Origin: a virus | UHGV virus genome: UHGV-0124295 | Reading direction: 5' to 3' (one strand) | DNA: 13,031 nucleotides | In this document: positions 1-13,031 of the stretch, piece by piece | Numbering within the stretch: position 1 is the first letter of the stretch | How the letters are laid out: each line of letters begins with the position of its first letter | The notes under the pieces: generated by a model | The model's input: only the letters and a program-made list of their open reading frames with translations | Told to the model about the DNA's origin: nothing | The model's database searches: none | Program-made: the position numbers and the translations under genes

Positions 1-7
1 CCTGAGT

Positions 8-646
8 TCACAGATAAAACACTCTCCAGGAAACCCGGGGCGGTTCACTTCTGCTATTTCGCAGGTCTTTGAGTTTCTGCTGATACTCCGCCTTGATGGC
101 CCTGCACTCTTCGACAGTCCAGCGATGGCGGTTATGGTTTGATTCGATTTCGTCTACTGCTTCCTGCCCGATGCGATTAATCAGTTCGACGCGATACGGA
201 ACGAGATTTCCGCTTTTGTGCTGGTTGCACACCACGCATTGCTTGTGAATATTGCGTTCATCAAATCGGAGTTGAGGTGCCGCAGCAGTTGTCCGGTAAT
301 GTCCGGCATCCCACTGAGCAGACGTGAGCGTTCCGCACGAGATACATGGTAAGTCGCGGTCTCTTTCTCTGATGAAGGCGTTTACGGCTTGTTGGGCTTG
401 TTTAATCCAGTAACTGCGGGGCTTTAAGGCGAGTTTTCGAATCTTAATTTTATCTTTCTGTTTCTGCTCCTCTCGTCGTCGTTTCTTCTCTGCTGCTTTT
501 TCCGCTTTTTCGCGTTCTTTGCTTCGTCGTTCGAGTGCTATCTTTGTTCCACACTCTGGAGAGCACCACCACTGATTAGCGAATGCAGGGTGAAACCATT
601 TCCGACATTCATCGTTTTTACATCGTCTTCGCGCTGGTTTAGCCAT
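8..646 (-). CDS. ninG: NinG/Rap recombination-promoting endonuclease
   Basis: 212-aa ORF; from memory near-identical along its length to phage lambda NinG ([14 protein letters not shown]..., Cys-rich motifs). Start ATG 646..644 overlaps the ninF stop. Confidence 0.88.
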
Positions 647-815
647 CGTCTTCTTCCTCGTACATTGAGCTATTCGGATCGCTCATCAGTTCTGCGCAGC
701 AGTGCTCACACACGTGAACTTCAAGCACATGCAGCTTCTGACCGCAGTTAGCGCACGTTAAAGCCCGCTCGACGCTTTCTTTCTGGTATTGAAGGGATTG
801 GGATGGGCTAAGCAT
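639..815 (-). CDS. ninF: NinF protein (58 aa)
   Basis: Below the ORF-track size cutoff; manual translation of the minus strand gives [58 protein letters not shown], which matches lambda NinF from memory. ATG 815..813 overlaps the upstream stop (TAATG); stop TAA 641..639 overlaps the ninG ATG. Confidence 0.8.
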
Positions 816-1180
816 TATTGGATTCTCTGCATCATGAGAAAGACAATCATGGCGGCGCGGAGGGGATTTTCATGTATAGCTCGCTTAGATTTACAGTAGG
901 CCACACCGCGTGCACCCCACTCGTCTTCATCGAGATTGATAATGCTAATCCTGTATTTTTCAATAATCGGCCATGCGTCTGCTGGGTTTACGCATGGGTT
1001 AAATGATCCGCACTCAACTTCTACTTCAACTGCGTCTCCGTTTACAATGTCTCCCTCAAATGAGACAAACACCATATCGCCATTCTCACCTTCTTTGTAA
1101 TCCGGTGATCCGTTATGAATGGATTCGAATACCGCCACGTTAATTTCAAAATCACTTAACTGTGAATAATCCATTGTCAT
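815..1180 (-). CDS. Acidic hypothetical protein inserted between ninE and ninF (NinX-like position, possibly DUF2591)
   Basis: 121-aa [18 protein letters not shown]..., strongly acidic. ATG 1180..1178 overlaps the ninE stop (ATGA) and its stop overlaps the ninF ATG. P22-type nin regions carry ninX at this position; family assignment is from memory and unverified. Confidence 0.6.
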
Positions 1181-1353
1181 TTCCTCGCGCGTTCTCTAAG
1201 CCACCGGATATCCCACAGGTGAGCCGTGTAATTGAAGGTTTTTACGTCAGATTCTTTTGGGATTGGCTTGCGTTTATTTCTGGAGCGTTTCGTTGGAAGG
1301 TATTTGCAGTTTTCGCAGATTATGTCGGTGATACTTCGTCGCTGTCTCGCCAC
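1177..1353 (-). CDS. ninE: NinE protein (58 aa, GTG start)
   Basis: Not in the ORF track; manual translation gives (V/M)[57 protein letters not shown], matching lambda NinE from memory. The only in-frame canonical start between the upstream stop (1404) and the conserved body is GTG 1353..1351, which overlaps the ninD 3' end by about 34 nt. Confidence 0.65.
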
Positions 1354-1493
1354 ACGTCCTCCTTTTCCTGCGGTAGTGGTAACACCCCTGTTGGTGTTCT
1401 TTCACGCCGGAGACACCATCGATTCCAGTAAGGTTGATTTGGTCGGAAGCGGTTATCTTCTTTGCATTCACCGCACCGATAACATCGCATCAT
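1320..1493 (-). CDS. ninD: NinD-like small zinc-finger-type protein (57 aa)
   Basis: [60 protein letters not shown] 1493..1491 overlaps the ninC stop TGA 1492..1490. The track ORF 1320..1544 has an upstream extension into ninC that is rejected. Length and position match lambda ninD. Confidence 0.6.
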
Positions 1494-2362
1494 GCAGCTT
1501 CCCTCCCGAAGTCGAAATAAAGCTGCCCTCCAAATATTTCGCATGACTCAGAACAAGAGCCGGTATCGAATCTTTTAGCTCGTACCATGTCCTGATACAG
1601 GGCTTGATAATCATTTTCTGAATACATTTTCGCGATACCATCCAGCGACATTCTTCCTCGGTACATAATCTCCTTTGGTGTTTCCCGATGTCCGTCACGC
1701 ACATGCGATCCCGTGATGACCTCATTAAAAACACGCTGCAATCCCTCCTCATCTTTACAGGCAAGTCCGATTTTTTGCGTTGATTTTTTAATGCAGAATA
1801 TGCAGTTACCGAGATGTTCCGGTATTTGCAAATCGAATGGTTGTTGCTTCCACCATGCGAGGATATCTTCCTTCTCAAAGTCTGACAGTTCAGCAAGATA
1901 TCTGATTCCAGGCTTTGGCTTTAGCCGCTTCGGTTCATCAGCTCTGATGCCAATCCACGTGGTGTAATTCCCTCGCCCGAAATGGTCATCACAGTATTTG
2001 GTGAAGGGAACGAGTTTTAATCTGTCAGTGCAGAACGCGCCGCCGACGTATGGAGTGCCATATTTTTTTACCATATCGATAAATGGCTTCAGAACAGGCA
2101 GTCGCGTCTGAATATCCTTTGGTTCCCATACCGTATAACCATTTGGCTGCCCAAGCTCTGGGTTGATATCAACCTGCAATACGGTGAGCGGTATATCCCA
2201 GAACTTCACAACTTCCCTGACAAACCGATATGTCATTGGATGTTCACAACCTGTATCCATGAAAACGTAATGCACGTCTTCACCTGCCCGTCGCTTTTGC
2301 TCCATTAGCCAGAGCAAATATGCTGACGTCCTGCCACCGGAGAAACTAACGACATTTATCAT
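1490..2362 (-). CDS. ninC: NinC, PAPS-reductase-like/phosphoadenosine phosphosulfate reductase family protein (290 aa)
   Basis: Track ORF 1490..2422; the true start is the internal [18 protein letters not shown]... at 2362..2360, which overlaps the ninB stop (ATGA). From memory near-identical to lambda NinC. Confidence 0.85.
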
Positions 2363-2799
2363 GCAGCCCTGTCTCCCCATCGCGCTTTCCACTCCAGAGC
2401 CAGTCGCGCTTCGTCTGACCACTTAACGCCACGCTCTGTACCGAATGCCTGTATAAGCTCTAATAGCTCCGCAAATTCGCTTACACGCATCCTGCTGGTT
2501 GACTGGCCTATTACCACAAAGCCATTCCCGGCAAGGTTAGGAACAACATCCTGCTGCTTTAATGCTGCGGTAAACACACACTTCCAGCTTTCTGCATCCA
2601 GCCAGCGACCATGCCATTCAACCTGACGAGAGACGTCACCAAGGCAAGCCCAAAGCTTTCGATTCTGGTCTAAGCTGCGGTTGCGTTCCTGAATGGTTAC
2701 TACGATTGGTTTGGTTGGGTCTGGAAGGATTTGCTGTACCGCGTGAATAGCGTTTTGCTGATGTGCTGGAGATCGAATTTCAAAGGTTAGTTTTTTCAT
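2359..2799 (-). CDS. ninB: NinB/Orf recombination mediator (146 aa)
   Basis: MKKLTFEIRSPAHQQNAIHAVQQILPDPTKP... matches lambda NinB (Orf) from memory. RBS GAGGGA lies upstream of ATG 2799. Confidence 0.9.
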   Translation of the reverse strand: MKKLTFEIRSPAHQQNAIHAVQQILPDPTKPIVVTIQERNRSLDQNRKLWACLGDVSRQVEWHGRWLDAESWKCVFTAALKQQDVVPNLAGNGFVVIGQSTSRMRVSEFAELLELIQAFGTERGVKWSDEARLALEWKARWGDRAA

Positions 2800-2992
2800 G
2801 ACTTCCCTCTCTAACAGATTTCAGGTTATTCCACTCCGTTACCGCACTGCGATAATTCGCGGCCGCCACAGCAGCGTGGTTAGCGCAGTAGATTTGGCAC
2901 CCGTTCTCCATGTCGAATATTGTCGGTGATTTTCCGCATTTACATTTTTTGGCACGCGGTGCGTCTGAACACATTCCGTTAACGGTGTCCAT
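2780..2992 (-). CDS. Hypothetical Cys-rich small protein at the ren position (70 aa)
   Basis: ORF MDTVNGMCSDAPRAKKCKCGKSPTIFDMENGCQIYCANH... with a strong RBS (GAGGGGGA, 7 nt before ATG 2992..2990). Overlaps the ninB start by 20 nt. Not similar to lambda Ren as far as I can recall. Confidence 0.5.
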   Translation of the reverse strand: MDTVNGMCSDAPRAKKCKCGKSPTIFDMENGCQIYCANHAAVAAANYRSAVTEWNNLKSVREGSHEKTNL

Positions 2993-3017
2993 CAGAATCC
3001 CCCTCGTTCTTAATCCA

Positions 3018-3046
3018 ATAAAAAAGGGCTACTGTGTAAATAGCCC
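3018..3046 (-). terminator. Rho-independent terminator after the helicase gene (tR2-like position)
   Basis: On the minus strand: GGGCTA-(9-nt loop)-TAGCCC followed by TTTTTTAT; lies between the helicase stop (3074) and the 70-aa ORF start (2992). Confidence 0.55.
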
Positions 3047-3073
3047 ATGTTATTATCTCAGTGATGTAGATGG

Positions 3074-4450
3074 TCATACGTCAGCCCCTTGTGCATATCG
3101 TCTGCCACGTGCAGCGGGTGCATTTGATGTTGTGCAAATCTGTCTGGCTTCATCCTGATCACATGCAACAAAGTGTCCGTTGCAGAACCGCTGGTAAACC
3201 GTACCAAGCGAGCCAAAACGGTTTTTCGTCACAATGATTTCAGCAAATGGCGCGGCGCTACTGTTCTCGTCATATACCGCTTCCCGATAGAGCATGATGA
3301 TTGAGTCTGCGTCCTGTTCAATGCTTCCTGAATCACGCAAATCTGCGTTTGTCGGGCGTTTGTTTGGTCGCTTCTCAACATCGCGTGAAAGCTGACTTAG
3401 GGAGATAACTGGCGTTTTCAGGTCTTTCGCCATCGCCTTCAGGCTTCCGGAGATGTGAGCAATTGCGAGGTCGTTGCGGTCTGCTTTCGGCTTCTCAATC
3501 AGGCCAAGATAATCCGCCATGATGAGTGAGAGGTTTGGATTTTCCTGTTTGTGCCGTTCTGCGATTGAGCGAATTTCTTCGACCGATAACCGCGAGGCAT
3601 CGACTACCCATACATCCAAATCTGCAAGCTGACTCATGCCGTTAGCAACACGCGCCCAGCCTTCGTCATCCATCGATGCAGGATTTCGCAGTACGCTAAC
3701 CGACATCCTCCCGGCGTTGGCAATGCTTCGCTCTGCAATCTGCAATGCGCTCATTTCCATCGAGAAAATCAACACTCCGCGCCGGACATCAGAACCAGGA
3801 ATAACGCGGCTTGCCACGCCTTCGGCAATCTTCAGCGCCAGTTCGGTTTTCCCCATACCAGGACGAGCGGCGATAATCACCAGGTCTTCTGCGTTCATCC
3901 CTCCGGTGATAGCGTCAAGTTCTTCGATTCCGGTCTTCAGGGTATCTGACTCTTCTCCGTTCCTCAGACGCCTGTCAAGCGTGTCAGTGTAGTCGGTGAT
4001 GATTTCCCCTAACCGTACAGGTTTAACCTCGTCACGGGGCTTTCTGATGGCTGAAAGACGCTTTACAAGCTCATCCATCGCCTGACTCGATGCGTCGATG
4101 GTTCCGCTCTGAATTGGTTCACGCATTTCATCCATGATTTCCAGCACCAGACGGCGGTGATAGTTATCCGCGACCATTCCGGCATATCCCTTCAGGTTTG
4201 CGGCACTCGGGCAGTTTTTGCTGGTCATCAGGATTGACGTGAAATGCTCCTCTCCGCACGCCTCGGCAACCATCAGCGCGTCGATTAGGTTTCTGTTTCT
4301 CGCCTGCTTGCGGATAACCTCGAAGGCTTTCCGGTAGAGCGGAATTGAAAACGCTTCCGGCTCAAGCGTTGCCAGAACGTCACTGGCGGTTGGAGTTAAT
4401 CCACCAATCAGCAGGCCACCGATAACGCTCGCTTCGATATCCTGTCTCAT
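3074..4450 (-). CDS. Replicative DNA helicase, DnaB family (P22 gp12-like)
   Basis: 458-aa ORF with Walker A ([16 protein letters not shown]) and DnaB-like N-terminal and RecA-like C-terminal architecture. ATG 4450..4448 overlaps the stop of the O-like gene (ATGA). Confidence 0.85.
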
Positions 4451-5394
4451 GCAATCCCCCTGTCTGCAAACTTCCCTTCCCGAACTCCCGTTAACGAATC
4501 TTCCCTCAGCAGGTAATCAAAATCAGCTGTCCAGCCCGTGTCGTTGTCTCCGAAGTAAAACGGCTTGGCCTGATGCACAAACGCCCTGACATACGCTCTG
4601 AAACCGTCCACGTTTGGCGTTTTCAGTTGCGGGATGATTTTCTTCAGGCGGCGTTTGCGTTTCTCGTTGACCGCAACAGCGTGTGGAAGTCTGTCACCGA
4701 CTTCGGTGTTGTAGGCGTTCAGGAAGGATTCGTAGTCGATTCGTTCTGCCTTGCGACGTTCAGGTTTAACCTGCCCATCGCCTCCCCCATTGGGGGGTAG
4801 GGGGGTATTATTTATATTCTTGTTAATACCTTCTTGTTCATGATGTGCGGTTGTTTGTGCGGCTTCATGTGCGCTTTCATGTGCGGCATGTACTCTGAAA
4901 GCCGCGCCATTGCTGGCTTCGTCATGTGCGGCATCATGTGCGGTTGTTTGTGCGGCTTCATGTGCGGGTGAATTGTCCATTTTTTGAGCGTATTCATGGT
5001 AATTTGTGATGGTGATCACACGACCTTTTTGCTTCTCTCCATCAATGGAGATCATCCCCTCTTTCACAAAAACCTGAAGCATCCGCTCAACCTGATCACG
5101 GCTTGCCGGCTTGCCATGCCTGTCGCATAACTGAAGACCTAAATCAGCTGCTGTCACAACCAGTTGACCGGGTTGCAGATGCCATTCATGACCTTTGAAA
5201 TTCGCTTTGTATGGCTTTCTGGCGGCATTCAGGAGAAGGTTTTCCCACAGGGTGCGAAGATAAACATCTTTCGCCCATGACTGTTTCAGAATGCTCCGGT
5301 ACAACGGAATGTAACCAGTTTTCTGGTTCTCCATCCTGTTGCTCCTGCGCTCGTGTGCGGCGCTGAAATCGTAGATTTTTGCTGTATTGCTCAT
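4447..5394 (-). CDS. Replication initiator, lambda O / P22 gp18-like
   Basis: 315 aa; N-terminus [10 protein letters not shown] resembles lambda O (MTNTAKILNF). The central low-complexity repeats ([17 protein letters not shown]...) are encoded by the iteron DNA. Position upstream of the helicase fits an initiator-helicase module. Confidence 0.8.
4844..4967. repeat. Iteron array of the putative replication origin inside the O-like gene
   Basis: Eight copies of a TGTGCG(G/C) core at a 12-bp period in two clusters (4844, 4856, 4868, 4880 and 4925, 4937, 4949, 4961), followed in the gene direction by an AT-rich stretch (4806-4830) and a C5-ATT-G6 inverted repeat (4784-4805). Confidence 0.6.
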
Positions 5395-5396
5395 AA

Positions 5397-5669
5397 CTAC
5401 CTGCCTTGACGAAAGACCTTAAGAACATCGTTAAACTGACTTACGGATATGTCTTCTTTGAGCAGCTTTTCCAGAAATGCGTTTGGAATGAACGTATATC
5501 CCTCCTCTTTTGGTAGGGACGGGAGCAACGCCCTCGCCTCAGCCTTCAGAAGCTCAGTTCTGGCAACTTTCACAAAAGAGATTTGAGTTCTTTCATCAAT
5601 GGAACGAAGGAAGCGCAAACGCTTAGCTTCTTTGTGTGTATCAGGTGGATTAAAGCCTTTGTTTCGCAT
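5397..5669 (-). CDS. Hypothetical protein (90 aa) between cII and the O-like gene
   Basis: MRNKGFNPPDTHKEAKRLRFLRSIDERTQISFVKVARTELLKAEARALLPSLPKEEGYTFIPNAFLEKLLKEDISVSQFNDVLKVFRQGR. RBS GAGG lies 7 nt before ATG 5669..5667; stop TAG is 2 nt before the O ATG. The track ORF 5397..5942 has a non-coding N-terminal extension. Confidence 0.5.
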   Translation of the reverse strand: MRNKGFNPPDTHKEAKRLRFLRSIDERTQISFVKVARTELLKAEARALLPSLPKEEGYTFIPNAFLEKLLKEDISVSQFNDVLKVFRQGR

Positions 5670-5679
5670 ATAATTACCT

Positions 5680-5747
5680 CGTTGGATGTTATTAAAATTC
5701 CATTTGGATTTGTTCAGAACGCTCGGTTGCCGCCGGGCGTTTTTTGT
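5680..5747 (+). ncRNA. oop: oop-like antisense RNA ending in a t_oop-like intrinsic terminator
   Basis: Plus-strand CCATTTGGATTTGTTCAGAACGCTCGGTTGCCGCCGGGCGTTTTTTGTT matches the 3' half of lambda OOP RNA from memory (terminator hairpin 5720-5739 plus T-run). A TATAAT -10 candidate lies at 5669-5674. The 5' end is estimated; the RNA is antisense to the cII 3' end. Confidence 0.5.
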
Positions 5748-5985
5748 TGGTGAGAATCGAAGCAACTTGTCGTGCCAATCGAGCCATATCGTCGTCAACG
5801 ACGCCCCATTCAAGAACAGCAAGCAGCATTGAGAACTTTGGAATCCAGTCCCTCTTCCACCTGCTGATCTGCGACTTATCAACTCCAACAGCTTCCGCTG
5901 TCTTCTCAGTTCCAAGCATTGCGATTTTGTTAAGCAACGCACTCTCGATTCTTAGAGCCTCGTTGCGTTTGTTTGCACGAACCAT
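5692..5985 (-). CDS. cII: Transcriptional activator CII
   Basis: Track ORF 5692..6072; the true start is the internal MVRANKRNEALRIESALLNKIAMLGTEKTAEAVGVDKSQISRWKRDWIPKF... at 5985, which from memory is essentially lambda CII (97 aa). Lambda-like RBS context TTAAGGAAATACTTACATATG. Confidence 0.9.
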   Translation of the reverse strand: MVRANKRNEALRIESALLNKIAMLGTEKTAEAVGVDKSQISRWKRDWIPKFSMLLAVLEWGVVDDDMARLARQVASILTNKKRPAATERSEQIQMEF

Positions 5986-5995
5986 ATGTAAGTAT
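5963..5995 (+). promoter_or_regulatory. pRE-like CII-dependent promoter (TTGC-N6-TTGC)
   Basis: TTGCGTTTGTTTGC at 5963-5976 on the plus strand, inside the cII 5' end and oriented toward cro/c2, as for lambda pRE. The -10 is not well defined. Confidence 0.45.
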
Positions 5996-6042
5996 TTCCT
6001 TAACAAATAAGAAGTTATGCGCATCAACTTATGCGCGTTGTA

Positions 6043-6086
6043 TTCCCGCATTTCGGCGGGAATGAGGACCATGACTGTTAAAGAGC
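6043..6086 (-). promoter_or_regulatory. nutR-like site (boxA GCTCTTTAACA plus boxB hairpin)
   Basis: Minus strand, just downstream of the cro stop: GCTCTTTAACA (matches the rrn/nut boxA consensus), a 13-nt spacer, then hairpin TTCCCGC-CGAAAT-GCGGGAA. Nearly identical to the module downstream of pL. Confidence 0.6.
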
Positions 6087-6093
6087 AATTTGC

Positions 6094-6279
6094 TTATGCC
6101 GCTTTGCGGTAAGCGCTTTCTTGATACTTCAGGGCGCCAGCTGTAACGACTTCCAGTCGATAGGCGTCTTTCTCTGGGATGACTTCCTTCCACTGAGAGA
6201 CTGCTGCGTCGCTAATGCCTAACGCTTTAGCTACAGCACGCTGGGTTCCGAAGTGGTCGATAACATCTTTCTTGTACAT
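6094..6279 (-). CDS. cro: Cro repressor (P22-type)
   Basis: 61 aa, MYKKDVIDHFGTQRAVAKALGISDAAVSQWKEVIPEKDAYRLEVVTAGALKYQESAYRKAA, matching P22 Cro from memory. RBS GGAGCGAG; divergent from c2. Confidence 0.85.
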   Translation of the reverse strand: MYKKDVIDHFGTQRAVAKALGISDAAVSQWKEVIPEKDAYRLEVVTAGALKYQESAYRKAA

Positions 6280-6293
6280 AGACTCGCTCCGAA

Positions 6294-6359
6294 ATTAAAG
6301 AACACTTAAATTATCCACTAAAGGAATCTTAAGTCAAGTTTATTTAAGATGTCTTAACT
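6294..6359. promoter_or_regulatory. oR operator cluster with divergent pR/pRM (three 18-bp P22-type operators)
   Basis: ATTAAAGAACACTTAAAT (6294-6311), ACTAAAGGAATCTTAAGT (6317-6334), ATTTAAGATGTCTTAACT (6342-6359). Minus-strand pR: -35 TTGACT (rc of 6332-6337), 17-nt spacer, -10 ATAATT (rc of 6309-6314). Confidence 0.65.
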
Positions 6360-7010
6360 ATGAAAACTCAATTGATGGGAGAGCGCATTCGCGCTCGGAG
6401 AAAAGAACTCAAGATCAGACAGGCCGCACTTGGAAAGATGGTCGGCGTGTCTAATGTTGCCATATCTCAGTGGGAACGCTCTGAGACAGAGCCAAATGGA
6501 GAGAATCTTCTCGCCCTGGCTAATGCGTTGAAGTGTTCCCCTGACTATCTGATGAAAGGAGAGGAAAGTCTTTCAAACATTGCCTATCACAGTAGGCATG
6601 ATCCAAGAGGGTCATACCCTCTGATTAGCTGGGTGAGCGCAGGATGCTGGATGGAAGCTGTAGAACCATATCATAAGCGTGCAATAGATAACTGGTACGA
6701 TACAACCGTAGACTGTTCAGAAGATTCGTTTTGGTTGGACGTGAAGGGAGACTCAATGACGGCTCCGGCCGGTCTCAGTATCCCTGAAGGAATGATAATA
6801 CTCGTCGATCCTGAAGTAGAGCCGCGTAACGGGAAACTGGTAGTTGCAAAGCTCGAAGGAGAAAACGAGGCAACTTTCAAGAAGTTAGTTATTGATGCAG
6901 GCAGGAAGTTTCTAAAACCACTTAACCCACAATATCCGATGATCGAGATCAACGGAAACTGCAAAATCATCGGCGTAGTTGTCGATGCAAAACTAGCAAA
7001 CCTTCCATAA
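6360..7010 (+). CDS. c2: Prophage repressor, P22 C2 / LexA-like S24 peptidase family
   Basis: 216 aa; N-terminal HTH (VGVSNVAISQWERSE), Ala-Gly autocleavage site (SAG) and C-terminal Ser/Lys peptidase fold (GDSM ... VVAKL). Resembles the P22 c2 repressor from memory. Confidence 0.88.
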   Translation: MKTQLMGERIRARRKELKIRQAALGKMVGVSNVAISQWERSETEPNGENLLALANALKCSPDYLMKGEESLSNIAYHSRHDPRGSYPLISWVSAGCWMEAVEPYHKRAIDNWYDTTVDCSEDSFWLDVKGDSMTAPAGLSIPEGMIILVDPEVEPRNGKLVVAKLEGENEATFKKLVIDAGRKFLKPLNPQYPMIEINGNCKIIGVVVDAKLANLP

Positions 7011-7033
7011 GGGGGCATTCGCCCCTTTTTTTA
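7011..7033 (+). terminator. Intrinsic terminator after c2
   Basis: GGGGC-ATTC-GCCCC hairpin followed by TTTTTTT immediately after the c2 stop. Confidence 0.6.
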
Positions 7034-7053
7034 TTTCCTTTAAAAATCAAAGC

Positions 7054-7129
7054 AAAACTTAAGTTACGAAAGAAAATTTAAGTTTTCTTCAAAAATACTC
7101 TTGACCATTAATTAAAGAGATCTTAAATT
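7054..7129 (+). promoter_or_regulatory. oL operators and pL promoter
   Basis: Operator-like 18-mers ATTAAAGAGATCTTAAAT (7111-7128), ATTTAAGTTTTCTTCAAA (7076-7093) and a CTTAAG-containing site near 7056-7073. -35 TTGACC (7101-7106), 17-nt spacer, -10 TAAATT (7124-7129). Confidence 0.55.
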
Positions 7130-7175
7130 TAAGCCATCAGCAGGACGCTGGAAGCCAAACGGAACAGATTGGCAG

Positions 7176-7217
7176 GCTCTTTAACATTGATGGGATTGTC
7201 CCGCCGAAATGCGGGAA
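7176..7217 (+). promoter_or_regulatory. nutL-like site (boxA GCTCTTTAACA plus boxB hairpin)
   Basis: GCTCTTTAACA (7176-7186), a 12-nt spacer, then TCCCGC-CGAAAT-GCGGGAA (7199-7217); same module as nutR but on the opposite strand. Confidence 0.6.
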
Positions 7218-7527
7218 CCAAAGAGTAGTTGGCTTTGGGGTGACGTGAAGTGCAGCTGCACGACGGCAACCGGAAGATAAGCACCCGGCGCGTCACCGCC
7301 AAAGTCAATTCCATAGGCGAAATGCAGCCGCCAAACACAGCCAATGCTGCACATGCAACAGGAGGATTTATGTGAATGCATAACTTCAAAACCGAGGTTA
7401 ATTAAATCTCTCGATCCGAGCATTGACCTATTAGGTGGCGAGATGCTCTTTCTGCCCCTCAGTTCGAGGGGCCAGAAACCACTTTGCAATCACTATCAAT
7501 TCCAAAGTTGTTTCATCGGAGGTCAAC

Positions 7528-7800
7528 ATGACAGTAGTCATTACATATCTGGCTGACGATAACACCAGAAATCGCCGCAGAGCACGCAGACAGGCTCAAC
7601 GTGAACAGGCAATGCAAGAACAGCGACTGGCGCGAAAGATTGCGCTAAAGCTCTCTGGTTGCGTCAGAGCAGATAAAGCAGCATCACTCGGAAGCCTTCG
7701 CTGCAAGAAGGCAGATGAATGCAGCGGAAGTATTTGCCTGCCAAACGTAGCCATTTACACGGCAGGCTACCGGAAATCAAAACAACTGACGGCGAGGTAA
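7528..7800 (+). CDS. N: N-like transcription antitermination protein (P22 gp24-like)
   Basis: Track ORF 7435..7800; the real start is ATG 7528 with RBS GGAGGT (7518-7523). MTVVITYLADDNTRNRRRARRQAQREQAM... has an arginine-rich motif; the C-terminal ...GYRKSKQLTAR resembles P22 gp24 from memory. Confidence 0.72.
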   Translation: MTVVITYLADDNTRNRRRARRQAQREQAMQEQRLARKIALKLSGCVRADKAASLGSLRCKKADECSGSICLPNVAIYTAGYRKSKQLTAR

Positions 7801-7803
7801 GTG

Positions 7804-8028
7804 ATGAATCAGACATACATTCCATCATGCTTGAGAAATCTGCCAAAGCAGAAAGCAAAGCCCCGCAAGCAAGCCATAAAGGACGCTAAGGCAGAGGTTA
7901 TTGATCAAGCAATACAATTGCTCAGGGAGGAGTTAAGAAGTGGCAAGCTAGAAGGAATGATGATGCCCTATCAGCGCGGATATCTATCGGCGATTAGTAA
8001 GTTGGAAGTATTGAAGAGTGAATTATGA
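7804..8028 (+). CDS. Hypothetical basic helical protein (74 aa), ral/gene-17 slot
   Basis: ATG 7804 with RBS GAGG (7794-7797); the track start at 7801 is a GTG. No recognisable family. Confidence 0.5.
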   Translation: MNQTYIPSCLRNLPKQKAKPRKQAIKDAKAEVIDQAIQLLREELRSGKLEGMMMPYQRGYLSAISKLEVLKSEL

Positions 8029-8090
8029 GCTATCTGGAATTTCCGGATGGTTCATTGTTTTGGCAGCAAACCACTTATTTGAGGTGAGAT

Positions 8091-8561
8091 ATGACAATAT
8101 CATGGAGCGTACCTTTTCCTGAATCAGAAACTGAACATGATGGAATGCCTGTTTTCTGGAGATTCCAGGCGACAGTTGAAGAAGATGGAATCAAAATATT
8201 CGCACTTCAATATATAGCTTTTCATCAGACAGAGCATTATGCATGGTTGGTTCCTGCGCATTGGATTGTTAATTTTAAACCAGCACCAAATCAGTGGTTA
8301 CAGGAATGGAAACAAAGGAGAAATAGATATGCAATTAAGAAAGTAGCAAAAAATGCAGAAAGATCTTTTGCATTCCCAACGAAGAAACTTGCCATTGAGA
8401 GTTTATTGCGCCGGAAGAAATACCATTTAATGAGAATCAAACAAGATTTGGCTGTTGTATCAACTCTTGTTGATGGGATGAAGAATATTGATACATCAAC
8501 ACCAGATATTGAATATAACTTTGGACACAACCAAGAAACAGAAAATTGGGTATTTTATTAG
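8091..8561 (+). CDS. Hypothetical protein (156 aa), low-GC moron
   Basis: Strong RBS GAGGTGAG before ATG 8091. Visibly AT-rich relative to flanking phage DNA. No recognisable motifs and no obvious transmembrane segment. Confidence 0.6.
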   Translation: MTISWSVPFPESETEHDGMPVFWRFQATVEEDGIKIFALQYIAFHQTEHYAWLVPAHWIVNFKPAPNQWLQEWKQRRNRYAIKKVAKNAERSFAFPTKKLAIESLLRRKKYHLMRIKQDLAVVSTLVDGMKNIDTSTPDIEYNFGHNQETENWVFY

Positions 8562-8665
8562 TACGAATAAGCACTGTGTATTCATTCCAACGAGTGAATA
8601 CACGGAGCAATGTCGCTCGTAACTAAACAGGAGCCGACTTGTTCTGATTATTTGAAATCTTCTTT

Positions 8666-8691
8666 GCCCTCCTATGTGAGGGCGATTTTTT
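8666..8691 (+). terminator. Intrinsic terminator (tL-like) after the 156-aa ORF
   Basis: GCCCTC-CTATGT-GAGGGC hairpin followed by GATTTTTT. Confidence 0.6.
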
Positions 8692-8704
8692 GACGGAGTG
8701 AACG

Positions 8705-8953
8705 ATGATAAAAACTGATTATCCTGCAGAACTTAAACAAAAAGTAATAACAGCAATTAAATGCTCTTTTATCTCATGCCGTACAGATGAAGAACGATAT
8801 GTCGTTGAGTGTGCAATTGTCGAGTTTCTCACAGCGATGGAATTTACCGCTGCAGAATCAATAGATGTATTAAAGCAATCAGACGGAAATGATATTGAAA
8901 CGGATGATGTTATTGACCGACTAATAAAATCATTCGAAGAAGAAATAGAGTAG
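8705..8953 (+). CDS. Hypothetical small acidic protein (82 aa)
   Basis: RBS GGAG 6 nt before ATG 8705. AT-rich coding sequence; highly acidic C-terminus (DGNDIETDDVIDRLIKSFEEEIE). Confidence 0.55.
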   Translation: MIKTDYPAELKQKVITAIKCSFISCRTDEERYVVECAIVEFLTAMEFTAAESIDVLKQSDGNDIETDDVIDRLIKSFEEEIE

Positions 8954-9036
8954 CCGCCTGAGCGCGGCTTTACCGCATACCAATAATGCTTCACGAGAGG
9001 CATTTTCGTTATGCAATCAAATATAAGGAGTTACCC

Positions 9037-9171
9037 ATGATGCACTTTCAGCTCGCGGGTAGCGGCGTCATGTCCGCTTTCTACCCGCACGAATCTGAAT
9101 TATCACGCCGAGTTAAACAATTAATCAGAGCAGCAAAGAAACAACTGGAGGCGTTATGCGCAATGAAATAG
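9037..9171 (+). CDS. cIII: CIII-like protein (FtsH inhibitor, stabilises CII)
   Basis: MMHFQLAGSGVMSAFYPHESELSRRVKQLIRAAKKQLEALCAMK. RBS AAGGAG 6 nt upstream. The core helix resembles lambda CIII (ESLLERITRKLRDGWKRLIDIL) from memory. The track ORF 8986..9171 has an upstream extension that is rejected. Confidence 0.65.
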   Translation: MMHFQLAGSGVMSAFYPHESELSRRVKQLIRAAKKQLEALCAMK

Positions 9172-9308
9172 CCATCAATCACCAGATGCTTCGTGCAGCA
9201 CAGAACAAAGCAGTAATAGCCAGATTTATTGGTGATTCCAAAATGTGGCTTGAAGCAAATAAAGCGATGAAATCAGCTATCAACCTTCCGTGGTATCGCA
9301 GGAAATGA
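9156..9308 (+). CDS. kil: Kil-like small protein (50 aa)
   Basis: Not in the ORF track; MRNEIAINHQMLRAAQNKAVIARFIGDSKMWLEANKAMKSAINLPWYRRK. RBS GGAGG (9147-9151). Overlaps the cIII 3' end as kil does in lambda; the IA.FIGD.KM motif resembles lambda Kil from memory. Confidence 0.5.
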   Translation: MRNEIAINHQMLRAAQNKAVIARFIGDSKMWLEANKAMKSAINLPWYRRK

Positions 9309-9383
9309 GTTTTACAGATAACTGGTCAGACGAAGAATTCATTCGTCAGATGAAAGAATTAATCGGTAACGAAGGAGATATTC

Positions 9384-9554
9384 ATGTCACTTGCAACCAC
9401 AGTGAAGGAGAGCAAGTTACAGAGACGCATGTACACGCAGAAAGCTCTCTGGTATCGCCATAATGGTGACCGCGAAGGAATGCGGGTATGCCTTAATTTG
9501 TCCAGAGTCGAAGTATTAAACCAGCGTTATTTCCTTGGGCCATGTCCATTCTGA
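9384..9554 (+). CDS. Hypothetical small protein (56 aa)
   Basis: ATG 9384 with RBS AAGGAG (9372-9377); MSLATTVKESKLQRRMYTQKALWYRHNGDREGMRVCLNLSRVEVLNQRYFLGPCPF. Ends 8 nt before the Rad52-like gene. An alternative overlapping ORF 9305..9463 exists in another frame. Confidence 0.35.
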   Translation: MSLATTVKESKLQRRMYTQKALWYRHNGDREGMRVCLNLSRVEVLNQRYFLGPCPF

Positions 9555-9562
9555 GGTGAATT

Positions 9563-10270
9563 ATGGATTTGAATAAATTCGATGAGCCATTCGGCCCTGA
9601 AGATATCGAATGGCGAATACAGCAAAGCGGTAAAACACGCGATGGCAAGGTGTGGGCTATGGTGCTGGCTTATGTAACGAACCGGGCAATCATGAAACGC
9701 CTGGACGATGTTTGCGGCAAAGCAGGATGGCGCAATGAATACCGCGATATTCCCAACAACGGCGGCGTTGAATGCGGCATATCAATAAAGATTGATTCCG
9801 AATGGGTAACCAAATGGGATGCTGCTGAAAACACGCAGGTAGAAGCCGTCAAAGGTGGTCGTTCCGGTGCAATGAAGCGCGCTGCCGTTCAGTGGGGAAT
9901 CGGTCGGTATCTGTATAACCTTGAGGAAGGTTTCGCACAAACATCTCTCGATAAAAAGCAGGGGTGGCACAGGGCAAAACTGAAGGATGGAACAGGATTT
10001 TACTGGCTCCCTCCATCGCTGCCGGGATGGGCAATCCCAGCATCAGATAACAAACCATCACCAGAAAATACCAACCAGAAATCTCCATCGGTTGACTGCG
10101 AACAAATCCTGAAAGACTTCAGCGATTATGCATCAACAGAAACTGACAAGAAAAAACTCATCGAGCGTTATCAGCGTGACTGGCAATTAATGGCTGGCAA
10201 CGAGGAGGCGCAGGCTAAATGCGTTCAGGTAATGAACATCAGAGTTAACGAACTAAAACAGGCGGCATAA
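9563..10270 (+). CDS. Rad52/Rad22-family single-strand annealing protein (Sak/Erf-position recombinase)
   Basis: 235 aa; motifs AYVTNRAIMKRLDDVCGKAGW and GAMKRAAVQWGIGRYLYNL typical of the Rad52 N-terminal annealing domain. RBS GAGGTG. Sits immediately upstream of ssb. Confidence 0.7.
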   Translation: MDLNKFDEPFGPEDIEWRIQQSGKTRDGKVWAMVLAYVTNRAIMKRLDDVCGKAGWRNEYRDIPNNGGVECGISIKIDSEWVTKWDAAENTQVEAVKGGRSGAMKRAAVQWGIGRYLYNLEEGFAQTSLDKKQGWHRAKLKDGTGFYWLPPSLPGWAIPASDNKPSPENTNQKSPSVDCEQILKDFSDYASTETDKKKLIERYQRDWQLMAGNEEAQAKCVQVMNIRVNELKQAA

Positions 10271-10777
10271 ATGGCAAGCAGAGGCGTAAATAAGGTGATT
10301 ATCCTTGGTCGGGTAGGACAAGACCCGGAAGTTCGATACTCACCATCAGGTACAGCGTTCGCTAACCTGACAATAGCCACGTCAGAACAATGGCGAGATA
10401 AAAATACTGGCGAGCAAAAGGAATTGACTGAATGGCATCGTGTTGCTGTATCCGGGAAACTGGCTGAGGTCGTGGGGCAGTATGTGAAAAAAGGTGATCA
10501 GATTTATTTCGAGGGAATGCTGAGAACCAGAAAGTGGAAAGACCAGTCAGGGCAAGACCGTTACACAACCGAGGTTCATGTCGGAATTAATGGCGTGATG
10601 CAAATGCTTGGCGGCATTGGCGACAGCAAACAACAAGCAGCCAGCAGGCAATCACAGAAGCCACAGCAGCAATCATCACCAGCACAACACAACGAACCTC
10701 CGATGGATTTTGACGACGATATACCCTTTGCACCAGTAACTCTCCCCTTCCCTCGTCACGCTATTCACGCAATTTAA
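10271..10777 (+). CDS. ssb: Single-stranded DNA-binding protein
   Basis: 168 aa; OB-fold N-terminus [44 protein letters not shown]... and Gln/Pro-rich linker. The acidic tail MDFDDDIPF is present but followed by 15 extra residues. Confidence 0.9.
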
Positions 10778-10790
10778 TCAGGAGAAAATC

Positions 10791-11087
10791 ATGCCAGCGC
10801 CTCTGTATGGTGCGGATGACCCGCGCCGCTGTTCCGGCAATTCCGTATCGGAGGTGCTGGATAAATTCAGAAAAAACTACGACCGGATAATGTCGCTACC
10901 GCAGGAAACGAAAGAGGAAAAGGAATTTCGCCACTGTATATGGCTTGCAGAGAAAGAAGAACGCGAGCGAATTTACCAGACATCAATCCGACCATTCCGT
11001 AAAGCCACATATACCCACTTCCCTGAATATATCGACCCGCGCCTGCGTAATTACCGCTCACGCTATGGCGCTATCAGTAATGACTGA
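10791..11087 (+). CDS. Hypothetical protein (98 aa)
   Basis: RBS GGAGA 5 nt before ATG 10791; same strand and tightly packed with neighbours. Confidence 0.5.
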
Positions 11088-11097
11088 GGAATTTACC

Positions 11098-11265
11098 ATG
11101 AGAGGACTTGCATACAATCCCGGAATTCTTCCGGCAGAAATGATTATTCGTCAACGCGTAAAGCCAATGCCATCGAGAGAGGAATTGCTTAAGAGAAATA
11201 GTTTCGGTTCTGTTAATGACAACAAATATCTGAATGCAATGTGGCGCAAAGGAGGCAAGCAGTGA
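11098..11265 (+). CDS. Hypothetical small protein (55 aa)
   Basis: ATG 11098 with RBS GAGGA 7 nt upstream; it is the 3' part of track ORF 10945..11265, whose 5' part overlaps the previous gene and is rejected. Confidence 0.4.
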
Positions 11266-11852
11266 GCAACATCGACAAACAGGCGCAGCGTAAAGCAAAG
11301 GTAATCACAAAGGAATTTGTTGAGGAACACCTTCACTACGATGGGAAGGATTTTTTCTGGAAGAAGCGCGAACCAAGTTCGTTTTCTGACAGCCGCACAT
11401 GCAAGGTTTGGAATACTCGAATTGCAGGGAAGCGGGCCGGAGGAATCAGCGCTCAAGGTTATGTAGAAATTCAAATCAAAGGGAGTCGATATAAGGCTCA
11501 TAGATTAGCGTGGTGTCTTGTTCATGGCGATATACCAACAGACATGCAGGTTGATCACATTAACCACGACCGAACTGATAACCGAATAGAGAATCTGCGC
11601 CTTGTTGATAATCAGGGAAACCAAAAGAACTCTTCGATACGAAAGGACAACATTGGAGGCTGCACAGGTGTTACCTGGAATCCTAGCCATAAAAGATGGA
11701 TTGCCTACATACGCGAAAATGGTAAGCACAAGCACATTGGTAGCTTCATTAAATTCTCTGATGCTGTAAGAGCAAGAGAGGAAGCTCAGGCAAGGCTTGG
11801 ATTCCACATGAATCACGGCGCCGCTGGCATTCGCATCAAAGGAGGTGAGTAA
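11262..11852 (+). CDS. HNH endonuclease with C-terminal AP2-type DNA-binding domain
   Basis: HNH_3-like motif [16 protein letters not shown]...[27 protein letters not shown] and AP2-like [40 protein letters not shown]. Probable GTG start at 11262 after RBS GGAGG; the track start is GTG 11241. Confidence 0.78.
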
Positions 11853-12028
11853 TGCGTGTGGCATTTTTCGGCTTGTTACCGTACCCGACTCGTTTTTGGG
11901 CTTCTGCGCTAATTGCAAAGCCACAGGTCCTGATGGCTGACAACATCACCCCAGCACCAAAGCGCCGCCATACCGGTATTGCAGCTGCACGGCGCGCAGT
12001 AAAGAAACGCAGGAGAGCAAAACGATGA
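11852..12028 (+). CDS. Hypothetical small protein (58 aa) with basic C-terminus
   Basis: ATG 11852 overlaps the HNH stop (TAATG) and follows [70 protein letters not shown]. Below the track cutoff. Confidence 0.4.
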   Translation: MRVAFFGLLPYPTRFWASALIAKPQVLMADNITPAPKRRHTGIAAARRAVKKRRRAKR

Positions 12029-12216
12029 AAAACCGTAAAGCAAAGATGCTTATTTCCCGTGTATACAGCCGTTGCTATCCCAGCCAGTGGTTGAGAGTTA
12101 GCAATCGCCGTATGGTGTTGTACTTATATTCTGGAATTGCCAGAGAGGGAATCAAAGATAAGCCCAGCGCAGCGCAAAACCGCTGGAAAAACCACTTGCG
12201 CACTAAAGGAGAGTAA
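12025..12216 (+). CDS. Hypothetical basic protein (63 aa)
   Basis: ATG 12025 overlaps the previous stop (ATGA); RBS AGGAGA upstream. Confidence 0.45.
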   Translation: MKNRKAKMLISRVYSRCYPSQWLRVSNRRMVLYLYSGIAREGIKDKPSAAQNRWKNHLRTKGE

Positions 12217-12217
12217 T

Positions 12218-12436
12218 GTGCCAACATTATTCAGAAAAGAATATCCGCGAAGAAGTCGAATAACAGAACTCCTGTTTATCATTCTGTTTATCGTGTTGAT
12301 GATACCGATAAACCTGCTGTTTCTGGTTTGGATAATCGGAAAAATATTTGAGCCGATTGTTGAATTGTATATCGATATGACATGGGAACCATTCAGGGCG
12401 CTACACAATAAAATTAATCCGTATAAGGAAAGCTGA
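12218..12436 (+). CDS. Hypothetical small membrane protein (72 aa, GTG start)
   Basis: GTG 12218 follows RBS AAAGGAGAG; one strongly hydrophobic segment ITELLFIILFIVLMIPINLLFLVWIIGKIF. The track ORF 12137..12436 starts at an upstream TTG inside the previous gene. Confidence 0.5.
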   Translation: MPTLFRKEYPRRSRITELLFIILFIVLMIPINLLFLVWIIGKIFEPIVELYIDMTWEPFRALHNKINPYKES

Positions 12437-12437
12437 T

Positions 12438-12701
12438 ATGGCAACTTTGACAAAAAAAGAACAGGCATGGTTGAACGAATTACAGGAAGTTCTTGATCGC
12501 TGTCCATCACCGAAAAAAATTGGTTTTTACACCATTGGCGATAAAAGCATTTACCTGTATGACCTGCGCCGCATGGATGAAATCATGGAGGCTCTTGATA
12601 ATCGTTCGTCGATGGATTGGTGTGTTGCTGTCCATGATATGAATGCAGGGTTTGATGAAAAGATTTTGTTCCCCTCATCAGTTGAAAGCACTGCGGGTTA
12701 A
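12438..12701 (+). CDS. Hypothetical protein (87 aa)
   Basis: RBS AAGGAAAG before ATG 12438, 1 nt after the previous stop. Confidence 0.55.
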   Translation: MATLTKKEQAWLNELQEVLDRCPSPKKIGFYTIGDKSIYLYDLRRMDEIMEALDNRSSMDWCVAVHDMNAGFDEKILFPSSVESTAG

Positions 12702-12711
12702 GGAGTAACAC

Positions 12712-13031
12712 ATGACCACTATTACCAAAGAACGTATCGAATTGTTCATTAAATCCCCGCTTGAAAACGGGCTTACCCGTGGCGAACAAATGGAAGTGGC
12801 ACGGATTGCTTTGGCATCACTGGAAGCAGATCCTATTGGTGAAGTTTCAGAGAAGCGATACGGCCTTATTATGGATGGAACGGTAGACCTTGGCGGGAAA
12901 TCAACTTATCGCATCATTAAGGGAGAAAAAGCGATGAAGTTGTTTCCGCTGGGGACGAAGTTTTATACCGCCCCGCCAGCGCCGGTATCTGTGCCCGCTG
13001 CGATGGAAATTGATGATGACTTTGACAGCGC
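12712..13031 (+). CDS. Hypothetical protein, 3'-truncated by the window edge
   Basis: RBS AGGAG 6 nt before ATG 12712; the open frame MTTITKERIELFIKSPLENGLTRGEQMEVARIAL... runs to the end of the window. Confidence 0.5.
   Translation, partial: MTTITKERIELFIKSPLENGLTRGEQMEVARIALASLEADPIGEVSEKRYGLIMDGTVDLGGKSTYRIIKGEKAMKLFPLGTKFYTAPPAPVSVPAAMEIDDDFDS

Follow-up and report, generated by a model that had tools for sequence, protein, structure and literature searches.

Here we describe a candidate replication origin in a 13,031-nucleotide stretch of the virus genome UHGV-0124295 (hereafter the window). We consider it probable, at roughly 80%, that positions 4784-4967 constitute the vegetative replication origin of a lambdoid (CUS-3/Stx2a-phage-like) prophage, situated in the linker-coding part of an O-like initiator gene. 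The winged-helix N-terminal domain of the initiator would bind eight head-to-tail 12-bp iterons with the core CCGCACA, arranged in two blocks of four; the resulting nucleoprotein complex would destabilise the neighbouring AT-rich tract (4806-4843), and the P22/HK97-type C-terminal domain would recruit the phage's own DnaB-like helicase (3074-4450). Probably one N-terminal domain would occupy each 12-bp unit, since the units are without dyad symmetry and many relatives have three-unit blocks. Initiator homology, selection on the DNA of the cores, co-variation of the cores with the predicted recognition helix, conservation of the layout, minimal stability in the AT-rich tract and co-inheritance of the C-terminal domain with the type of helicase or loader can each be demonstrated computationally, and from them we infer binding, its stoichiometry, unwinding, helicase loading and origin activity. 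The features of the region are as follows.

3074-4450, minus strand: gene for a DnaB-like replicative helicase; it overlaps the stop codon of the initiator gene (Pfam DnaB_C, 9.5e-78; DnaB, 4.5e-13)
4447-5394, minus strand: O-like replication initiator gene, from the list of open reading frames and the translation; the long frame encodes 315 aa
4447-4783, minus strand: initiator C-terminal domain of the P22 gp18/HK97 O type, from DNA identity to HK97-type O genes
4784-4805, no strand assigned: G/C-rich element, a C5-ATT-G6 inverted repeat plus a second G6; coding strand CCCCCCTACCCCCCAATGGGGG, encoding PLPPNGG
4806-4843, no strand assigned: AT-rich tract, presumed DNA-unwinding element, from GC content, stability and conservation
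4844-4886, minus strand: iteron block B, adjoining the AT-rich tract; four 12-bp units, one with TGTGCGC (4868)
4899-4920, minus strand: 22-bp conserved box at the start of a fixed 33-bp inter-block spacer; coding strand GAAGCCAGCAATGGCGCGGCTT, consensus RAASCCAGYAATGRCGCGGCTT
4925-4967, minus strand: iteron block A, promoter-proximal; four 12-bp units, coding-strand core CCGCACA
4984-5334, minus strand: predicted N-terminal winged-helix DNA-binding domain, aa 1-117 counted from MENQK, from an AlphaFold2 model

The ATG at 5334 (MENQK..., 295 aa) is the start that is kept in all relatives of the O-like gene, and the first 10 codons of the long frame resemble lambda O MTNTAKILNF. The protein matches Pfam Phage_rep_O over aa 20-132 (E=3.3e-15, above the curated cut-off) and PHROG 345, "replication initiation O-like" (E=2.7e-92), and its N-terminal domain belongs, by these sequence matches, to the lambda O family. 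The window gene shares 98-99% identity with O of the deposited phage genomes CUS-3, JEP4, HF4s, Gally and Kapi1. The AlphaFold2 model, of moderate confidence (whole-model mean pLDDT 60; block means of 66-89 over residues 11-110), predicts a recognition helix at aa 79-91, a wing at aa 95-109 with a beta hairpin at 95-101/104-109, a disordered linker at aa 118-195, which is the part encoded by the repeat segment, and a C-terminal domain that is helical over aa 201-285. A Foldseek comparison of the model with the PDB returned only generic winged-helix regulators, all weak (E >= 0.07) and serving for the fold class only, and a sequence search of the initiator against solved structures gave only a match at chance level. 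The C-terminal domain is presumed to contact the phage helicase, whose counterparts in CUS-3 and HK97 are annotated as replicative helicase.

The preliminary description had reported eight copies of TGTGCGG. The strict 12-bp period and the two blocks of four are as it gave them; sequence reading and a pattern search place exact copies on the plus strand at only seven positions (4844, 4856, 4880, 4925, 4937, 4949 and 4961), and the eighth in-register copy, 4868-4874, is TGTGCGC, with one mismatch. The motif occurs nine times in the whole window against 1.5 expected, none of 200 shuffles exceeded 5, and seven of these nine matches sit within 124 bp. Tandem Repeats Finder reports period-12 arrays at 4856-4887 and 4922-4967. 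The units are asymmetric and run head to tail in a 4+4 arrangement with spacings of 12, 12, 12, 45, 12, 12 and 12 bp. They correspond to gene nucleotides 366-497, straight after the N-terminal domain and within the segment that encodes the linker, and in the minus-strand translation of the 315-aa protein they do generate the four-residue protein repeats (AHEA/AQTT) that had been noted earlier. In every locus fetched the array is confined to the O gene, and no second comparable tandem array or AT-rich non-coding site was found in the replication region. An isolated copy of TGTGCGG lies at 11393. Another, at 5354-5360, might be taken for a ninth iteron or for a site of autoregulation, a reading that we rejected: it falls in the lambda-like 20-codon leader, and it does not track iteron type, since the SAAH leader peptide also occurs in P0086, which has repeat peptides of the Family III type. 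A "terminator-like" match in the array (4857-4874) was likewise dismissed as merely two neighbouring iterons, and an Rfam scan of the window found no RNA family, which leaves an RNA reading unsupported.

Evidence that the repeats matter as DNA comes from a comparison of about 30 related prophages. Among seven Family I elements, whose N-domains share 71-78% nucleotide identity, the core C-GCA-CA is invariant in 48/48 iterons. Codon 1 of the core is always NNC, yet it encodes A, P, G, S, T or C across these 48 units, and the alanine codon is GCA in every one, its wobble position fixed; in the N-domain next to the repeats, identity at wobble positions is no higher than 0.46-0.60, and flanking positions inside the same units vary freely. 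Fixed wobbles combined with varying residues are the opposite of what protein-level selection produces, and these comparisons show selection acting on the DNA of the cores rather than on the encoded peptide. In a sister family the core is C-GCG-CA or C-GAG-CA, so that alanine and glutamate are exchanged at the middle base, and the wobble is G in 75 of 76 units. Concerted evolution could help to keep the cores of one element alike, but it would leave the free variation of the flanking positions unexplained.

The cores also change together with the protein that is proposed to read them. All 9 elements with GCA-type cores have Asp at residue 80, which sits at the N-terminal end of the predicted recognition helix, and all 12 with GCG-type cores have His there, so that this residue tracks the A or G at core position 6 in 21/21 elements. 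For P0063, P0110 and P0115 the core was predicted from the protein before the DNA was read, and all three agreed. Cores change with the N-terminal domain and residue 80, and not with host genus or C-terminal module. The wing residue Arg105/Thr105 was examined as a second specificity determinant and rejected, as a Yersinia phage combines Thr105 with GCA-type cores.

The layout is conserved as well. Spacings of 12, 12, (12), 45, 12, 12 and (12) bp, the 45-bp step running from A4 to B1, are kept in iteron families I, II and IV and are followed by the AT-rich tract; Family III has the 12-bp period and a similar AT-rich tract, but a core-to-core distance of 57 bp. The four families encode unrelated peptides (AH.., DEP.., EVTN..) on one common 12-bp period. 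The 22-bp box is found in families I, II and IV (25 unique spacers), where its third codon positions are conserved about as much as the first and second, and it can be recognised by eye in both Family III elements. Families that differ in their iterons have the box in common, which makes the variable recognition helix an unlikely reader of it. On a shorter timescale, a set of 69 unique close relatives shows variation at 6 of 64 core sites and at 121 of 824 sites elsewhere, a depletion that is not significant. The variants hit A1, A4 and B1, and the cores of B2-B4, A2 and A3 are never hit, a pattern that we regard as suggestive. Natural variants have from 3 to 18 units, and this range, together with the polymorphism of A1, A4 and B1, indicates that single units are dispensable and that repeat recombination shapes the array.

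Next to block B, the 25-bp AT-rich stretch 4806-4830 noted in the preliminary description has 16% G+C by direct count, and over the 40 bp at 4810-4849 GC content drops to 0.30. No 25-mer in the 13-kb window is less stable, by nearest-neighbour energy, than 4805-4829. On the coding strand the tract contains GAACAAGAA, common to relatives of families I, II and IV, and the core of the tract is flanked by an inverted repeat, GGTATTA/TAATACC (4804-4810 and 4824-4830). Downstream of their last iteron, all 25 elements compared have a tract of 14-25% GC. Beyond it, the G/C-rich element lies where it had been described, with C5 at 4784-4788, ATT, G6 at 4792-4797, TA, and the second G6 at 4800-4805; inverted-repeat arms of CCCCCA/TGGGGG are reported for it. 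It occupies the position of the lambda palindrome, and a matching element follows the AT-rich tract in HK97, P22 gene 18, P0063 and P0120, whereas relatives with a lambda-type C-terminal domain have the lambda palindrome sequence in its place. The element is not specific to these iterons, since quite different ones adjoin it in HK97, P22 and P0120, and relatives that combine the iterons of the window with a lambda-type C-terminal domain lack it; as judged from these sequences, it travels with the P22/HK97-type C-terminal module.

The region is mosaic. The gene order of the window is that of a lambdoid early-right region (cI, cro, cII, an oop-like terminator, O, helicase, ninB), and only 4447-4821 is shared, at 95-97% DNA identity, with the O genes of HK97, HK446, mEp213, Stx2 phage 1717 and BTP1, and at 68% with P22 gene 18, which places the boundary of the two modules, N-domain/iteron and C-terminal, at about 4811-4821. 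Two combinations occur. In the window and in loci L119-L121 the N-domain, iterons and AT-rich tract are joined to a P22/HK97-type C-terminal domain and followed by a DnaB-like helicase gene; in Klebsiella phage 2 LV-2017 and Yersinia phage vB_YenM_29.18 they are joined to a lambda-type C-terminal domain and followed by a lambda P homologue (Phage_lambda_P). Sequence comparison thus shows the C-terminal domain to be co-inherited with the type of helicase or helicase loader.

Lambdoid phages are known to have their origin in the middle of O (PMC7466680, PMC8022706), and the window has an O-type N-domain, repeats in the linker segment, DNA selection matched to initiator specificity, an AT-rich tract directly downstream of the iterons and co-inheritance of C-terminal domain and helicase, all of which belong to a lambdoid in-gene origin. 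The earlier proposal of an origin inside the initiator gene thus gains computational support from the O-family N-domain, the linker position, the conserved wobbles, the helix co-variation and the AT minimum. Its further claim that the lambda ori layout is copied holds in part. As in lambda, the N-domain is of the same Pfam family, the origin would lie mid-gene in linker-coding DNA, iterons, AT-rich tract and inverted repeat follow one another along O transcription (PMC7466680), and the N-terminal domain pairs with the iterons and the C-terminal domain with the helicase or its loader. However, the iterons of lambda are four dyad-symmetric sites of 18 bp, spaced 20, 24 and 23 bp apart, and the window has eight asymmetric 12-bp units with a different core, in two blocks around the conserved 33-bp spacer. 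The palindrome is that of the P22/HK97-type module (C5-N3-G5, against GTCAGAGAATTC/GAATCCTCTGAC in lambda), the initiator is partnered by a DnaB-like helicase of the phage itself, where lambda relies on P and host DnaB, and outside the leader the identity of lambda O to the window initiator is barely detectable by BLASTP.

P22 gene 18 and HK97 O share with the window, by direct sequence comparison, the right half of the gene: the homologous gp18-type C-terminal domain, the distal AT-rich tract and a CCCCC-N3/4-GGGGG element, with a DnaB-like helicase gene next. Their left half is different, with a lambda-style N-domain and four dyad-symmetric sites spaced 23, 24 and 20 bp apart (TTAGC..GCTAA in HK97, TTTACCGA..TCGGTAAA in P22), and in the window this half is replaced by its own N-domain/iteron module. 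The iterons of lambda, P22 and HK97 lie at the equivalent position in the gene, but the lambda/P22/HK97-style architecture of four to six dyad sites of ~18-20 bp, about two helical turns apart, is not that of the window, and the binding mode of lambda O cannot simply be transferred to it. Phage L, a P22-like phage, has a distant O homologue and a DnaB-type helicase partner, and six imprecise 11-bp repeats in its gene 18 have been proposed as origin iterons (PMC8022706); compared on repeat sequence (TGTCCAACGGA in phage L) and by N-domain search, it differs from the window, and as it is not recovered by tblastn with the window N-domain it represents a separate module. The Shiga-toxin phages 933W and P27 also have their origin in O, with six lambda-type iterons, the extra iterons lengthening the O linker and iteron number affecting replication (PMC7466680), but their iterons and O proteins are near-identical to those of lambda.

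A resemblance to iteron plasmids is also apparent. Plasmid initiators bind iterons through winged-helix domains, and plasmid iterons are about 17-22 bp long and lie outside the rep gene, whereas the window units are 12 bp long and lie within coding sequence. Plasmid replicons (RepA, pi, TrfA, RepE) have direct, same-orientation repeats beside an AT-rich unwinding element (PMC4980987). The initiator has no Rep_3/RepA Pfam match and no sequence match to Rep proteins among solved structures, and the locus is not a Rep_3/RepA-like iteron plasmid replicon. A literature search returned nothing specific on this iteron type or on the origins of CUS-3, HK620, Sf6 and Kapi1, and no binding or origin-activity experiments for this iteron type were found in the searchable literature; the GenBank entries for CUS-3, Kapi1 and Yersinia phage vB_YenM_29.18 carry no annotation of an origin or of repeats at this place. 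The origin would be of the lambdoid in-gene kind, in the form of an architectural variant for which the searchable literature yielded no description.

Other readings of the repeats deserve consideration. They could be nothing more than a by-product of slippage in a linker of low complexity (AHEA/AQTT), without any cis function, the origin lying elsewhere or not being sequence-specific. The predicted disorder of the encoded segment would suit such an account, as would the variation from 3 to 18 units and the lack of strong polymorphism depletion at core sites among close relatives. However, wobbles stay invariant while residues vary, four families with unrelated peptides keep the 12-bp period (three of them with exactly equal spacing), cores co-vary with the recognition helix in 21/21 elements, and lambda, P22 and HK97 have iterons at the equivalent gene position, which together make a by-product very unlikely. 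Still less probable is that a host or phage protein other than the O-like initiator binds the repeats, given that cores follow the N-domain and residue 80 rather than host genus or C-terminal module and that by-eye inspection revealed no DnaA-box or IHF-like consensus in the units, although the 22-bp spacer box shared by families with different iterons may bind a common factor.

It is also conceivable that the units are true initiator sites with a mainly regulatory role (titration or handcuffing, autoregulation, or interference with related phages), opening and helicase loading taking place at a separate site. Plasmid iterons also serve copy control (PMC4980987), ectopic copies of lambda ori or its iterons inhibit lambda-type phages (PMC3349717, PMC4488673), and a two-block layout with dispensable extra units would fit titration. 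We nevertheless think this unlikely: the invariant block is the one adjoining the AT-rich tract, the weakest DNA of the window lies directly beside block B, the order of iterons and then AT-rich tract is kept in every relative, and the replication region offers no second array or comparable AT-rich non-coding site at which opening could occur. An origin at 4784-4967 remains our preferred reading. More tentatively, and as a possibility that we would not rate as probable, MENQK-type initiators and their origins may constitute a distinct class of the lambda O superfamily. In such a class, winged-helix domains would bind as monomers, head to tail every 12 bp, on the two iteron blocks to either side of the RAASCCAGYAATGRCGCGGCTT box, the box would be read by a factor common to all specificities (a host protein or an invariant initiator surface), and a very small number of residues would determine specificity, Asp80 or His80 reading A or G at core position 6.

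The general picture of lambdoid replication is unchanged. Lambdoid origins beyond lambda and its close relatives have rarely been defined, and this O/ori module is common. The array provides a natural example of in-gene selection at the DNA level overriding the genetic code, with wobbles more constrained than residues, and the pairing of Asp80/His80 with A/G is a candidate one-residue/one-base recognition rule. If the distinct class is real, it and the series from 3 to 18 units would amount to a family of orthogonal, re-codable phage origins.

Of 5,426 E. coli genomes that are complete, 283 contain the module, and so do 48 Stx2a-converting phages on deposit (for example LC616031) and deposited genomes of Escherichia, Klebsiella and Yersinia phages. 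A natural mini-replicon was sought among plasmids; apart from circularised records of phage size, the search yielded a single odd 5.5-kb circle, and neither can be taken as a sign of autonomous replication. Stx phages have been reported to require replication if toxin is to be produced effectively (PMC7466680), which makes the cis element and its initiator relevant targets. The Stx2a phages that match the window, LC616031 among them, have 12-bp CCGCACA iterons together with a DnaB-like helicase, and results obtained with the lambda-type origins of 933W and P27 should not be assumed to be valid for them.

The repeats lie inside an O-like replication gene whose surroundings are those of the early-right operon of a lambdoid phage. 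We consider it likely, with a probability of roughly 0.8, that the region is the phage origin: the N-terminal domain of the initiator would bind the iterons, the adjacent AT-rich tract would melt, and a C-terminal domain of the P22/HK97 type would recruit the phage's own DnaB-like helicase. The features concerned are the following:

6360-7010, + strand, cI-like repressor gene
6094-6279, - strand, P22-type cro
5692-6072, - strand, cII-like gene (cII by annotation in phage CUS-3)
4447-5394, - strand, O-like ORF of 315 aa that carries the repeats
4784-4805, G/C element C5-ATT-G6-TA-G6, from sequence reading
3074-4450, - strand, DnaB-like helicase gene, overlapping the O-like stop codon
ninB, a member of the same early-right region

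The O gene shares 98-99% identity with its counterparts in 48 Stx2a-converting phages and in the deposited genomes of phages CUS-3, JEP4, HF4s, Gally and Kapi1; the O/iteron module was found in 283 of 5,426 complete E. coli genomes.

A preliminary description of this DNA counted eight copies of TGTGCGG at a 12-bp period. Sequence reading and a pattern search place the motif on the + strand at 4844, 4856, 4880, 4925, 4937, 4949 and 4961, and the in-register copy at 4868 reads TGTGCGC, so that the array comprises seven exact copies and one variant; the period itself stands, with successive spacings of 12, 12, 12, 45, 12, 12 and 12 bp. TGTGCGG occurs nine times in the whole window, where 1.5 copies would be expected, and no more than five were seen in any of 200 shuffled sequences. 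One copy, at 5354-5360, sits in the O leader, outside the array. The AT-rich stretch claimed for 4806-4830 was borne out by direct count (16% G+C), and 4805-4829 is the least stable 25-mer of the 13-kb window, below every intergenic operator region; the C5-ATT-G6 inverted repeat with its second G6 run was likewise found as described. A perfect 7-bp inverted repeat, GGTATTA/TAATACC (4804-4810 and 4824-4830), flanks the 13 bp of highest AT content in the presumed unwinding element.

The O-like protein has matches to PHROG 345 ("replication initiation O-like", E=2.7e-92) and, at residues 20-132 of the long ORF, to Pfam Phage_rep_O (E=3.3e-15). Fifteen homologues went into an AlphaFold2 model, which predicts an N-terminal winged-helix domain (helices 62-68 and 79-91, beta-hairpin wing 95-109; block-mean pLDDT of 66-89 for residues 11-110), a disordered segment at residues 118-195 (block-mean pLDDT 25-33 over residues 121-190), the first part of which is encoded by the eight repeats, and a helical C-terminal domain. 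Foldseek searches with this model returned winged-helix regulators only, all as weak matches. With the N-domain as query, tblastn reaches replication proteins of Lactobacillus phages at ∼31% identity (H145-H148: phiAT3, Lrm1 and an uncultured siphovirus); these are annotated as DnaD-like helicase loaders, as are several PHROGs matched by the initiator. The start codon of O is uncertain; a downstream start (MENQK, at 5334) with AGGAG 7 nt upstream is common to all relatives. The 20-codon leader of the long ORF (5335-5394, - strand) resembles the lambda O N-terminus MTNTAKILNF, and looks like a lambda-type boundary sequence retained at a mosaic joint.

Relatives were gathered from phage records, species-representative genomes and exact-protein look-ups, their linker regions were read codon by codon, and they were grouped by iteron core into Families I-IV. 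Family I comprises the window, Klebsiella phage 2 LV-2017 and prophages of Enterobacter, Trabulsiella, Superficieibacter and Sodalis (seven elements, 48 iterons). The six bases C-GCA-CA are present in all 48 iterons: the first C is a wobble base, in codons that specify Ala, Pro, Gly, Ser, Thr or Cys but are always NNC, the Ala codon is GCA in 48/48 units, and a His (CAT) or Gln (CAA) codon comes next. The other positions of the 12-bp unit are near random (0.15-0.6 bits), and in the N-domain beside the iterons Family I genes agree with the window at only 0.46-0.60 of third positions. Because the wobbles are constant while the residues change, the reverse of protein-level constraint, this pattern shows that in the iterons selection acts on the DNA sequence itself.

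The core also co-varies with the initiator. In the sister group, Family II (10 elements, 76 iterons), the core is C-GCG-CAT or C-GAG-CAT, with the wobble G in 75/76 units and a middle base that toggles between Ala and Glu. The two families are told apart without exception by six columns of the N-domain alignment. One of these is column 80 (numbered from MENQK), at the second position of the predicted recognition helix, where Family I has Asp and Family II has His. For three initiator proteins we forecast the core from residue 80 before reading the DNA, and all three forecasts were borne out: P0063 (Asp80) has GCA in 6/6 units, and P0110 and P0115 (His80) have GCG or GAG in 12/12. In a Yersinia phage that also carries Asp80, GCA is found in 5/6 units; overall, the core is of the GCA type in 9/9 Asp80 elements and of the GCG type in 12/12 His80 elements. 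Two further core types, unrelated in sequence, define the other two families. One, from Pantoea and from some elements of E. coli and Salmonella, is GAACC(A/T)(T/C)(C/G)(C/G); the other, (G)AGGTAACAAA, comes from Xenorhabdus, Photorhabdus and Pantoea. The N-domains of these families differ accordingly and carry Gln or Lys at column 80.

In Families I, II and IV the geometry is the same: three to four 12-bp units, an invariant 45-bp step (a 33-bp spacer), three to four further units in the same orientation and an AT-rich tract of 14-25% GC that contains GAACAAGAA. Family III keeps the 12-bp period and the spacer box described below, but with a core-to-core distance of 57 bp between blocks. The first 22 bp of the spacer form this box, RAASCCAGYAATGRCGCGGCTT (4899-4920, - strand), which is kept across families with different iterons and is found at the same position in the relatives' loci L002, L005-L031 and L117. 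Third codon positions in the box are conserved about as well (1.23 bits) as first (1.5 bits) and second ones (1.28 bits), and no DnaA or IHF consensus was recognised in it by eye.

These observations bear on three other explanations. That the repeats are a functionless, slippage-prone linker is very improbable, being contradicted by the wobble invariance and by the co-variation of core and helix. We regard it as unlikely that they serve as initiator sites for regulation while initiation occurs elsewhere, as the iterons conservedly adjoin the stability minimum and no other array was found in the window's replication region or in the fetched loci. The spacer box could be a site for another factor, but the iteron cores themselves track the initiator, and there is very little chance that they belong to such a factor.

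An origin at this place agrees with the known lambdoid pattern of iterons and an AT-rich tract in the middle of O (PMC7466680), and lambda, P22 and L each carry different repeats inside their O/18 genes (PMC8022706). Every feature of a lambdoid origin that we tested was found, including a location inside O, an N-domain matched to the iterons and a C-domain matched to the helicase system, with the exception of the iteron architecture of lambda, P22 and HK97. The position in the gene is shared with the annotated lambda iterons and with the repeats, four in each, of P22 gene 18 and HK97 O; however, lambda has four 18-bp sites spaced by 20, 24 and 23 bp, and the four sites of HK97 and P22 are dyad-symmetric, at spacings of 23, 24 and 20 bp, in contrast to eight 12-bp units in two blocks. 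The claim that the region copies the lambda layout holds for the order of the elements, but not for the iteron architecture. Because dyad symmetry is absent from the units and blocks of three are frequent among the relatives, we infer that one winged-helix domain would occupy each unit, head to tail.

The gene is a mosaic. Positions 4447-4821 (C-domain, GC element and distal AT tract) are 95-97% identical to O of HK97, HK446, mEp213, Stx2 phage 1717 and BTP1, phages that carry different N-domains and iterons, and 68% identical to P22 gene 18. Positions 4811-5347 (proximal AT tract, iterons and N-domain) are 80% identical to Klebsiella phages that have a lambda-type C-domain (SSENSGESSD...) followed by a lambda P homologue. 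The overlap of these stretches places the joint inside the AT tract, at ∼4811-4821. CCCCC-N3/4-GGGGG follows the AT tract in HK97, P22 and the genes for P0063 and P0120; most hybrids with a lambda-type C-domain have lambda's own palindrome sequence at this position, and some relatives with P22-type C-domains, such as locus L021, have no GC element. The palindrome does stand in a lambda-like position, as had been proposed, but by these comparisons it belongs to the C-terminal/helicase module and not to this iteron set; its necessity is doubtful.

Natural initiator variants have 3, 4, 5, 4+4, 4+5+4 or 4+5+5+4 units, consistent with recombination between repeats. Homologues of 4447-5394 (P0001, P0008, P0022, P0038, P0042, P0045 and P0048) form a series of linker lengths from 3 to 18 units, which includes duplications and deletions of 93-bp (31-aa) blocks. 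Among 69 unique close relatives, core variation is confined to A1 and A4 of the promoter-proximal block (4925-4967) and B1 of the block beside the AT tract (4844-4886), while A2, A3 and B2-B4 never vary; the depletion of variation in cores is not significant in this set (6/64 core sites vs 121/824 elsewhere).

An origin here would be expected by a specialist; the details of iterons and layout are new, in that the iteron type, two-block layout, spacer box and Asp/His-to-A/G rule were not found described in open-access literature or database annotation. They are easy to test and relevant to the Stx2a phages that carry the module.

Several minor observations concern the same region and its relatives. 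A 5,555-bp circular Salmonella Infantis "plasmid" (L114, NZ_CP148879.1) carries at positions 1-972 cI, cro, cII, the 90-aa ORF described below and a truncated O that ends exactly after the GC element (equivalent to window 4777), without C-domain or helicase; it retains the N-domain, AT tract, palindrome and an iteron region with one altered core (DAEHDE), and could be an assembly artefact or a mini-circle dependent on a helper prophage. Directly upstream of O, a 90-aa ORF (5397-5669, - strand; Kapi1_024 by annotation) matches PHROG 2519, of unknown function (E=1.9e-57); its C-terminal 34 residues resemble lambda O residues 26-59 (BLASTP E=5e-4), and the ORF may be what remains of the beginning of a lambda-type O N-domain, or a small paralogue of it. 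A strong intrinsic-terminator-like hairpin at 5716-5743 (+ strand, AGAACGCTCGGTTGCCGCCGGGCGTTTTTT), in antisense orientation to the cII-like gene at its 3' end, had no Rfam match; we take it to resemble the lambda oop RNA terminator, and if it is of that type, an antisense RNA like oop would be expected between cII and O. In the nin region beside ninB, a 310-aa ORF (1490-2422, - strand) has a PAPS-reductase domain (Pfam E=1e-8), and CUS-3 carries other genes at this position. The early-left region contains an imperfect tandem repeat at 10638-10686 (period 21, 2.3 copies, 74% matches, 16% indels).

Follow-up and report, generated by a model that had tools for sequence, protein, structure and literature searches.

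Nearly identical nut sites in both early operons of a lambdoid prophage carrying an HK620-type N protein

Results

Organization of the immunity region

The window examined here is the whole 13,031-nucleotide stretch of viral DNA. Judged from its gene content, it is a lambdoid immunity region in which a lambda-like cII is followed by imm21-like cro and cI genes and then by N. The cI gene (6360..7010, plus strand) encodes a repressor with Pfam matches to an HTH domain and an S24 peptidase, and its DNA is ~86% identical to that of phage 21, HK629 and mEp235 and 96-99% identical to that of CUS-3, JEP4 and N7. On the minus strand, cro (6094..6279; P22_Cro family, PF14549, E = 9e-28) lies directly upstream of the right-hand nut site (nutR), and a lambda-type cII (5692..5985; PF05269, E = 2e-48) is the first gene past nutR and a tR1-like hairpin. 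Together, cI and cro make up an imm21-like immunity module enclosed by the nut sites. The gene for the 90-residue N antitermination protein (7528..7800, plus strand) is preceded by GGAGG, 5 nt before its ATG.

Scanning for consensus promoters placed a pL-like sigma-70 site (TTGACC-17-TAAATT, 9/12 matches) at 7101..7129 on the plus strand, which would transcribe the left-hand nut site (nutL) and N, and a pR-like site (TTGACT-16-GATAAT, 10/12) at 6310..6337 on the minus strand, from which cro, nutR and cII would be transcribed. The phage 21 and HK620 records, which are homologous here, annotate pL and OL1 at the former position and pR and the OR operators at the latter. A candidate tL1 (8025..8055, plus strand) was found by terminator scan as the first intrinsic-terminator-like hairpin after N in the pL operon. 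In the predicted fold of 5986-6092 on the minus strand, a putative tR1-like hairpin (GCGCAU-AAGUUG-AUGCGC, 6019..6036) precedes a U-rich tract; the HK620 record annotates tR1 directly 3' of nutR. An Rfam scan of the whole window at E <= 1 returned no nut family, its sole hit being a chance match of an Enterococcus sRNA over the cI terminator.

Two boxA-boxB modules, one in each early operon

Inspection of the two early operons reveals a module made up of GCTCTTTAACA, a spacer of 12-14 nt and TCCCGC-CGAAAT-GCGGGA, located at 7176-7216 on the plus strand and 6044-6086 on the minus strand. The original prediction had placed near-identical modules after pL and after cro, and this was borne out: the pattern GCTCTTTAACA-N(10-16)-TCCCGCCGAAATGCGGGA has exactly two exact matches in the whole window, and 200 dinucleotide-preserving shuffles gave a mean of 0.00 matches, with two matches in 0/200. 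Window-wide, the 18-mer at up to three mismatches and the 11-mer boxA at up to one mismatch are each found at the two module sites only. The perfect inverted repeat spans 19 nt (TCCCGCCGAAATGCGGGAA), one base past the 18-mer, with arms at 6043-6061 and 7199-7217; since the identity reaches 19 nt, the outer coordinates first proposed for the modules were right. The proposed spacer of 12-13 nt held at nutL, where it measures 12 nt, and failed at nutR, where it measures 14 nt with a 6-bp stem. If the nutR stem is counted as the 8-bp AUUCCCGC/GCGGGAAU helix of the predicted fold, the spacer is 12 nt at both sites.

The nutL copy lies 3' of pL, ~47 nt downstream of the promoter-like site, and 5' of N. 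Its boxA (7176..7186, plus strand) matches GCTCTTTAACA exactly and is a predicted NusB-NusE (S10) site on the RNA, and its boxB (7199..7216, plus strand), in which 7199-7204 pairs with 7211-7216 around the loop CGAAAU (7205-7210), is the predicted binding site for the arginine-rich motif (ARM) of N. Downstream of nutL, a boxC-like element, GGCTTTGGGGTG, can be read at 7231..7242 (plus strand). Its core, GGCTTTGG, also follows the lambda-type nutL of mEp213 and the HK620-type nutL of Enterobacter and other hosts, with a looser match in phage 21; the abstract of one study names boxC as a component of the lambda nut (PMC2724277). The nutR copy lies between cro and tR1/cII on the minus strand. Its boxA (6076..6086) is again an exact match, and its boxB (6042..6063) carries the same CGAAAU loop on the 8-bp stem, with the core 18-mer at 6044-6061. 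The expected rrn-type consensus boxA is thus present as exact GCTCTTTAACA at both sites, and each boxA, with its upstream flank, is identical to the corresponding annotated boxA-L or boxA-R of phage 21.

Each early operon therefore holds one copy, on its transcribed strand, with boxA (consensus GCUCUUUA...) 5' of the hairpin at a spacing of 12 or 14 nt, against an expected ~8-14 nt. The proposed placement and orientation of the modules as nutL and nutR fits the promoter-like sites and the identities of cro and N. By sequence comparison, these repeated modules are nutL and nutR, the N-utilisation (nut) sites for antitermination in a lambda-like prophage.

Folding and covariation of the boxB hairpin

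Folding of both sites, the check called for by the original prediction, returned the CGAAAU hairpin as the minimum-free-energy structure in both contexts, in agreement with the GC-rich stem and 6-nt CGAAAT loop that had been proposed. Taken alone, the 18-mer folds at -9.7 kcal/mol (z = -2.9). The 56-58 nt contexts give weak z-scores (-0.75 and -1.3), as one would predict where a single short hairpin lies within a longer stretch. Across 17 distinct hairpins of two classes (HK620 and phage 21), double changes occur at 7/7 stem pairs and 95.8% of stem cells are paired, compared with 29-50% in slid registers; neither the observed paired percentage nor the covariation score was reached by any of 500 shuffles. 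Among phages, it is the pairing of boxB and not its sequence that is conserved. The compensatory changes between the classes support a hairpin of 7 bp carrying six loop nucleotides. Most of this signal arises when the phage 21 class is compared, because the HK620-class boxB barely varies. Among HK620-class members the 18-mer hardly changes: one U-A pair has become U-G, and one G-C pair has become A-U alongside a C-C mismatch, so that within-class covariation is uninformative.

In the solved phage 21 boxB, the CUAACC hexaloop adopts a GNRA-like fold (UAAC turn) flanked by a C-C pair (PMC12550061). The CGAAAU loop is probably built alike: its GAAA, which fits the canonical GNRA pattern, would form the 4-nt turn and stack on a C-U pair of two pyrimidines. 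Pairing of boxA with the cII Shine-Dalgarno region was also considered as a general helix and was rejected for its patchy occurrence among nutR leaders. This helix is present in the HK620-type nutR leader, weak in Enterobacter and absent in lambda, L087, L090 and most phage-21-type nutR leaders.

The N protein is a three-part mosaic

The protein encoded at 7528-7800 belongs to the N family (Pfam PF25694 N_peptide, E = 4e-14) and is 95.6% identical to HK620 N over all 90 residues and 97.8% identical to JEP4 N. Its ARM (residues 9-29, ADDNTRNRRRARRQAQREQAM; 7552..7614, plus strand) is a predicted boxB-binding helix and, with invariant columns, is conserved more strongly than any other segment in a set of N proteins whose identity otherwise ranges over 57-94%. 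In Enterobacter, Salmonella and other hosts, a range taken from a protein search and contig look-ups, the boxB loop and the ARM are invariant and the rest of N drops to 57-73% identity. A profile search of genome contigs with the ARM alignment confirmed at least two loci. At position 13 of the ARM, the window has Thr where HK620 and most relatives have Ala.

The ARM had been described as lambda-like and the C-terminus as P22-like, and both descriptions stand: the best local alignment of the N-terminus is to the lambda N ARM, and 18 of 24 C-terminal residues match the P22-like gp24. The middle of the protein, missed in that description, is phage-21-like, so N is a mosaic of three parts. The first half of the ARM also aligns with the phage 21 ARM, and A13, R16 and A19-R21 are nearly invariant across classes. 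A PDB sequence search with N recovered only spurious RNF168 matches and no sequence-related solved structure.

Co-inheritance of the ARM with both boxB hairpins

To relate the ARM to its hairpins, 174 loci were surveyed. CGAAAU loops are present at 99/99 HK620-type N loci in which both sites were found, and CUAAYN loops at 65/65 phage-21-type N loci. Mixed ARM/boxB sets occur at none of these 164 loci, which span 11 immunity clusters and which, being related and chosen by N similarity, do not count as independent events. The ARM and the two boxB hairpins travel together as three matched parts, which flank the immunity genes and lie up to 2.8 kb apart.

Around this set, free reassortment affects the immunity module, the flanking sequences on the cro and cII sides, and the remainder of N. 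The imm21-like cluster holds both classes (45 and 51 loci), each with its own boxB at both sites; the HK620-type boxB-R is flanked by eight cro-side and four cII-side sequence clusters, always with the same ARM; and both ARM classes are joined to several N C-terminal modules. An N protein with an N-terminal ARM lies just downstream of nutL, and its ARM class tracks the boxB class throughout the 164 loci. The nutL boxB 18-mer class accompanies the HK620-type ARM wherever nutL was detected (103/107 loci), a linkage that could be physical and not functional, since nutL is only 148-602 nt from N. The perfect co-occurrence supports the distinct N-ARM/boxB pair that had been proposed, in which the ARM would bind this hairpin.

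Discussion

Nature of the sites and alternative explanations

We consider it very probable that the window contains the nutL and nutR of a lambdoid prophage with an HK620-type N antitermination system. A narrower doubt concerns specificity. The nut sites may be real without the HK620-type N and boxB forming a specificity of their own, the ARM cross-reacting with the lambda (GAAAA) or phage 21 (CUAACC) boxB and co-occurrence reflecting linkage and descent. Such cross-reaction would suit an ARM whose best local alignment is the lambda ARM and whose first half aligns with that of phage 21, the GNRA-like folds of all three loop types, the loop positions 1, 3 and 4 common to the window and phage 21 hairpins, and the physical nearness of nutL to N. 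We nevertheless judge it unlikely, given 0/164 mixed loci despite repeated reassortment of immunity, cro side, cII side and the rest of N, and given that even within the imm21-like cluster each ARM class keeps its own boxB at both sites. In mEp213, moreover, the HK620-type N, which is without an intact cognate boxB, is accompanied by a complete lambda-type N/nutL/nutR set, so that the orphan N need not function there.

The remaining explanations deny the hairpins a role in N recognition, and both were rejected as their main role. The 19-nt inverted repeat could act mainly as DNA, that is, as a boundary sequence for homologous exchange of immunity cassettes, with a hairpin that has no RNA role. 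The two copies do bracket cI-cro as an inverted repeat, the cI-N interval is annotated as boundary sequence bsq5 in CUS-3, module junctions fall at or adjoining nut sites, and the mEp213 recombination junction falls inside boxB. We regard this explanation as very improbable, because it leaves unaccounted for the fixed boxA-spacer-hairpin order, which in both operons lies on the transcribed strand, the compensatory stem changes that separate the classes, and a boxB class that follows the ARM and not the adjacent DNA. Less credible still are ordinary terminators, or RNase III or other processing sites, unrelated to N: the stems are G+C-rich, located in leader regions and surrounded by larger predicted structured leaders, but neither hairpin has a U-tract 3' of it, the terminator scan made no call at either, and both stand at a fixed distance after a consensus boxA and match annotated nut sites. 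A role in DNA-level exchange and an RNA role as nut sites are not mutually exclusive.

Proposed mechanism

For these nut sites we infer a single scheme that covers the fold of the loop, the binding of the RNA, the recruitment of Nus factors and antitermination itself. The pL and pR transcripts would each carry a boxA-boxB module, whose boxA RNA (GCUCUUUAACA, the same sequence as the boxA of E. coli rrn) would recruit NusB-NusE. The boxB hairpin, with its 6-8 bp G+C-rich stem and CGAAAU loop, would be bound by the arginine-rich helix of N (residues ~9-29), and the phage-21-like middle and P22/933W-like C-terminus of N would engage NusA and RNA polymerase. Polymerase modified in this manner would pass the tR1-like signal, which lies ahead of cII and is the first that N would need to overcome, and would also read past the terminators downstream of N.

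Possibly, although we stop short of calling it probable, the HK620-type pair represents a fourth N-boxB code, orthogonal to those of lambda, P22 and phage 21, in which a GAAA tetraloop on a C-U mismatch is read by a Trp-less ARM with a phage-21-like first half and a lambda-like second half.

Significance

The reading of these sites is correct but ordinary: they are a known phage control element. Its value as a discovery is small, since the HK620 record already carries these sites and the mechanism is the textbook one of lambda. What remains of use is the comparative result, an ARM and both boxB hairpins kept as a matched set amid reassorting neighbours. About 9% of complete E. coli genomes contain the exact modules, and the searchable literature yielded no experiment, binding study or structure study on the CGAAAU boxB/HK620-type N pair, which makes this class a cheap and well-motivated target. 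The pair could extend the lambda, P22 and phage 21 series of peptide-RNA recognition and, if truly orthogonal, would supply an RNA-tethering tag ready for use, together with a natural intermediate in which to follow the change of specificity between ARM and hairpin.

Comparison with known systems

The GenBank record of coliphage HK620 (AF335538, annotated in 2001) labels identical sequences as putative nutL and nutR beside its N gene, and the window matches these three features, a correspondence that the original prediction missed. The two nutL sequences are the same at every base from boxA to the end of boxB and for about another 100 nt, and the nutR sequences from boxA to the end of the tR1-like hairpin. 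In contrast, HK620 carries a 434/L-like cI, a lambda-like cro and a different cII, and its N leader measures 148 nt versus 352 nt in the window.

Phage 21 shares with the window an rrn-identical boxA with homologous flanks on both sides, cI and cro genes ~86% identical to those here, the N middle LARKIALKLSGCVRADKAASLGSLRCKKA, and a boxB whose stem of roughly 7 bp carries a 6-nt loop, in which C1, A3 and A4 are common to both. The boxA of lambda-imm21 is identical to the E. coli rrn boxA (PMC3177189). Neither that boxA nor a 6-nt loop is therefore new in the window, a phage 21 precedent that the original prediction missed. The differences lie in the loop itself (CUAACC versus CGAAAU here), in unrelated stem sequences, in the ARM (GTAKSRYKARRAELIAERR versus DDNTRNRRRARRQAQREQ in the window) and in the N C-terminus. 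The window thus shares the boxA, flanks and N middle of phage 21 only, and falls outside the specificity class defined by the CUAACC hexaloop and the ARM GTAKSRYKARRAELIAERR.

Lambda has the same boxA-spacer-boxB order with one site per early operon, a purine-rich loop with a GAAA core, the ARM of best local similarity (TR.R.RRA..QAQ) and a cII of the same type. It differs in its weaker boxA, CGCUCUUA(A/C), and in a 5-nt loop (GAAAA/GAAGA) on a 5-bp stem, GCCCU/AGGGC, closed by U-A. Lambda N has Trp18 where the window ARM has Arg and is otherwise unrelated, and the window lies outside the class that combines this loop and stem with a Trp18 ARM.

The P22 gp24-boxB comparison was made with the P22-like phage ST104, which has a consensus-type boxA (GCUCUUUAAC) and shares 75% identity over the C-terminal 24 residues of N (GS.(C/L)LP.VA.Y.AGYRKSKQ.TAR). 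Its boxB, GCGCU-GACAA-AGCGC, and its ARM, GNAKTRRHERRRKLA, are different, and the window does not belong to the P22 specificity class of GACAA on GCGCU/AGCGC with that ARM.

In rrn leaders, a boxB-like hairpin lies 5' of boxA and N is not involved, whereas the phage order is boxA then boxB, with a phage-encoded N. The boxA sequence of the E. coli rrn leader is identical to that of the window (PMC3177189).

Two matching nut modules in the early-control region

The window carries a lambdoid early-control region in reversed orientation relative to the usual lambda one. On the minus strand lie cII (5692-5985; Phage_CII, E = 2e-48) and cro (6094-6279; P22_Cro), and on the plus strand cI (6360-7010; HTH and S24 peptidase domains) and a 90-residue N (7528-7800; Pfam N_peptide PF25694, E = 4e-14). 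Promoter-like hexamers were found by promoter scan at 7101-7129 (plus) and 6337-6310 (minus). The pattern GCTCTTTAACA-N(10-16)-TCCCGCCGAAATGCGGGA, which joins boxA to the boxB hairpin through a spacer, has just two matches in the 13-kb window, 7176-7216 (plus, nutL) and 6044-6086 (minus, nutR), and none in any of 200 dinucleotide-preserving shuffles. Beyond these modules, the window holds no further copy of the 18-nt boxB hairpin at up to three mismatches or of the 11-nt boxA at up to one. Given the hexamers at 7101-7129, the plus-strand module sits ~47 nt into the leftward early transcript; the minus-strand module lies directly 3' of cro. This is the canonical nutL/nutR layout. Folding places a second hairpin with a U-rich tract between nutR and cII (6019-6036, minus), and the terminator scan calls intrinsic-terminator-like hairpins 3' of N (8025-8055 and beyond, plus). 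A strong hairpin of the same type lies antisense to the cII 3' end (5716-5743, plus; AGAACGCTCGGTTGCCGCCGGGCGTTTTTTGTTGG), at the position of the lambda oop-like RNA annotated in HK629.

Inspection of the two hairpin copies reveals identity over 19 nt. The spacer is 12 nt at nutL and 14 nt at nutR, or 12 nt there if the stem is the 8-bp AUUCCCGC/GCGGGAAU predicted by RNA folding. In both contexts the minimum free energy (MFE) structure is a hairpin with a 6-nt CGAAAU loop, and the 18-mer folded alone reaches -9.7 kcal/mol (z = -2.9). Pattern search, shuffles and folding thus bear out the original prediction of near-identical nut modules on both strands.

The modules are annotated in coliphage HK620

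The P22-like coliphages CUS-3, JEP4, N7, IME10 and Gally share 96-99% identity with the DNA at 5990-7810, and phage 21, HK629, mEp235 and DE3 share ~86%. Over its full length the window N is 95.6% identical to that of coliphage HK620, and the same N occurs in mEp213, HK140, HK630 and others. In the HK620 record (AF335538) two features are labelled 'nutL; putative N-utilization leftward' and 'nutR; putative N-utilization rightward', and their sequences equal the window modules, flanking bases included; the modules had therefore been annotated before and are found here anew. The exact nutL module occurs in 499 and the exact nutR module in 495 of 5426 complete E. coli genomes, and an IMG/VR scan with N returned 360 relatives. 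No Rfam family covers this boxB, a structure search gave no solved structure related by sequence, and the searchable papers, which do not include the HK620 genome paper, yielded nothing on this CGAAAU boxB. Because the elements are annotated and the mechanism is textbook, the finding is already known.

Several relatives depart from this arrangement. Phage mEp213 (JQ182733; L085 = L039) has two N genes within 2200-4273, a lambda-type one (2516-2848) with lambda-type nutL and nutR (GCCCUGAAGAAGGGC, GCCCUGAAAAAGGGC) and an HK620-type one (4001-4273); the 5' half of the boxB preceding the latter is replaced (ttgccctCCGAAATGCGGGAAC, ~3625), so that a recombination junction falls inside boxB and an orphan N is left. 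In two IMG/VR loci (L048, L062) the HK620-type nutL and N are intact, but neither a nutR nor any boxA-hairpin can be recognised in the 3.8 kb upstream; these may be rearranged or defective prophages. A 4.2-kb contig with a 97% identical N (JAJXBQ010000254.1), from a metagenome-assembled genome labelled Segatella copri, is probably a mis-binned E. coli phage contig.

The ARM and boxB are inherited together

For each of 174 loci (the window, phage records, 80 IMG/VR loci retrieved with the window N, 80 with phage 21 N, and distant-N contigs), we located N, its arginine-rich motif (ARM) and the upstream boxA-hairpin modules on both strands. Among 107 loci with the HK620-type ARM (RNRRRARR), both nut sites were found in 99, and CGAAAU stands at nutL and nutR in all 99; among 67 with the phage-21-type ARM (SRYKARR), both were found in 65, all with CUAAYN at each site. 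These loci are related to one another and were chosen by N similarity, and nutL is physically near N. No mixed set of ARM and loop occurs among loci with both sites. CGAAAU is invariant in every HK620-type locus; phage-21-type loops differ among themselves at positions 5 and 6 (CUAACC, CUAACA, CUAAUC, CUAACU; L099-L107, L114, L127 and others).

The DNA between the nut sites falls into 11 clusters; 8 of these are found with HK620-type sets and 4 with phage-21-type sets. The window belongs to the imm21-like cluster, in which 45 HK620-type and 51 phage-21-type loci each carry the boxB of their class at nutL and nutR. The HK620-type boxB-R is flanked by 8 cro-side and 4 cII-side clusters, and each ARM class is joined to several N C-terminal modules. 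Because all these modules vary, the ARM is the only constant partner of both CGAAAU hairpins, with an exchangeable immunity cassette in between and a distance of up to 2.8 kb. Such constancy is what functional matching would predict, and it favours the distinct ARM-boxB pair originally proposed.

The C-terminal third of N is a separate module. N of the window, HK620 and HK629 ends in a P22/933W-like CLPNVAIYTAGYRKSKQLTAR, which matches gp24 of ST104, a P22-like phage, at 18 of 24 positions; the N of CUS-3 and of phage 21 ends in ...RQKIKLGSKPLI. Judged from its sequence, N is a three-part mosaic in which only the first part changes along with boxB. The best local alignment of the window ARM is to lambda N (DDNTRNR-RRARRQAQREQA versus DAQTRRRERRAEKQAQWKAA), which, with the ST104 match, agrees with the anticipated lambda-like ARM and P22-like C-terminus. 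The position of lambda Trp18 is Arg in the window, and the first half of the ARM aligns with that of phage 21. In the distant N proteins the ARM is the most conserved part (invariant columns). Residue 13 (7564-7566) is Thr, as in only 2 of 107 HK620-type loci, the others having Ala (DDNARN); Thr13 aligns locally with Thr5 of lambda N.

Conservation and covariation of the hairpin

The HK620-class hairpin hardly varies among its loci. In Enterobacter, Salmonella and two run assemblies, where the rest of N is only 57-73% identical, neither the loop nor the CCCGC/GCGGG core changes, and U-G replaces the basal U-A pair. A single locus (L087, 2490-2550, minus strand) has a nutR stem that departs inside the core, UCCCAC/GUCGGA, with G-C changed to A-U plus a C-C mismatch; its nutL is standard, and it is also the only locus whose ARM is altered in the QAQ segment (RRRARRALQREQ, P0031).

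Covariation was counted over 17 distinct hairpins of both classes aligned in register. Each of the 7 stem pairs varies at both of its bases, and 95.8% of cells are paired; 0 of 500 shuffles reached the observed pairing percentage or covariation score, and slid registers gave 29-50% pairing only. In the two classes alike, the loop always has C at position 1 and A at positions 3 and 4.

Candidate mechanism

The standard N mechanism is the best-supported explanation. That is to say, boxA RNA would bind NusB-NusE, boxB the ARM helix, and the rest of N would bind NusA and RNA polymerase, giving a complex predicted to read through tR1 and the pL-operon terminators. It is unlikely that the hairpins are instead terminators or processing hairpins, since no U-tract follows them and the terminator scan does not call them, and also unlikely that the module acts purely at the DNA level, with a 'boundary sequence' as its sole role. 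As to specificity, the exclusive pairing of each ARM class with its loop could reflect a fourth, orthogonal, structurally uncharacterised code for the HK620 type, a tentative reading towards which we do not quite lean; a cross-reactive specificity is possible.

Folding of the leaders

A 10-bp long-range helix is predicted from nutR to the cII start (5997-6006 with 6075-6084, minus), pairing boxA-R (UCUUUAACAG) with the cII Shine-Dalgarno (SD) region (UUGUUAAGGA) and enclosing boxB-R and the tR1-like hairpin (-29.1 kcal/mol, z = -4.0, 0/200 shuffles). A similar helix is predicted to join the N Shine-Dalgarno to the boxA of phage-21-type nutL, and a weak one in an Enterobacter locus (L086); for lambda, L087, L090 and most nutR leaders of phage-21 type, folding gives no such helix. 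The helix may be trivial, because boxA resembles an anti-SD. In the N leader, boxA-L (GCUCUUU, 7177-7183) is complementary to AAAGAGU just 3' of boxB-L (7220-7226), and MFE folds pair GCUCUU with AAGAG(U/C). L086 and L087 carry AAAGAGC as the partner, which makes every pair Watson-Crick, and the partner also persists in HK620; in short HK620-type leaders the helix encloses spacer and boxB.

The N leader measures 352 nt in the window versus 148 nt in HK620; an insert of ~205 nt (7310-7514) separates CGCCAAAGTCAAT from TCATCGGAGG. At least 12 different boxA-to-N distances, spanning 148-602 nt, occur among HK620-type loci versus 150 nt in 67/67 phage-21-type loci, and these sequences suggest that insertions are frequent in the leader, as in a hot spot.

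Comparison with phage 21

In the phage 21 record, boxA-L, nutL, boxA-R and nutR are all annotated. Phage 21 and the window share the boxA GCTCTTTAACA and, at both nut sites, the sequence 5' of it; divergence begins at the spacer, with phage 21 boxB reading UCUCAAC-CUAACC-GUUGAGA at nutL and UUCACCU-CUAACC-GGGUGAG at nutR. The N proteins share the middle region LARKIALKLSGCVRADKAASLGSLRCKKA and differ in the N-terminal 33 residues (GTAKSRYKARRAELIAERR in phage 21, DDNTRNRRRARRQAQREQ in the window). The boxA of lambda-imm21 is reported to match E. coli rrn boxA exactly, an identity whose genetic consequences are known (PMC3177189), and the phage 21 boxB loop is the 6-nt CUAACC, which in the solved complex (PDB 1NYB) adopts a GNRA-like UAAC turn next to a C-C pair (PMC12550061). 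The boxA and 6-nt loop originally singled out thus both have a precedent in phage 21. From the phage 21 structure, the simplest reading is that both boxB types would share one architecture, a 4-nt GNRA or GNRA-like turn (GAAA/UAAC) on a pyrimidine-pyrimidine pair (C-U/C-C).

Follow-up and report, generated by a model that had tools for sequence, protein, structure and literature searches.

In relatives of the phage considered here, the region between the antiterminator gene N and cIII is variable, and the genes found in it include sieB, ral, orf28, ea10, gene 17, Nmad5, a DUF7167 ORF, and others. In lambda, Ral and Ea10 are small early proteins of this region; Ral is basic and is encoded upstream of the linker that carries the small RNA PreS and the terminator tL2a, and ea10 occupies, in lambda as in 933W, the slot that adjoins the cIII leader on its upstream side. 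Morons of the sieB type represent another kind of cargo, AT-rich early-left accessory genes of the same variable region; in lambda, P22, and HK446, sieB lies on the strand opposite to pL transcription and has its own promoter. Gene 17, according to the P22 RefSeq record, allows growth on Fels-2 lysogens. The region also includes a described non-coding element. The lambda sRNA LPR1/PreS has been mapped to the spacer between ral and ea10, with tL2a as its 3′ end (10.1101/2024.10.31.621285). It is Hfq-dependent, activates translation of the host dnaN, and is present in the lytic cycle as an 88/68-nt Hfq-bound transcript, as shown for lambda only (10.1101/2024.10.31.621285).

The window analyzed here is a 13,031-nucleotide stretch of the virus genome UHGV-0124295. 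Positions 7801–8953 are best explained as part of the pL (early-left) operon in a lambdoid prophage of the P22 type, with a backbone closest to that of CUS-3, in which three single-gene accessory cassettes are combined with one conserved non-coding element; the probability of this reading is put at roughly 0.7. An earlier note had placed three ORFs of 74, 156, and 82 aa between an N-like gene and cIII within the pL operon, and both points are borne out, the first by the ORF listing and Pfam, the second by Pfam matches for N, cIII, and Kil (the last encoded downstream of cIII) together with a pL-like promoter upstream. The order would run from N through the ORF1 cassette, linker A, the ORF2 cassette, a 121-bp PreS/tL2a linker, and a variable slot holding ORF3 to the cIII leader, with the following features.

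7101–7129, plus strand: pL-like early-left promoter from a promoter scan, TTGACC-17-TAAATT
7176–7216, plus strand: putative nutL-like site read from the sequence
7176–7186 and 7199–7216, plus strand: boxA-like GCTCTTTAACA and boxB-like hairpin within the nutL-like site
7528–7800, plus strand: N-like antiterminator, 90 aa (Pfam N_peptide, E = 6.8e-14; phrog_271)
7804–8028, plus strand: ORF1 cassette, basic protein of 74 aa, pI 9.7 (phrog_5305, E = 4.8e-38, full length)
8025–8055, plus strand: putative weak terminator-like hairpin from a terminator scan, closing the ORF1 cassette on its 3′ side
8059–8093, plus strand: conserved linker A with Shine-Dalgarno sequence and ATG, reused before different cassettes
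8091–8561, plus strand: ORF2 cassette, protein of 156 aa, pI 8.8, equivalent to HK97 gp45 and 933W L0079
8576–8603, plus strand: perfect 12-bp hairpin from RNA folding, just upstream of the PreS homologue
8604–8691, plus strand: homologue of the lambda sRNA PreS/LPR1, about 88 nt, its 5′ end placed from the lambda size
8664–8691, plus strand: tL2a-type intrinsic terminator at the 3′ end of PreS, stem-loop of 8 pairs at 8664–8685 followed by T6 to 8691
8705–8953, plus strand: ORF3 cassette, acidic protein of 82 aa, pI 4.3, net charge −11.5, predicted four-helix bundle
8953–9013, plus strand: conserved cIII-leader linker closing the ORF3 slot, from sequence comparison
9037–9171, plus strand: cIII, 44 aa (Pfam cIII, E = 4.6e-30)

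ORF1, ORF2, and ORF3 are real genes: their conservation extends over several genera and includes invariant residues, and 33 of the 47 codons changed relative to close relatives are synonymous. The ORF listing of the window gives ORF1 as 7801–8028 with a GTG start; the start is likely the ATG at 7804, which yields 74 aa and matches ECP1 gp59. Minus-strand ORFs of the block were considered and rejected as antisense artefacts, none having a PHROG match. With respect to base composition, the block has a GC content of 0.384 compared with a mean of 0.469 for the window (sd 0.032 for segments of equal size) and ranks 27th lowest among 11,879 such segments, the minimum starting at 7898. The dip predicted by the earlier note is thus present, and no stretch of the window has a lower GC content than this region. 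It arises because ORF2 (GC 0.361, GC3 0.28) and ORF3 (GC 0.345, GC3 0.23) are low, so that the AT-richness ascribed to the block as a whole does not extend in full to ORF1, in which GC is only mildly reduced (0.431, GC3 0.48).

The pL-like site aligns with the annotated pL of P22, to which positions 7002–7192 are 82.5% identical, and the nutL-like site coincides in part with the place where boxA of nutL is annotated in P22. Positions 7132–7309 are 100% identical to ECP1, and the N-like gene has the same length as ECP1 gp60, with DNA 97.8% identical over 7513–8093. A scan for consensus sigma-70 sites, which weak sites may escape, predicts no plus-strand promoter between 7129 and 9311, so that ORF1–3 should be silent in the lysogen. 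Transcription of the three genes would start at pL, early in the course of infection or induction. The terminator tL2a comes after ORF1 and ORF2 and before ORF3, cIII, and kil, so that transcription of these last three would depend on N-mediated read-through.

This arrangement bears on the proposal that at least one of the ORFs is a defence or superinfection-exclusion moron expressed from the lysogen for protection of the host, like the sieB gene of lambda and P22. ORF2 and ORF3 deviate in composition from their flanks when set against the window mean and are AT-rich in the manner of typical morons, an intrinsic terminator follows ORF2, and the same variable region contains sieB in lambda, P22, and HK446 and, in O26 and strains related to it, a gene annotated “superinfection exclusion protein.” Against this, the genes should be repressed together with pL for want of a predicted promoter of their own, and, unlike sieB, all three are co-oriented with pL. 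Moreover, the terminator belongs to the PreS/tL2a linker, which is also present in phages that do not have ORF2, no PADLOC match was obtained, and relatives of ORF1 and ORF3 occur in siphophages outside any N–cIII context, where protection of a lysogen is unlikely. A moron of this kind is accordingly judged improbable.

The terminator that the earlier note had recognized between ORF2 and ORF3 is confirmed as the stem-loop and T6 run listed above. As an unexplained feature it can be set aside, being the known lambda tL2a/PreS sRNA. Positions 8571–8691 are 97.5% identical to lambda 33,925–34,045, the ral–ea10 spacer, and so lie within the identity of at least 92% used as the conservation criterion for LPR1 (10.1101/2024.10.31.621285). 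The three substitutions, unaccompanied by gaps, all fall inside the 88 nt assigned to the RNA and comprise a G to T change at 8653 and two bases of the terminator loop. The hairpin at 8576–8603 is invariant in lambda, HK97, 933W, ECP1, HK446, and H-19B, and the 150-nt spacer has a fold z-score of −4.3. The window shares with lambda the hairpin, the GC-rich terminator stem, the poly-U tail, and the placement within the pL operon, ahead of the cIII-proximal slot; stem and tail together would make up a Rho-independent terminator and Hfq-binding module. The neighbors differ, as PreS is flanked by ral and ea10 in lambda and its homologue here by ORF2 and ORF3. A search of Rfam with positions 6900–9600 matched no family, PreS itself being absent from that database.

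Near-identity to lambda suggests that the spacer would yield PreS. An unpaired segment, 8636–8664, shows complementarity to positions −46 to −11 in the dnaN leader of E. coli, with a predicted pairing energy of −28.8 kcal/mol; shuffled sequences average −13.0 (sd 2.7), and none of 1000 reaches the observed energy. The predicted energy is equal for the lambda allele and is thus preserved despite the G to T change at 8653. In lambda, pairing of PreS with the dnaN leader increases translation of the sliding clamp and in this way supports lytic replication.

How the cassettes are combined in other phages bears on their relationships. The terminator-like hairpin of the ORF1 cassette lies just before a mosaic junction at 8059, where linker A begins. 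Downstream of this linker, HK97, 933W, and H-19B have ORF2, ECP1 has a lambda-orf28-like peptide (identical to that of lambda and standing in place of ORF2), and STEC384 has a DUF7167 ORF. In HK97, 933W, and H-19B the ORF2 gene directly follows N, whereas here the ORF1 cassette intervenes; in HK97 and 933W, as in the window, the PreS/tL2a linker comes next. At the other end of the block, the cIII-leader linker is 88.7–90.3% identical to the ea10–cIII spacer of lambda and 933W. The combinations vary: ECP1 has N, ORF1, PreS, and ORF3 without ORF2; HK97 and 933W have ORF2 and PreS without ORF1 and ORF3; H-19B has ORF2, PreS, and, in the place of ORF3, gene 17; phi296 has ORF1, a true Ral, and ORF2; and HK446 has PreS and ORF3 only. 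The prevalence of the ORFs among 5,426 complete E. coli genomes, determined by megablast, likewise differs tenfold, with ORF1 in 149, ORF2 in 598 (about 11%), and ORF3 in 58, compared with 2,234 for the PreS linker. Each ORF has therefore been gained and lost independently, with breakpoints in the conserved intergenic linkers, and such independent exchange implies that each of the three has a function of its own and that they do not make up a single system.

The earlier note had regarded the block as the most likely place in the window for an undescribed system, and the corresponding proposal is that ORF1–3 constitute a single co-functioning defence or counter-defence system acquired as one AT-rich block. 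The ORFs are indeed adjacent and co-oriented in a variable slot, GC3 is very low in both ORF2 and ORF3, and contiguous pairs are found in some E. coli genomes (ORF2 with ORF3 in C41 and AJ5, ORF1 with ORF2 in E89 and T28R). All three ORFs together, however, occur in none of the 5,426 complete E. coli genomes and in none of 50,697 phage records. Each is present without the others in well-studied phages and at a very different frequency, third codon positions of ORF1 are not AT-rich, and ORF2 is parted from ORF3 by a conserved sRNA/terminator linker that is also found in phages without these ORFs; PADLOC again gives no match. The single-system proposal is largely refuted by this distribution and is now very improbable. 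The survey of lambdoid neighborhoods that the earlier note had recommended upholds its view of the slot as a place of accessory cargo, which is hypervariable across relatives (sieB, ral, ea10, gene 17, and others), and shows at the same time that the ORFs are not co-inherited. The contiguous pairs, ORF1 with ORF2 and ORF2 with ORF3, leave room for pairwise cooperation.

On the preferred reading of separate cassettes, the block is ordinary mosaic cargo that is already catalogued, with an sRNA element that is already described. Nor are the protein sequences new. ORF1 is 100% identical to ECP1 gp59, mEpX2, mEp213, and phi296 proteins, ECP1 gp57 and HK446_036 both match ORF3 with 100% identity, and over all 156 aa ORF2 has 98.7% identity with HK97 gp45 and 99.4% with 933W L0079. 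In ECP1 the gp59 gene (PHROG 5305) shares the position of ORF1 relative to N and cIII, as gp57 and HK446_036 (PHROG 14587) share that of ORF3. The earlier statement that the three ORFs belong to no recognizable family thus holds for Pfam, NCBIfam, and PADLOC, in which nothing significant was found, and fails for PHROG, in which they match families 5305, 1636 (ORF2, E = 1.5e-111, full length), and 14587 (ORF3, E = 2.2e-48, full length).

Other searches yielded little by which to assign function to these families. The best E-values in PADLOC-DB 2.0 (0.016–0.018 over 14–45 residues) are at chance level, as are the Pfam matches obtained member by member from the family alignments (zf-H2C2, CaMBD, DUF366). 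Profiles of all three families matched no PDB sequence, and word-indexed homologue searches returned only names given as “hypothetical.” No literature on these proteins was found in searches that included peptide strings in full texts and the supplements of the accessory-gene screen of Silas et al.

ORF1 itself has no match in Pfam, NCBIfam, PADLOC, or the PDB. Its relatives at 35–55% identity are found in Erwinia, Vibrio, and Pseudomonas phages and also in Salmonella and E. coli phages without the N–cIII context. The domain DUF7446 was rejected as a domain of the family, since the match sits in the chimeric C-terminus of one relative. ORF2 belongs to a PHROG family without assigned function; no published function was found in the literature for the HK97 gp45/L0079 family, and its distant relatives in Vibrio and Pantoea phages have no Pfam match. 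Homologues in other genera adjoin xis-int, and the protein combines an N-terminal β-sheet with a long helix and a basic segment that is conserved. With low confidence, ORF1, a probably helical basic protein, and ORF2 may each be an early host-takeover or nucleic acid-binding factor.

The earlier note had held that homology to Ral or gp17 would count against its proposal, and such homology was found for none of the three ORFs. The Ral profile (PF11058) has no match to ORF1–3 at E ≤ 1, with lambda Ral recovered as control at 1.6e-48, and BLASTP and hhalign comparisons are also null; the GP17 profile (PF17420) leaves ORF1–3 unmatched (P22 gp17 control, 1.2e-58), as does DUF2528 (PF10800; Ea10 control, 1.8e-47). 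For ORF3, comparison with gp17 is null by BLASTP and has an hhalign probability of about 0.1%, and comparison with DUF2528 gives 0.11%. In phi296 a true Ral is found alongside ORF1 and ORF2, so that neither of these two replaces it. In H-19B, gene 17 replaces window positions 8709–8936 between the same flanks, which is the ORF3 slot; both products are small and strongly acidic (pI 4.05 for gp17, 4.27 for ORF3), although they differ in length (103 and 82 aa). The counter-exclusion annotation of gp17 represents the kind of role suggested here for ORF3. A slot in common with gp17 or ea10 need not mean a function in common.

A related question is whether ORF3 is a restriction-alleviation protein, that is, an analogue of Ral or another anti-restriction protein. 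ECP1 is labelled “antirestriction protein ral” for this gene in GenBank and PHROG 14587 is named “anti-restriction protein,” the small and strongly acidic ORF3 is like many anti-restriction proteins in these respects, its homologue in Klebsiella phage VLCpiS13f is first in a rightward cluster with a DNA methyltransferase, and the window is without a true ral. Given the profile comparisons above, the label itself is unsupported by homology, and an anti-restriction role for ORF3 is considered unlikely. The annotation is nevertheless now spreading through PHROG-based pipelines.

More can be said of ORF3 from its structure and its neighbors. The structure model has a pLDDT of 89, and Foldseek matches in BFVD are confined to its own family, which an exhaustive HMMER search finds to have only 17 representatives. 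In a genome scan, one Erwinia prophage locus has a homologue three genes past N; other relatives stand first in a rightward cluster, with ParB-like and methyltransferase genes downstream of them. The ORF3 slot is elsewhere occupied by ea10 (lambda, 933W), gene 17 (H-19B), or a 138-aa ORF, and is empty in HK97. Most likely, albeit with low confidence, ORF3 would act as a stoichiometric binder and inhibitor of an anti-phage protein, encoded by host or prophage, or of another host protein. An early role in counter-defence or host takeover is the best guess for all three ORFs and is strongest for ORF3.

For understanding the N–cIII variable region of lambdoid phages, the map provides clean cassette boundaries, and it identifies ORF2, which follows N in 933W-type Shiga-toxin phages, as a reasonable target for functional study. 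The true alternatives at a single slot (ORF3, gp17, ea10, the 138-aa ORF, or nothing) constitute a rational shortlist for counter-defence screens. It is possible, on a tentative reading, that the relatives of ORF3, acidic four-helix bundles of about 75–90 aa, form an uncharacterized family of early counter-defence inhibitors common to temperate lambdoid phages and to Salmonella and Klebsiella siphophages, in which they come first in the rightward cluster. If this is true, the slot from PreS to cIII would represent an allelic series of anti-defence genes, each directed against a different host or prophage barrier.

The block of three ORFs at 7801-8953 is, as judged from sequence, composed of three cassettes and is not a single system. 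The window as a whole comes from a P22-like lambdoid prophage and spans its early region; the nearest backbones, CUS-3, JEP4 and HF4s, each align with it at about 97% identity over 48-52% of its length.

Features of the early region
minus strand, right-operon side: NinG, NinX, a PAPS-reductase-domain protein and NinB
minus strand, right-operon side: a DnaB-type helicase and an O-like replication protein
minus strand, right-operon side: cII and cro
6360-7010, plus strand: P22 c2-like repressor, with its own terminator at 7009-7028
7101-7129, plus strand: pL-like promoter, aligning with the annotated P22 pL
7176-7186, plus strand: nutL-like boxA, read from the sequence, putative in function
7199-7216, plus strand: boxB-like hairpin, likewise read from the sequence and putative in function
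7528-7800, plus strand: N (Pfam N_peptide)
7804-8028, plus strand: ORF1 (PHROG 5305)
8091-8561, plus strand: ORF2, 156 aa (PHROG 1636)
8571-8691: spacer, 121 bp
8705-8953, plus strand: ORF3, 82 aa (PHROG 14587)
9037-9171, plus strand: cIII (Pfam)
9156-9308, plus strand: kil (Pfam)
plus strand: Rad52-type annealing protein, SSB, Abc2 and an HNH-AP2 endonuclease

Several other elements of this region can be described. Between nutL and N, the pL leader has a stretch of 203 bp (7310-7512), with a GC-rich hairpin GCCCCTCAGTTCGAGGGGC at about 7464-7482, that is present in AJ5 (E. coli) and missing in ECP1, C41, STEC384 and phi296, where 7309 is joined straight to 7513. Within the early-left operon, directly 3' of abc2 (10791-11087, Pfam Anti-RecBCD_p2), is a free-standing gene for an endonuclease of the homing type with HNH_3 and AP2 domains (11241-11852, plus strand). 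Between kil and the gene for the annealing protein, a pair of short overlapping ORFs (57 and 56 aa; 9290-9554, plus strand) match PHROGs 2123 and 1723, each labelled "recombinase," and hold the position of P22 arf and HK97 gp42/42.1. The PAPS-reductase-domain protein of the nin region (310 aa; 1490-2422, minus strand), flanked by NinB on one side and NinX on the other, could have a function in DNA or nucleotide modification.

The coordinates and sizes assigned to the three ORFs in the earlier note are correct, the most likely start of ORF1 being the ATG at 7804, four bases past the N stop codon (74 aa). The dip in GC content reported there is real and is the deepest of the window (0.384 over 7801-8953 versus 0.469 ± 0.032 in equally sized windows); it is due to ORF2 (GC3 0.28) and ORF3 (GC3 0.23), with no contribution from ORF1 (GC3 0.48). 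All three ORFs are genuine genes, with homologues of each found across several genera, invariant residues present, and 33 of the 47 codons changed relative to close relatives synonymous (few differences overall). Of the ORFs on the minus strand of the block, none has a phage-family match.

When the window is aligned with eleven annotated loci, a clear mosaic map emerges, in which the elements of the block occur in varied combinations.

Arrangements in related loci
ECP1: shares 7513-8093 (N, ORF1) and 8570-9600 (spacer, ORF3, cIII, kil) with the window, and at the site of ORF2 has a peptide identical to lambda orf28
HK97: matches 8059-8691 (ORF2 and spacer); the cIII leader follows directly
933W: matches 8059-8691 (ORF2 and spacer); carries ea10
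H-19B: ORF2 and spacer, then a P22-type gene 17 in place of 8709-8936
phi296: N, ORF1, an orf28-like peptide, true Ral, ORF2
HK446: N, a sieB-like gene (minus strand), spacer, ORF3
STEC384: N, DUF7167, ORF1, Nmad5, ORF2, a 138-aa ORF

The mosaic breakpoints fall in three conserved linkers, at 8059-8093, 8571-8691 and 8953-9013 (the cIII leader). The first of these (35 bp), comprising a Shine-Dalgarno sequence and an ATG start codon, precedes unrelated cassettes, namely ORF2, the orf28-identical peptide in ECP1 and the DUF7167 ORF in STEC384, and resembles a boundary at which cassettes are exchanged via homologous recombination. In the E. coli STEC384 locus (L008, 2052-2675), ORF1 and ORF2 are separated by an inserted Nmad5-family gene, the product of which is a putative nucleotide-modification protein; this shows that the linker 5' of ORF2 can take up larger cargo.

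In a set of 5,426 complete E. coli genomes, matches to ORF1, ORF2 and ORF3 occur in 149, 598 and 58, respectively, and matches to the spacer in 2,234. None of these genomes carries at least 80% of 7804-8953 at one place, and no phage record has the full block. Contiguous pairs do exist, ORF1 with ORF2 in E89 and T28R and ORF2 with ORF3 in C41 and AJ5, which makes the window a recombinant of these. Cassette position varies in other genera, with ORF2 homologues adjoining xis-int in Pectobacterium and Brenneria prophages and an ORF3 homologue three genes past N in an Erwinia prophage.

The intrinsic terminator proposed between ORF2 and ORF3 exists (stem-loop at 8664-8685, then T6), and appears to be part of a known, widely conserved regulatory RNA that doubles as a recombination linker. 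The spacer shares 97.5% identity with lambda 33,925-34,045, between ral and ea10, which encodes the Hfq-dependent sRNA LPR1/PreS, about 88 nt long, processed to about 68 nt, and ending 3' in the terminator tL2a (10.1101/2024.10.31.621285). Made during the lytic cycle, lambda PreS pairs 5' of the dnaN start codon, exposing the ribosome-binding site and raising DnaN, and represses alaS; its loss reduces both the replication of phage DNA and the yield of phage 2-4-fold (10.1101/2024.10.31.621285). The homologue in the window (about 8604-8691, extent by size) carries three substitutions relative to lambda, G to T at 8653 and two within the terminator loop. For its unpaired segment 8636-8664, pairing with the dnaN leader of E. 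coli (-46 to -11) is predicted at -28.8 kcal/mol, an energy reached by 0 of 1000 shuffles and equal to that predicted for the lambda allele. Rfam has no model for PreS.

ORF2 is 98.7% identical to HK97 gp45 and 99.4% to 933W L0079, and H-19B carries it as an unannotated ORF; in these three phages the counterpart directly follows N. Distant relatives (25-30% identity) occur in Vibrio, Pantoea and Klebsiella phages, and no relative was found in Pfam, NCBIfam, PADLOC or PDB. ORF1, a basic protein (pI 9.7), is 100% identical in ECP1, mEpX2, mEp213 and phi296, with relatives at 35-55% identity in phages of Erwinia, Vibrio and Pseudomonas, as well as in Salmonella and E. coli phages outside an N-cIII context; family and structure searches returned no match.

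ORF3 is acidic (pI 4.3, net charge -11.5) and is predicted with confidence to form a four-helix bundle (pLDDT 89). In Salmonella Skatevirus and Klebsiella siphophages, relatives at about 40% identity stand at the head of a rightward gene cluster, with ParB-like genes downstream and, in the Klebsiella phage, DNA-methyltransferase genes as well. The labels attached to ORF3, "antirestriction protein ral" in the ECP1 GenBank record (locus L001, 2423-2671) and "anti-restriction protein" in PHROG 14587, lack support: the Pfam Ral and GP17 models find their own controls and miss ORF3, and BLASTP and hhalign comparisons with Ral, gp17 and Ea10 were null. Such annotation of the family is spreading, with about 100 phage records, including those of Salmonella and Klebsiella, now carrying it; neither Ral homology nor experimental support for it was found.

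A proposed working of the block starts from three established points, its operon position, its cassette structure and the identity of its spacer with lambda PreS/tL2a. Because no internal sigma-70-type promoter is predicted in the block, the ORFs would depend on pL for transcription and stay silent in the lysogen. ORF1 and ORF2, which may be basic early proteins, lie upstream of tL2a; ORF3 and cIII would require N-dependent read-through, and PreS would raise host DnaN in favor of phage replication. The charge and size of ORF3, its lead position in the siphophage cluster and the slot it shares with gp17, annotated in the P22 record as allowing growth on Fels-2 lysogens, hint that it may act as a stoichiometric inhibitor protein in counter-defence or in host takeover.

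The observations of the earlier note are thus borne out, and its interpretation holds in part: the block is cargo of a hotspot, but neither a system nor undescribed sequence. To a specialist in lambdoid phages these findings hold no surprise. The homologies to Ral and gp17 that the earlier note had named as evidence against its reading were found for none of the ORFs and do not apply, so a counter-defence role may still hold; that the ORF3 family represents a new counter-defence inhibitor is a tentative proposal, with the odds somewhat against it.

Follow-up and report, generated by a model that had tools for sequence, protein, structure and literature searches.

HK97 gp45 as a probable promoterless cargo gene in a variable slot of the lambdoid early-left operon

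Introduction

The virus genome UHGV-0124295, a stretch of 13,031 nt that is called the window here, is a lambdoid immunity and early region. An ORF for a protein of 156 aa lies at positions 8091-8561 of its + strand. Its AT-rich composition, its strong ribosome-binding site and the hairpin terminator that follows it had led to the original prediction of a moron, that is, a discrete gene cassette with a terminator of its own, expressed from the prophage and serving lysogenic conversion or exclusion. The question raised by this locus is, therefore, whether the ORF is an autonomous unit of promoter, gene and terminator, or whether the signals around it belong to the operon in which it is embedded.

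Identity, spread and conservation of the ORF

The ORF was confirmed: it starts with ATG, runs from 8091 to 8561 on the + strand and encodes a protein of ~18.6 kDa that is predicted to be soluble. The product matches phrog_1636 along its entire length (residues 1-156 of 156, E=1.5e-111). Protein comparison identifies it as an ortholog of HK97 Gp45 (NP_037731), of the 933W protein ST933Wp19 (NP_049479) and of RefSeq WP_000167585, with 98.7% identity to the HK97 protein and 99.4% to that of 933W over all 156 residues. Residue 3 is an isoleucine in the window protein, whereas HK97, 933W and the other orthologs have a lysine. Unnamed proteins of 98.7-99.4% identity are encoded by 933W, phi24B, BP-4795, Min27, Stx2 phage 86 and many Stx1a/Stx2a phages, and H-19B contains a ~99% identical copy as an unannotated ORF. 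The gene, hereafter gp45, is thus carried by major Shiga-toxin phages (933W, phi24B, BP-4795 and H-19B), as well as by roughly a tenth of the complete E. coli genomes (563 out of 5426, ~10%, for the stretch 8029-8700 at ≥80% coverage). A gp45-type protein is encoded in 87 phage records. No source gives the protein a name, the annotations reading hypothetical or prophage protein throughout. A literature search under HK97 gp45, its accessions and its locus tags found no paper mentioning the gene, and it is not mentioned in a review-type paper on early-left operons. Its sequence is also absent from the portion of the supplementary data consulted for the accessory-gene screen of Silas et al., which included ral.

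Full-length orthologs of 156-163 aa, with identities down to 55% and 40 invariant residues, were found in Escherichia, a Salmonella phage, Pectobacterium, Brenneria, Cronobacter and Rosenbergiella. In comparisons with the Pectobacterium and Brenneria orthologs, pS was saturated (0.8-0.9) and pN was 0.18-0.27, while close variants gave dN/dS values of 0.06-0.16. By its full-length orthologs and these substitution patterns, gp45 is a true coding sequence under purifying selection.

The ORF had been described as much more AT-rich than the neighbouring N and cIII regions. With a GC content of 36.1% (28% at third codon positions, GC3), it does contrast with N (50.9%), cIII (47.4%) and the window as a whole (46.9%), its neighbour genes ranging from 47 to 51% in GC and from 46 to 53% in GC3. 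The AT-rich zone is not confined to gp45, though, because the next ORF, at 8705-8953, has a GC content of only 34.5%.

The early-left operon around gp45

The - strand of the window encodes a DnaB-type helicase (3074-4450), an O-like replication protein (4447-5394), a cII-type protein and Cro (6094-6279). On the + strand, the order is a cI-type repressor gene, N, a 75-aa ORF, gp45, an 82-aa ORF, cIII, kil, a Rad52-type annealase gene and ssb. The cI-type gene (6360-7010) has its own terminator at 7009-7028. The N-type antiterminator gene of the pL operon (Pfam N_peptide, E=7e-14; PHROG 271) was assigned to 7528-7800; the listed ORF begins at a GTG at 7435, and the ATG at 7528 agrees with the annotation of phage ECP1. 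It is followed by the 75-aa ORF (7801-8028, PHROG 5305, unknown function), which separates N from the leader of gp45 (8091-8561, PHROG 1636). Beyond gp45, the 82-aa ORF (8705-8953, + strand, PHROG 14587, labelled anti-restriction protein) occupies the ea10 position of lambda.

Accordingly placed among N, cIII and kil and co-oriented with them, gp45 lies in a lambdoid early-left operon. The same holds for HK97 and 933W, where gp45 is in the same operon and is followed by the same 3' element, annotated in HK97 as a putative terminator. The arrangement differs in that gp45 comes directly after N in these two phages, which lack the 75-aa ORF, while in the window this ORF is inserted between N and the leader. 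In the prophages of Pectobacterium and Brenneria, the ~60%-identical orthologs likewise belong to the early-left operon, with the same orientation as its other genes, and immediately precede xis-int.

Two further features of this region were observed. A terminator-like hairpin of 14 pairs (8025-8055), followed by TTGTTTTGG, overlaps the stop codon of the 75-aa ORF; its RNA fold has a z of -2.8, it was seen only in contexts with the 75-aa ORF, and it may be a weak tL1-like terminator. The 82-aa ORF is AT-rich like gp45 (GC 34.5%, GC3 23%), and its site looks like a second variable cargo slot.

The terminator downstream of gp45 belongs to the lambdoid backbone

The hairpin and T-tract predicted at 8666-8691 are present, with GCCCTC at 8666-8671, GAGGGC at 8678-8683 and six T residues at 8686-8691. 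A terminator scan reported the same site as an 8-pair stem (8664-8685), one of nine terminator-like sites in the region, compared to 3.7 ± 2.0 in shuffled sequences. The RNA of the whole intergenic stretch, 8562-8704, folds with a z of -4.8 relative to shuffles into three hairpins, the last of which is the terminator.

This terminator had been taken as gp45's own, an attribution that does not hold. The 121 nt at 8571-8691 are 97.5% identical to positions 33925-34045 of lambda (J02459), which lie between ral (34087-34287) and ea10 (33536-33904). A similarity search retrieved the element in 327 phage records, whatever gene precedes it, compared to the 87 that encode gp45. Lambda and phage 21, in which the element is annotated as a terminator, both lack gp45. 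The stretch 8571-8691 hardly varies when the window is aligned with HK97, 933W, E. coli E89 and phage ECP1, the last of which keeps it although other sequence replaces gp45. The terminator, therefore, does not travel with gp45. Its near-identity to lambda identifies the site at 8664-8691 as tL2a, a terminator of the lambdoid backbone in which the small RNA PreS (LPR1) ends. In both lambda and the window, tL2a/PreS ends in a GC-rich hairpin with a U-tract, after structured and unpaired segments, and bounds the ral slot on its 3' side, ahead of the ea10 slot; it is preceded by ral in lambda and by gp45 in the window.

LPR1, since renamed PreS, is an Hfq-bound sRNA of lambda, ~88 nt long and processed to ~68 nt, that is encoded between ea10 and ral and ends in tL2a, one of the sites at which transcription of the early-left operon terminates (bioRxiv 10.1101/2024.10.31.621285). 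It activates the translation of dnaN, represses alaS and supports lambda DNA replication; it was not detected in the lysogen but was present 10 min after a cI857 lysogen had been induced, and it was located by BLAST in 2,537 genomes (bioRxiv 10.1101/2024.10.31.621285). We recognised PreS in the window from its DNA similarity to lambda and from this literature. Its approximate equivalent, an 88-nt stretch that ends with the last T, is at 8604-8691 (+ strand), the 5' end following from the published length, and folds with a z of -4.2. A search of Rfam 15 returned no family for the window or for the 3' element, the best match being a chance-level RyhB (E=0.15).

A shared leader and no promoter in the module

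At the other end of the gene, the near-consensus Shine-Dalgarno sequence of the original prediction was borne out: positions 8081-8087 read GAGGTGA and match the anti-Shine-Dalgarno sequence over all 7 nt, the GAGG core lying 6 nt before the ATG. The motif is part of a 29-nt translation-initiation leader, GGCAGCAAACCACTTATTTGAGGTGAGAT (8062-8090, + strand), which is identical in the window, HK97, 933W, E89 and ECP1, despite differing upstream sequence. Between the different upstream contexts, of which there are at least five, homology begins 29 nt ahead of the ATG; they are N directly in HK97 and 933W, the 75-aa ORF in the window, E89 and ECP1, and at least three more in viral contigs. In ECP1, the ATG after the identical leader opens a 28-codon orf28 of the lambda type, followed by ral, and lambda itself has a diverged copy of the leader before orf28.

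A shared homology that starts only 29 nt before the ATG leaves space for a ribosome-binding site, but not for a promoter and a leader. Consistently, a consensus scan of the + strand from 7129 to 9311 found no sigma-70-like site. Most likely, then, the gp45 cassette has no promoter of its own, as judged from these sequence comparisons, while a weak or non-canonical promoter within the variable upstream gene is conceivable.

These two results bear on the reading of gp45 as a moron expressed in the lysogen, which would be transcribed in the repressed prophage from a promoter to a terminator of its own and would serve superinfection exclusion or abortive infection. The cassette is AT-rich, discrete and exchangeable, as such a gene would be, and gp45 is very common in E. 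coli prophages. We nevertheless consider this reading unlikely, since the conserved module has no promoter, its terminator is the shared tL2a/PreS element and the RNA ending at tL2a is absent from lambda lysogens (bioRxiv 10.1101/2024.10.31.621285). Lysogenic conversion or exclusion requires expression in the prophage, for which we find no support.

Unrelated genes share one slot between the leader and PreS

When viral contigs were scanned for exact copies of the 31-mer formed by the leader and the ATG, at least 120 loci (L103-L222) were found. Among those listed, the 31-mer opens at least 10 different first ORFs: Gp45 in ~57 loci, orf28 in ~38 and, in the others, eight further ORFs of 52-149 aa. 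These alternative first ORFs encode proteins of 83, 107, 121/149 (with hydrophobic segments), 147, 60, 52, 62 (DUF7167) and 87 aa. Between the ATG and the PreS hairpin, the loci listed have 214 to 1536 nt, which corresponds to one to three stacked genes. In E. coli STEC384 (L093, 1565-2722), a gene of the Nmad5 (nucleotide modification associated) family is stacked directly upstream of gp45, with a leader before each of the two. Other than Ral and Nmad5, the alternative cargos are all of unknown function.

The lambda genes orf28 and ral are in the same position as gp45, between a homologous leader and tL2a/PreS. Like gp45, ral is a small, non-essential gene of the pL operon, and the two are nearly mutually exclusive: among the 120 leader loci listed, 56 have gp45, 22 have ral and one has both, compared to ~10 expected if they were independent, a difference that is only indicative because the listed loci are related to one another. 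The proteins themselves differ, Ral having 66 aa and a predicted architecture unlike that of the 156-aa Gp45, with no sequence relationship between them. Homology of Gp45 to Ral was also considered and ruled out by profile comparison (hhalign probability 0.13%), with no match in NCBIfam or Pfam.

The claim of a discrete gene cassette thus stands: gp45 is compositionally foreign and exchangeable, with conserved joints at both flanks and at least 10 ORFs found behind the same leader. What the moron label adds to this holds only in part. With the morons of HK97- and lambda-type phages, which are genes inserted between backbone genes together with a promoter and a terminator of their own, gp45 has in common that its base composition is foreign, that its boundaries are discrete and that related phages differ in carrying it or not. 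It differs from them in that its module contains no promoter and its terminator belongs to the backbone, and in being co-oriented within an early operon and not inserted into the late operon. Most probably, the cassette is a cargo without a promoter that occupies a variable slot of the pL operon, and not an autonomous unit of promoter, gene and terminator. Our literature searches found no description of this leader-cargo-PreS slot.

Within the slot, the 3' element stays constant and is more conserved than any cargo, while the content and length of the cargo vary freely. This would also fit an ORF that serves mainly as a spacer or carrier to bring transcription to PreS, with a protein of little function. 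Such a role is highly improbable for gp45, given the purifying selection acting on it (pN 0.18-0.27 with saturated pS, dN/dS 0.06-0.16), the 40 residues kept invariant across 55-99% identity and the wide phage family that shares its fold and motifs.

Ral (lambda, L011 1388-1588, - strand) and several unrelated cargos (L204, L221 and L211) all end in KAA before the stop codon, which suggests that the 3' recombination joint of those cassettes is inside their last codons. The gp45 cassette has a different 3' joint from that of Ral and the other KAA-ending cargos.

Gp45 heads a wide family of phage proteins

A profile of the close Gp45 family was searched against 1.84 billion cluster representatives. 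At E≤1e-3, 87 proteins were retrieved, about 60 of them full-length (105-170 aa) and sharing the pattern YR...G[IL]...hET...K..K....RFAF.TK..A...L..RK..QL.HLKR. The family comprises at least 87 clusters at 50% identity, from phages of Enterobacterales, Vibrio, Rhizobiales, Burkholderiales and Bacteroidota. Its PHROGs (1636, 13631, 25384 and 28215) are all labelled unknown function.

The remote-homology searches and structure prediction called for by the original prediction yielded a confident model and no characterised relative. The 156-aa protein had been reported to contain no recognisable motif, and Pfam, NCBIfam and PADLOC indeed gave no significant match to it, its best PADLOC match being a chance-level Cas1 (E=0.018). 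When 61 family members were compared with the same three collections, no significant or recurring match appeared, even at E≤5. Searches of the PDB with the single sequence and with the profile gave nothing below E=0.1, and a fold search of the PDB with the AlphaFold2 model gave no match. Clear homology to a characterised protein was thus looked for, and none was found. As had been stated, the protein also has no transmembrane segment: its GRAVY is -0.53 and it contains no hydrophobic stretch.

AlphaFold2, run on a 61-sequence alignment, produced a model with a pLDDT of 96 and a pTM of 0.82, which replaced an initial poor model built on 20 close homologs (pLDDT 59). The model predicts an N-terminal beta-sheet of three long antiparallel strands (19-30, 33-46 and 50-55), followed by two short helices, a short strand (83-86) and a 33-residue helix (98-130). 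The C-terminal tail is acidic and, in the model, non-regular, albeit confidently placed. Residues 61-125 are very basic (17 K/R, pI 11). This middle segment, with a conserved beta-hairpin and the long helix, carries the family's most conserved motif, K..K....RSFAF.TK..A...L..RK..HL.R..QD. Invariant basic residues are K84, K87, R91, R107, K109 and R115, and a heptad spacing in residues 113-130 points to a possible coiled-coil dimer. An AP2 or lambda-Int-arm DNA-binding domain, a candidate raised by the RSFAF.TK..A motif, was ruled out by hhalign. Fold relatives of the model in BFVD come from many phages, several of which we take to be virulent. With a confidently predicted structure and no solved relative, Gp45 is at the head of a wide, phage-only family.

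Most distant relatives are encoded among co-oriented small early genes, in arrays such as those of Pantoea LIET2, Klebsiella phi_KPN_H2, a Vibrio phage and IMG/VR contigs. Occasional neighbours include genes for a DNA methyltransferase, RdgC, RecE, KilA-N and integrase: RdgC and a C5 methylase in one contig (L096), a DNA methyltransferase in LIET2, and RecE with a replication initiator in the Vibrio phage. No partner gene recurs in these neighbourhoods. Two relatives (P0075 and P0115) depart from this layout: in phage contigs of ~40 kb, they are encoded on the opposite strand within head/tail (structural) modules. The opposite-strand members are at 2919-3365 of L005 and 8001-8935 of L006. In L006 and L007, the family member is followed by two small co-oriented ORFs of 56 and 99 aa.

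Proposed expression and function of Gp45

Because the module contains no promoter and, in lambda, the corresponding 3' end is transcribed only after repressor inactivation, delayed-early transcription from pL is the most economical account of gp45 expression. Upon loss of the cI-type repressor, the operon would be transcribed from pL, and the N-modified RNA polymerase would read through both the upstream hairpin and tL2a. Translation of Gp45 would start from the near-consensus Shine-Dalgarno sequence in the leader, and PreS would form the 3' end of those transcripts that stop at tL2a. This course of events, put together from the anatomy of the locus and from lambda data, is the most likely one. 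We regard gp45 as an accessory gene of the lambdoid pL operon, probably expressed lytically from pL and placed in a hypervariable slot with two joints, the 5' one being the 29-nt leader with its strong ribosome-binding site and the 3' one the tL2a region encoding PreS/LPR1.

The wider family speaks to both timings. The distant relatives in early-gene arrays of other phages favour a role in the lytic cycle and count against expression from the lysogen. P0075 and P0115 point the other way, as opposite-strand inserts in structural modules are the classic moron layout and imply autonomous transcription there, unlike in the lambdoid copies. A precedent for lysogen expression within the same operon also exists, the sieB genes of lambda and P22 being transcribed in lysogens from within the early-left operon. 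SieB-type exclusion proteins are membrane proteins, whereas Gp45 has no membrane-spanning segment, and no PADLOC model recurs among the 61 family members, which again argues against exclusion or abortive infection.

Returning to lytic expression from pL, the Gp45 protein made early in infection could bind nucleic acid, or a host protein that handles nucleic acid, through its basic hairpin-helix region. In the slot that ral occupies in lambda, it could then serve counter-defence or host takeover. Such an early effector, proposed from the location of the gene, the charge of the protein and a few methylase and Nmad5 neighbours, is a tentative suggestion. The broader proposition, that Gp45 founds a phage-restricted family with a fold absent from solved structures and is a new kind of counter-defence or host-takeover effector, and that the slot is a lambdoid counter-defence hotspot, is more speculative still and somewhat doubtful. 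If it were true, the slot would hold a dozen uncharacterised alternative effectors, with ral among them.

An early protein directed at the phage itself, for example a small regulator that binds DNA or RNA, or a factor assisting phage replication, recombination or DNA modification in concert with neighbouring early genes, would draw on the same basic middle segment with its most conserved motif. It would also suit the early operons in which family members are found near recombination, methylase and replication genes (L096, LIET2, the Vibrio phage and, next to xis-int, Pectobacterium and Brenneria). This alternative seems rather unlikely, in view of the lack of a recurring partner gene and of any known DNA-binding fold detected in Gp45. 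Moreover, gp45 is dispensable, because most phages that carry the PreS element lack it, and it swaps with unrelated cargos in a single slot, as is typical of accessory and not of core functions.

As it stands, the finding is an ordinary one, since gp45 and its terminator are both already known objects: the first is catalogued as a hypothetical protein of HK97 and Stx phages, and the second is the lambda tL2a/PreS element. What the analysis adds is the anatomy of the slot, the correction concerning the gene's own terminator and the place of Gp45 at the head of its family. The slot, with its fixed joints and at least 10 interchangeable small genes, ral being the only one with a known role (anti-restriction), is a natural place to seek new early-acting phage effectors. 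A very confident model without a solved relative likewise makes Gp45 a cheap and well-defined target for a function screen. The same anatomy means that many different mRNAs deliver the PreS sRNA as their 3' end.

Sequence features of the PreS element

Directly 5' of the PreS equivalent, RNA folding predicts a perfect 12-bp hairpin (8576-8603, + strand). It is invariant in lambda, phage 21, HK97, 933W and ECP1 and may set the 5' end of the sRNA or a processing site. Relative to lambda, the window element has changes at 8653 and 8672-8675. The first is a G-to-T change in the unpaired segment that links hairpin 2 to the terminator and is private to the window, being found in none of lambda, HK97, 933W, E89 and ECP1, while the second group is in the terminator loop. 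The element is multi-copy, occurring at up to six places per E. coli genome. Many IMG/VR contigs (L016, L026, L046, L056, L061, L076, L090, L092 and others) end between a few and ~100 nt past the gp45 stop codon, a pattern that fits a break of the assemblies at this multi-copy element.

What the first reader, a model, noticed from the sequence alone, without database searches (positions are those of the whole stretch)
8705..8953. Small, highly acidic 82-aa protein downstream of a terminator: DNA-mimic or anti-defence candidate
The protein is rich in Asp and Glu, especially at the C-terminus, small, and encoded in AT-rich DNA in the early-left operon. That composition is reminiscent of phage DNA-mimic anti-restriction or anti-host proteins. 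It sits just after the intrinsic terminator at 8666-8691 and would be expressed only under N antitermination, that is early in lytic growth.
Basis: inference. Interest (0 to 1): 0.5.

Follow-up and report, generated by a model that had tools for sequence, protein, structure and literature searches.

The report
Acidic early phage protein, function untested
This is a real, conserved small acidic four-helix protein made early in lytic growth of a lambda-like phage, probably to bind and block some host or defence protein; the database label "anti-restriction protein" and the DNA-mimic idea have no evidence behind them.

Summary
Window 8705-8953 encodes an 82-aa protein (pI 4.27, net charge -11, 35% GC) with a GGAG ribosome site. 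It lies 13 nt after an intrinsic terminator in the pL (early-left) operon, between N and cIII. It is a genuine gene: homologues at 30-68% identity exist in about 50 protein clusters. Non-synonymous change is far below synonymous change. The strong negative charge is kept across the family (median net -12). AlphaFold2 with the family alignment gives a confident four-helix bundle (pLDDT 92). The upstream terminator is the lambda tL2a equivalent, the 3' end of a PreS/LPR1 sRNA copy that is about 98% identical to lambda. ORF82 therefore sits in lambda's ea10 slot, as a 280-bp cassette bracketed by hairpins. The PHROG and RefSeq label "anti-restriction protein" traces to one GenBank record that calls it "ral", and it shows no similarity to Ral, Ocr or any Pfam family. 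No anti-restriction or DNA-mimic structure appears among the listed fold matches. A BASEL phage with a 42%-identical homologue is strongly restricted by Type I, II and III systems. Best reading: an N-dependent, lytic-only acidic binder or inhibitor of an unknown host or defence protein. The target is unknown, and classical anti-restriction is unlikely.

The parts
7101..7129 (+). pL-like promoter candidate (TTGACC-17-TAAATT)
   Evidence: Consensus scan, 9 of 12 matches. The position just right of the cI-like gene fits pL. The assignment is inferred.
7444..7472 (+). nutL-like site: boxA-like TGCTCTTTC (7444-7452) and boxB-like hairpin GCCCCTC-AGTTC-GAGGGGC (7454-7472)
   Evidence: Read directly from the sequence. 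It lies between the promoter candidate and N. Inferred by analogy to lambdoid nut sites.
7528..7800 (+). N antiterminator gene (true start probably ATG 7528, not the GTG at 7435)
   Evidence: phrog_271 'anti-termination protein N-like', E 3.8e-32. Arg-rich motif NRRRARRQ. The longer ORF would run over the nut site.
8091..8561 (+). orf156 (HK97 gp45 homologue), upstream neighbour of unknown function
   Evidence: phrog_1636, 1.5e-111. Homologues at 84-92% identity sit directly upstream of ORF82 homologues in two Skatevirus-like contigs.
8571..8691 (+). PreS/LPR1 sRNA homologue ending in the tL2a-type terminator (stem 8664-8685, T-run 8686-8691)
   Evidence: About 98% identical to the lambda ral-ea10 intergenic region, where LPR1/PreS ends at tL2a (doi 10.1101/2024.10.31.621285). 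Fold z-score -6.0. Terminator scan.
8692..8973 (+). ORF82 cassette, present here but absent from HK97, where the terminator is followed directly by the cIII leader
   Evidence: Alignment with HK97, HK446, Kapi1 and ECP1. In megablast the flanks match 325 phage records, but the insert matches only 5.
8695..8698 (+). Shine-Dalgarno GGAG, 6 nt before the ATG
   Evidence: Sequence. GGAGG is kept in the homologues at 64-68% identity.
8705..8953 (+). ORF82 coding sequence: 82-aa acidic four-helix-bundle protein (helices 7-23, 28-44, 49-57, 64-81)
   Evidence: ORF list. phrog_14587, 2e-48. AF2 pLDDT 92.2, pTM 0.80. Purifying selection. Conserved acidic columns.
8952..8969 (+). GC-rich hairpin at the stop codon (AGCCGC-CTGAGC-GCGGCT, then TTTACC): weak terminator or 3' boundary of the cassette
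   Evidence: -10.3 kcal/mol. An equivalent hairpin, with a T5-6 tail in L019, L023 and L024, follows the stop codon in all lambdoid copies down to 47% identity.
9037..9171 (+). cIII, downstream neighbour
   Evidence: Pfam PF08134 cIII, 2e-30.
9156..9308 (+). kil
   Evidence: Pfam Lambda_Kil, 1.7e-20.

Best explanation
ORF82 is a genuine accessory gene of the delayed-early pL operon. It is a self-contained cassette (terminator, ribosome site, ORF, hairpin) sitting where lambda carries ea10, between the PreS sRNA/tL2a terminator and cIII.

It has no promoter of its own. It should be transcribed only when pL is derepressed and N-modified polymerase reads through the tL2a-type terminator, that is, early in lytic growth.

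The product is a compact, strongly acidic four-helix bundle. Conserved carboxylates cluster at the start of helix 3 and along helix 4 (D49, E51, E65, D67, D68, D71), and there is a conserved Glu40.

The most likely mode of action is that of its operon neighbours cIII, Kil and Abc2. It would bind one host (or host-defence) protein stoichiometrically, probably through a basic, possibly nucleic-acid-binding surface, and neutralise or redirect it.

Shown: the gene is real, the family and its charge are conserved, the fold, the position, and silence in lysogens of an identical copy.

Inferred: N dependence, inhibitor function and the nature of the target.

It is not a Ral, Ocr or ArdA homologue.
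For: Real gene under selection:
- 17 representatives at 50% clustering, and 52 clusters in all.
- pN/pS 0.24-0.28, and dN/dS 0.10 for one pair.
- Only synonymous differences among the near-identical copies.
- The exact protein occurs on at least 1000 contigs and in 58 of 5426 complete E. coli genomes.

Charge is a family trait:
- Median net charge is -12 across 46 members at about 40% identity.
- Ten columns are at least 70% acidic.

Fold: AF2 pLDDT 92, four helices.

Context:
- In every lambdoid copy (47-100% identity) it lies 0.6-1.6 kb downstream of N.
- It has a T-run 18-36 nt before the ATG and a hairpin at the stop codon.
- cIII and kil follow 332-337 and 451-453 nt after its start in the copies where they were detected (window, L001-L003; L021 for both, L022 for cIII).
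- Its neighbours are small binders of host proteins: cIII, Kil, Abc2.
- The other occupants of the same slot are unrelated proteins with the same charge density: Ea10 at -14 over 122 aa and the gp17-like protein at -14 over 103 aa.
- In about 100 virulent Skatevirus-like phages the homologue is the first gene of a short divergent operon with a ParB-like gene, with or without a DNA methylase.

Expression: silent in the Kapi1 lysogen together with kil and cIII (PMC12922286).
Against: - There is no experimental datum on this protein or any homologue.
- No partner is conserved next to it.
- Some conserved acidic residues sit at helix N-termini and could be structural caps.
- Surface electrostatics could not be computed.
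- Acidity alone is weak evidence, since orf57 in the same window is equally acidic.
- 'Binds a host protein' is an argument from neighbourhood and composition only.
Confidence: 0.45

Rival explanations
1. DNA-mimic anti-restriction protein. The acidic surface imitates B-DNA and titrates Type I R-M enzymes, or BREX and other DNA-tracking defences, as Ocr and ArdA do.
For: - Strong negative charge conserved across the family.
- Early expression position.
- First gene of an early operon that in Bas77 also carries a DNA methylase.
- Known DNA mimics have unrelated folds, so lack of homology does not exclude it.
- PHROG label 'anti-restriction protein'.
Against: - The label traces to a single GenBank annotation, ECP1 'antirestriction protein ral'. 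That record also mislabels cIII.
- BLASTP against lambda Ral gives E 17, and Ral is basic at +3.
- hhalign against Ocr gives probability 0.1%.
- No Pfam anti-restriction family matches any of 46 members at E <= 1.
- Net charge per residue is -0.13, against -0.24 for Ocr.
- Bas77 with a 42% homologue plates at EOP 0.04-0.08 on EcoKI, 6e-4 to 1e-3 on EcoCFT_I, 3e-5 on EcoRI, about 1e-7 on EcoRV, 1e-6 on EcoCFT_II and 1e-5 on EcoPI (PMC11990801, S1 Data).
- The paper calls these phages 'markedly sensitive to RM systems'.
Confidence: 0.12
2. A phage-internal modulator. The acidic protein binds one of the phage's own basic early products (N, Kil, cIII, Erf/SSB/Abc2 machinery) or the PreS-Hfq system, and so tunes the lysis-lysogeny decision, host killing or recombination rather than host defences.
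For: - It sits between PreS and cIII/kil, among very basic small proteins: N +13, Kil +7, cIII +4.
- It is co-silenced with kil and cIII in lysogens.
- Lambda's ea10 slot has no known anti-defence role.
Against: - Homologues occur in virulent Skatevirus-like phages and a 44-kb Citrobacter phage. Marker searches found no N, cIII, kil or PreS-type terminator at these loci.
- The gene is absent from HK97, HK022, HK106 and mEp235, which share the same flanking genes.
- It is therefore dispensable, and it is portable across backbones.
Confidence: 0.15
3. Acidic partner (immunity or antitoxin-like, or co-factor) of the basic upstream protein orf156 (HK97 gp45 family).
For: - orf156 (pI 8.8) lies directly upstream here.
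- Homologues at 84% and 92% identity lie directly upstream of ORF82 homologues in two Skatevirus-like contigs, L014 and L029.
- There is a weak sequence hint to the colicin E7 immunity protein (E 0.23).
Against: - Each gene usually occurs without the other. HK97 and PA28 have gp45 only. HK446, Kapi1, Bas77 and most Skatevirus copies have ORF82 only.
- The two differ sharply in divergence (84-92% against 42%).
- A terminator and an sRNA separate them here.
- The Im7 hint weakens with the family profile (E 0.77) and is absent from the fold searches.
Confidence: 0.06
4. Prophage-expressed defence or superinfection-exclusion moron.
For: - Low-GC cassette flanked by terminators, a moron-like architecture.
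- The neighbouring slot variant gp17 is annotated 'superinfection exclusion protein' in PA28.
Against: - No promoter of its own.
- Not expressed in the Kapi1 lysogen.
- No PADLOC match.
- Common in strictly virulent phages.
Confidence: 0.04

Closest known systems
phrog_14587 / RefSeq 'anti-restriction protein' (HK446 gp36 YP_007111989, Kapi1_017, ECP1_057, Bas77_0047)
   Same: Full-length match at 2e-48. The protein is 100% identical in HK446, Kapi1 and ECP1.
   Different: The family name has no experimental or homology basis. It appears to derive from ECP1's 'antirestriction protein ral'. NCBI PGAP and UniProt call the same protein hypothetical or uncharacterised.
Lambda Ea10 (and mEpX2 gp38)
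   Same: Same genomic slot, immediately after the PreS/tL2a terminator and before cIII. Same charge character: net -14 over 122 aa, pI 4.3. Function also unknown.
   Different: No detectable sequence similarity. Ea10 is 40 residues longer. Its fold was not compared.
P22 gp17 family (H-19B gp17, PA28 'superinfection exclusion protein gp17')
   Same: An alternative occupant of the same slot in Stx and other lambdoid phages. Similar size and charge: 103 aa, net -14, pI 4.1.
   Different: No sequence similarity. From memory, not verified here, P22 gene 17 helps the phage grow on certain prophage-carrying hosts.
T7 Ocr (gp0.3) and ArdA DNA mimics
   Same: Small, acidic, early-expressed phage or plasmid proteins.
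   Different: hhalign probability 0.1% against Ocr. No fold match is listed. Half the charge density of Ocr. A homologue-bearing phage is not protected from Type I systems. ArdA was tested only through Pfam and the fold libraries.
Lambda Ral
   Same: A pL-operon accessory gene between N and cIII. The source of the database label.
   Different: Unrelated sequence (E 17). Ral is basic. Ral lies upstream of PreS/tL2a, ORF82 downstream.
Four-helix cap of B12-binding photoreceptor domains (AerR 7te2, CarH 5c8d)
   Different: 6% identity. No Rossmann B12-binding domain is present. Foldseek finds nothing at E below 0.9. This is most likely shared topology only.

Membership tests
phrog_14587 | Full-length profile match | tested here: met
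   E 2.2e-48, residues 1-82 on profile positions 1-82.
Ral (restriction alleviation, lambda/P22) | Sequence homology to lambda Ral | tested here: not met
   BLASTP E 17, with 3 aligned residues. No Pfam family at E <= 1 in any of 46 members.
Ral (restriction alleviation, lambda/P22) | Position between N/sieB and the tL2a terminator | tested here: not met
   ORF82 lies downstream of the PreS/tL2a homologue, in the ea10 position.
Ocr | Sequence or profile homology to T7 gp0.3 | tested here: not met
   hhalign of the family alignment against Ocr: probability 0.1%, E 0.64.
Ocr / ArdA / ArdB-KlcA / Arn (structural DNA mimics and anti-restriction folds) | Fold similarity to a solved member | tested here: not met
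DNA mimic (functional class) | High net negative charge conserved in the family | tested here: met
   Net -11, with a family median of -12. This is about half the charge density of Ocr.
DNA mimic (functional class) | Surface carboxylates arranged like a B-DNA phosphate backbone | not testable with these tools
Only the linear pattern of conserved acidic columns is known.
DNA mimic (functional class) | Competes with DNA for a DNA-binding protein; relieves restriction | not testable with these tools
Colicin/pyocin immunity protein (Im7-like) | Sequence or fold similarity | tested here: not met
   phmmer E 0.23 over 34 residues. This falls to E 0.77 with the family profile. No Pfam hit. Absent from the fold-search lists.
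N-dependent delayed-early pL gene | Downstream of pL, nutL, N and an intrinsic terminator, with no own promoter | tested here: met
   Promoter and terminator scan. nut-like site. N. tL2a homology. Actual N-dependent read-through was not tested.
N-dependent delayed-early pL gene | Repressed in the lysogen | tested here: met
   Published RNA-seq of the Kapi1 lysogen: Kapi1_017, which has the identical protein, was not detected, like kil and cIII (PMC12922286).
Known anti-phage defence proteins (PADLOC) | Profile match | tested here: not met
   No family at E <= 0.1.

The most novel reading that the evidence does not exclude
The PreS/tL2a-to-cIII slot of lambdoid phages is a swap site for non-homologous but iso-functional acidic proteins (ORF82, Ea10, gp17-like). 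Each would be a decoy or inhibitor of a different host defence or nucleoid-associated DNA-binding protein. ORF82 would then be the founding member of a new anti-defence family, shared between temperate lambdoid phages and about 100 virulent Skatevirus-like phages of Escherichia, Salmonella, Klebsiella and Shigella.
Probability: 0.2. Interest if true: 0.6.

Novelty: new member of a known kind. Interest (0 to 1): 0.35.

Why it matters
Lambda's N-proximal pL genes are a classic source of small host-manipulating proteins (cIII, Kil, Gam, Ral). Several of them, such as Ea10, remain unexplained after 40 years.

ORF82 is a widespread occupant of the Ea10 slot. It is found on at least 1000 contigs, in about 1% of complete E. 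coli genomes, and in about 100 virulent phages. It has a confident, compact structure and a conserved acidic surface. That makes it a tractable candidate for a new host-takeover or anti-defence function.

There is also a practical point. The label 'anti-restriction protein' now attached to this family in PHROGs, RefSeq and Pharokka-style annotations looks like an error copied from one record. It could mislead counts of anti-defence genes and phage-therapy genome screens.

Tried and rejected
- Pfam, NCBIfam and PADLOC scans of ORF82, and of all 46 family members against Pfam, gave only noise.
- PDB sequence search with the single protein and with the family profile gave nothing significant. The Im7 hint (E 0.23) did not survive the profile (E 0.77) or the fold searches.
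- Single-sequence AF2 was poor (pLDDT 59). It was superseded by the alignment-based model.
- BLASTP against lambda Ral, Ea10 and H-19B gp17, and hhalign against Ocr, showed no relationship.
- I looked for a conserved downstream partner. The downstream genes differ: cIII here, a 63-aa acidic protein in Skatevirus, a TraR-like zinc-finger protein in Pantoea prophages.
- Metal binding through Cys20, Cys25 and Cys36 was considered and rejected as a general feature. Only Cys25 is invariant, and one homologue (P0043) has a single Cys.
- The antisense ORF 8719-9003 (94 aa) was rejected, because it carries stop codons in the homologues.
- Literature searches by accession, PHROG number and phage names found no functional study.
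- Rfam has no family for the upstream sRNA.
- The function of P22 gene 17 could not be verified in the library.

Full report
**1. What is in the sequence**

The window is the immunity and early region of a lambdoid phage or prophage. The closest overall matches are mosaic: CUS-3, JEP4 and HF4s at about 97% identity over about half the window.

The leftward-transcribed genes on the minus strand are P, O, a cII-like gene and cro. On the plus strand the order is as follows:
- a cI-like repressor, 6360-7010
- a pL-like promoter candidate, 7101-7129
- a nut-like boxA/boxB, 7444-7472
- N, 7528-7800 (phrog_271, 4e-32)
- orf75
- orf156, the HK97 gp45 homologue
- a 140-nt non-coding block ending in a terminator
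- ORF82, 8705-8953
- cIII, 9037-9171 (Pfam cIII, 2e-30)
- kil, orf57, erf, ssb, abc2 and an HNH endonuclease

The ORF has an ATG start, 82 codons, and GGAG 6 nt upstream. The protein has pI 4.27, net charge -11 and 24% Asp+Glu. About -9 of that charge lies in residues 51-82 (my count on the sequence). GC is 35% against 47% for the window. The terminator has its stem core at 8666-8683, followed by T6 at 8686-8691.

**2. It is a real, selected gene**

The exact protein occurs on at least 1000 public contigs. The cassette is in 58 of 5426 complete E. coli genomes, always chromosomal.

An exhaustive HMMER search found 17 representatives at 50% clustering. A profile search found 52 clusters, all unnamed or 'hypothetical'. 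They come from Escherichia, Salmonella phages, Pantoea and Citrobacter.

Selection evidence:
- Against homologues at 68% and 64% identity, synonymous sites are saturated (pS 0.81-0.92) while pN is 0.19-0.26.
- The pair P0033/P0043 gives dN/dS of about 0.10.
- HK446 and ECP1 differ from the window by 4 and 3 substitutions, all synonymous.
- The antisense 94-aa ORF is not conserved.

Conserved positions:
- Ala17 and Cys25 are invariant.
- Ile38, Glu40, Ala44, Leu56, Gly61 and Asp67 are nearly so.
- The negative charge is a family property, with a median net charge of -12 over 46 members.
- It is position-specific. Columns 9, 30, 40, 49, 51, 65, 67, 68, 71 and 79 are at least 70% acidic, and K11 and K13 are basic.

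**3. Structure**

Without an alignment, AF2 was unconvincing (pLDDT 59). With the 46-sequence alignment it gave pLDDT 92.2 and pTM 0.80. The model is a four-helix bundle with helices at 7-23, 28-44, 49-57 and 64-81.
- Foldseek against the PDB found nothing below E 0.9.
- BFVD returned only the protein's own family, from Salmonella phages 64795_sal3 and SeSz-2.
- No Ocr, ArdA, KlcA, Arn or Im7 entry is among the 60 matches shown.

The fold therefore gives no functional lead. I could not obtain coordinates, so the surface charge geometry remains untested.

**4. The terminator and the slot**

Window 8571-8691 is about 98% identical to the lambda ral-ea10 intergenic region. A 2024 preprint (doi 10.1101/2024.10.31.621285) shows that this lambda region encodes the Hfq-dependent sRNA LPR1/PreS. 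Its 3' end is the pL-operon terminator tL2a. It is made in lytic growth and raises DnaN translation. The block folds far better than shuffled sequence (z -6.0). Rfam has no model for it.

ORF82 occupies the position of lambda ea10, not of ral.

Comparison with other phages shows a polymorphic slot between this terminator and cIII:

| Slot content | Phages |
|---|---|
| Empty | HK97, HK022, HK106, mEp235 |
| Ea10-like protein | lambda, mEpX2 |
| P22 gp17-like protein | H-19B, PA28, Stx phages |
| 322-aa Lys/Glu-rich protein | 683R2 |
| ORF82 | the window, HK446, Kapi1, ECP1 |

Relative to HK97 the insert is about 8692-8973. It comprises a ribosome site, the ORF, and a GC hairpin that overlaps the stop codon.

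The architecture recurs in every lambdoid copy, down to 47% protein identity. There is a T-run 18-36 nt before the ATG and a hairpin at the stop. In L019, L023 and L024 that hairpin carries a good T-tail. N lies 0.6-1.6 kb upstream.

No plus-strand sigma-70-like promoter lies between pL and the gene. In the Kapi1 lysogen the identical gene is not detectably transcribed, like kil and cIII (PMC12922286). N-dependent, lytic-only expression is thus well supported by inference, though it was not measured.

**5. Where else the family lives**

tblastn finds homologues at about 42% identity in 107 phage records. Nearly all are virulent Skatevirus-like siphophages of Salmonella, E. coli, Klebsiella and Shigella.
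- In these phages the gene is the first, or occasionally the second, gene of a short operon that diverges from the structural genes. A 63-aa acidic protein, a ParB-like protein and sometimes a DNA methylase and RusA follow it.
- Pantoea prophages carry it late in the early-left operon, near xis and int.
- A 44-kb Citrobacter phage carries it after a primase/helicase-like gene.
- No neighbour is conserved across these settings.

It therefore behaves as a stand-alone, portable module.

**6. The 'anti-restriction' label**

phrog_14587 is annotated 'anti-restriction protein'. RefSeq and newer records repeat this. The only primary source I found is ECP1 ASJ79511, 'antirestriction protein ral'. That record calls the true cIII 'hypothetical' and another ORF 'cIII'. 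The original HK446 and Kapi1 submissions, PGAP and UniProt all say hypothetical.

ORF82 is unrelated to Ral (E 17). Ral is basic. Ral also lies on the other side of tL2a. That the label spread from this one record is my inference.

**7. Tests of the DNA-mimic, Type I anti-restriction idea**
- No sequence, profile or fold link to Ocr, ArdA or relatives.
- Charge density is -0.13 per residue, against -0.24 for Ocr.
- BASEL phage Bas77 carries an intact homologue (Bas77_0047). On restricting hosts it plates at the EOPs below (PMC11990801 S1 Data).
- The authors describe these phages as markedly sensitive to RM systems.

| System | EOP of Bas77 |
|---|---|
| EcoKI | 0.04-0.08 |
| EcoCFT_I | 6e-4 to 1e-3 |
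| EcoRI | 3e-5 |
| EcoRV | about 1e-7 |
| EcoCFT_II | 1e-6 |
| EcoPI | 1e-5 |

This argues against an Ocr-like block of restriction. The caveat is that it concerns a homologue at 42% identity, so it would not exclude a subtle Ral-like effect or another target such as BREX.

**8. Most likely mechanism**

The N-proximal pL genes of lambdoid phages are mostly small proteins that each bind one host protein. From established knowledge, cIII binds FtsH, Kil binds FtsZ, Gam and Abc2 bind RecBCD, and Ral acts on EcoKI.

ORF82 is small, compact, dispensable and portable. It is lytic-only and has a conserved acidic patch. The two other small occupants of its slot are unrelated in sequence but have the same charge density.

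I therefore think it most likely (about 0.45) that it is a stoichiometric binder or inhibitor of a host or host-defence protein with a basic, perhaps nucleic-acid-binding, surface. The target is unknown.

Rivals:
- DNA-mimic anti-restriction: 0.12.
- Modulator of the phage's own basic early proteins: 0.15. This is weakened by the gene's presence in virulent phages where marker searches found no N, cIII or kil.
- Partner of orf156: 0.06. The adjacency recurs in L014 and L029, but each gene is usually found alone.
- Prophage defence moron: 0.04. It has no promoter, is silent in lysogens and has no PADLOC hit.

**9. Novelty and verdict**

The gene is catalogued but uncharacterised, and its only functional label is unsupported. 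It is a new member of a known kind: small early phage host-modulating proteins. The family has no Pfam entry and a generic fold.

Interest is moderate. Nothing here would surprise a phage specialist. The recurring 'acidic protein slot' behind PreS/tL2a and the sharing of the gene between temperate and virulent phages do make it a reasonable experimental target.

Noticed in passing
window 8571-8691 (+): The non-coding block upstream of ORF82 is a near-identical copy (about 98%) of lambda's PreS/LPR1 Hfq-dependent sRNA, ending at the tL2a terminator. It is more widely conserved than either flanking gene, matching 325 phage records. It folds with z -6.0. It has no Rfam family.
   Followed up: yes
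window 8091-8561; L014 3516-3986; L029 (about 485 nt upstream of the match at 3001): orf156 (HK97 gp45 family, phrog_1636, unknown function, basic, 36% GC) lies directly upstream of ORF82 here. Homologues at 84-92% identity lie directly upstream of the ORF82 homologue (42% identity) in two virulent Skatevirus-like contigs. The adjacency recurs across unrelated phage backbones despite discordant divergence.
   Followed up: partly
slot between the tL2a-type terminator and cIII: window 8692-9036; lambda L004 737-1105; H-19B L013 1246-1557; PA28 L040 1646-1957: Three unrelated proteins that alternate in this slot have nearly the same charge density. ORF82 is -11 over 82 aa, Ea10 is -14 over 122 aa, and the gp17-like protein is -14 over 103 aa; pI is 4.1-4.3 in all three. 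A fourth variant (683R2, L041 1646-2614) is a 322-aa Lys/Glu-rich protein. HK97-type phages have the slot empty.
   Followed up: partly
database annotations of phrog_14587 members (e.g. NC_019714 F846_gp36, NC_054643, PQ850598 Bas77_0047): The label 'anti-restriction protein' is carried by many RefSeq and Pharokka-style records. It appears to descend from one unsupported GenBank annotation, ECP1 'antirestriction protein ral'.
   Followed up: yes
P0031 (122 aa) and P0058 (85 aa), Skatevirus-like metagenome proteins: In-frame deletion fusions join the ORF82 homologue to the downstream 63-aa acidic protein (L014 4264-4455). They may be natural variants or assembly artefacts. They could hint that the two acidic proteins act together.
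   Followed up: no
window 9290-9463 (+): orf57 is as acidic as ORF82 (net -10 over 57 aa, pI 4.36). Its PHROG label 'recombinase' (phrog_2123, a 52-residue profile) looks implausible for so small a protein.
   Followed up: no
window 7435-7800 (+): The longest N ORF starts at GTG 7435 and would run across the nut-like boxA/boxB (7444-7472). The real start is probably ATG 7528, which has GGAGG upstream.
   Followed up: partly
ORF82 residues 20, 25, 36-37 (window about 8762-8815): Cys25 is invariant in all 46 family members. Cys is common at positions 20/21 and 37. One homologue has only Cys25, so a metal site is unlikely. The reason for the invariance is unexplained.
   Followed up: partly
L019 1931-2078 and L021 3400-3500: The divergent ORF82 copies are also preceded by structured non-coding blocks that end in terminators. 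The L019 block shares short motifs with PreS (GCTCGTA, TTGTTNTCTGATT), so these may be diverged PreS-like sRNAs.
   Followed up: no
window 11241-11852 (+): An HNH endonuclease gene (phrog_99, 8e-64) sits inside the early-left operon after abc2. It is a likely mobile or homing-type insertion.
   Followed up: no

Follow-up and report, generated by a model that had tools for sequence, protein, structure and literature searches.

The DNA analysed here, a viral genome stretch of 13,031 nucleotides (the window), carries an ssb gene between a gene for a Rad52-like annealing protein and the anti-RecBCD gene abc2 (Table 1). The stop codon of the annealing-protein gene directly abuts the ssb ATG. On the other side, the ribosome-binding site of abc2 (AGGAG, 10,780–10,784) lies just 3′ of the ssb stop, within a gap of 13 nt between the two genes. 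The surrounding prophage is lambdoid, of P22/HK75-like type, with ssb in its early-left operon. The combination of ssb, annealing protein and anti-RecBCD has been described as the "HK75-type" Rec module in a survey of 325 lambdoid phages, and the SSBs of such modules are without experimental study according to that survey (PMC12315714). The same gene is already named ssb in mEp235, HK75 and RefSeq, and databases label its product as a plain SSB.

Table 1. Features of the ssb locus in the window, with the evidence for each
Feature	Position	Strand	Evidence
Rad52/Rad22-family (Erf-like) single-strand annealing protein gene	9563..10270	+	Pfam PF04098, E = 2.3e-26; annotation in mEp235
ssb, lambdoid (P22/HK75-type) prophage recombination module	10271..10777	+	ORF, translation, Pfam, PHROG, PDB
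OB-fold domain, residues 6–104	10286..10582	+	Pfam match, AF2 model
Predicted intrinsically disordered linker, residues 115–141, hypervariable	10613..10693	+	AF2 pLDDT, entropy
Acidic tip, residues 142–153, internal rather than C-terminal here	10694..10729	+	sequence, entropy, pN/pS
HNH insertion/recombination site	10702..10732	+	replaced by cassette in Huey
15-residue post-tip extension, residues 154–168	10730..10774	+	sequence, conservation, predicted disorder
45-bp block CCAGTAACTCTCCCCTTCCCTCGTCACGCTATTCACGCAATTTAA	10733..10777	+	HNH endonuclease genes of Sf6, Huey, IME10 and N7 end in the identical block
ssb stop codon TAA	10775..10777	+	sequence
abc2, anti-RecBCD gene	10791..11087	+	Pfam PF11043, E = 4e-62

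The ssb gene product and its internal tip

Translation of the ssb reading frame gives a protein of 168 aa that starts with MASRGVNK and is followed by a TAA stop. It matches the Pfam SSB family PF00436 over the OB fold (E = 1.6e-36; 125 bits against a cutoff of 26), PHROG 44 SSB and, in the PDB, E. coli SSB 1eqq (E = 7e-58). The 1eqq alignment covers residues 1–153 only; it ends at the acidic tip common to both proteins, and the 15-residue extension lies outside it. Of the conserved residues for ssDNA contact and tetramer formation, W41, W55, H56 and W89 are present (E. coli Trp40, Trp54, His55 and Trp88). The equivalent of E. coli Phe60 is a Ser (VAVSGK versus VVLFGK), as in most of this phage SSB clade (consensus VVISGK). 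An AF2 model built on an alignment of 109 sequences reproduces the OB strand pattern with a pLDDT of 80–90. The value falls below 50 for residues 115–168 and to about 30 in the tail, which is disordered in the model and shows no intramolecular docking.

The linker and the acidic tip (D-F-D-D-D-I-P-F) of PF00436 SSBs are both present. The terminal position of the tip Phe, a further trait of the family, is missing, and since 15 residues come after Phe153, the product appears to be a bacterial-type SSB by fold that is a variant in its defining interaction element. The preliminary description had stated that the frame runs 15 residues past DDDIPF to a stop at 10,775; our translation agrees, its coordinates are accurate, and the segment it singled out (10,703–10,777) corresponds to Met145 through the stop. 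No Pfam model matches the post-tip extension, a PDB sequence search with the 21-residue tail returned no match, and none of the solved SSB structures found in the PDB search extends past residue 153. The E. coli chromosomal SSB (1eqq/4mz9) resembles this protein in its OB fold (about 70% identity), its disordered Gln/Pro-rich linker and its identical tip. It differs in having 178 aa and a terminal tip, whereas the protein described here has a much shorter linker and an internal tip and is encoded by a prophage-borne, non-essential gene away from uvrA.

Conservation of the extension

A sequencing artefact or a lost stop codon had been offered as possible origins of the long frame. Neither agrees with the recurrence of an in-frame extension of the same length in hundreds of independent genomes, in viable phages and in diverged alleles. 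Two complete E. coli chromosomes carry the gene at 100% identity, and 173 records reach at least 99%; its identity to ssb of the viable phages mEp235, HK75 and mEpX2 is 99.6–99.8%; and Salmonella phages epsilon34 and g341c, whose ssb is 89% identical, encode the same extension. Of 5,426 complete E. coli genomes, 297 match a 100-nt probe over the DIPF/extension junction with a coverage of at least 80%. Because of this recurrence in independent genomes and viable phages, the chance that the extension is a sequencing or assembly artefact, or a recent stop-codon loss private to this genome, is practically nil, and nothing speaks for it beyond the prior expectation that SSBs end at DIPF.

Comparison with ssb genes of related phages and prophages, a check that the preliminary description had proposed, indicates that the extension is conserved. 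A search of 5.8 billion proteins yielded 109 full-length SSBs among the best 120 cluster representatives, and all 109 carry exactly 15 residues after [IV]PF, at 66–93% identity to the query. Their hosts include Klebsiella, Citrobacter, Enterobacter, Salmonella, Kluyvera, Pluralibacter, Phytobacter and others. Substitutions in the extension are conservative: P155 and L158 are invariant, and F160, P161, R162 and H163 are 95–99% conserved. Mean column entropy over these homologues is 0.33 bits in the OB fold (residues 1–114), 1.64 in the linker, where the majority residue has a frequency of 0.55, 0.23 in the tip and 0.47 in the extension. The extension thus seems to be about as conserved as the OB fold, with a hypervariable linker before it.

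At the nucleotide level, 57 distinct alleles from viral contigs and other loci gave a pN/pS of 0.12 for the tip and 0.34 for the extension, and an identical extension peptide is encoded with up to 9 synonymous differences. These patterns argue for purifying selection on the extension as a peptide. It had also been considered that the extension might prove common and functionally neutral; it is common, but the selection seen here speaks against neutrality. The strong constraint on the tip itself suggests that it remains in use, and such conservation of DIPF would sit awkwardly with a tip that is simply disabled.

The 65 distinct variants of the extension follow the consensus A-P-[VI]-[GT]-L-[PQM]-[FY]-P-R-H-[AT]-I-[HY]-[AV]-[IL]-COOH. 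Their length is 15 residues in 53, 14 in seven, 16 in four and 12 in one. In nearly all of them the last five residues are non-polar save for His, Tyr or Asn at position −3. The extension in the window is the commonest variant (49 of about 110 loci) and matches the consensus of tip and extension in both sequence and length. A Salmonella cluster of 588 members has a representative with 12 of the 15 extension residues (...PRHAI). Being conserved and, in the model, disordered, the extension bears what looks like the signature of a short linear motif.

An HNH gene at the tip/extension junction

The 45 bp at the end of this ssb recur at the end of a different gene. In phages Sf6, Huey, IME10, N7 and CurroJimenez, the SSB ends in ...DD(S)DIPF or ...DDEIPF followed at once by a stop, an HNH gene starts 9–15 nt past ssb, abc2 comes next, and the same 45 bp encode the last 14 residues of the HNH protein. 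For Sf6, the RefSeq record already mentions an unbroken run of 14 residues in gp26 that is identical to part of an E. coli SSB. The Rad52-like/SSB/Abc2 module of the window recurs in Sf6 and Huey, and their HNH proteins (phrog_2340) occupy the same ssb–abc2 interval; there, however, the shared peptide has no acidic tip before it. The HNH/zinc-finger core (...AHHCDYSKP..VMWLC..CH.EWH...) is absent from the window, which has the 45 bp alone in common with phrog_2340. The Huey ssb is otherwise 98–100% identical to this one and of the window type up to ...GAACCTCC; beyond this point its final nine codons are written differently (8 of 27 nt differ), and the cassette found here consists of the recoded tip (MNFDDEIPF), a stop, a ribosome-binding site and the HNH ORF. 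Partial matches to the junction probe begin at query position 39/40.

HNH homologues normally stop soon after ...HKxNxPIY or ...NKPIY. The 14-aa tail is confined to an E. coli/Shigella subset, and its variants (..AIYAI, PITLPF..HAL) mirror alleles of the ssb extension. Tail-less homologues (49–86% identical) lie 8–11 nt downstream of ssb genes ending in D(S/Q)DIPF and a stop. Because these tail-less homologues also follow an ssb with a free tip, the module appears to exist in two forms, an SSB with free tip plus HNH and an SSB with extension. The tailed HNH genes are then best read as recombinants that run into a former ssb extension, the HNH tail being a relic to which the extension is, on the comparative evidence, ancestral. 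Recombination of the HNH gene exactly between DIPF and PVTL in Sf6 and Huey would have restored a canonical SSB end and left the extension as the tail of the HNH protein. The HNH protein may act in homing, with the conserved DNA that encodes the tip as its target for cleavage, or it may be a legitimate nuclease of the Rec module, as has been suggested before (PMC12315714).

Two other histories were considered and rejected. The window allele could have been the deletion scar of an ancestral ssb–HNH arrangement; the extension is far more widespread and diverse than the tailed HNH genes, and HNH homologues are tail-less. The extension could also have been the 3′ end of P22 abc1 or of another upstream gene; homology to P22 begins only at the ribosome-binding site of abc2.

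The junction also bears on whether the conserved element is DNA rather than peptide, for instance an HNH homing or recombination site, a module boundary, or a scar of HNH excision that has spread. The 45 bp are 100% identical among the window, epsilon34 (ssb 89% identical) and Sf6, whose ssb is much more diverged; they form a module junction beside the highly conserved abc2; and rearrangements cluster at the site, chimeric ORFs included. Outside the lambdoid group of E. coli and Salmonella, however, very different DNA encodes the same peptide and other genes lie downstream, and the peptide occurs in plasmids, ICEs and virulent phages that have neither abc2 nor this HNH gene, a family that is itself ancestrally tail-less. 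No promoter, terminator or stable RNA structure was found over the extension region, and explanations at the level of DNA or RNA were dropped for this reason. The pattern of synonymous change appears largely to refute an element acting as DNA, to which we assign an extremely small chance.

Since Sf6, Huey and other HNH-carrying phages have an SSB that ends at DIPF, the extension appears to be dispensable for phage viability. The same phages touch on a further possibility, namely that the extension is a pro-peptide cut off after Phe153 in vivo, freeing a canonical DIPF-COOH tip; such a cut could, for instance, time or activate the protein. Cleavage would reconcile the strict conservation of DIPF with the need for a carboxylate, and HNH insertion at exactly this peptide bond gives a viable canonical SSB. 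On the other side, we know of no cytoplasmic endoprotease of such specificity in enterobacteria, and no protease gene co-occurs in the neighbourhoods examined for extended ssb (about 110 loci), although a metalloprotease gene does lie beside the IncN ssb described below. We regard processing of this kind as highly improbable.

Distribution over mobile elements and proposed function

OB-fold peptide patterns identified 80 ssb loci in species-representative genomes; these are mostly housekeeping ssb genes and served as a control. The extension is absent from 73 and present in seven. Our end-finding script gave no result for two of the 73, L036 among them; L016, an extended locus, was read by hand. 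The premise of the preliminary description that SSBs normally end at DIPF is confirmed by 71 of the 73 loci without extension, in which a DIPF-type end is followed immediately by a stop. Linkage to uvrA was seen for 67 of these 73 loci versus none of the seven extended ones, and no uvrA-linked housekeeping ssb with an extension was found among the 80.

Two of the seven extended loci are phage-like: one in Mixta (tail AYIGLQYPSHAIHSI) adjoins an AAA_24/Sak4-like ATPase, and one in Providencia (tail APIGLPYPRHAIYVI) adjoins RecT. The other five are ICE-like, lying beside topoisomerase III (TopB), DUF3577 and transfer genes, with the tails IGFGYGVPKSAIHAL or LGHGYGVSRKAIYAIS. In a tblastn search with the 30-residue tail, 112 phage records and 61 plasmid records had matches over at least 80% of its length. 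Tip and extension were read directly in the IncN plasmid pNDM-ECS01 and in Cronobacter phage JK004, and the SSB of IncT plasmid Rts1 has the tail ...DFNDDIPFAGLGASFGKHTIHAIC. A gene for a divergent SprT-family metalloprotease adjoins the IncN ssb.

The tail is also found on proteins of other kinds. The phrog_4477 proteins of virulent myoviruses of about 145 kb (alia gp036, BIS47_17) have the same tip and extension and are not PF00436 SSBs; their scaffold recurs across 273 phage records. Vibrio phage F27 has an annotated SSB that ends in tip and extension and gives no Pfam SSB match. The PHROG profiles that match these tails (18154, 7364, 2544 and 4477) stop at DIPF. Taken together, the comparisons show that in Enterobacterales and Vibrio tip and extension form a module typical of ssDNA-binding proteins encoded by mobile elements, namely phages (temperate as well as virulent), plasmids of the IncN and IncT groups, and ICEs. 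Housekeeping SSBs lack this module. The tail is portable, being found on at least three protein scaffolds. Homology of the tails across all element classes is inferred from their register; it stays at this level because the ICE and Rts1 tails, of 16 residues, have only the C-terminal half of the motif in common.

Accessory SSBs with a canonical tip exist on mobile elements as well. Many plasmid ssb genes in PLSDB encode such bacterial-type SSBs, P1 Ssb, Sf6 gp27 and ES18 gp48 are further examples, and in P1 and most plasmid SSB matches only the tip half of the 30-aa probe was aligned (query residues 2–15). The SSB of the F plasmid has a canonical end. A profile search of 1.84 billion representatives returned mostly canonical or fragmentary SSBs. 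It also revealed other post-DIPF extensions, e.g., SNYELRSVI, RQYQHRQLY, AQHMKHTFI, APIGLQYPALLSVM and MGLGYDTARSAIYAL, and these yielded no functional clue. A post-DIPF extension was not found described in a full-text literature search of incomplete coverage, and an earlier description is possible.

Bacterial genome-maintenance proteins are generally taken to find ssDNA through one universal handle, the free C-terminal Phe of SSB, and added residues are expected to disable this hub. The pocket that receives the SSB C-terminus has three parts, a hydrophobic pocket for the terminal Phe, a basic lip for its α-carboxyl group and a basic ridge for the Asp residues, and an SSB that loses this Phe no longer binds, with lethal effect (PMC10164576). 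By making the DIPF tip internal, the extension would remove the free α-carboxylate on which canonical partners (ExoI, chi, RecO, RecQ, PriA, RecG and others) anchor, and it would present a new docking surface of aromatic, basic and aliphatic residues with a non-polar C-terminus. The SSB-coated ssDNA of the element would be steered in this way off the standard host interactome and toward a specific partner. We hypothesize, at roughly even odds, that the extension acts as a short linear motif without fixed structure: through it the tip becomes internal and the docking of SSB is redirected, probably to a host factor. The preliminary description had suggested a phage-specific way of altering SSB interactions; the comparative evidence favours altered interactions, but the occurrence of the tail in plasmids and ICEs removes the restriction to phages.

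The gene directly upstream of extended ssb is Rad52-like in 54 of about 110 loci and encodes an AAA_24/Sak4-like ATPase in 16; elsewhere it is RecT, RdgC, DUF2303 or DUF3577, and the downstream genes are equally varied. A dedicated partner encoded by the element beside ssb was rejected, the neighbours being too diverse, and for the same reason any single element-encoded partner is unlikely. Because the elements combine the motif with many different recombinases and scaffolds of their own, the partner is most likely a conserved host protein; such a partner, or else an intrinsic property of the tail, would be the more parsimonious explanation. A bolder version of the docking hypothesis is possible, although we lean against it: tip and extension would be a portable, horizontally exchanged host-targeting motif that unrelated elements have grafted onto their own ssDNA-binding scaffolds, and it would engage or block one conserved host protein of DNA metabolism or proteostasis through an internal-tip mode without the Phe carboxylate.

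There is precedent for a phage SSB tail that recruits a specific recombination partner. The SSB of phage HK620, HkaK, binds its cognate annealing protein Sak4 through an NDYPPF tail, and removal of the six tail residues lowers recombineering 10-fold (Hutinet et al. 2018, PMC5928155). HkaK differs in that it is not a bacterial-type SSB and its tail is terminal and ends in Phe, with no post-tip extension described. Among known phage systems, a second comparison is with T7 gp2.5 and T4 gp32. Both have disordered acidic C-terminal tails that serve protein–protein contacts and the regulation of DNA binding; these tails are unrelated in sequence, acidic to the end (gp2.5 ends in Phe) and without a basic/aliphatic extension.

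Known docking sequences were also compared. The β-clamp-binding motif reads QL[SD]LF or QLxLxL, as in QLSLPL of Hda. The hydrophobic pattern of PVTLPF, PIGLPY and PIGLQY fits it, but position 1 is an invariant Pro rather than Gln, and the ICE tails (GFGYGV) do not fit either; we take this as a resemblance only and no more than a lead.

The main rival to a docking motif is a degradation or turnover tag, in which the C-terminus (...AIHAI, ...AIYVI, ...LINVI, ...FLHCF) would serve as a degron, with Lon, ClpXP/ClpAP or FtsH as the candidate AAA+ protease of the cytoplasm, and a short-lived SSB would spare host replication. The non-polar character of the last five residues fits such a tag, as does the shortened Salmonella representative, which keeps a terminal ...HAI. 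Parsell, Silber and Sauer reportedly observed in 1990 that non-polar C-terminal pentapeptides destabilise cytoplasmic proteins. ClpX recognises MuA via ...RRKKAI and ssrA-tagged proteins by ...LAA, and the C-terminal Lon tag of SulA is rich in His, Tyr and hydrophobic residues. A match to the ClpX degrons was nevertheless rejected: ...RHAIHAI, ...AIYVI and ...FLHCF have the non-polar terminus alone in common with them, with neither LAA nor a basic cluster followed by AI. Conservation covers all 15 positions, beyond the need of a generic non-polar end, and making their main ssDNA-binding protein unstable would bring virulent phages little benefit. On balance, we consider a turnover tag unlikely.

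Alternatively, the extension could be a passive cap with the sole role of blocking the α-carboxylate of Phe, such that ExoI, RecJ, RecQ and RecO are not recruited to the ssDNA of the element; its sequence would then matter little. The dependence of SSB-Ct pockets on the α-carboxyl group (PMC10164576) agrees with this, and so do the confinement of the extension to mobile elements, its absence from the essential ssb and its association with annealing-protein modules, which would profit from protected ssDNA. A cap would not need a fixed length, near-invariant residues or a pN/pS as low as that of the extension across diverged hosts, and a silenced tip should drift, yet the tip is the most constrained segment. 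A purely passive role is decidedly unlikely.

These results bear on the biology of mobile elements in several ways. They reveal a large, selected class of mobile-element SSBs in which the handle used by genome-maintenance proteins is systematically extended, counter to the textbook expectation for SSB tails. The locus itself is a clean natural case in which recombination has brought an HNH gene into the end of a conserved one. In recombineering, the performance of annealing protein and SSB pairs taken from HK75-type modules could depend on the presence of the extension. Partner discovery is directly testable with a minimal peptide of 15 residues. An internal-tip binding mode, if real, would add a second way of recognising SSB tails, one not described so far, and if the motif retargets or shields the ssDNA of the element, it may represent a general strategy of mobile DNA for managing host nucleases, recombination and SOS signalling.

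Rearrangement of the ssb–abc2 interval

Chimeric open reading frames were found in public genomes at the position equivalent to the end of the prophage ssb gene and the spacer between it and the anti-RecBCD gene abc2 (database proteins P0131, P0134, P0144, P0173, P0180 and P0183). Some, such as P0134 (178 aa), join the C-terminal half of the HNH protein to an N-terminal SSB OB-fold, and in others a Rv2179c-like 3′-5′ exonuclease is joined to the HNH N-terminus. The contents of the interval also vary, being empty or occupied by an exonuclease gene, an HNH gene or both. The ssb–abc2 interval is a hot spot of rearrangement. In several complete E. coli genomes, the HNH gene lying between ssb and the exonuclease gene was missed by RefSeq (PGAP) annotation and, because of this, the 45-bp block shared with the 3′ end of ssb falls outside any annotated feature there.

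Two genes 3′ of abc2, in the same early-left operon, a 203-aa reading frame is a candidate second HNH (homing-type) endonuclease, unrelated to the one found in the interval.

Coordinates of features in the window and in fetched loci
Feature	Sequence	Position	Strand	Remark
SSB residue 61 (Ser)	window	10451-10453
Chimeric ORFs	public genomes	equivalent of window 10700-10790
203-aa ORF, HNH_3 domain	window	11241-11852	+	HNH_3 E=4e-18; AP2 domain weak
HNH gene missed by RefSeq (PGAP)	L217 (E. coli SWYH.B349aT)	1558-2046		likewise H98-H100
Integrase adjoining sbcB	L216 (E. coli S1)	15268-18052
SprT-family zinc metalloprotease gene	L208 (IncN pNDM-ECS01)	2569-3354		divergent; adjoins extended ssb

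Variation within the SSB

The extension beyond the DIPF tip is nearly always 15 residues long. In P0001, a Salmonella enterica SSB representing a 588-member cluster, it comprises 12 residues ending ...PFPRHAI; one of two tandem HAI units was apparently lost (CACGCTATT/CACGCAATT), and the C-terminal tripeptide is unchanged despite the shortening. Other, shorter extensions were found on the distant SSB representatives P0242, P0268, P0293, P0299, P0300 and P0343 (APVPFY, SNYELRSVI, RQYQHRQLY, APEFR, AQHMKHTFI and FPAFNPG). In several of them, an aromatic residue or His again occurs together with a basic residue, and the end is hydrophobic; this recurrence hints at a broader class of post-DIPF extensions.

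Within the OB-fold, residue 61 is Ser at the equivalent of E. coli SSB Phe60, an aromatic residue in contact with ssDNA. Most SSBs of the same phage clade share this Ser (consensus VVISGK), and Phe is kept in the IncN, Rts1 and JK004 SSBs.

Neighbours of extended ssb genes

The E. coli S1 genome has an ssb 100% identical to that of the window, and there the integrase of the prophage adjoins sbcB. This gene encodes exonuclease I, a classic nuclease binding the SSB tip; the adjacency is probably a mere matter of attachment-site position.

In ICE-like loci (L007, L011, L040, L057 and L062), the gene directly 5′ of ssb encodes a DUF3577 protein ending in ...AENSF, ...DPNSF or ...ADNSF. Its terminal Phe resembles the SSB tip and, therefore, a protein with a free Phe is paired with an extended SSB in these ICEs.

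In pNDM-ECS01, the extended ssb and its SprT-family neighbour belong to the leading or anti-restriction region of this IncN plasmid. In this one context, the metalloprotease could be relevant to the alternative that the extension is a pro-peptide, removed after Phe153 to free the canonical tip.

Follow-up and report, generated by a model that had tools for sequence, protein, structure and literature searches.

The window analysed here is a whole metagenome contig of 13,031 bp (ena:ERZ1309674 NODE_2291). From position 10791 to the contig end it holds eight close-packed ORFs on the plus strand, of 98, 55, 196, 58, 63, 72, 87 and more than 106 aa (O1 to O8), downstream of the genes for a single-strand annealing protein (SSAP) and for SSB. 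The features are as follows:

9563..10270, plus strand, Rad52/Rad22-type SSAP gene, start of the recombination module
10271..10777, plus strand, ssb gene
10791..11087, plus strand, O1, Abc2 (anti-RecBCD protein 2), 98 aa, PF11043
11098..11265, plus strand, O2, DUF2737 small basic protein, 55 aa, PF10930, phrog_1117
11262..11852, plus strand, O3, predicted HNH_3 and AP2-like endonuclease, chimeric ORF, 196 aa, GTG start
11262..11290, plus strand, 5' end of an ead/Ea22-like gene, kept as the O3 N-terminus (VSNIDKQAQ...)
11818..11852, plus strand, 3' end of an ead/Ea22-like gene, kept as the O3 C-terminus and stop
11852..12028, plus strand, O4, very basic protein, 58 aa, pI 12.0, phrog_13831 at 2.4e-37
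12025..12216, plus strand, O5, basic protein, 63 aa, pI 11.1, phrog_1380 at 2.5e-34
12218..12436, plus strand, O6, DUF4014, 72 aa, GTG start, PF13198, phrog_1832
12438..12701, plus strand, O7, acidic alpha/beta protein, 87 aa, conserved across Enterobacterales
12712..13031, plus strand, O8, DUF551-domain protein, N-terminal 106 aa, cut by the contig end

An earlier note on this DNA had described eight consecutive, tightly coupled plus-strand ORFs, and the coordinates and junctions bear this out: from O1 to O8 the successive ORFs are spaced by +10, -4 (GTGA), -1 (TAATG), -4 (ATGA), +1, +1 and +10 nt, and a Shine-Dalgarno-like sequence precedes every one of the starts. Pfam and PHROG searches returned family profiles for all eight. 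Conservation as reading frames in relatives, on which the same note had made its reading depend, was also found, as frames were intact in all the cluster ORFs and dN/dS against relatives was 0.03-0.76, thus below 1 throughout. Considering the profiles, the kept frames and the dN/dS values, the ORFs are real genes and not chance reading frames.

The whole region is the ordinary mosaic tail of the early-left operon of a lambda-like phage, of a kind that is largely known. In the three-part explanation developed below, which taken as a whole we consider probable, it would be the distal end of an early-left (pL) operon that is antiterminated by N, in a lambdoid phage or prophage, and O1 to O8 would be read out as one polycistronic, translationally coupled message. 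Both transcription from pL and the coupling of translation are inferred from how the genes are ordered and joined. A promoter and terminator scan of 9500-13031 gave nothing above shuffled expectation and indeed fewer sites than in the shuffles, so that no internal transcription signals can be claimed. An Rfam scan of the whole window returned a single sub-threshold chance match, located outside the cluster. In the phage and complete E. coli collections, no record covered more than 66% of 10271-13031, and the full gene arrangement of this interval was found only on metagenome or draft contigs.

O1 matched PF11043 over residues 1-98 of 98 (4.3e-62, 206.8 bits, cut-off 25) and phrog_656 at 7.8e-57. 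Aligned with P22 Abc2 (PDB 8B1T_A; 1.4e-56), it was about 90% identical and kept the IRPF motif (Pro68), and its dN/dS was 0.03-0.42. The statement that most ORFs of the cluster have no recognisable function overlooked this gene, as Abc2 is a structurally characterised RecBCD hijacker: structures of P22 Abc2 bound to RecBCD have been solved, and the IRPF proline (Pro68) docks in the host PpiB (PMC9836394). By homology, O1 would bind the RecC subunit, ending the anti-phage nuclease behaviour of RecBCD, and would redirect the enzyme to feed the phage annealing protein, the partner in this case being a Rad52-type SSAP with phage SSB. The SSAP assignment comes from loci 98-99% identical to the gene, which are annotated as Rad52/Rad22 family protein, and the contig also has a recorded PF04098 match. 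Between ssb and abc2, abc1 was not found. Just after ssb there is a mosaic boundary (10777/10779), a point at which some relatives have a gene for a DnaQ-like 3'-5' exonuclease. The gene order SSAP-ssb-abc2-DUF2737 is also present in HK75, mEp235 and many prophages. Judged from its sequence, O1 completes a recombination module of Rad52-type SSAP, SSB and Abc2; being Abc2, it is the last gene of this module and not an "ea" gene. Among the genes of the cluster, a host-takeover or anti-defence role is documented for Abc2 only.

The second gene, DUF2737, is a near-constant downstream neighbour of abc2. O2 matched PF10930 at 2e-30 (104.8 bits, cut-off 25) with a dN/dS of 0.06-0.24, and an alternative ATG at 11080 would extend it to 61 aa. 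Its 3' end, CAAAGGAGGCAAGCAGTGA, holds the Shine-Dalgarno sequence and the overlapping start of O3. DUF2737 genes end in two alternative ways, and type A was found in every HNH carrier. Our literature search on DUF2737, and on DUF4014 (O6), did not find functional work.

We then considered the product of O3, which the earlier note had called an HNH endonuclease with an AP2 DNA-binding domain. The HNH part stood well above threshold (HNH_3, PF13392, 3.9e-18, 65.3 bits, cut-off 24.8), with a further match to phrog_99 at 1.7e-63, and the columns of the catalytic D-H...N...N pattern (D98, H99, N107, N111 and N123) were invariant among 55 homologues. The Pfam AP2 match fell below the gathering score of 33.3 (3.4e-4, 21.3 bits), although a PF00847 match is precomputed for some O3 homologues, and for this domain it is the structure model that supports the AP2 fold. 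The AF2 model (pLDDT 91) has a beta3-alpha C-terminal domain, with a three-strand sheet and a helix at residues 137-179, and Foldseek matched it to the AP2 domains of TEM1, AtERF1 and WRI1 with probability 1.0 but E-values of 0.05-0.1. The I-HmuI fold was matched as well; no fold match reached E<=0.001. PADLOC recognised O3 with homing-endonuclease models only. The intact catalytic residues, together with a confident model matching the I-HmuI and AP2-domain folds, suggest that O3 is competent as a nuclease.

The two ends of O3 have another origin. Its start resembles the starts of Ea22-like genes, as in locus L005 (MSNIDKQALRE, 91-94% nucleotide identity) and also L006. The tail of O3 aligns with the 3' ends of Ea22 genes, and there AAAGGAGGTGAGTAATG provides the Shine-Dalgarno sequence plus the overlapping start of O4. 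Both ends are modelled with low confidence (pLDDT 59 for residues 1-10 and 53 for the last 10 residues). Canonical members of the HNH family terminate in ...GFHxNHG, and the extra AAGI..KGE tail is restricted to the O3 lineage and a few relatives; both Ea22 ends are missing from HNH relatives that are 73-78% identical. When E. coli genomes were searched with the HNH gene, 60 of the 77 matches covered only the 35-39-nt tail, mostly within annotated ead/Ea22-like genes. The exact junction of tail and O4 was present in 18 IMG/VR contigs, all of them devoid of the HNH gene; 17 had an Ea22-like gene upstream and the remaining one had the same Ea22-type tail. Conversely, in none of the loci with the HNH gene did the annotated or called genes include an Ea22-like one. 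In locus L008, DUF2737, ead/Ea22 and O4 stand at the corresponding positions, which makes this locus the analogue of an empty site.

As its first ~9 and last ~11 codons are ead/Ea22 termini, O3 occupies the ea22 slot in frame, and from its sequence it is an in-frame chimera rather than a simple free-standing HNH gene. An HNH-AP2 cassette would have replaced the body of ead/ea22, keeping the start codon and the first ~9 codons on one side and the last ~11 codons, the stop codon and the embedded ribosome-binding site on the other. With this stop and ribosome-binding site retained, translation of O4 would be undisturbed. The displaced gene belongs to a known group, since lambda Ea22 and P22 Ead are pro-lysogenic products of the exo-xis region (PMC7093339). 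Two other candidates were set aside. A gene of Salmonella phage VSe13 annotated as "HNH endonuclease" after DUF2737 resembles the HK97 gp37-like gene and has no HNH motif, and was therefore left out of the HNH occupants of the slot. A transposon-like target duplication at the HNH flanks was also considered, and the repeat concerned, CAAAGGAGG…TG (11247 and 11837), corresponds to the two RBS/start junctions; the repeat search returned short two-copy repeats only.

We also compared the loci that carry the HNH gene. The mobile cassette extends over approximately 11262-11844, with a body of 583 nt that is 99.8-100% identical (0-2 mismatches) in 11 other carrier loci, while the flanks differ by up to 25% (identities of 75-99% for abc2, 91-99% for DUF2737 and 72-100% for O5). 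Mismatches reappear within 3-25 nt upstream and 0-13 nt downstream of the body. At least 15 contigs encode the exact 196-aa protein, their backgrounds being RecT+Gp157, Rad52+SSB+Abc2 and Sak4-like+Abc2. Few genomes have the gene (17 of 5426 E. coli genomes, 1 IMG/VR contig and none of the GTDB species representatives), and frameshifted or truncated copies were found in L001, L011 and P0005. These results agree with the earlier suggestion of a possible selfish nuclease, and the gene is variably present: near-identical body, sharp breaks, rarity and decayed copies are together characteristic of a selfish cassette that has been spreading recently.

The same data bear on whether O3 could be a working member of the recombination module, making breaks or ends for the SSAP, SSB and Abc2 and kept for the benefit of the phage. 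O3 shares an operon with Abc2 and is the second gene after it, and tightly packed HNH genes, such as that of ES18, have been argued to be legitimate members of Rec modules (PMC12315714). However, the identical HNH gene adjoins three unrelated types of SSAP and co-diverges with none of them, it is missing from the large majority of modules that otherwise resemble these, decayed copies occur, and its position is the ea22 slot and not a Rec-module slot. Moreover, Abc2-type modules are thought to employ RecBCD itself as the nuclease (PMC9836394). We consider such a role very unlikely.

Most likely, the cassette moved between diverged lambdoid phages by recombination in short conserved gene-end sequences, the arms being the DUF2737 end with the ea22 start on one side and the ea22 tail on the other. 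A double-strand break made by O3 itself in ea22-bearing genomes may drive the exchange. The nuclease may also have played no part, the cassette having spread solely by homologous or SSAP-mediated recombination at gene-end boundaries with the HNH gene as one of many alternatives that can fill the ead/ea22 slot, perhaps now put to use in exclusion or in competition between phages. Ea22-like genes are indeed extreme mosaics, with the same constant termini and at least 4 different C-terminal domains, and the breakpoints fall exactly in conserved gene ends. The boundary-sequence model is an established account of lambdoid mosaicism (Clark et al. 2001, as cited in PMC3029335). Even with no nuclease action, the cassette could be spread by ordinary homologous recombination between conserved boundaries. 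Passive spread alone nevertheless leaves unexplained why the HNH cargo shows near-zero divergence across backgrounds in which neighbouring cargos have diverged, and the HNH catalytic residues are intact; we regard it as possible, although on balance rather unlikely.

We propose only tentatively a more specific form of the exchange driven by O3, in which the HNH-AP2 protein targets ead/ea22 of competing lambdoid phages and replaces ea22 via the conserved gene ends of ~27-35 nt. Arms of this length are those used by SSAP-mediated recombination. If this proposal is correct, phage populations would be actively stripped of a pro-lysogenic gene by a selfish element, to which "boundary sequences" would serve as built-in homing arms. 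In addition, the long-noted K/R-G-E terminus of all Ea22 proteins would simply reflect the Shine-Dalgarno sequence and the overlapping start of the gene that follows. The frequency of 0.3% in E. coli genomes is lower than homing would be expected to achieve if it were efficient and its target common, and it fits a cycle of gain, decay and loss.

Downstream of O3, O4 to O7 and the start of a DUF551 gene form a conserved "post-ea22" accessory set of many lambdoid prophages. The set was found in 1653 of 5426 E. coli genomes, on plasmids too. O4 is often omitted by PGAP, and we considered whether it might be non-coding; this was ruled out by its kept frame in 7 loci (one 21-nt deletion is in-frame), its dN/dS of 0.33-0.59 and its PHROG family. 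It holds a conserved 10-bp palindrome, ATACCGGTAT, at 11970-11979. The O5 family (dN/dS 0.44-0.76) has tandem paralogues in the relatives L004, L009 and L012. The pI values of O4 and O5 confirm the two very basic ORFs described earlier. The 72-aa membrane protein was likewise recovered: O6 (PF13198, 1.5e-22, 80.2 bits, cut-off 23.2; dN/dS 0.30-0.56) is predicted to be single-pass, with a lone hydrophobic segment at residues 19-37 (mean Kyte-Doolittle 3.1). O7 is under strong purifying selection across genera, and a fold search with its confident structure model gave no informative fold relative. The O8 part is 100% identical to a 261-aa PF04448 protein in L019, belongs to phrog_60 and aligns with the N-terminal parts of the DUF551 genes of L005, L006 and L010.

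O4 to O7 are small, conserved genes that stand together in an early operon with coupled translation, they are widespread in E. coli genomes and plasmids, and O7 is strongly conserved by purifying selection across genera. This could suggest that, in line with the earlier note, they are a dedicated anti-defence or host-takeover operon, for example of two basic nucleic-acid binders and a membrane protein. We find this unlikely, as O4 to O7 resembled no defence, anti-defence, toxin or characterised family in the profile and PDB sequence searches, O7 lacks informative fold relatives and the set is itself mosaic, with members independently present or absent. PADLOC, searched with the catalogued defence families of PADLOC-DB, returned nothing for O2 or O4-O8; NCBIfam gave nothing informative for the small ORFs, and PDB sequence searches with O2, O5, O6 and O7 gave no matches. 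An accessory set of a mosaic early operon is the reading that we retain for these genes.

The importance of these results is limited, and they mainly correct the annotation, since the cluster begins with a well-understood RecBCD hijacker. The locus also illustrates neatly how lambdoid mosaics arise in nature: a nuclease cassette would have been swapped in at gene-end boundary sequences with such precision that its start, its stop and the ribosome-binding site for the next gene are all taken over from the displaced gene. If the nuclease drives the exchange, homing endonucleases would be linked to the loss of the pro-lysogenic ea22 gene, and, as O157:H7 prophages have the same slot and post-ea22 genes, this would matter for the biology of Stx phages. 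The small conserved genes would be sensible choices for functional screens, above all O7, for which the model is confident and no fold relative was found.

With respect to known systems, O1 resembles P22 Abc2 in aligning over its full length with ~90% identity and in lying directly downstream of a recombination module that contains an SSAP. It differs in its partner, which is a Rad52-type SSAP with SSB, whereas that of P22 Abc2 is Erf with Abc1.

Like ead/Ea22-like proteins, O3 is encoded in the slot after DUF2737 or exo-xis genes and before O4, with their N-terminal peptide and C-terminal K/R-G-E end. Unlike them, it has neither the coiled-coil core (LALLDERERNQQYIKRRDQENE) nor any Ea22 C-terminal domain; as its interior is an HNH-AP2 nuclease, O3 is not a member of the Ea22 family.

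HNH-AP2 homing endonucleases form a class described by Magnani et al. 2004, as cited in PMC10448857, and O3 shares with them the predicted domain order, the invariant catalytic residues, a scattered occurrence, copies that stay nearly identical where their flanks have diverged, and the existence of decayed copies. In contrast, O3 is neither intron- nor intein-borne, nor is it a cleanly free-standing intergenic gene. It carries, in frame, ~9 codons from the beginning and ~11 from the end of the gene that it displaced, and it uses the start, stop and downstream-coupling signals of that gene.

Finally, the locus is similar to boundary-sequence recombination, as far as that model is cited in PMC3029335, in that the exchange breakpoints lie in short conserved gene-end sequences, here marked by a nuclease gene. 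The difference is that the conserved boundaries lie inside the coding termini of the displaced gene itself, so that the exchange would yield a chimeric ORF.

The window corresponds to an entire 13,031-bp metagenome contig (ena:ERZ1309674 NODE_2291), which covers a lambdoid phage's immunity and early region and is arranged as follows.

minus strand: nin-type genes, DnaB-type helicase, replication O-like gene, cII and cro
6360-7010, plus strand: cI
plus strand: early-left operon
9563-10270, plus strand: Rad52-type annealing protein
10271-10777, plus strand: ssb
10791-11087, plus strand: O1, Abc2, 98 aa
11098-11265, plus strand: O2, DUF2737, 55 aa
11262-11852, plus strand: O3, HNH-AP2, 196 aa, GTG start
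11852-12028, plus strand: O4, 58 aa
12025-12216, plus strand: O5, 63 aa
12218-12436, plus strand: O6, DUF4014, 72 aa, GTG start
12438-12701, plus strand: O7, 87 aa
12712 to contig end, plus strand: O8, DUF551, more than 106 aa

The tight packing of O1-O8 downstream of ssb described in the earlier note agrees with these coordinates, with the successive junctions (+10, -4 [GTGA], -1 [TAATG], -4 [ATGA], +1, +1 and +10 nt) and with a Shine-Dalgarno (SD)-like sequence upstream of all eight starts. Two products are indeed very basic (O4, pI 12.0; O5, pI 11.1), and the 72-aa O6 has the expected single strongly hydrophobic segment, at residues 19-37. Minus-strand ORFs of 116, 139 and 128 aa (11151-11501, 11505-11924 and 12124-12510) overlap O2-O3 and O5-O7 and are presumed to be shadow ORFs.

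All eight ORFs could be assigned to a Pfam or PHROG family by matches spanning approximately their full length. We compared homologous loci (numbered L001-L022) from HK75, HK633, VSe13, E. coli prophages and metagenome contigs, and found the reading frames unbroken in most of them, with lone in-frame stops in DUF2737 (L009, L018, L022) and O7 (L018). dN/dS values calculated by Nei-Gojobori were below 1 for all six genes given: abc2, 0.03-0.42; DUF2737, 0.06-0.24; O4, 0.33-0.59; O5, 0.44-0.76; DUF4014, 0.30-0.56; and O7, 0.08-0.25. A lack of frame conservation in related phages, raised in the earlier note, was thus not what we observed. The O4 frame was kept in seven loci, one with a 21-nt in-frame deletion. 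Its homologue is usually left unannotated by PGAP in RefSeq (L008, L009, L014, L015), giving a 150-350-nt "gap" after ead/Ea22, and is called by metagenome gene callers and in one plasmid record (WP_001261533.1 in L013). Inside O4, a perfect 10-bp palindrome, ATACCGGTAT (11970-11979), is conserved throughout the seven-locus alignment and could be a protein-binding site or merely conserved coding sequence.

Profile searches identified O1 as Abc2, the anti-RecBCD protein 2 of P22 (PF11043 at 4.3e-62; phrog_656), and it matches the P22 Abc2 chain solved with RecBCD (PDB 8B1T/8B1U) at 1.4e-56 and about 90% identity, keeping the proline used for docking into host PpiB (PMC9836394). The claim that most ORFs had no recognisable function had overlooked this gene. 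Under Abc2, RecBCD ceases to be a threat and instead feeds ssDNA to the phage recombinase (PMC9836394). O1 therefore completes a recombination module made up of a Rad52-type single-strand annealing protein (SSAP), SSB and Abc2, a type that has been catalogued in lambdoid phages (PMC12315714). HK75, mEp235, mEpX2 and many prophages have the same SSAP-ssb-abc2-DUF2737 order as the window and are 96-99% identical. At the ssb/abc2 boundary (10777/10779), L001, L002, L008 and L019 have an extra 549-nt DnaQ/Rv2179c-like 3'-5' exonuclease gene, and L019 also a 159-aa ORF; the window has neither.

The Pfam match of O3 to HNH_3 is strong (3.9e-18) and that to AP2 is sub-threshold; the catalytic columns D98, H99, N107, N111 and N123 were invariant in an alignment of 55 homologues. 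Its AlphaFold model (pLDDT 91) predicts an HNH core and, C-terminal to it, a three-stranded sheet and helix (residues 137-179); the best solved-structure matches were the HNH homing endonuclease I-HmuI and plant/apicomplexan AP2 domains, with probability up to 1.0 and E of only 0.02-0.1. Because of the HNH_3 domain and these fold matches, the HNH-AP2 label already proposed is reasonable, its AP2 part being backed by the predicted fold and not by the Pfam threshold. This domain order, HNH then AP2, defines a recognised homing endonuclease class (PMC10448857).

O3 occupies the slot of ead/Ea22, between DUF2737 and O4, and direct alignment showed that its N-terminus (VSNIDKQAQ…) resembles Ea22-like starts (MSNIDKQALRE, VSKIDYQALRE) and that its C-terminal peptide is exactly that of Ea22-like proteins. 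Among the 77 E. coli genomes matching the O3 gene, 60 did so only at its last 35-39 nt; in the matches listed, most of these coincided with annotated ead/Ea22-like genes, and those whose position was checked lay at the gene's 3' end. The wider HNH-AP2 family usually ends in …GFHxNHG plus 1-3 residues. Two O3 homologues (P0002 and P0003, 73-78% identity) have neither Ea22-type end, and three others (P0001, P0004, P0006) have other versions of such ends. The low-confidence parts of the O3 model are only the two borrowed ends (pLDDT 59 and 53). The exact 45-nt junction of tail and O4 start was found in 18 IMG/VR contigs, none with HNH: the upstream ORF was Ea22-like in 17 and N-terminally truncated, with the same Ea22-type tail, in the remaining one, and these ORFs have at least four different C-terminal domains. 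L008, with DUF2737, ead/Ea22 and O4 at corresponding positions, is an empty-site analogue of the window's HNH locus, and an Ea22-like gene was absent among the annotated or called genes of HNH-carrying loci. Taken together, the Ea22-type ends of O3, the presence of Ea22 at this junction elsewhere and its absence from HNH carriers indicate that the HNH-AP2 coding sequence has replaced the ead/ea22 interior in frame. In this unexpected anatomy, the ends of O3 are the displaced gene's own termini, and O3 inherited the ead/ea22 start, stop and the AAAGGAGGTGAGTAATG element supplying the RBS and overlapping O4 start codon.

The identical 196-aa protein is found on at least 15 contigs; carriers have RecT+Gp157, Rad52+SSB+Abc2 or Sak4-like ATPase+Abc2 modules, and differ in immunity and replication genes. 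DUF2737 directly precedes the HNH gene in nearly every carrier (L002 and L009 have an extra ORF between), and its "type A" end (WRKGGKQ-stop, GTGA overlap) is present in all. Across carriers the HNH body is 99.8-100% identical, compared with 75-99% for abc2, 91-99% for DUF2737, 93-100% for O4 and 72-100% for O5. A mismatch map of 11 other carriers showed 0-2 mismatches over 11262-11844, beginning again 3-25 nt upstream and 0-13 nt downstream, and the 3' junctions are of two kinds, …KGGE-stop followed by O4 and …KGE-stop followed by other genes. The gene is rare (17/5426 complete E. coli genomes, 1 IMG/VR contig and 0 GTDB species representatives), and frameshifted or truncated copies exist. 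Judged from sequence, such sporadic presence, near-zero divergence in diverged flanks, sharp borders and decay together form the pattern classically left by selfish endonuclease cassettes, in line with the possible homing or selfish nuclease suggested in the earlier note. True homing, in which the nuclease's own cut drives spread, might explain this distribution; the cassette might instead ride ordinary or SSAP-mediated recombination at conserved gene-end "boundary sequences", as proposed for lambdoid mosaics in the passage of PMC3029335 referring to Clark et al. 2001. That O3 serves the recombination module as a functional nuclease, a role argued for HNH proteins in PMC12315714, fits poorly with a gene that is rare and indifferent to SSAP type.

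Besides this selfish cassette, unrelated HNH genes lie elsewhere in the early-left operon of relatives (L005, 1521-1988; L001, 5511-5876; L008, 5000-5365; L009, 2558-3004; L011, 4463-4828), at the SSAP/ssb junction, after DUF4014 (where the window has none) or immediately upstream of the O3-type HNH, and this operon appears to be a hot spot of such cassettes.

Ea22 proteins reportedly all end in K/R-G-E, a feature of stated unknown significance (PMC7093339). At 11837-11854, the codons AAA GGA GG(T) GAG TAA TG form at once the peptide end, a strong SD and the overlapping start of the gene that follows, and this coincidence would explain the motif, which is probably a footprint of translational coupling and of a recombination boundary. 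The DUF2737 3' end (11247-11264) has a similar CAAAGGAGG…GTGA element. Two versions of this end (11241-11265) correlate with the downstream gene: the type A version precedes ea22, HNH or others, and WRSGKK-stop with an ATGA overlap precedes an HK97 gp37-like gene; they are another boundary-sequence pair. DUF2737, intact in the window, has a premature stop in three HNH-carrying backgrounds (L009, L016/L022 and L018, the last through a TGG>TAG change six codons from the end), which may reflect chance or relaxed selection beside the cassette.

A "post-ea22" set, made up of O4, O5, DUF4014 and O7, is present in 1653/5426 E. coli genomes, lambdoid prophages of O157:H7 among them, and its members are gained or lost singly between loci. 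E. coli plasmid records of about 49-101 kb also contain O4-O7 and ead/Ea22 homologues, at 398 places; the one examined (L013, 49 kb) has phage genes for holin and lysis, which suggests a phage-plasmid. Two tandem diverged O5-family paralogues (MKNRKAK…) occur in L004 (4009-4355), L009 (3783-4138) and L012 (2325-2695), and the window has one copy. O8 corresponds to residues 1-106 of a 261-aa DUF551 protein. A PDB sequence search gave no relatives of O2, O5 or O6, NCBIfam and PADLOC models did not match O2 or O4-O8, and a literature search found nothing on the function of DUF2737 or DUF4014; an anti-defence or host-takeover role of O2 and O4-O8 is a conjecture.

In conclusion, what is modestly new here is how exactly the HNH cassette is built, as an in-frame ea22 replacement bounded by ea22's own termini, with the proposed explanation of the common Ea22 end as a by-product. 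Abc2, DUF2737, DUF4014, HNH-AP2 endonucleases, Ea22 and lambdoid mosaicism were already known, and the region as a whole is a typical example of an established kind.
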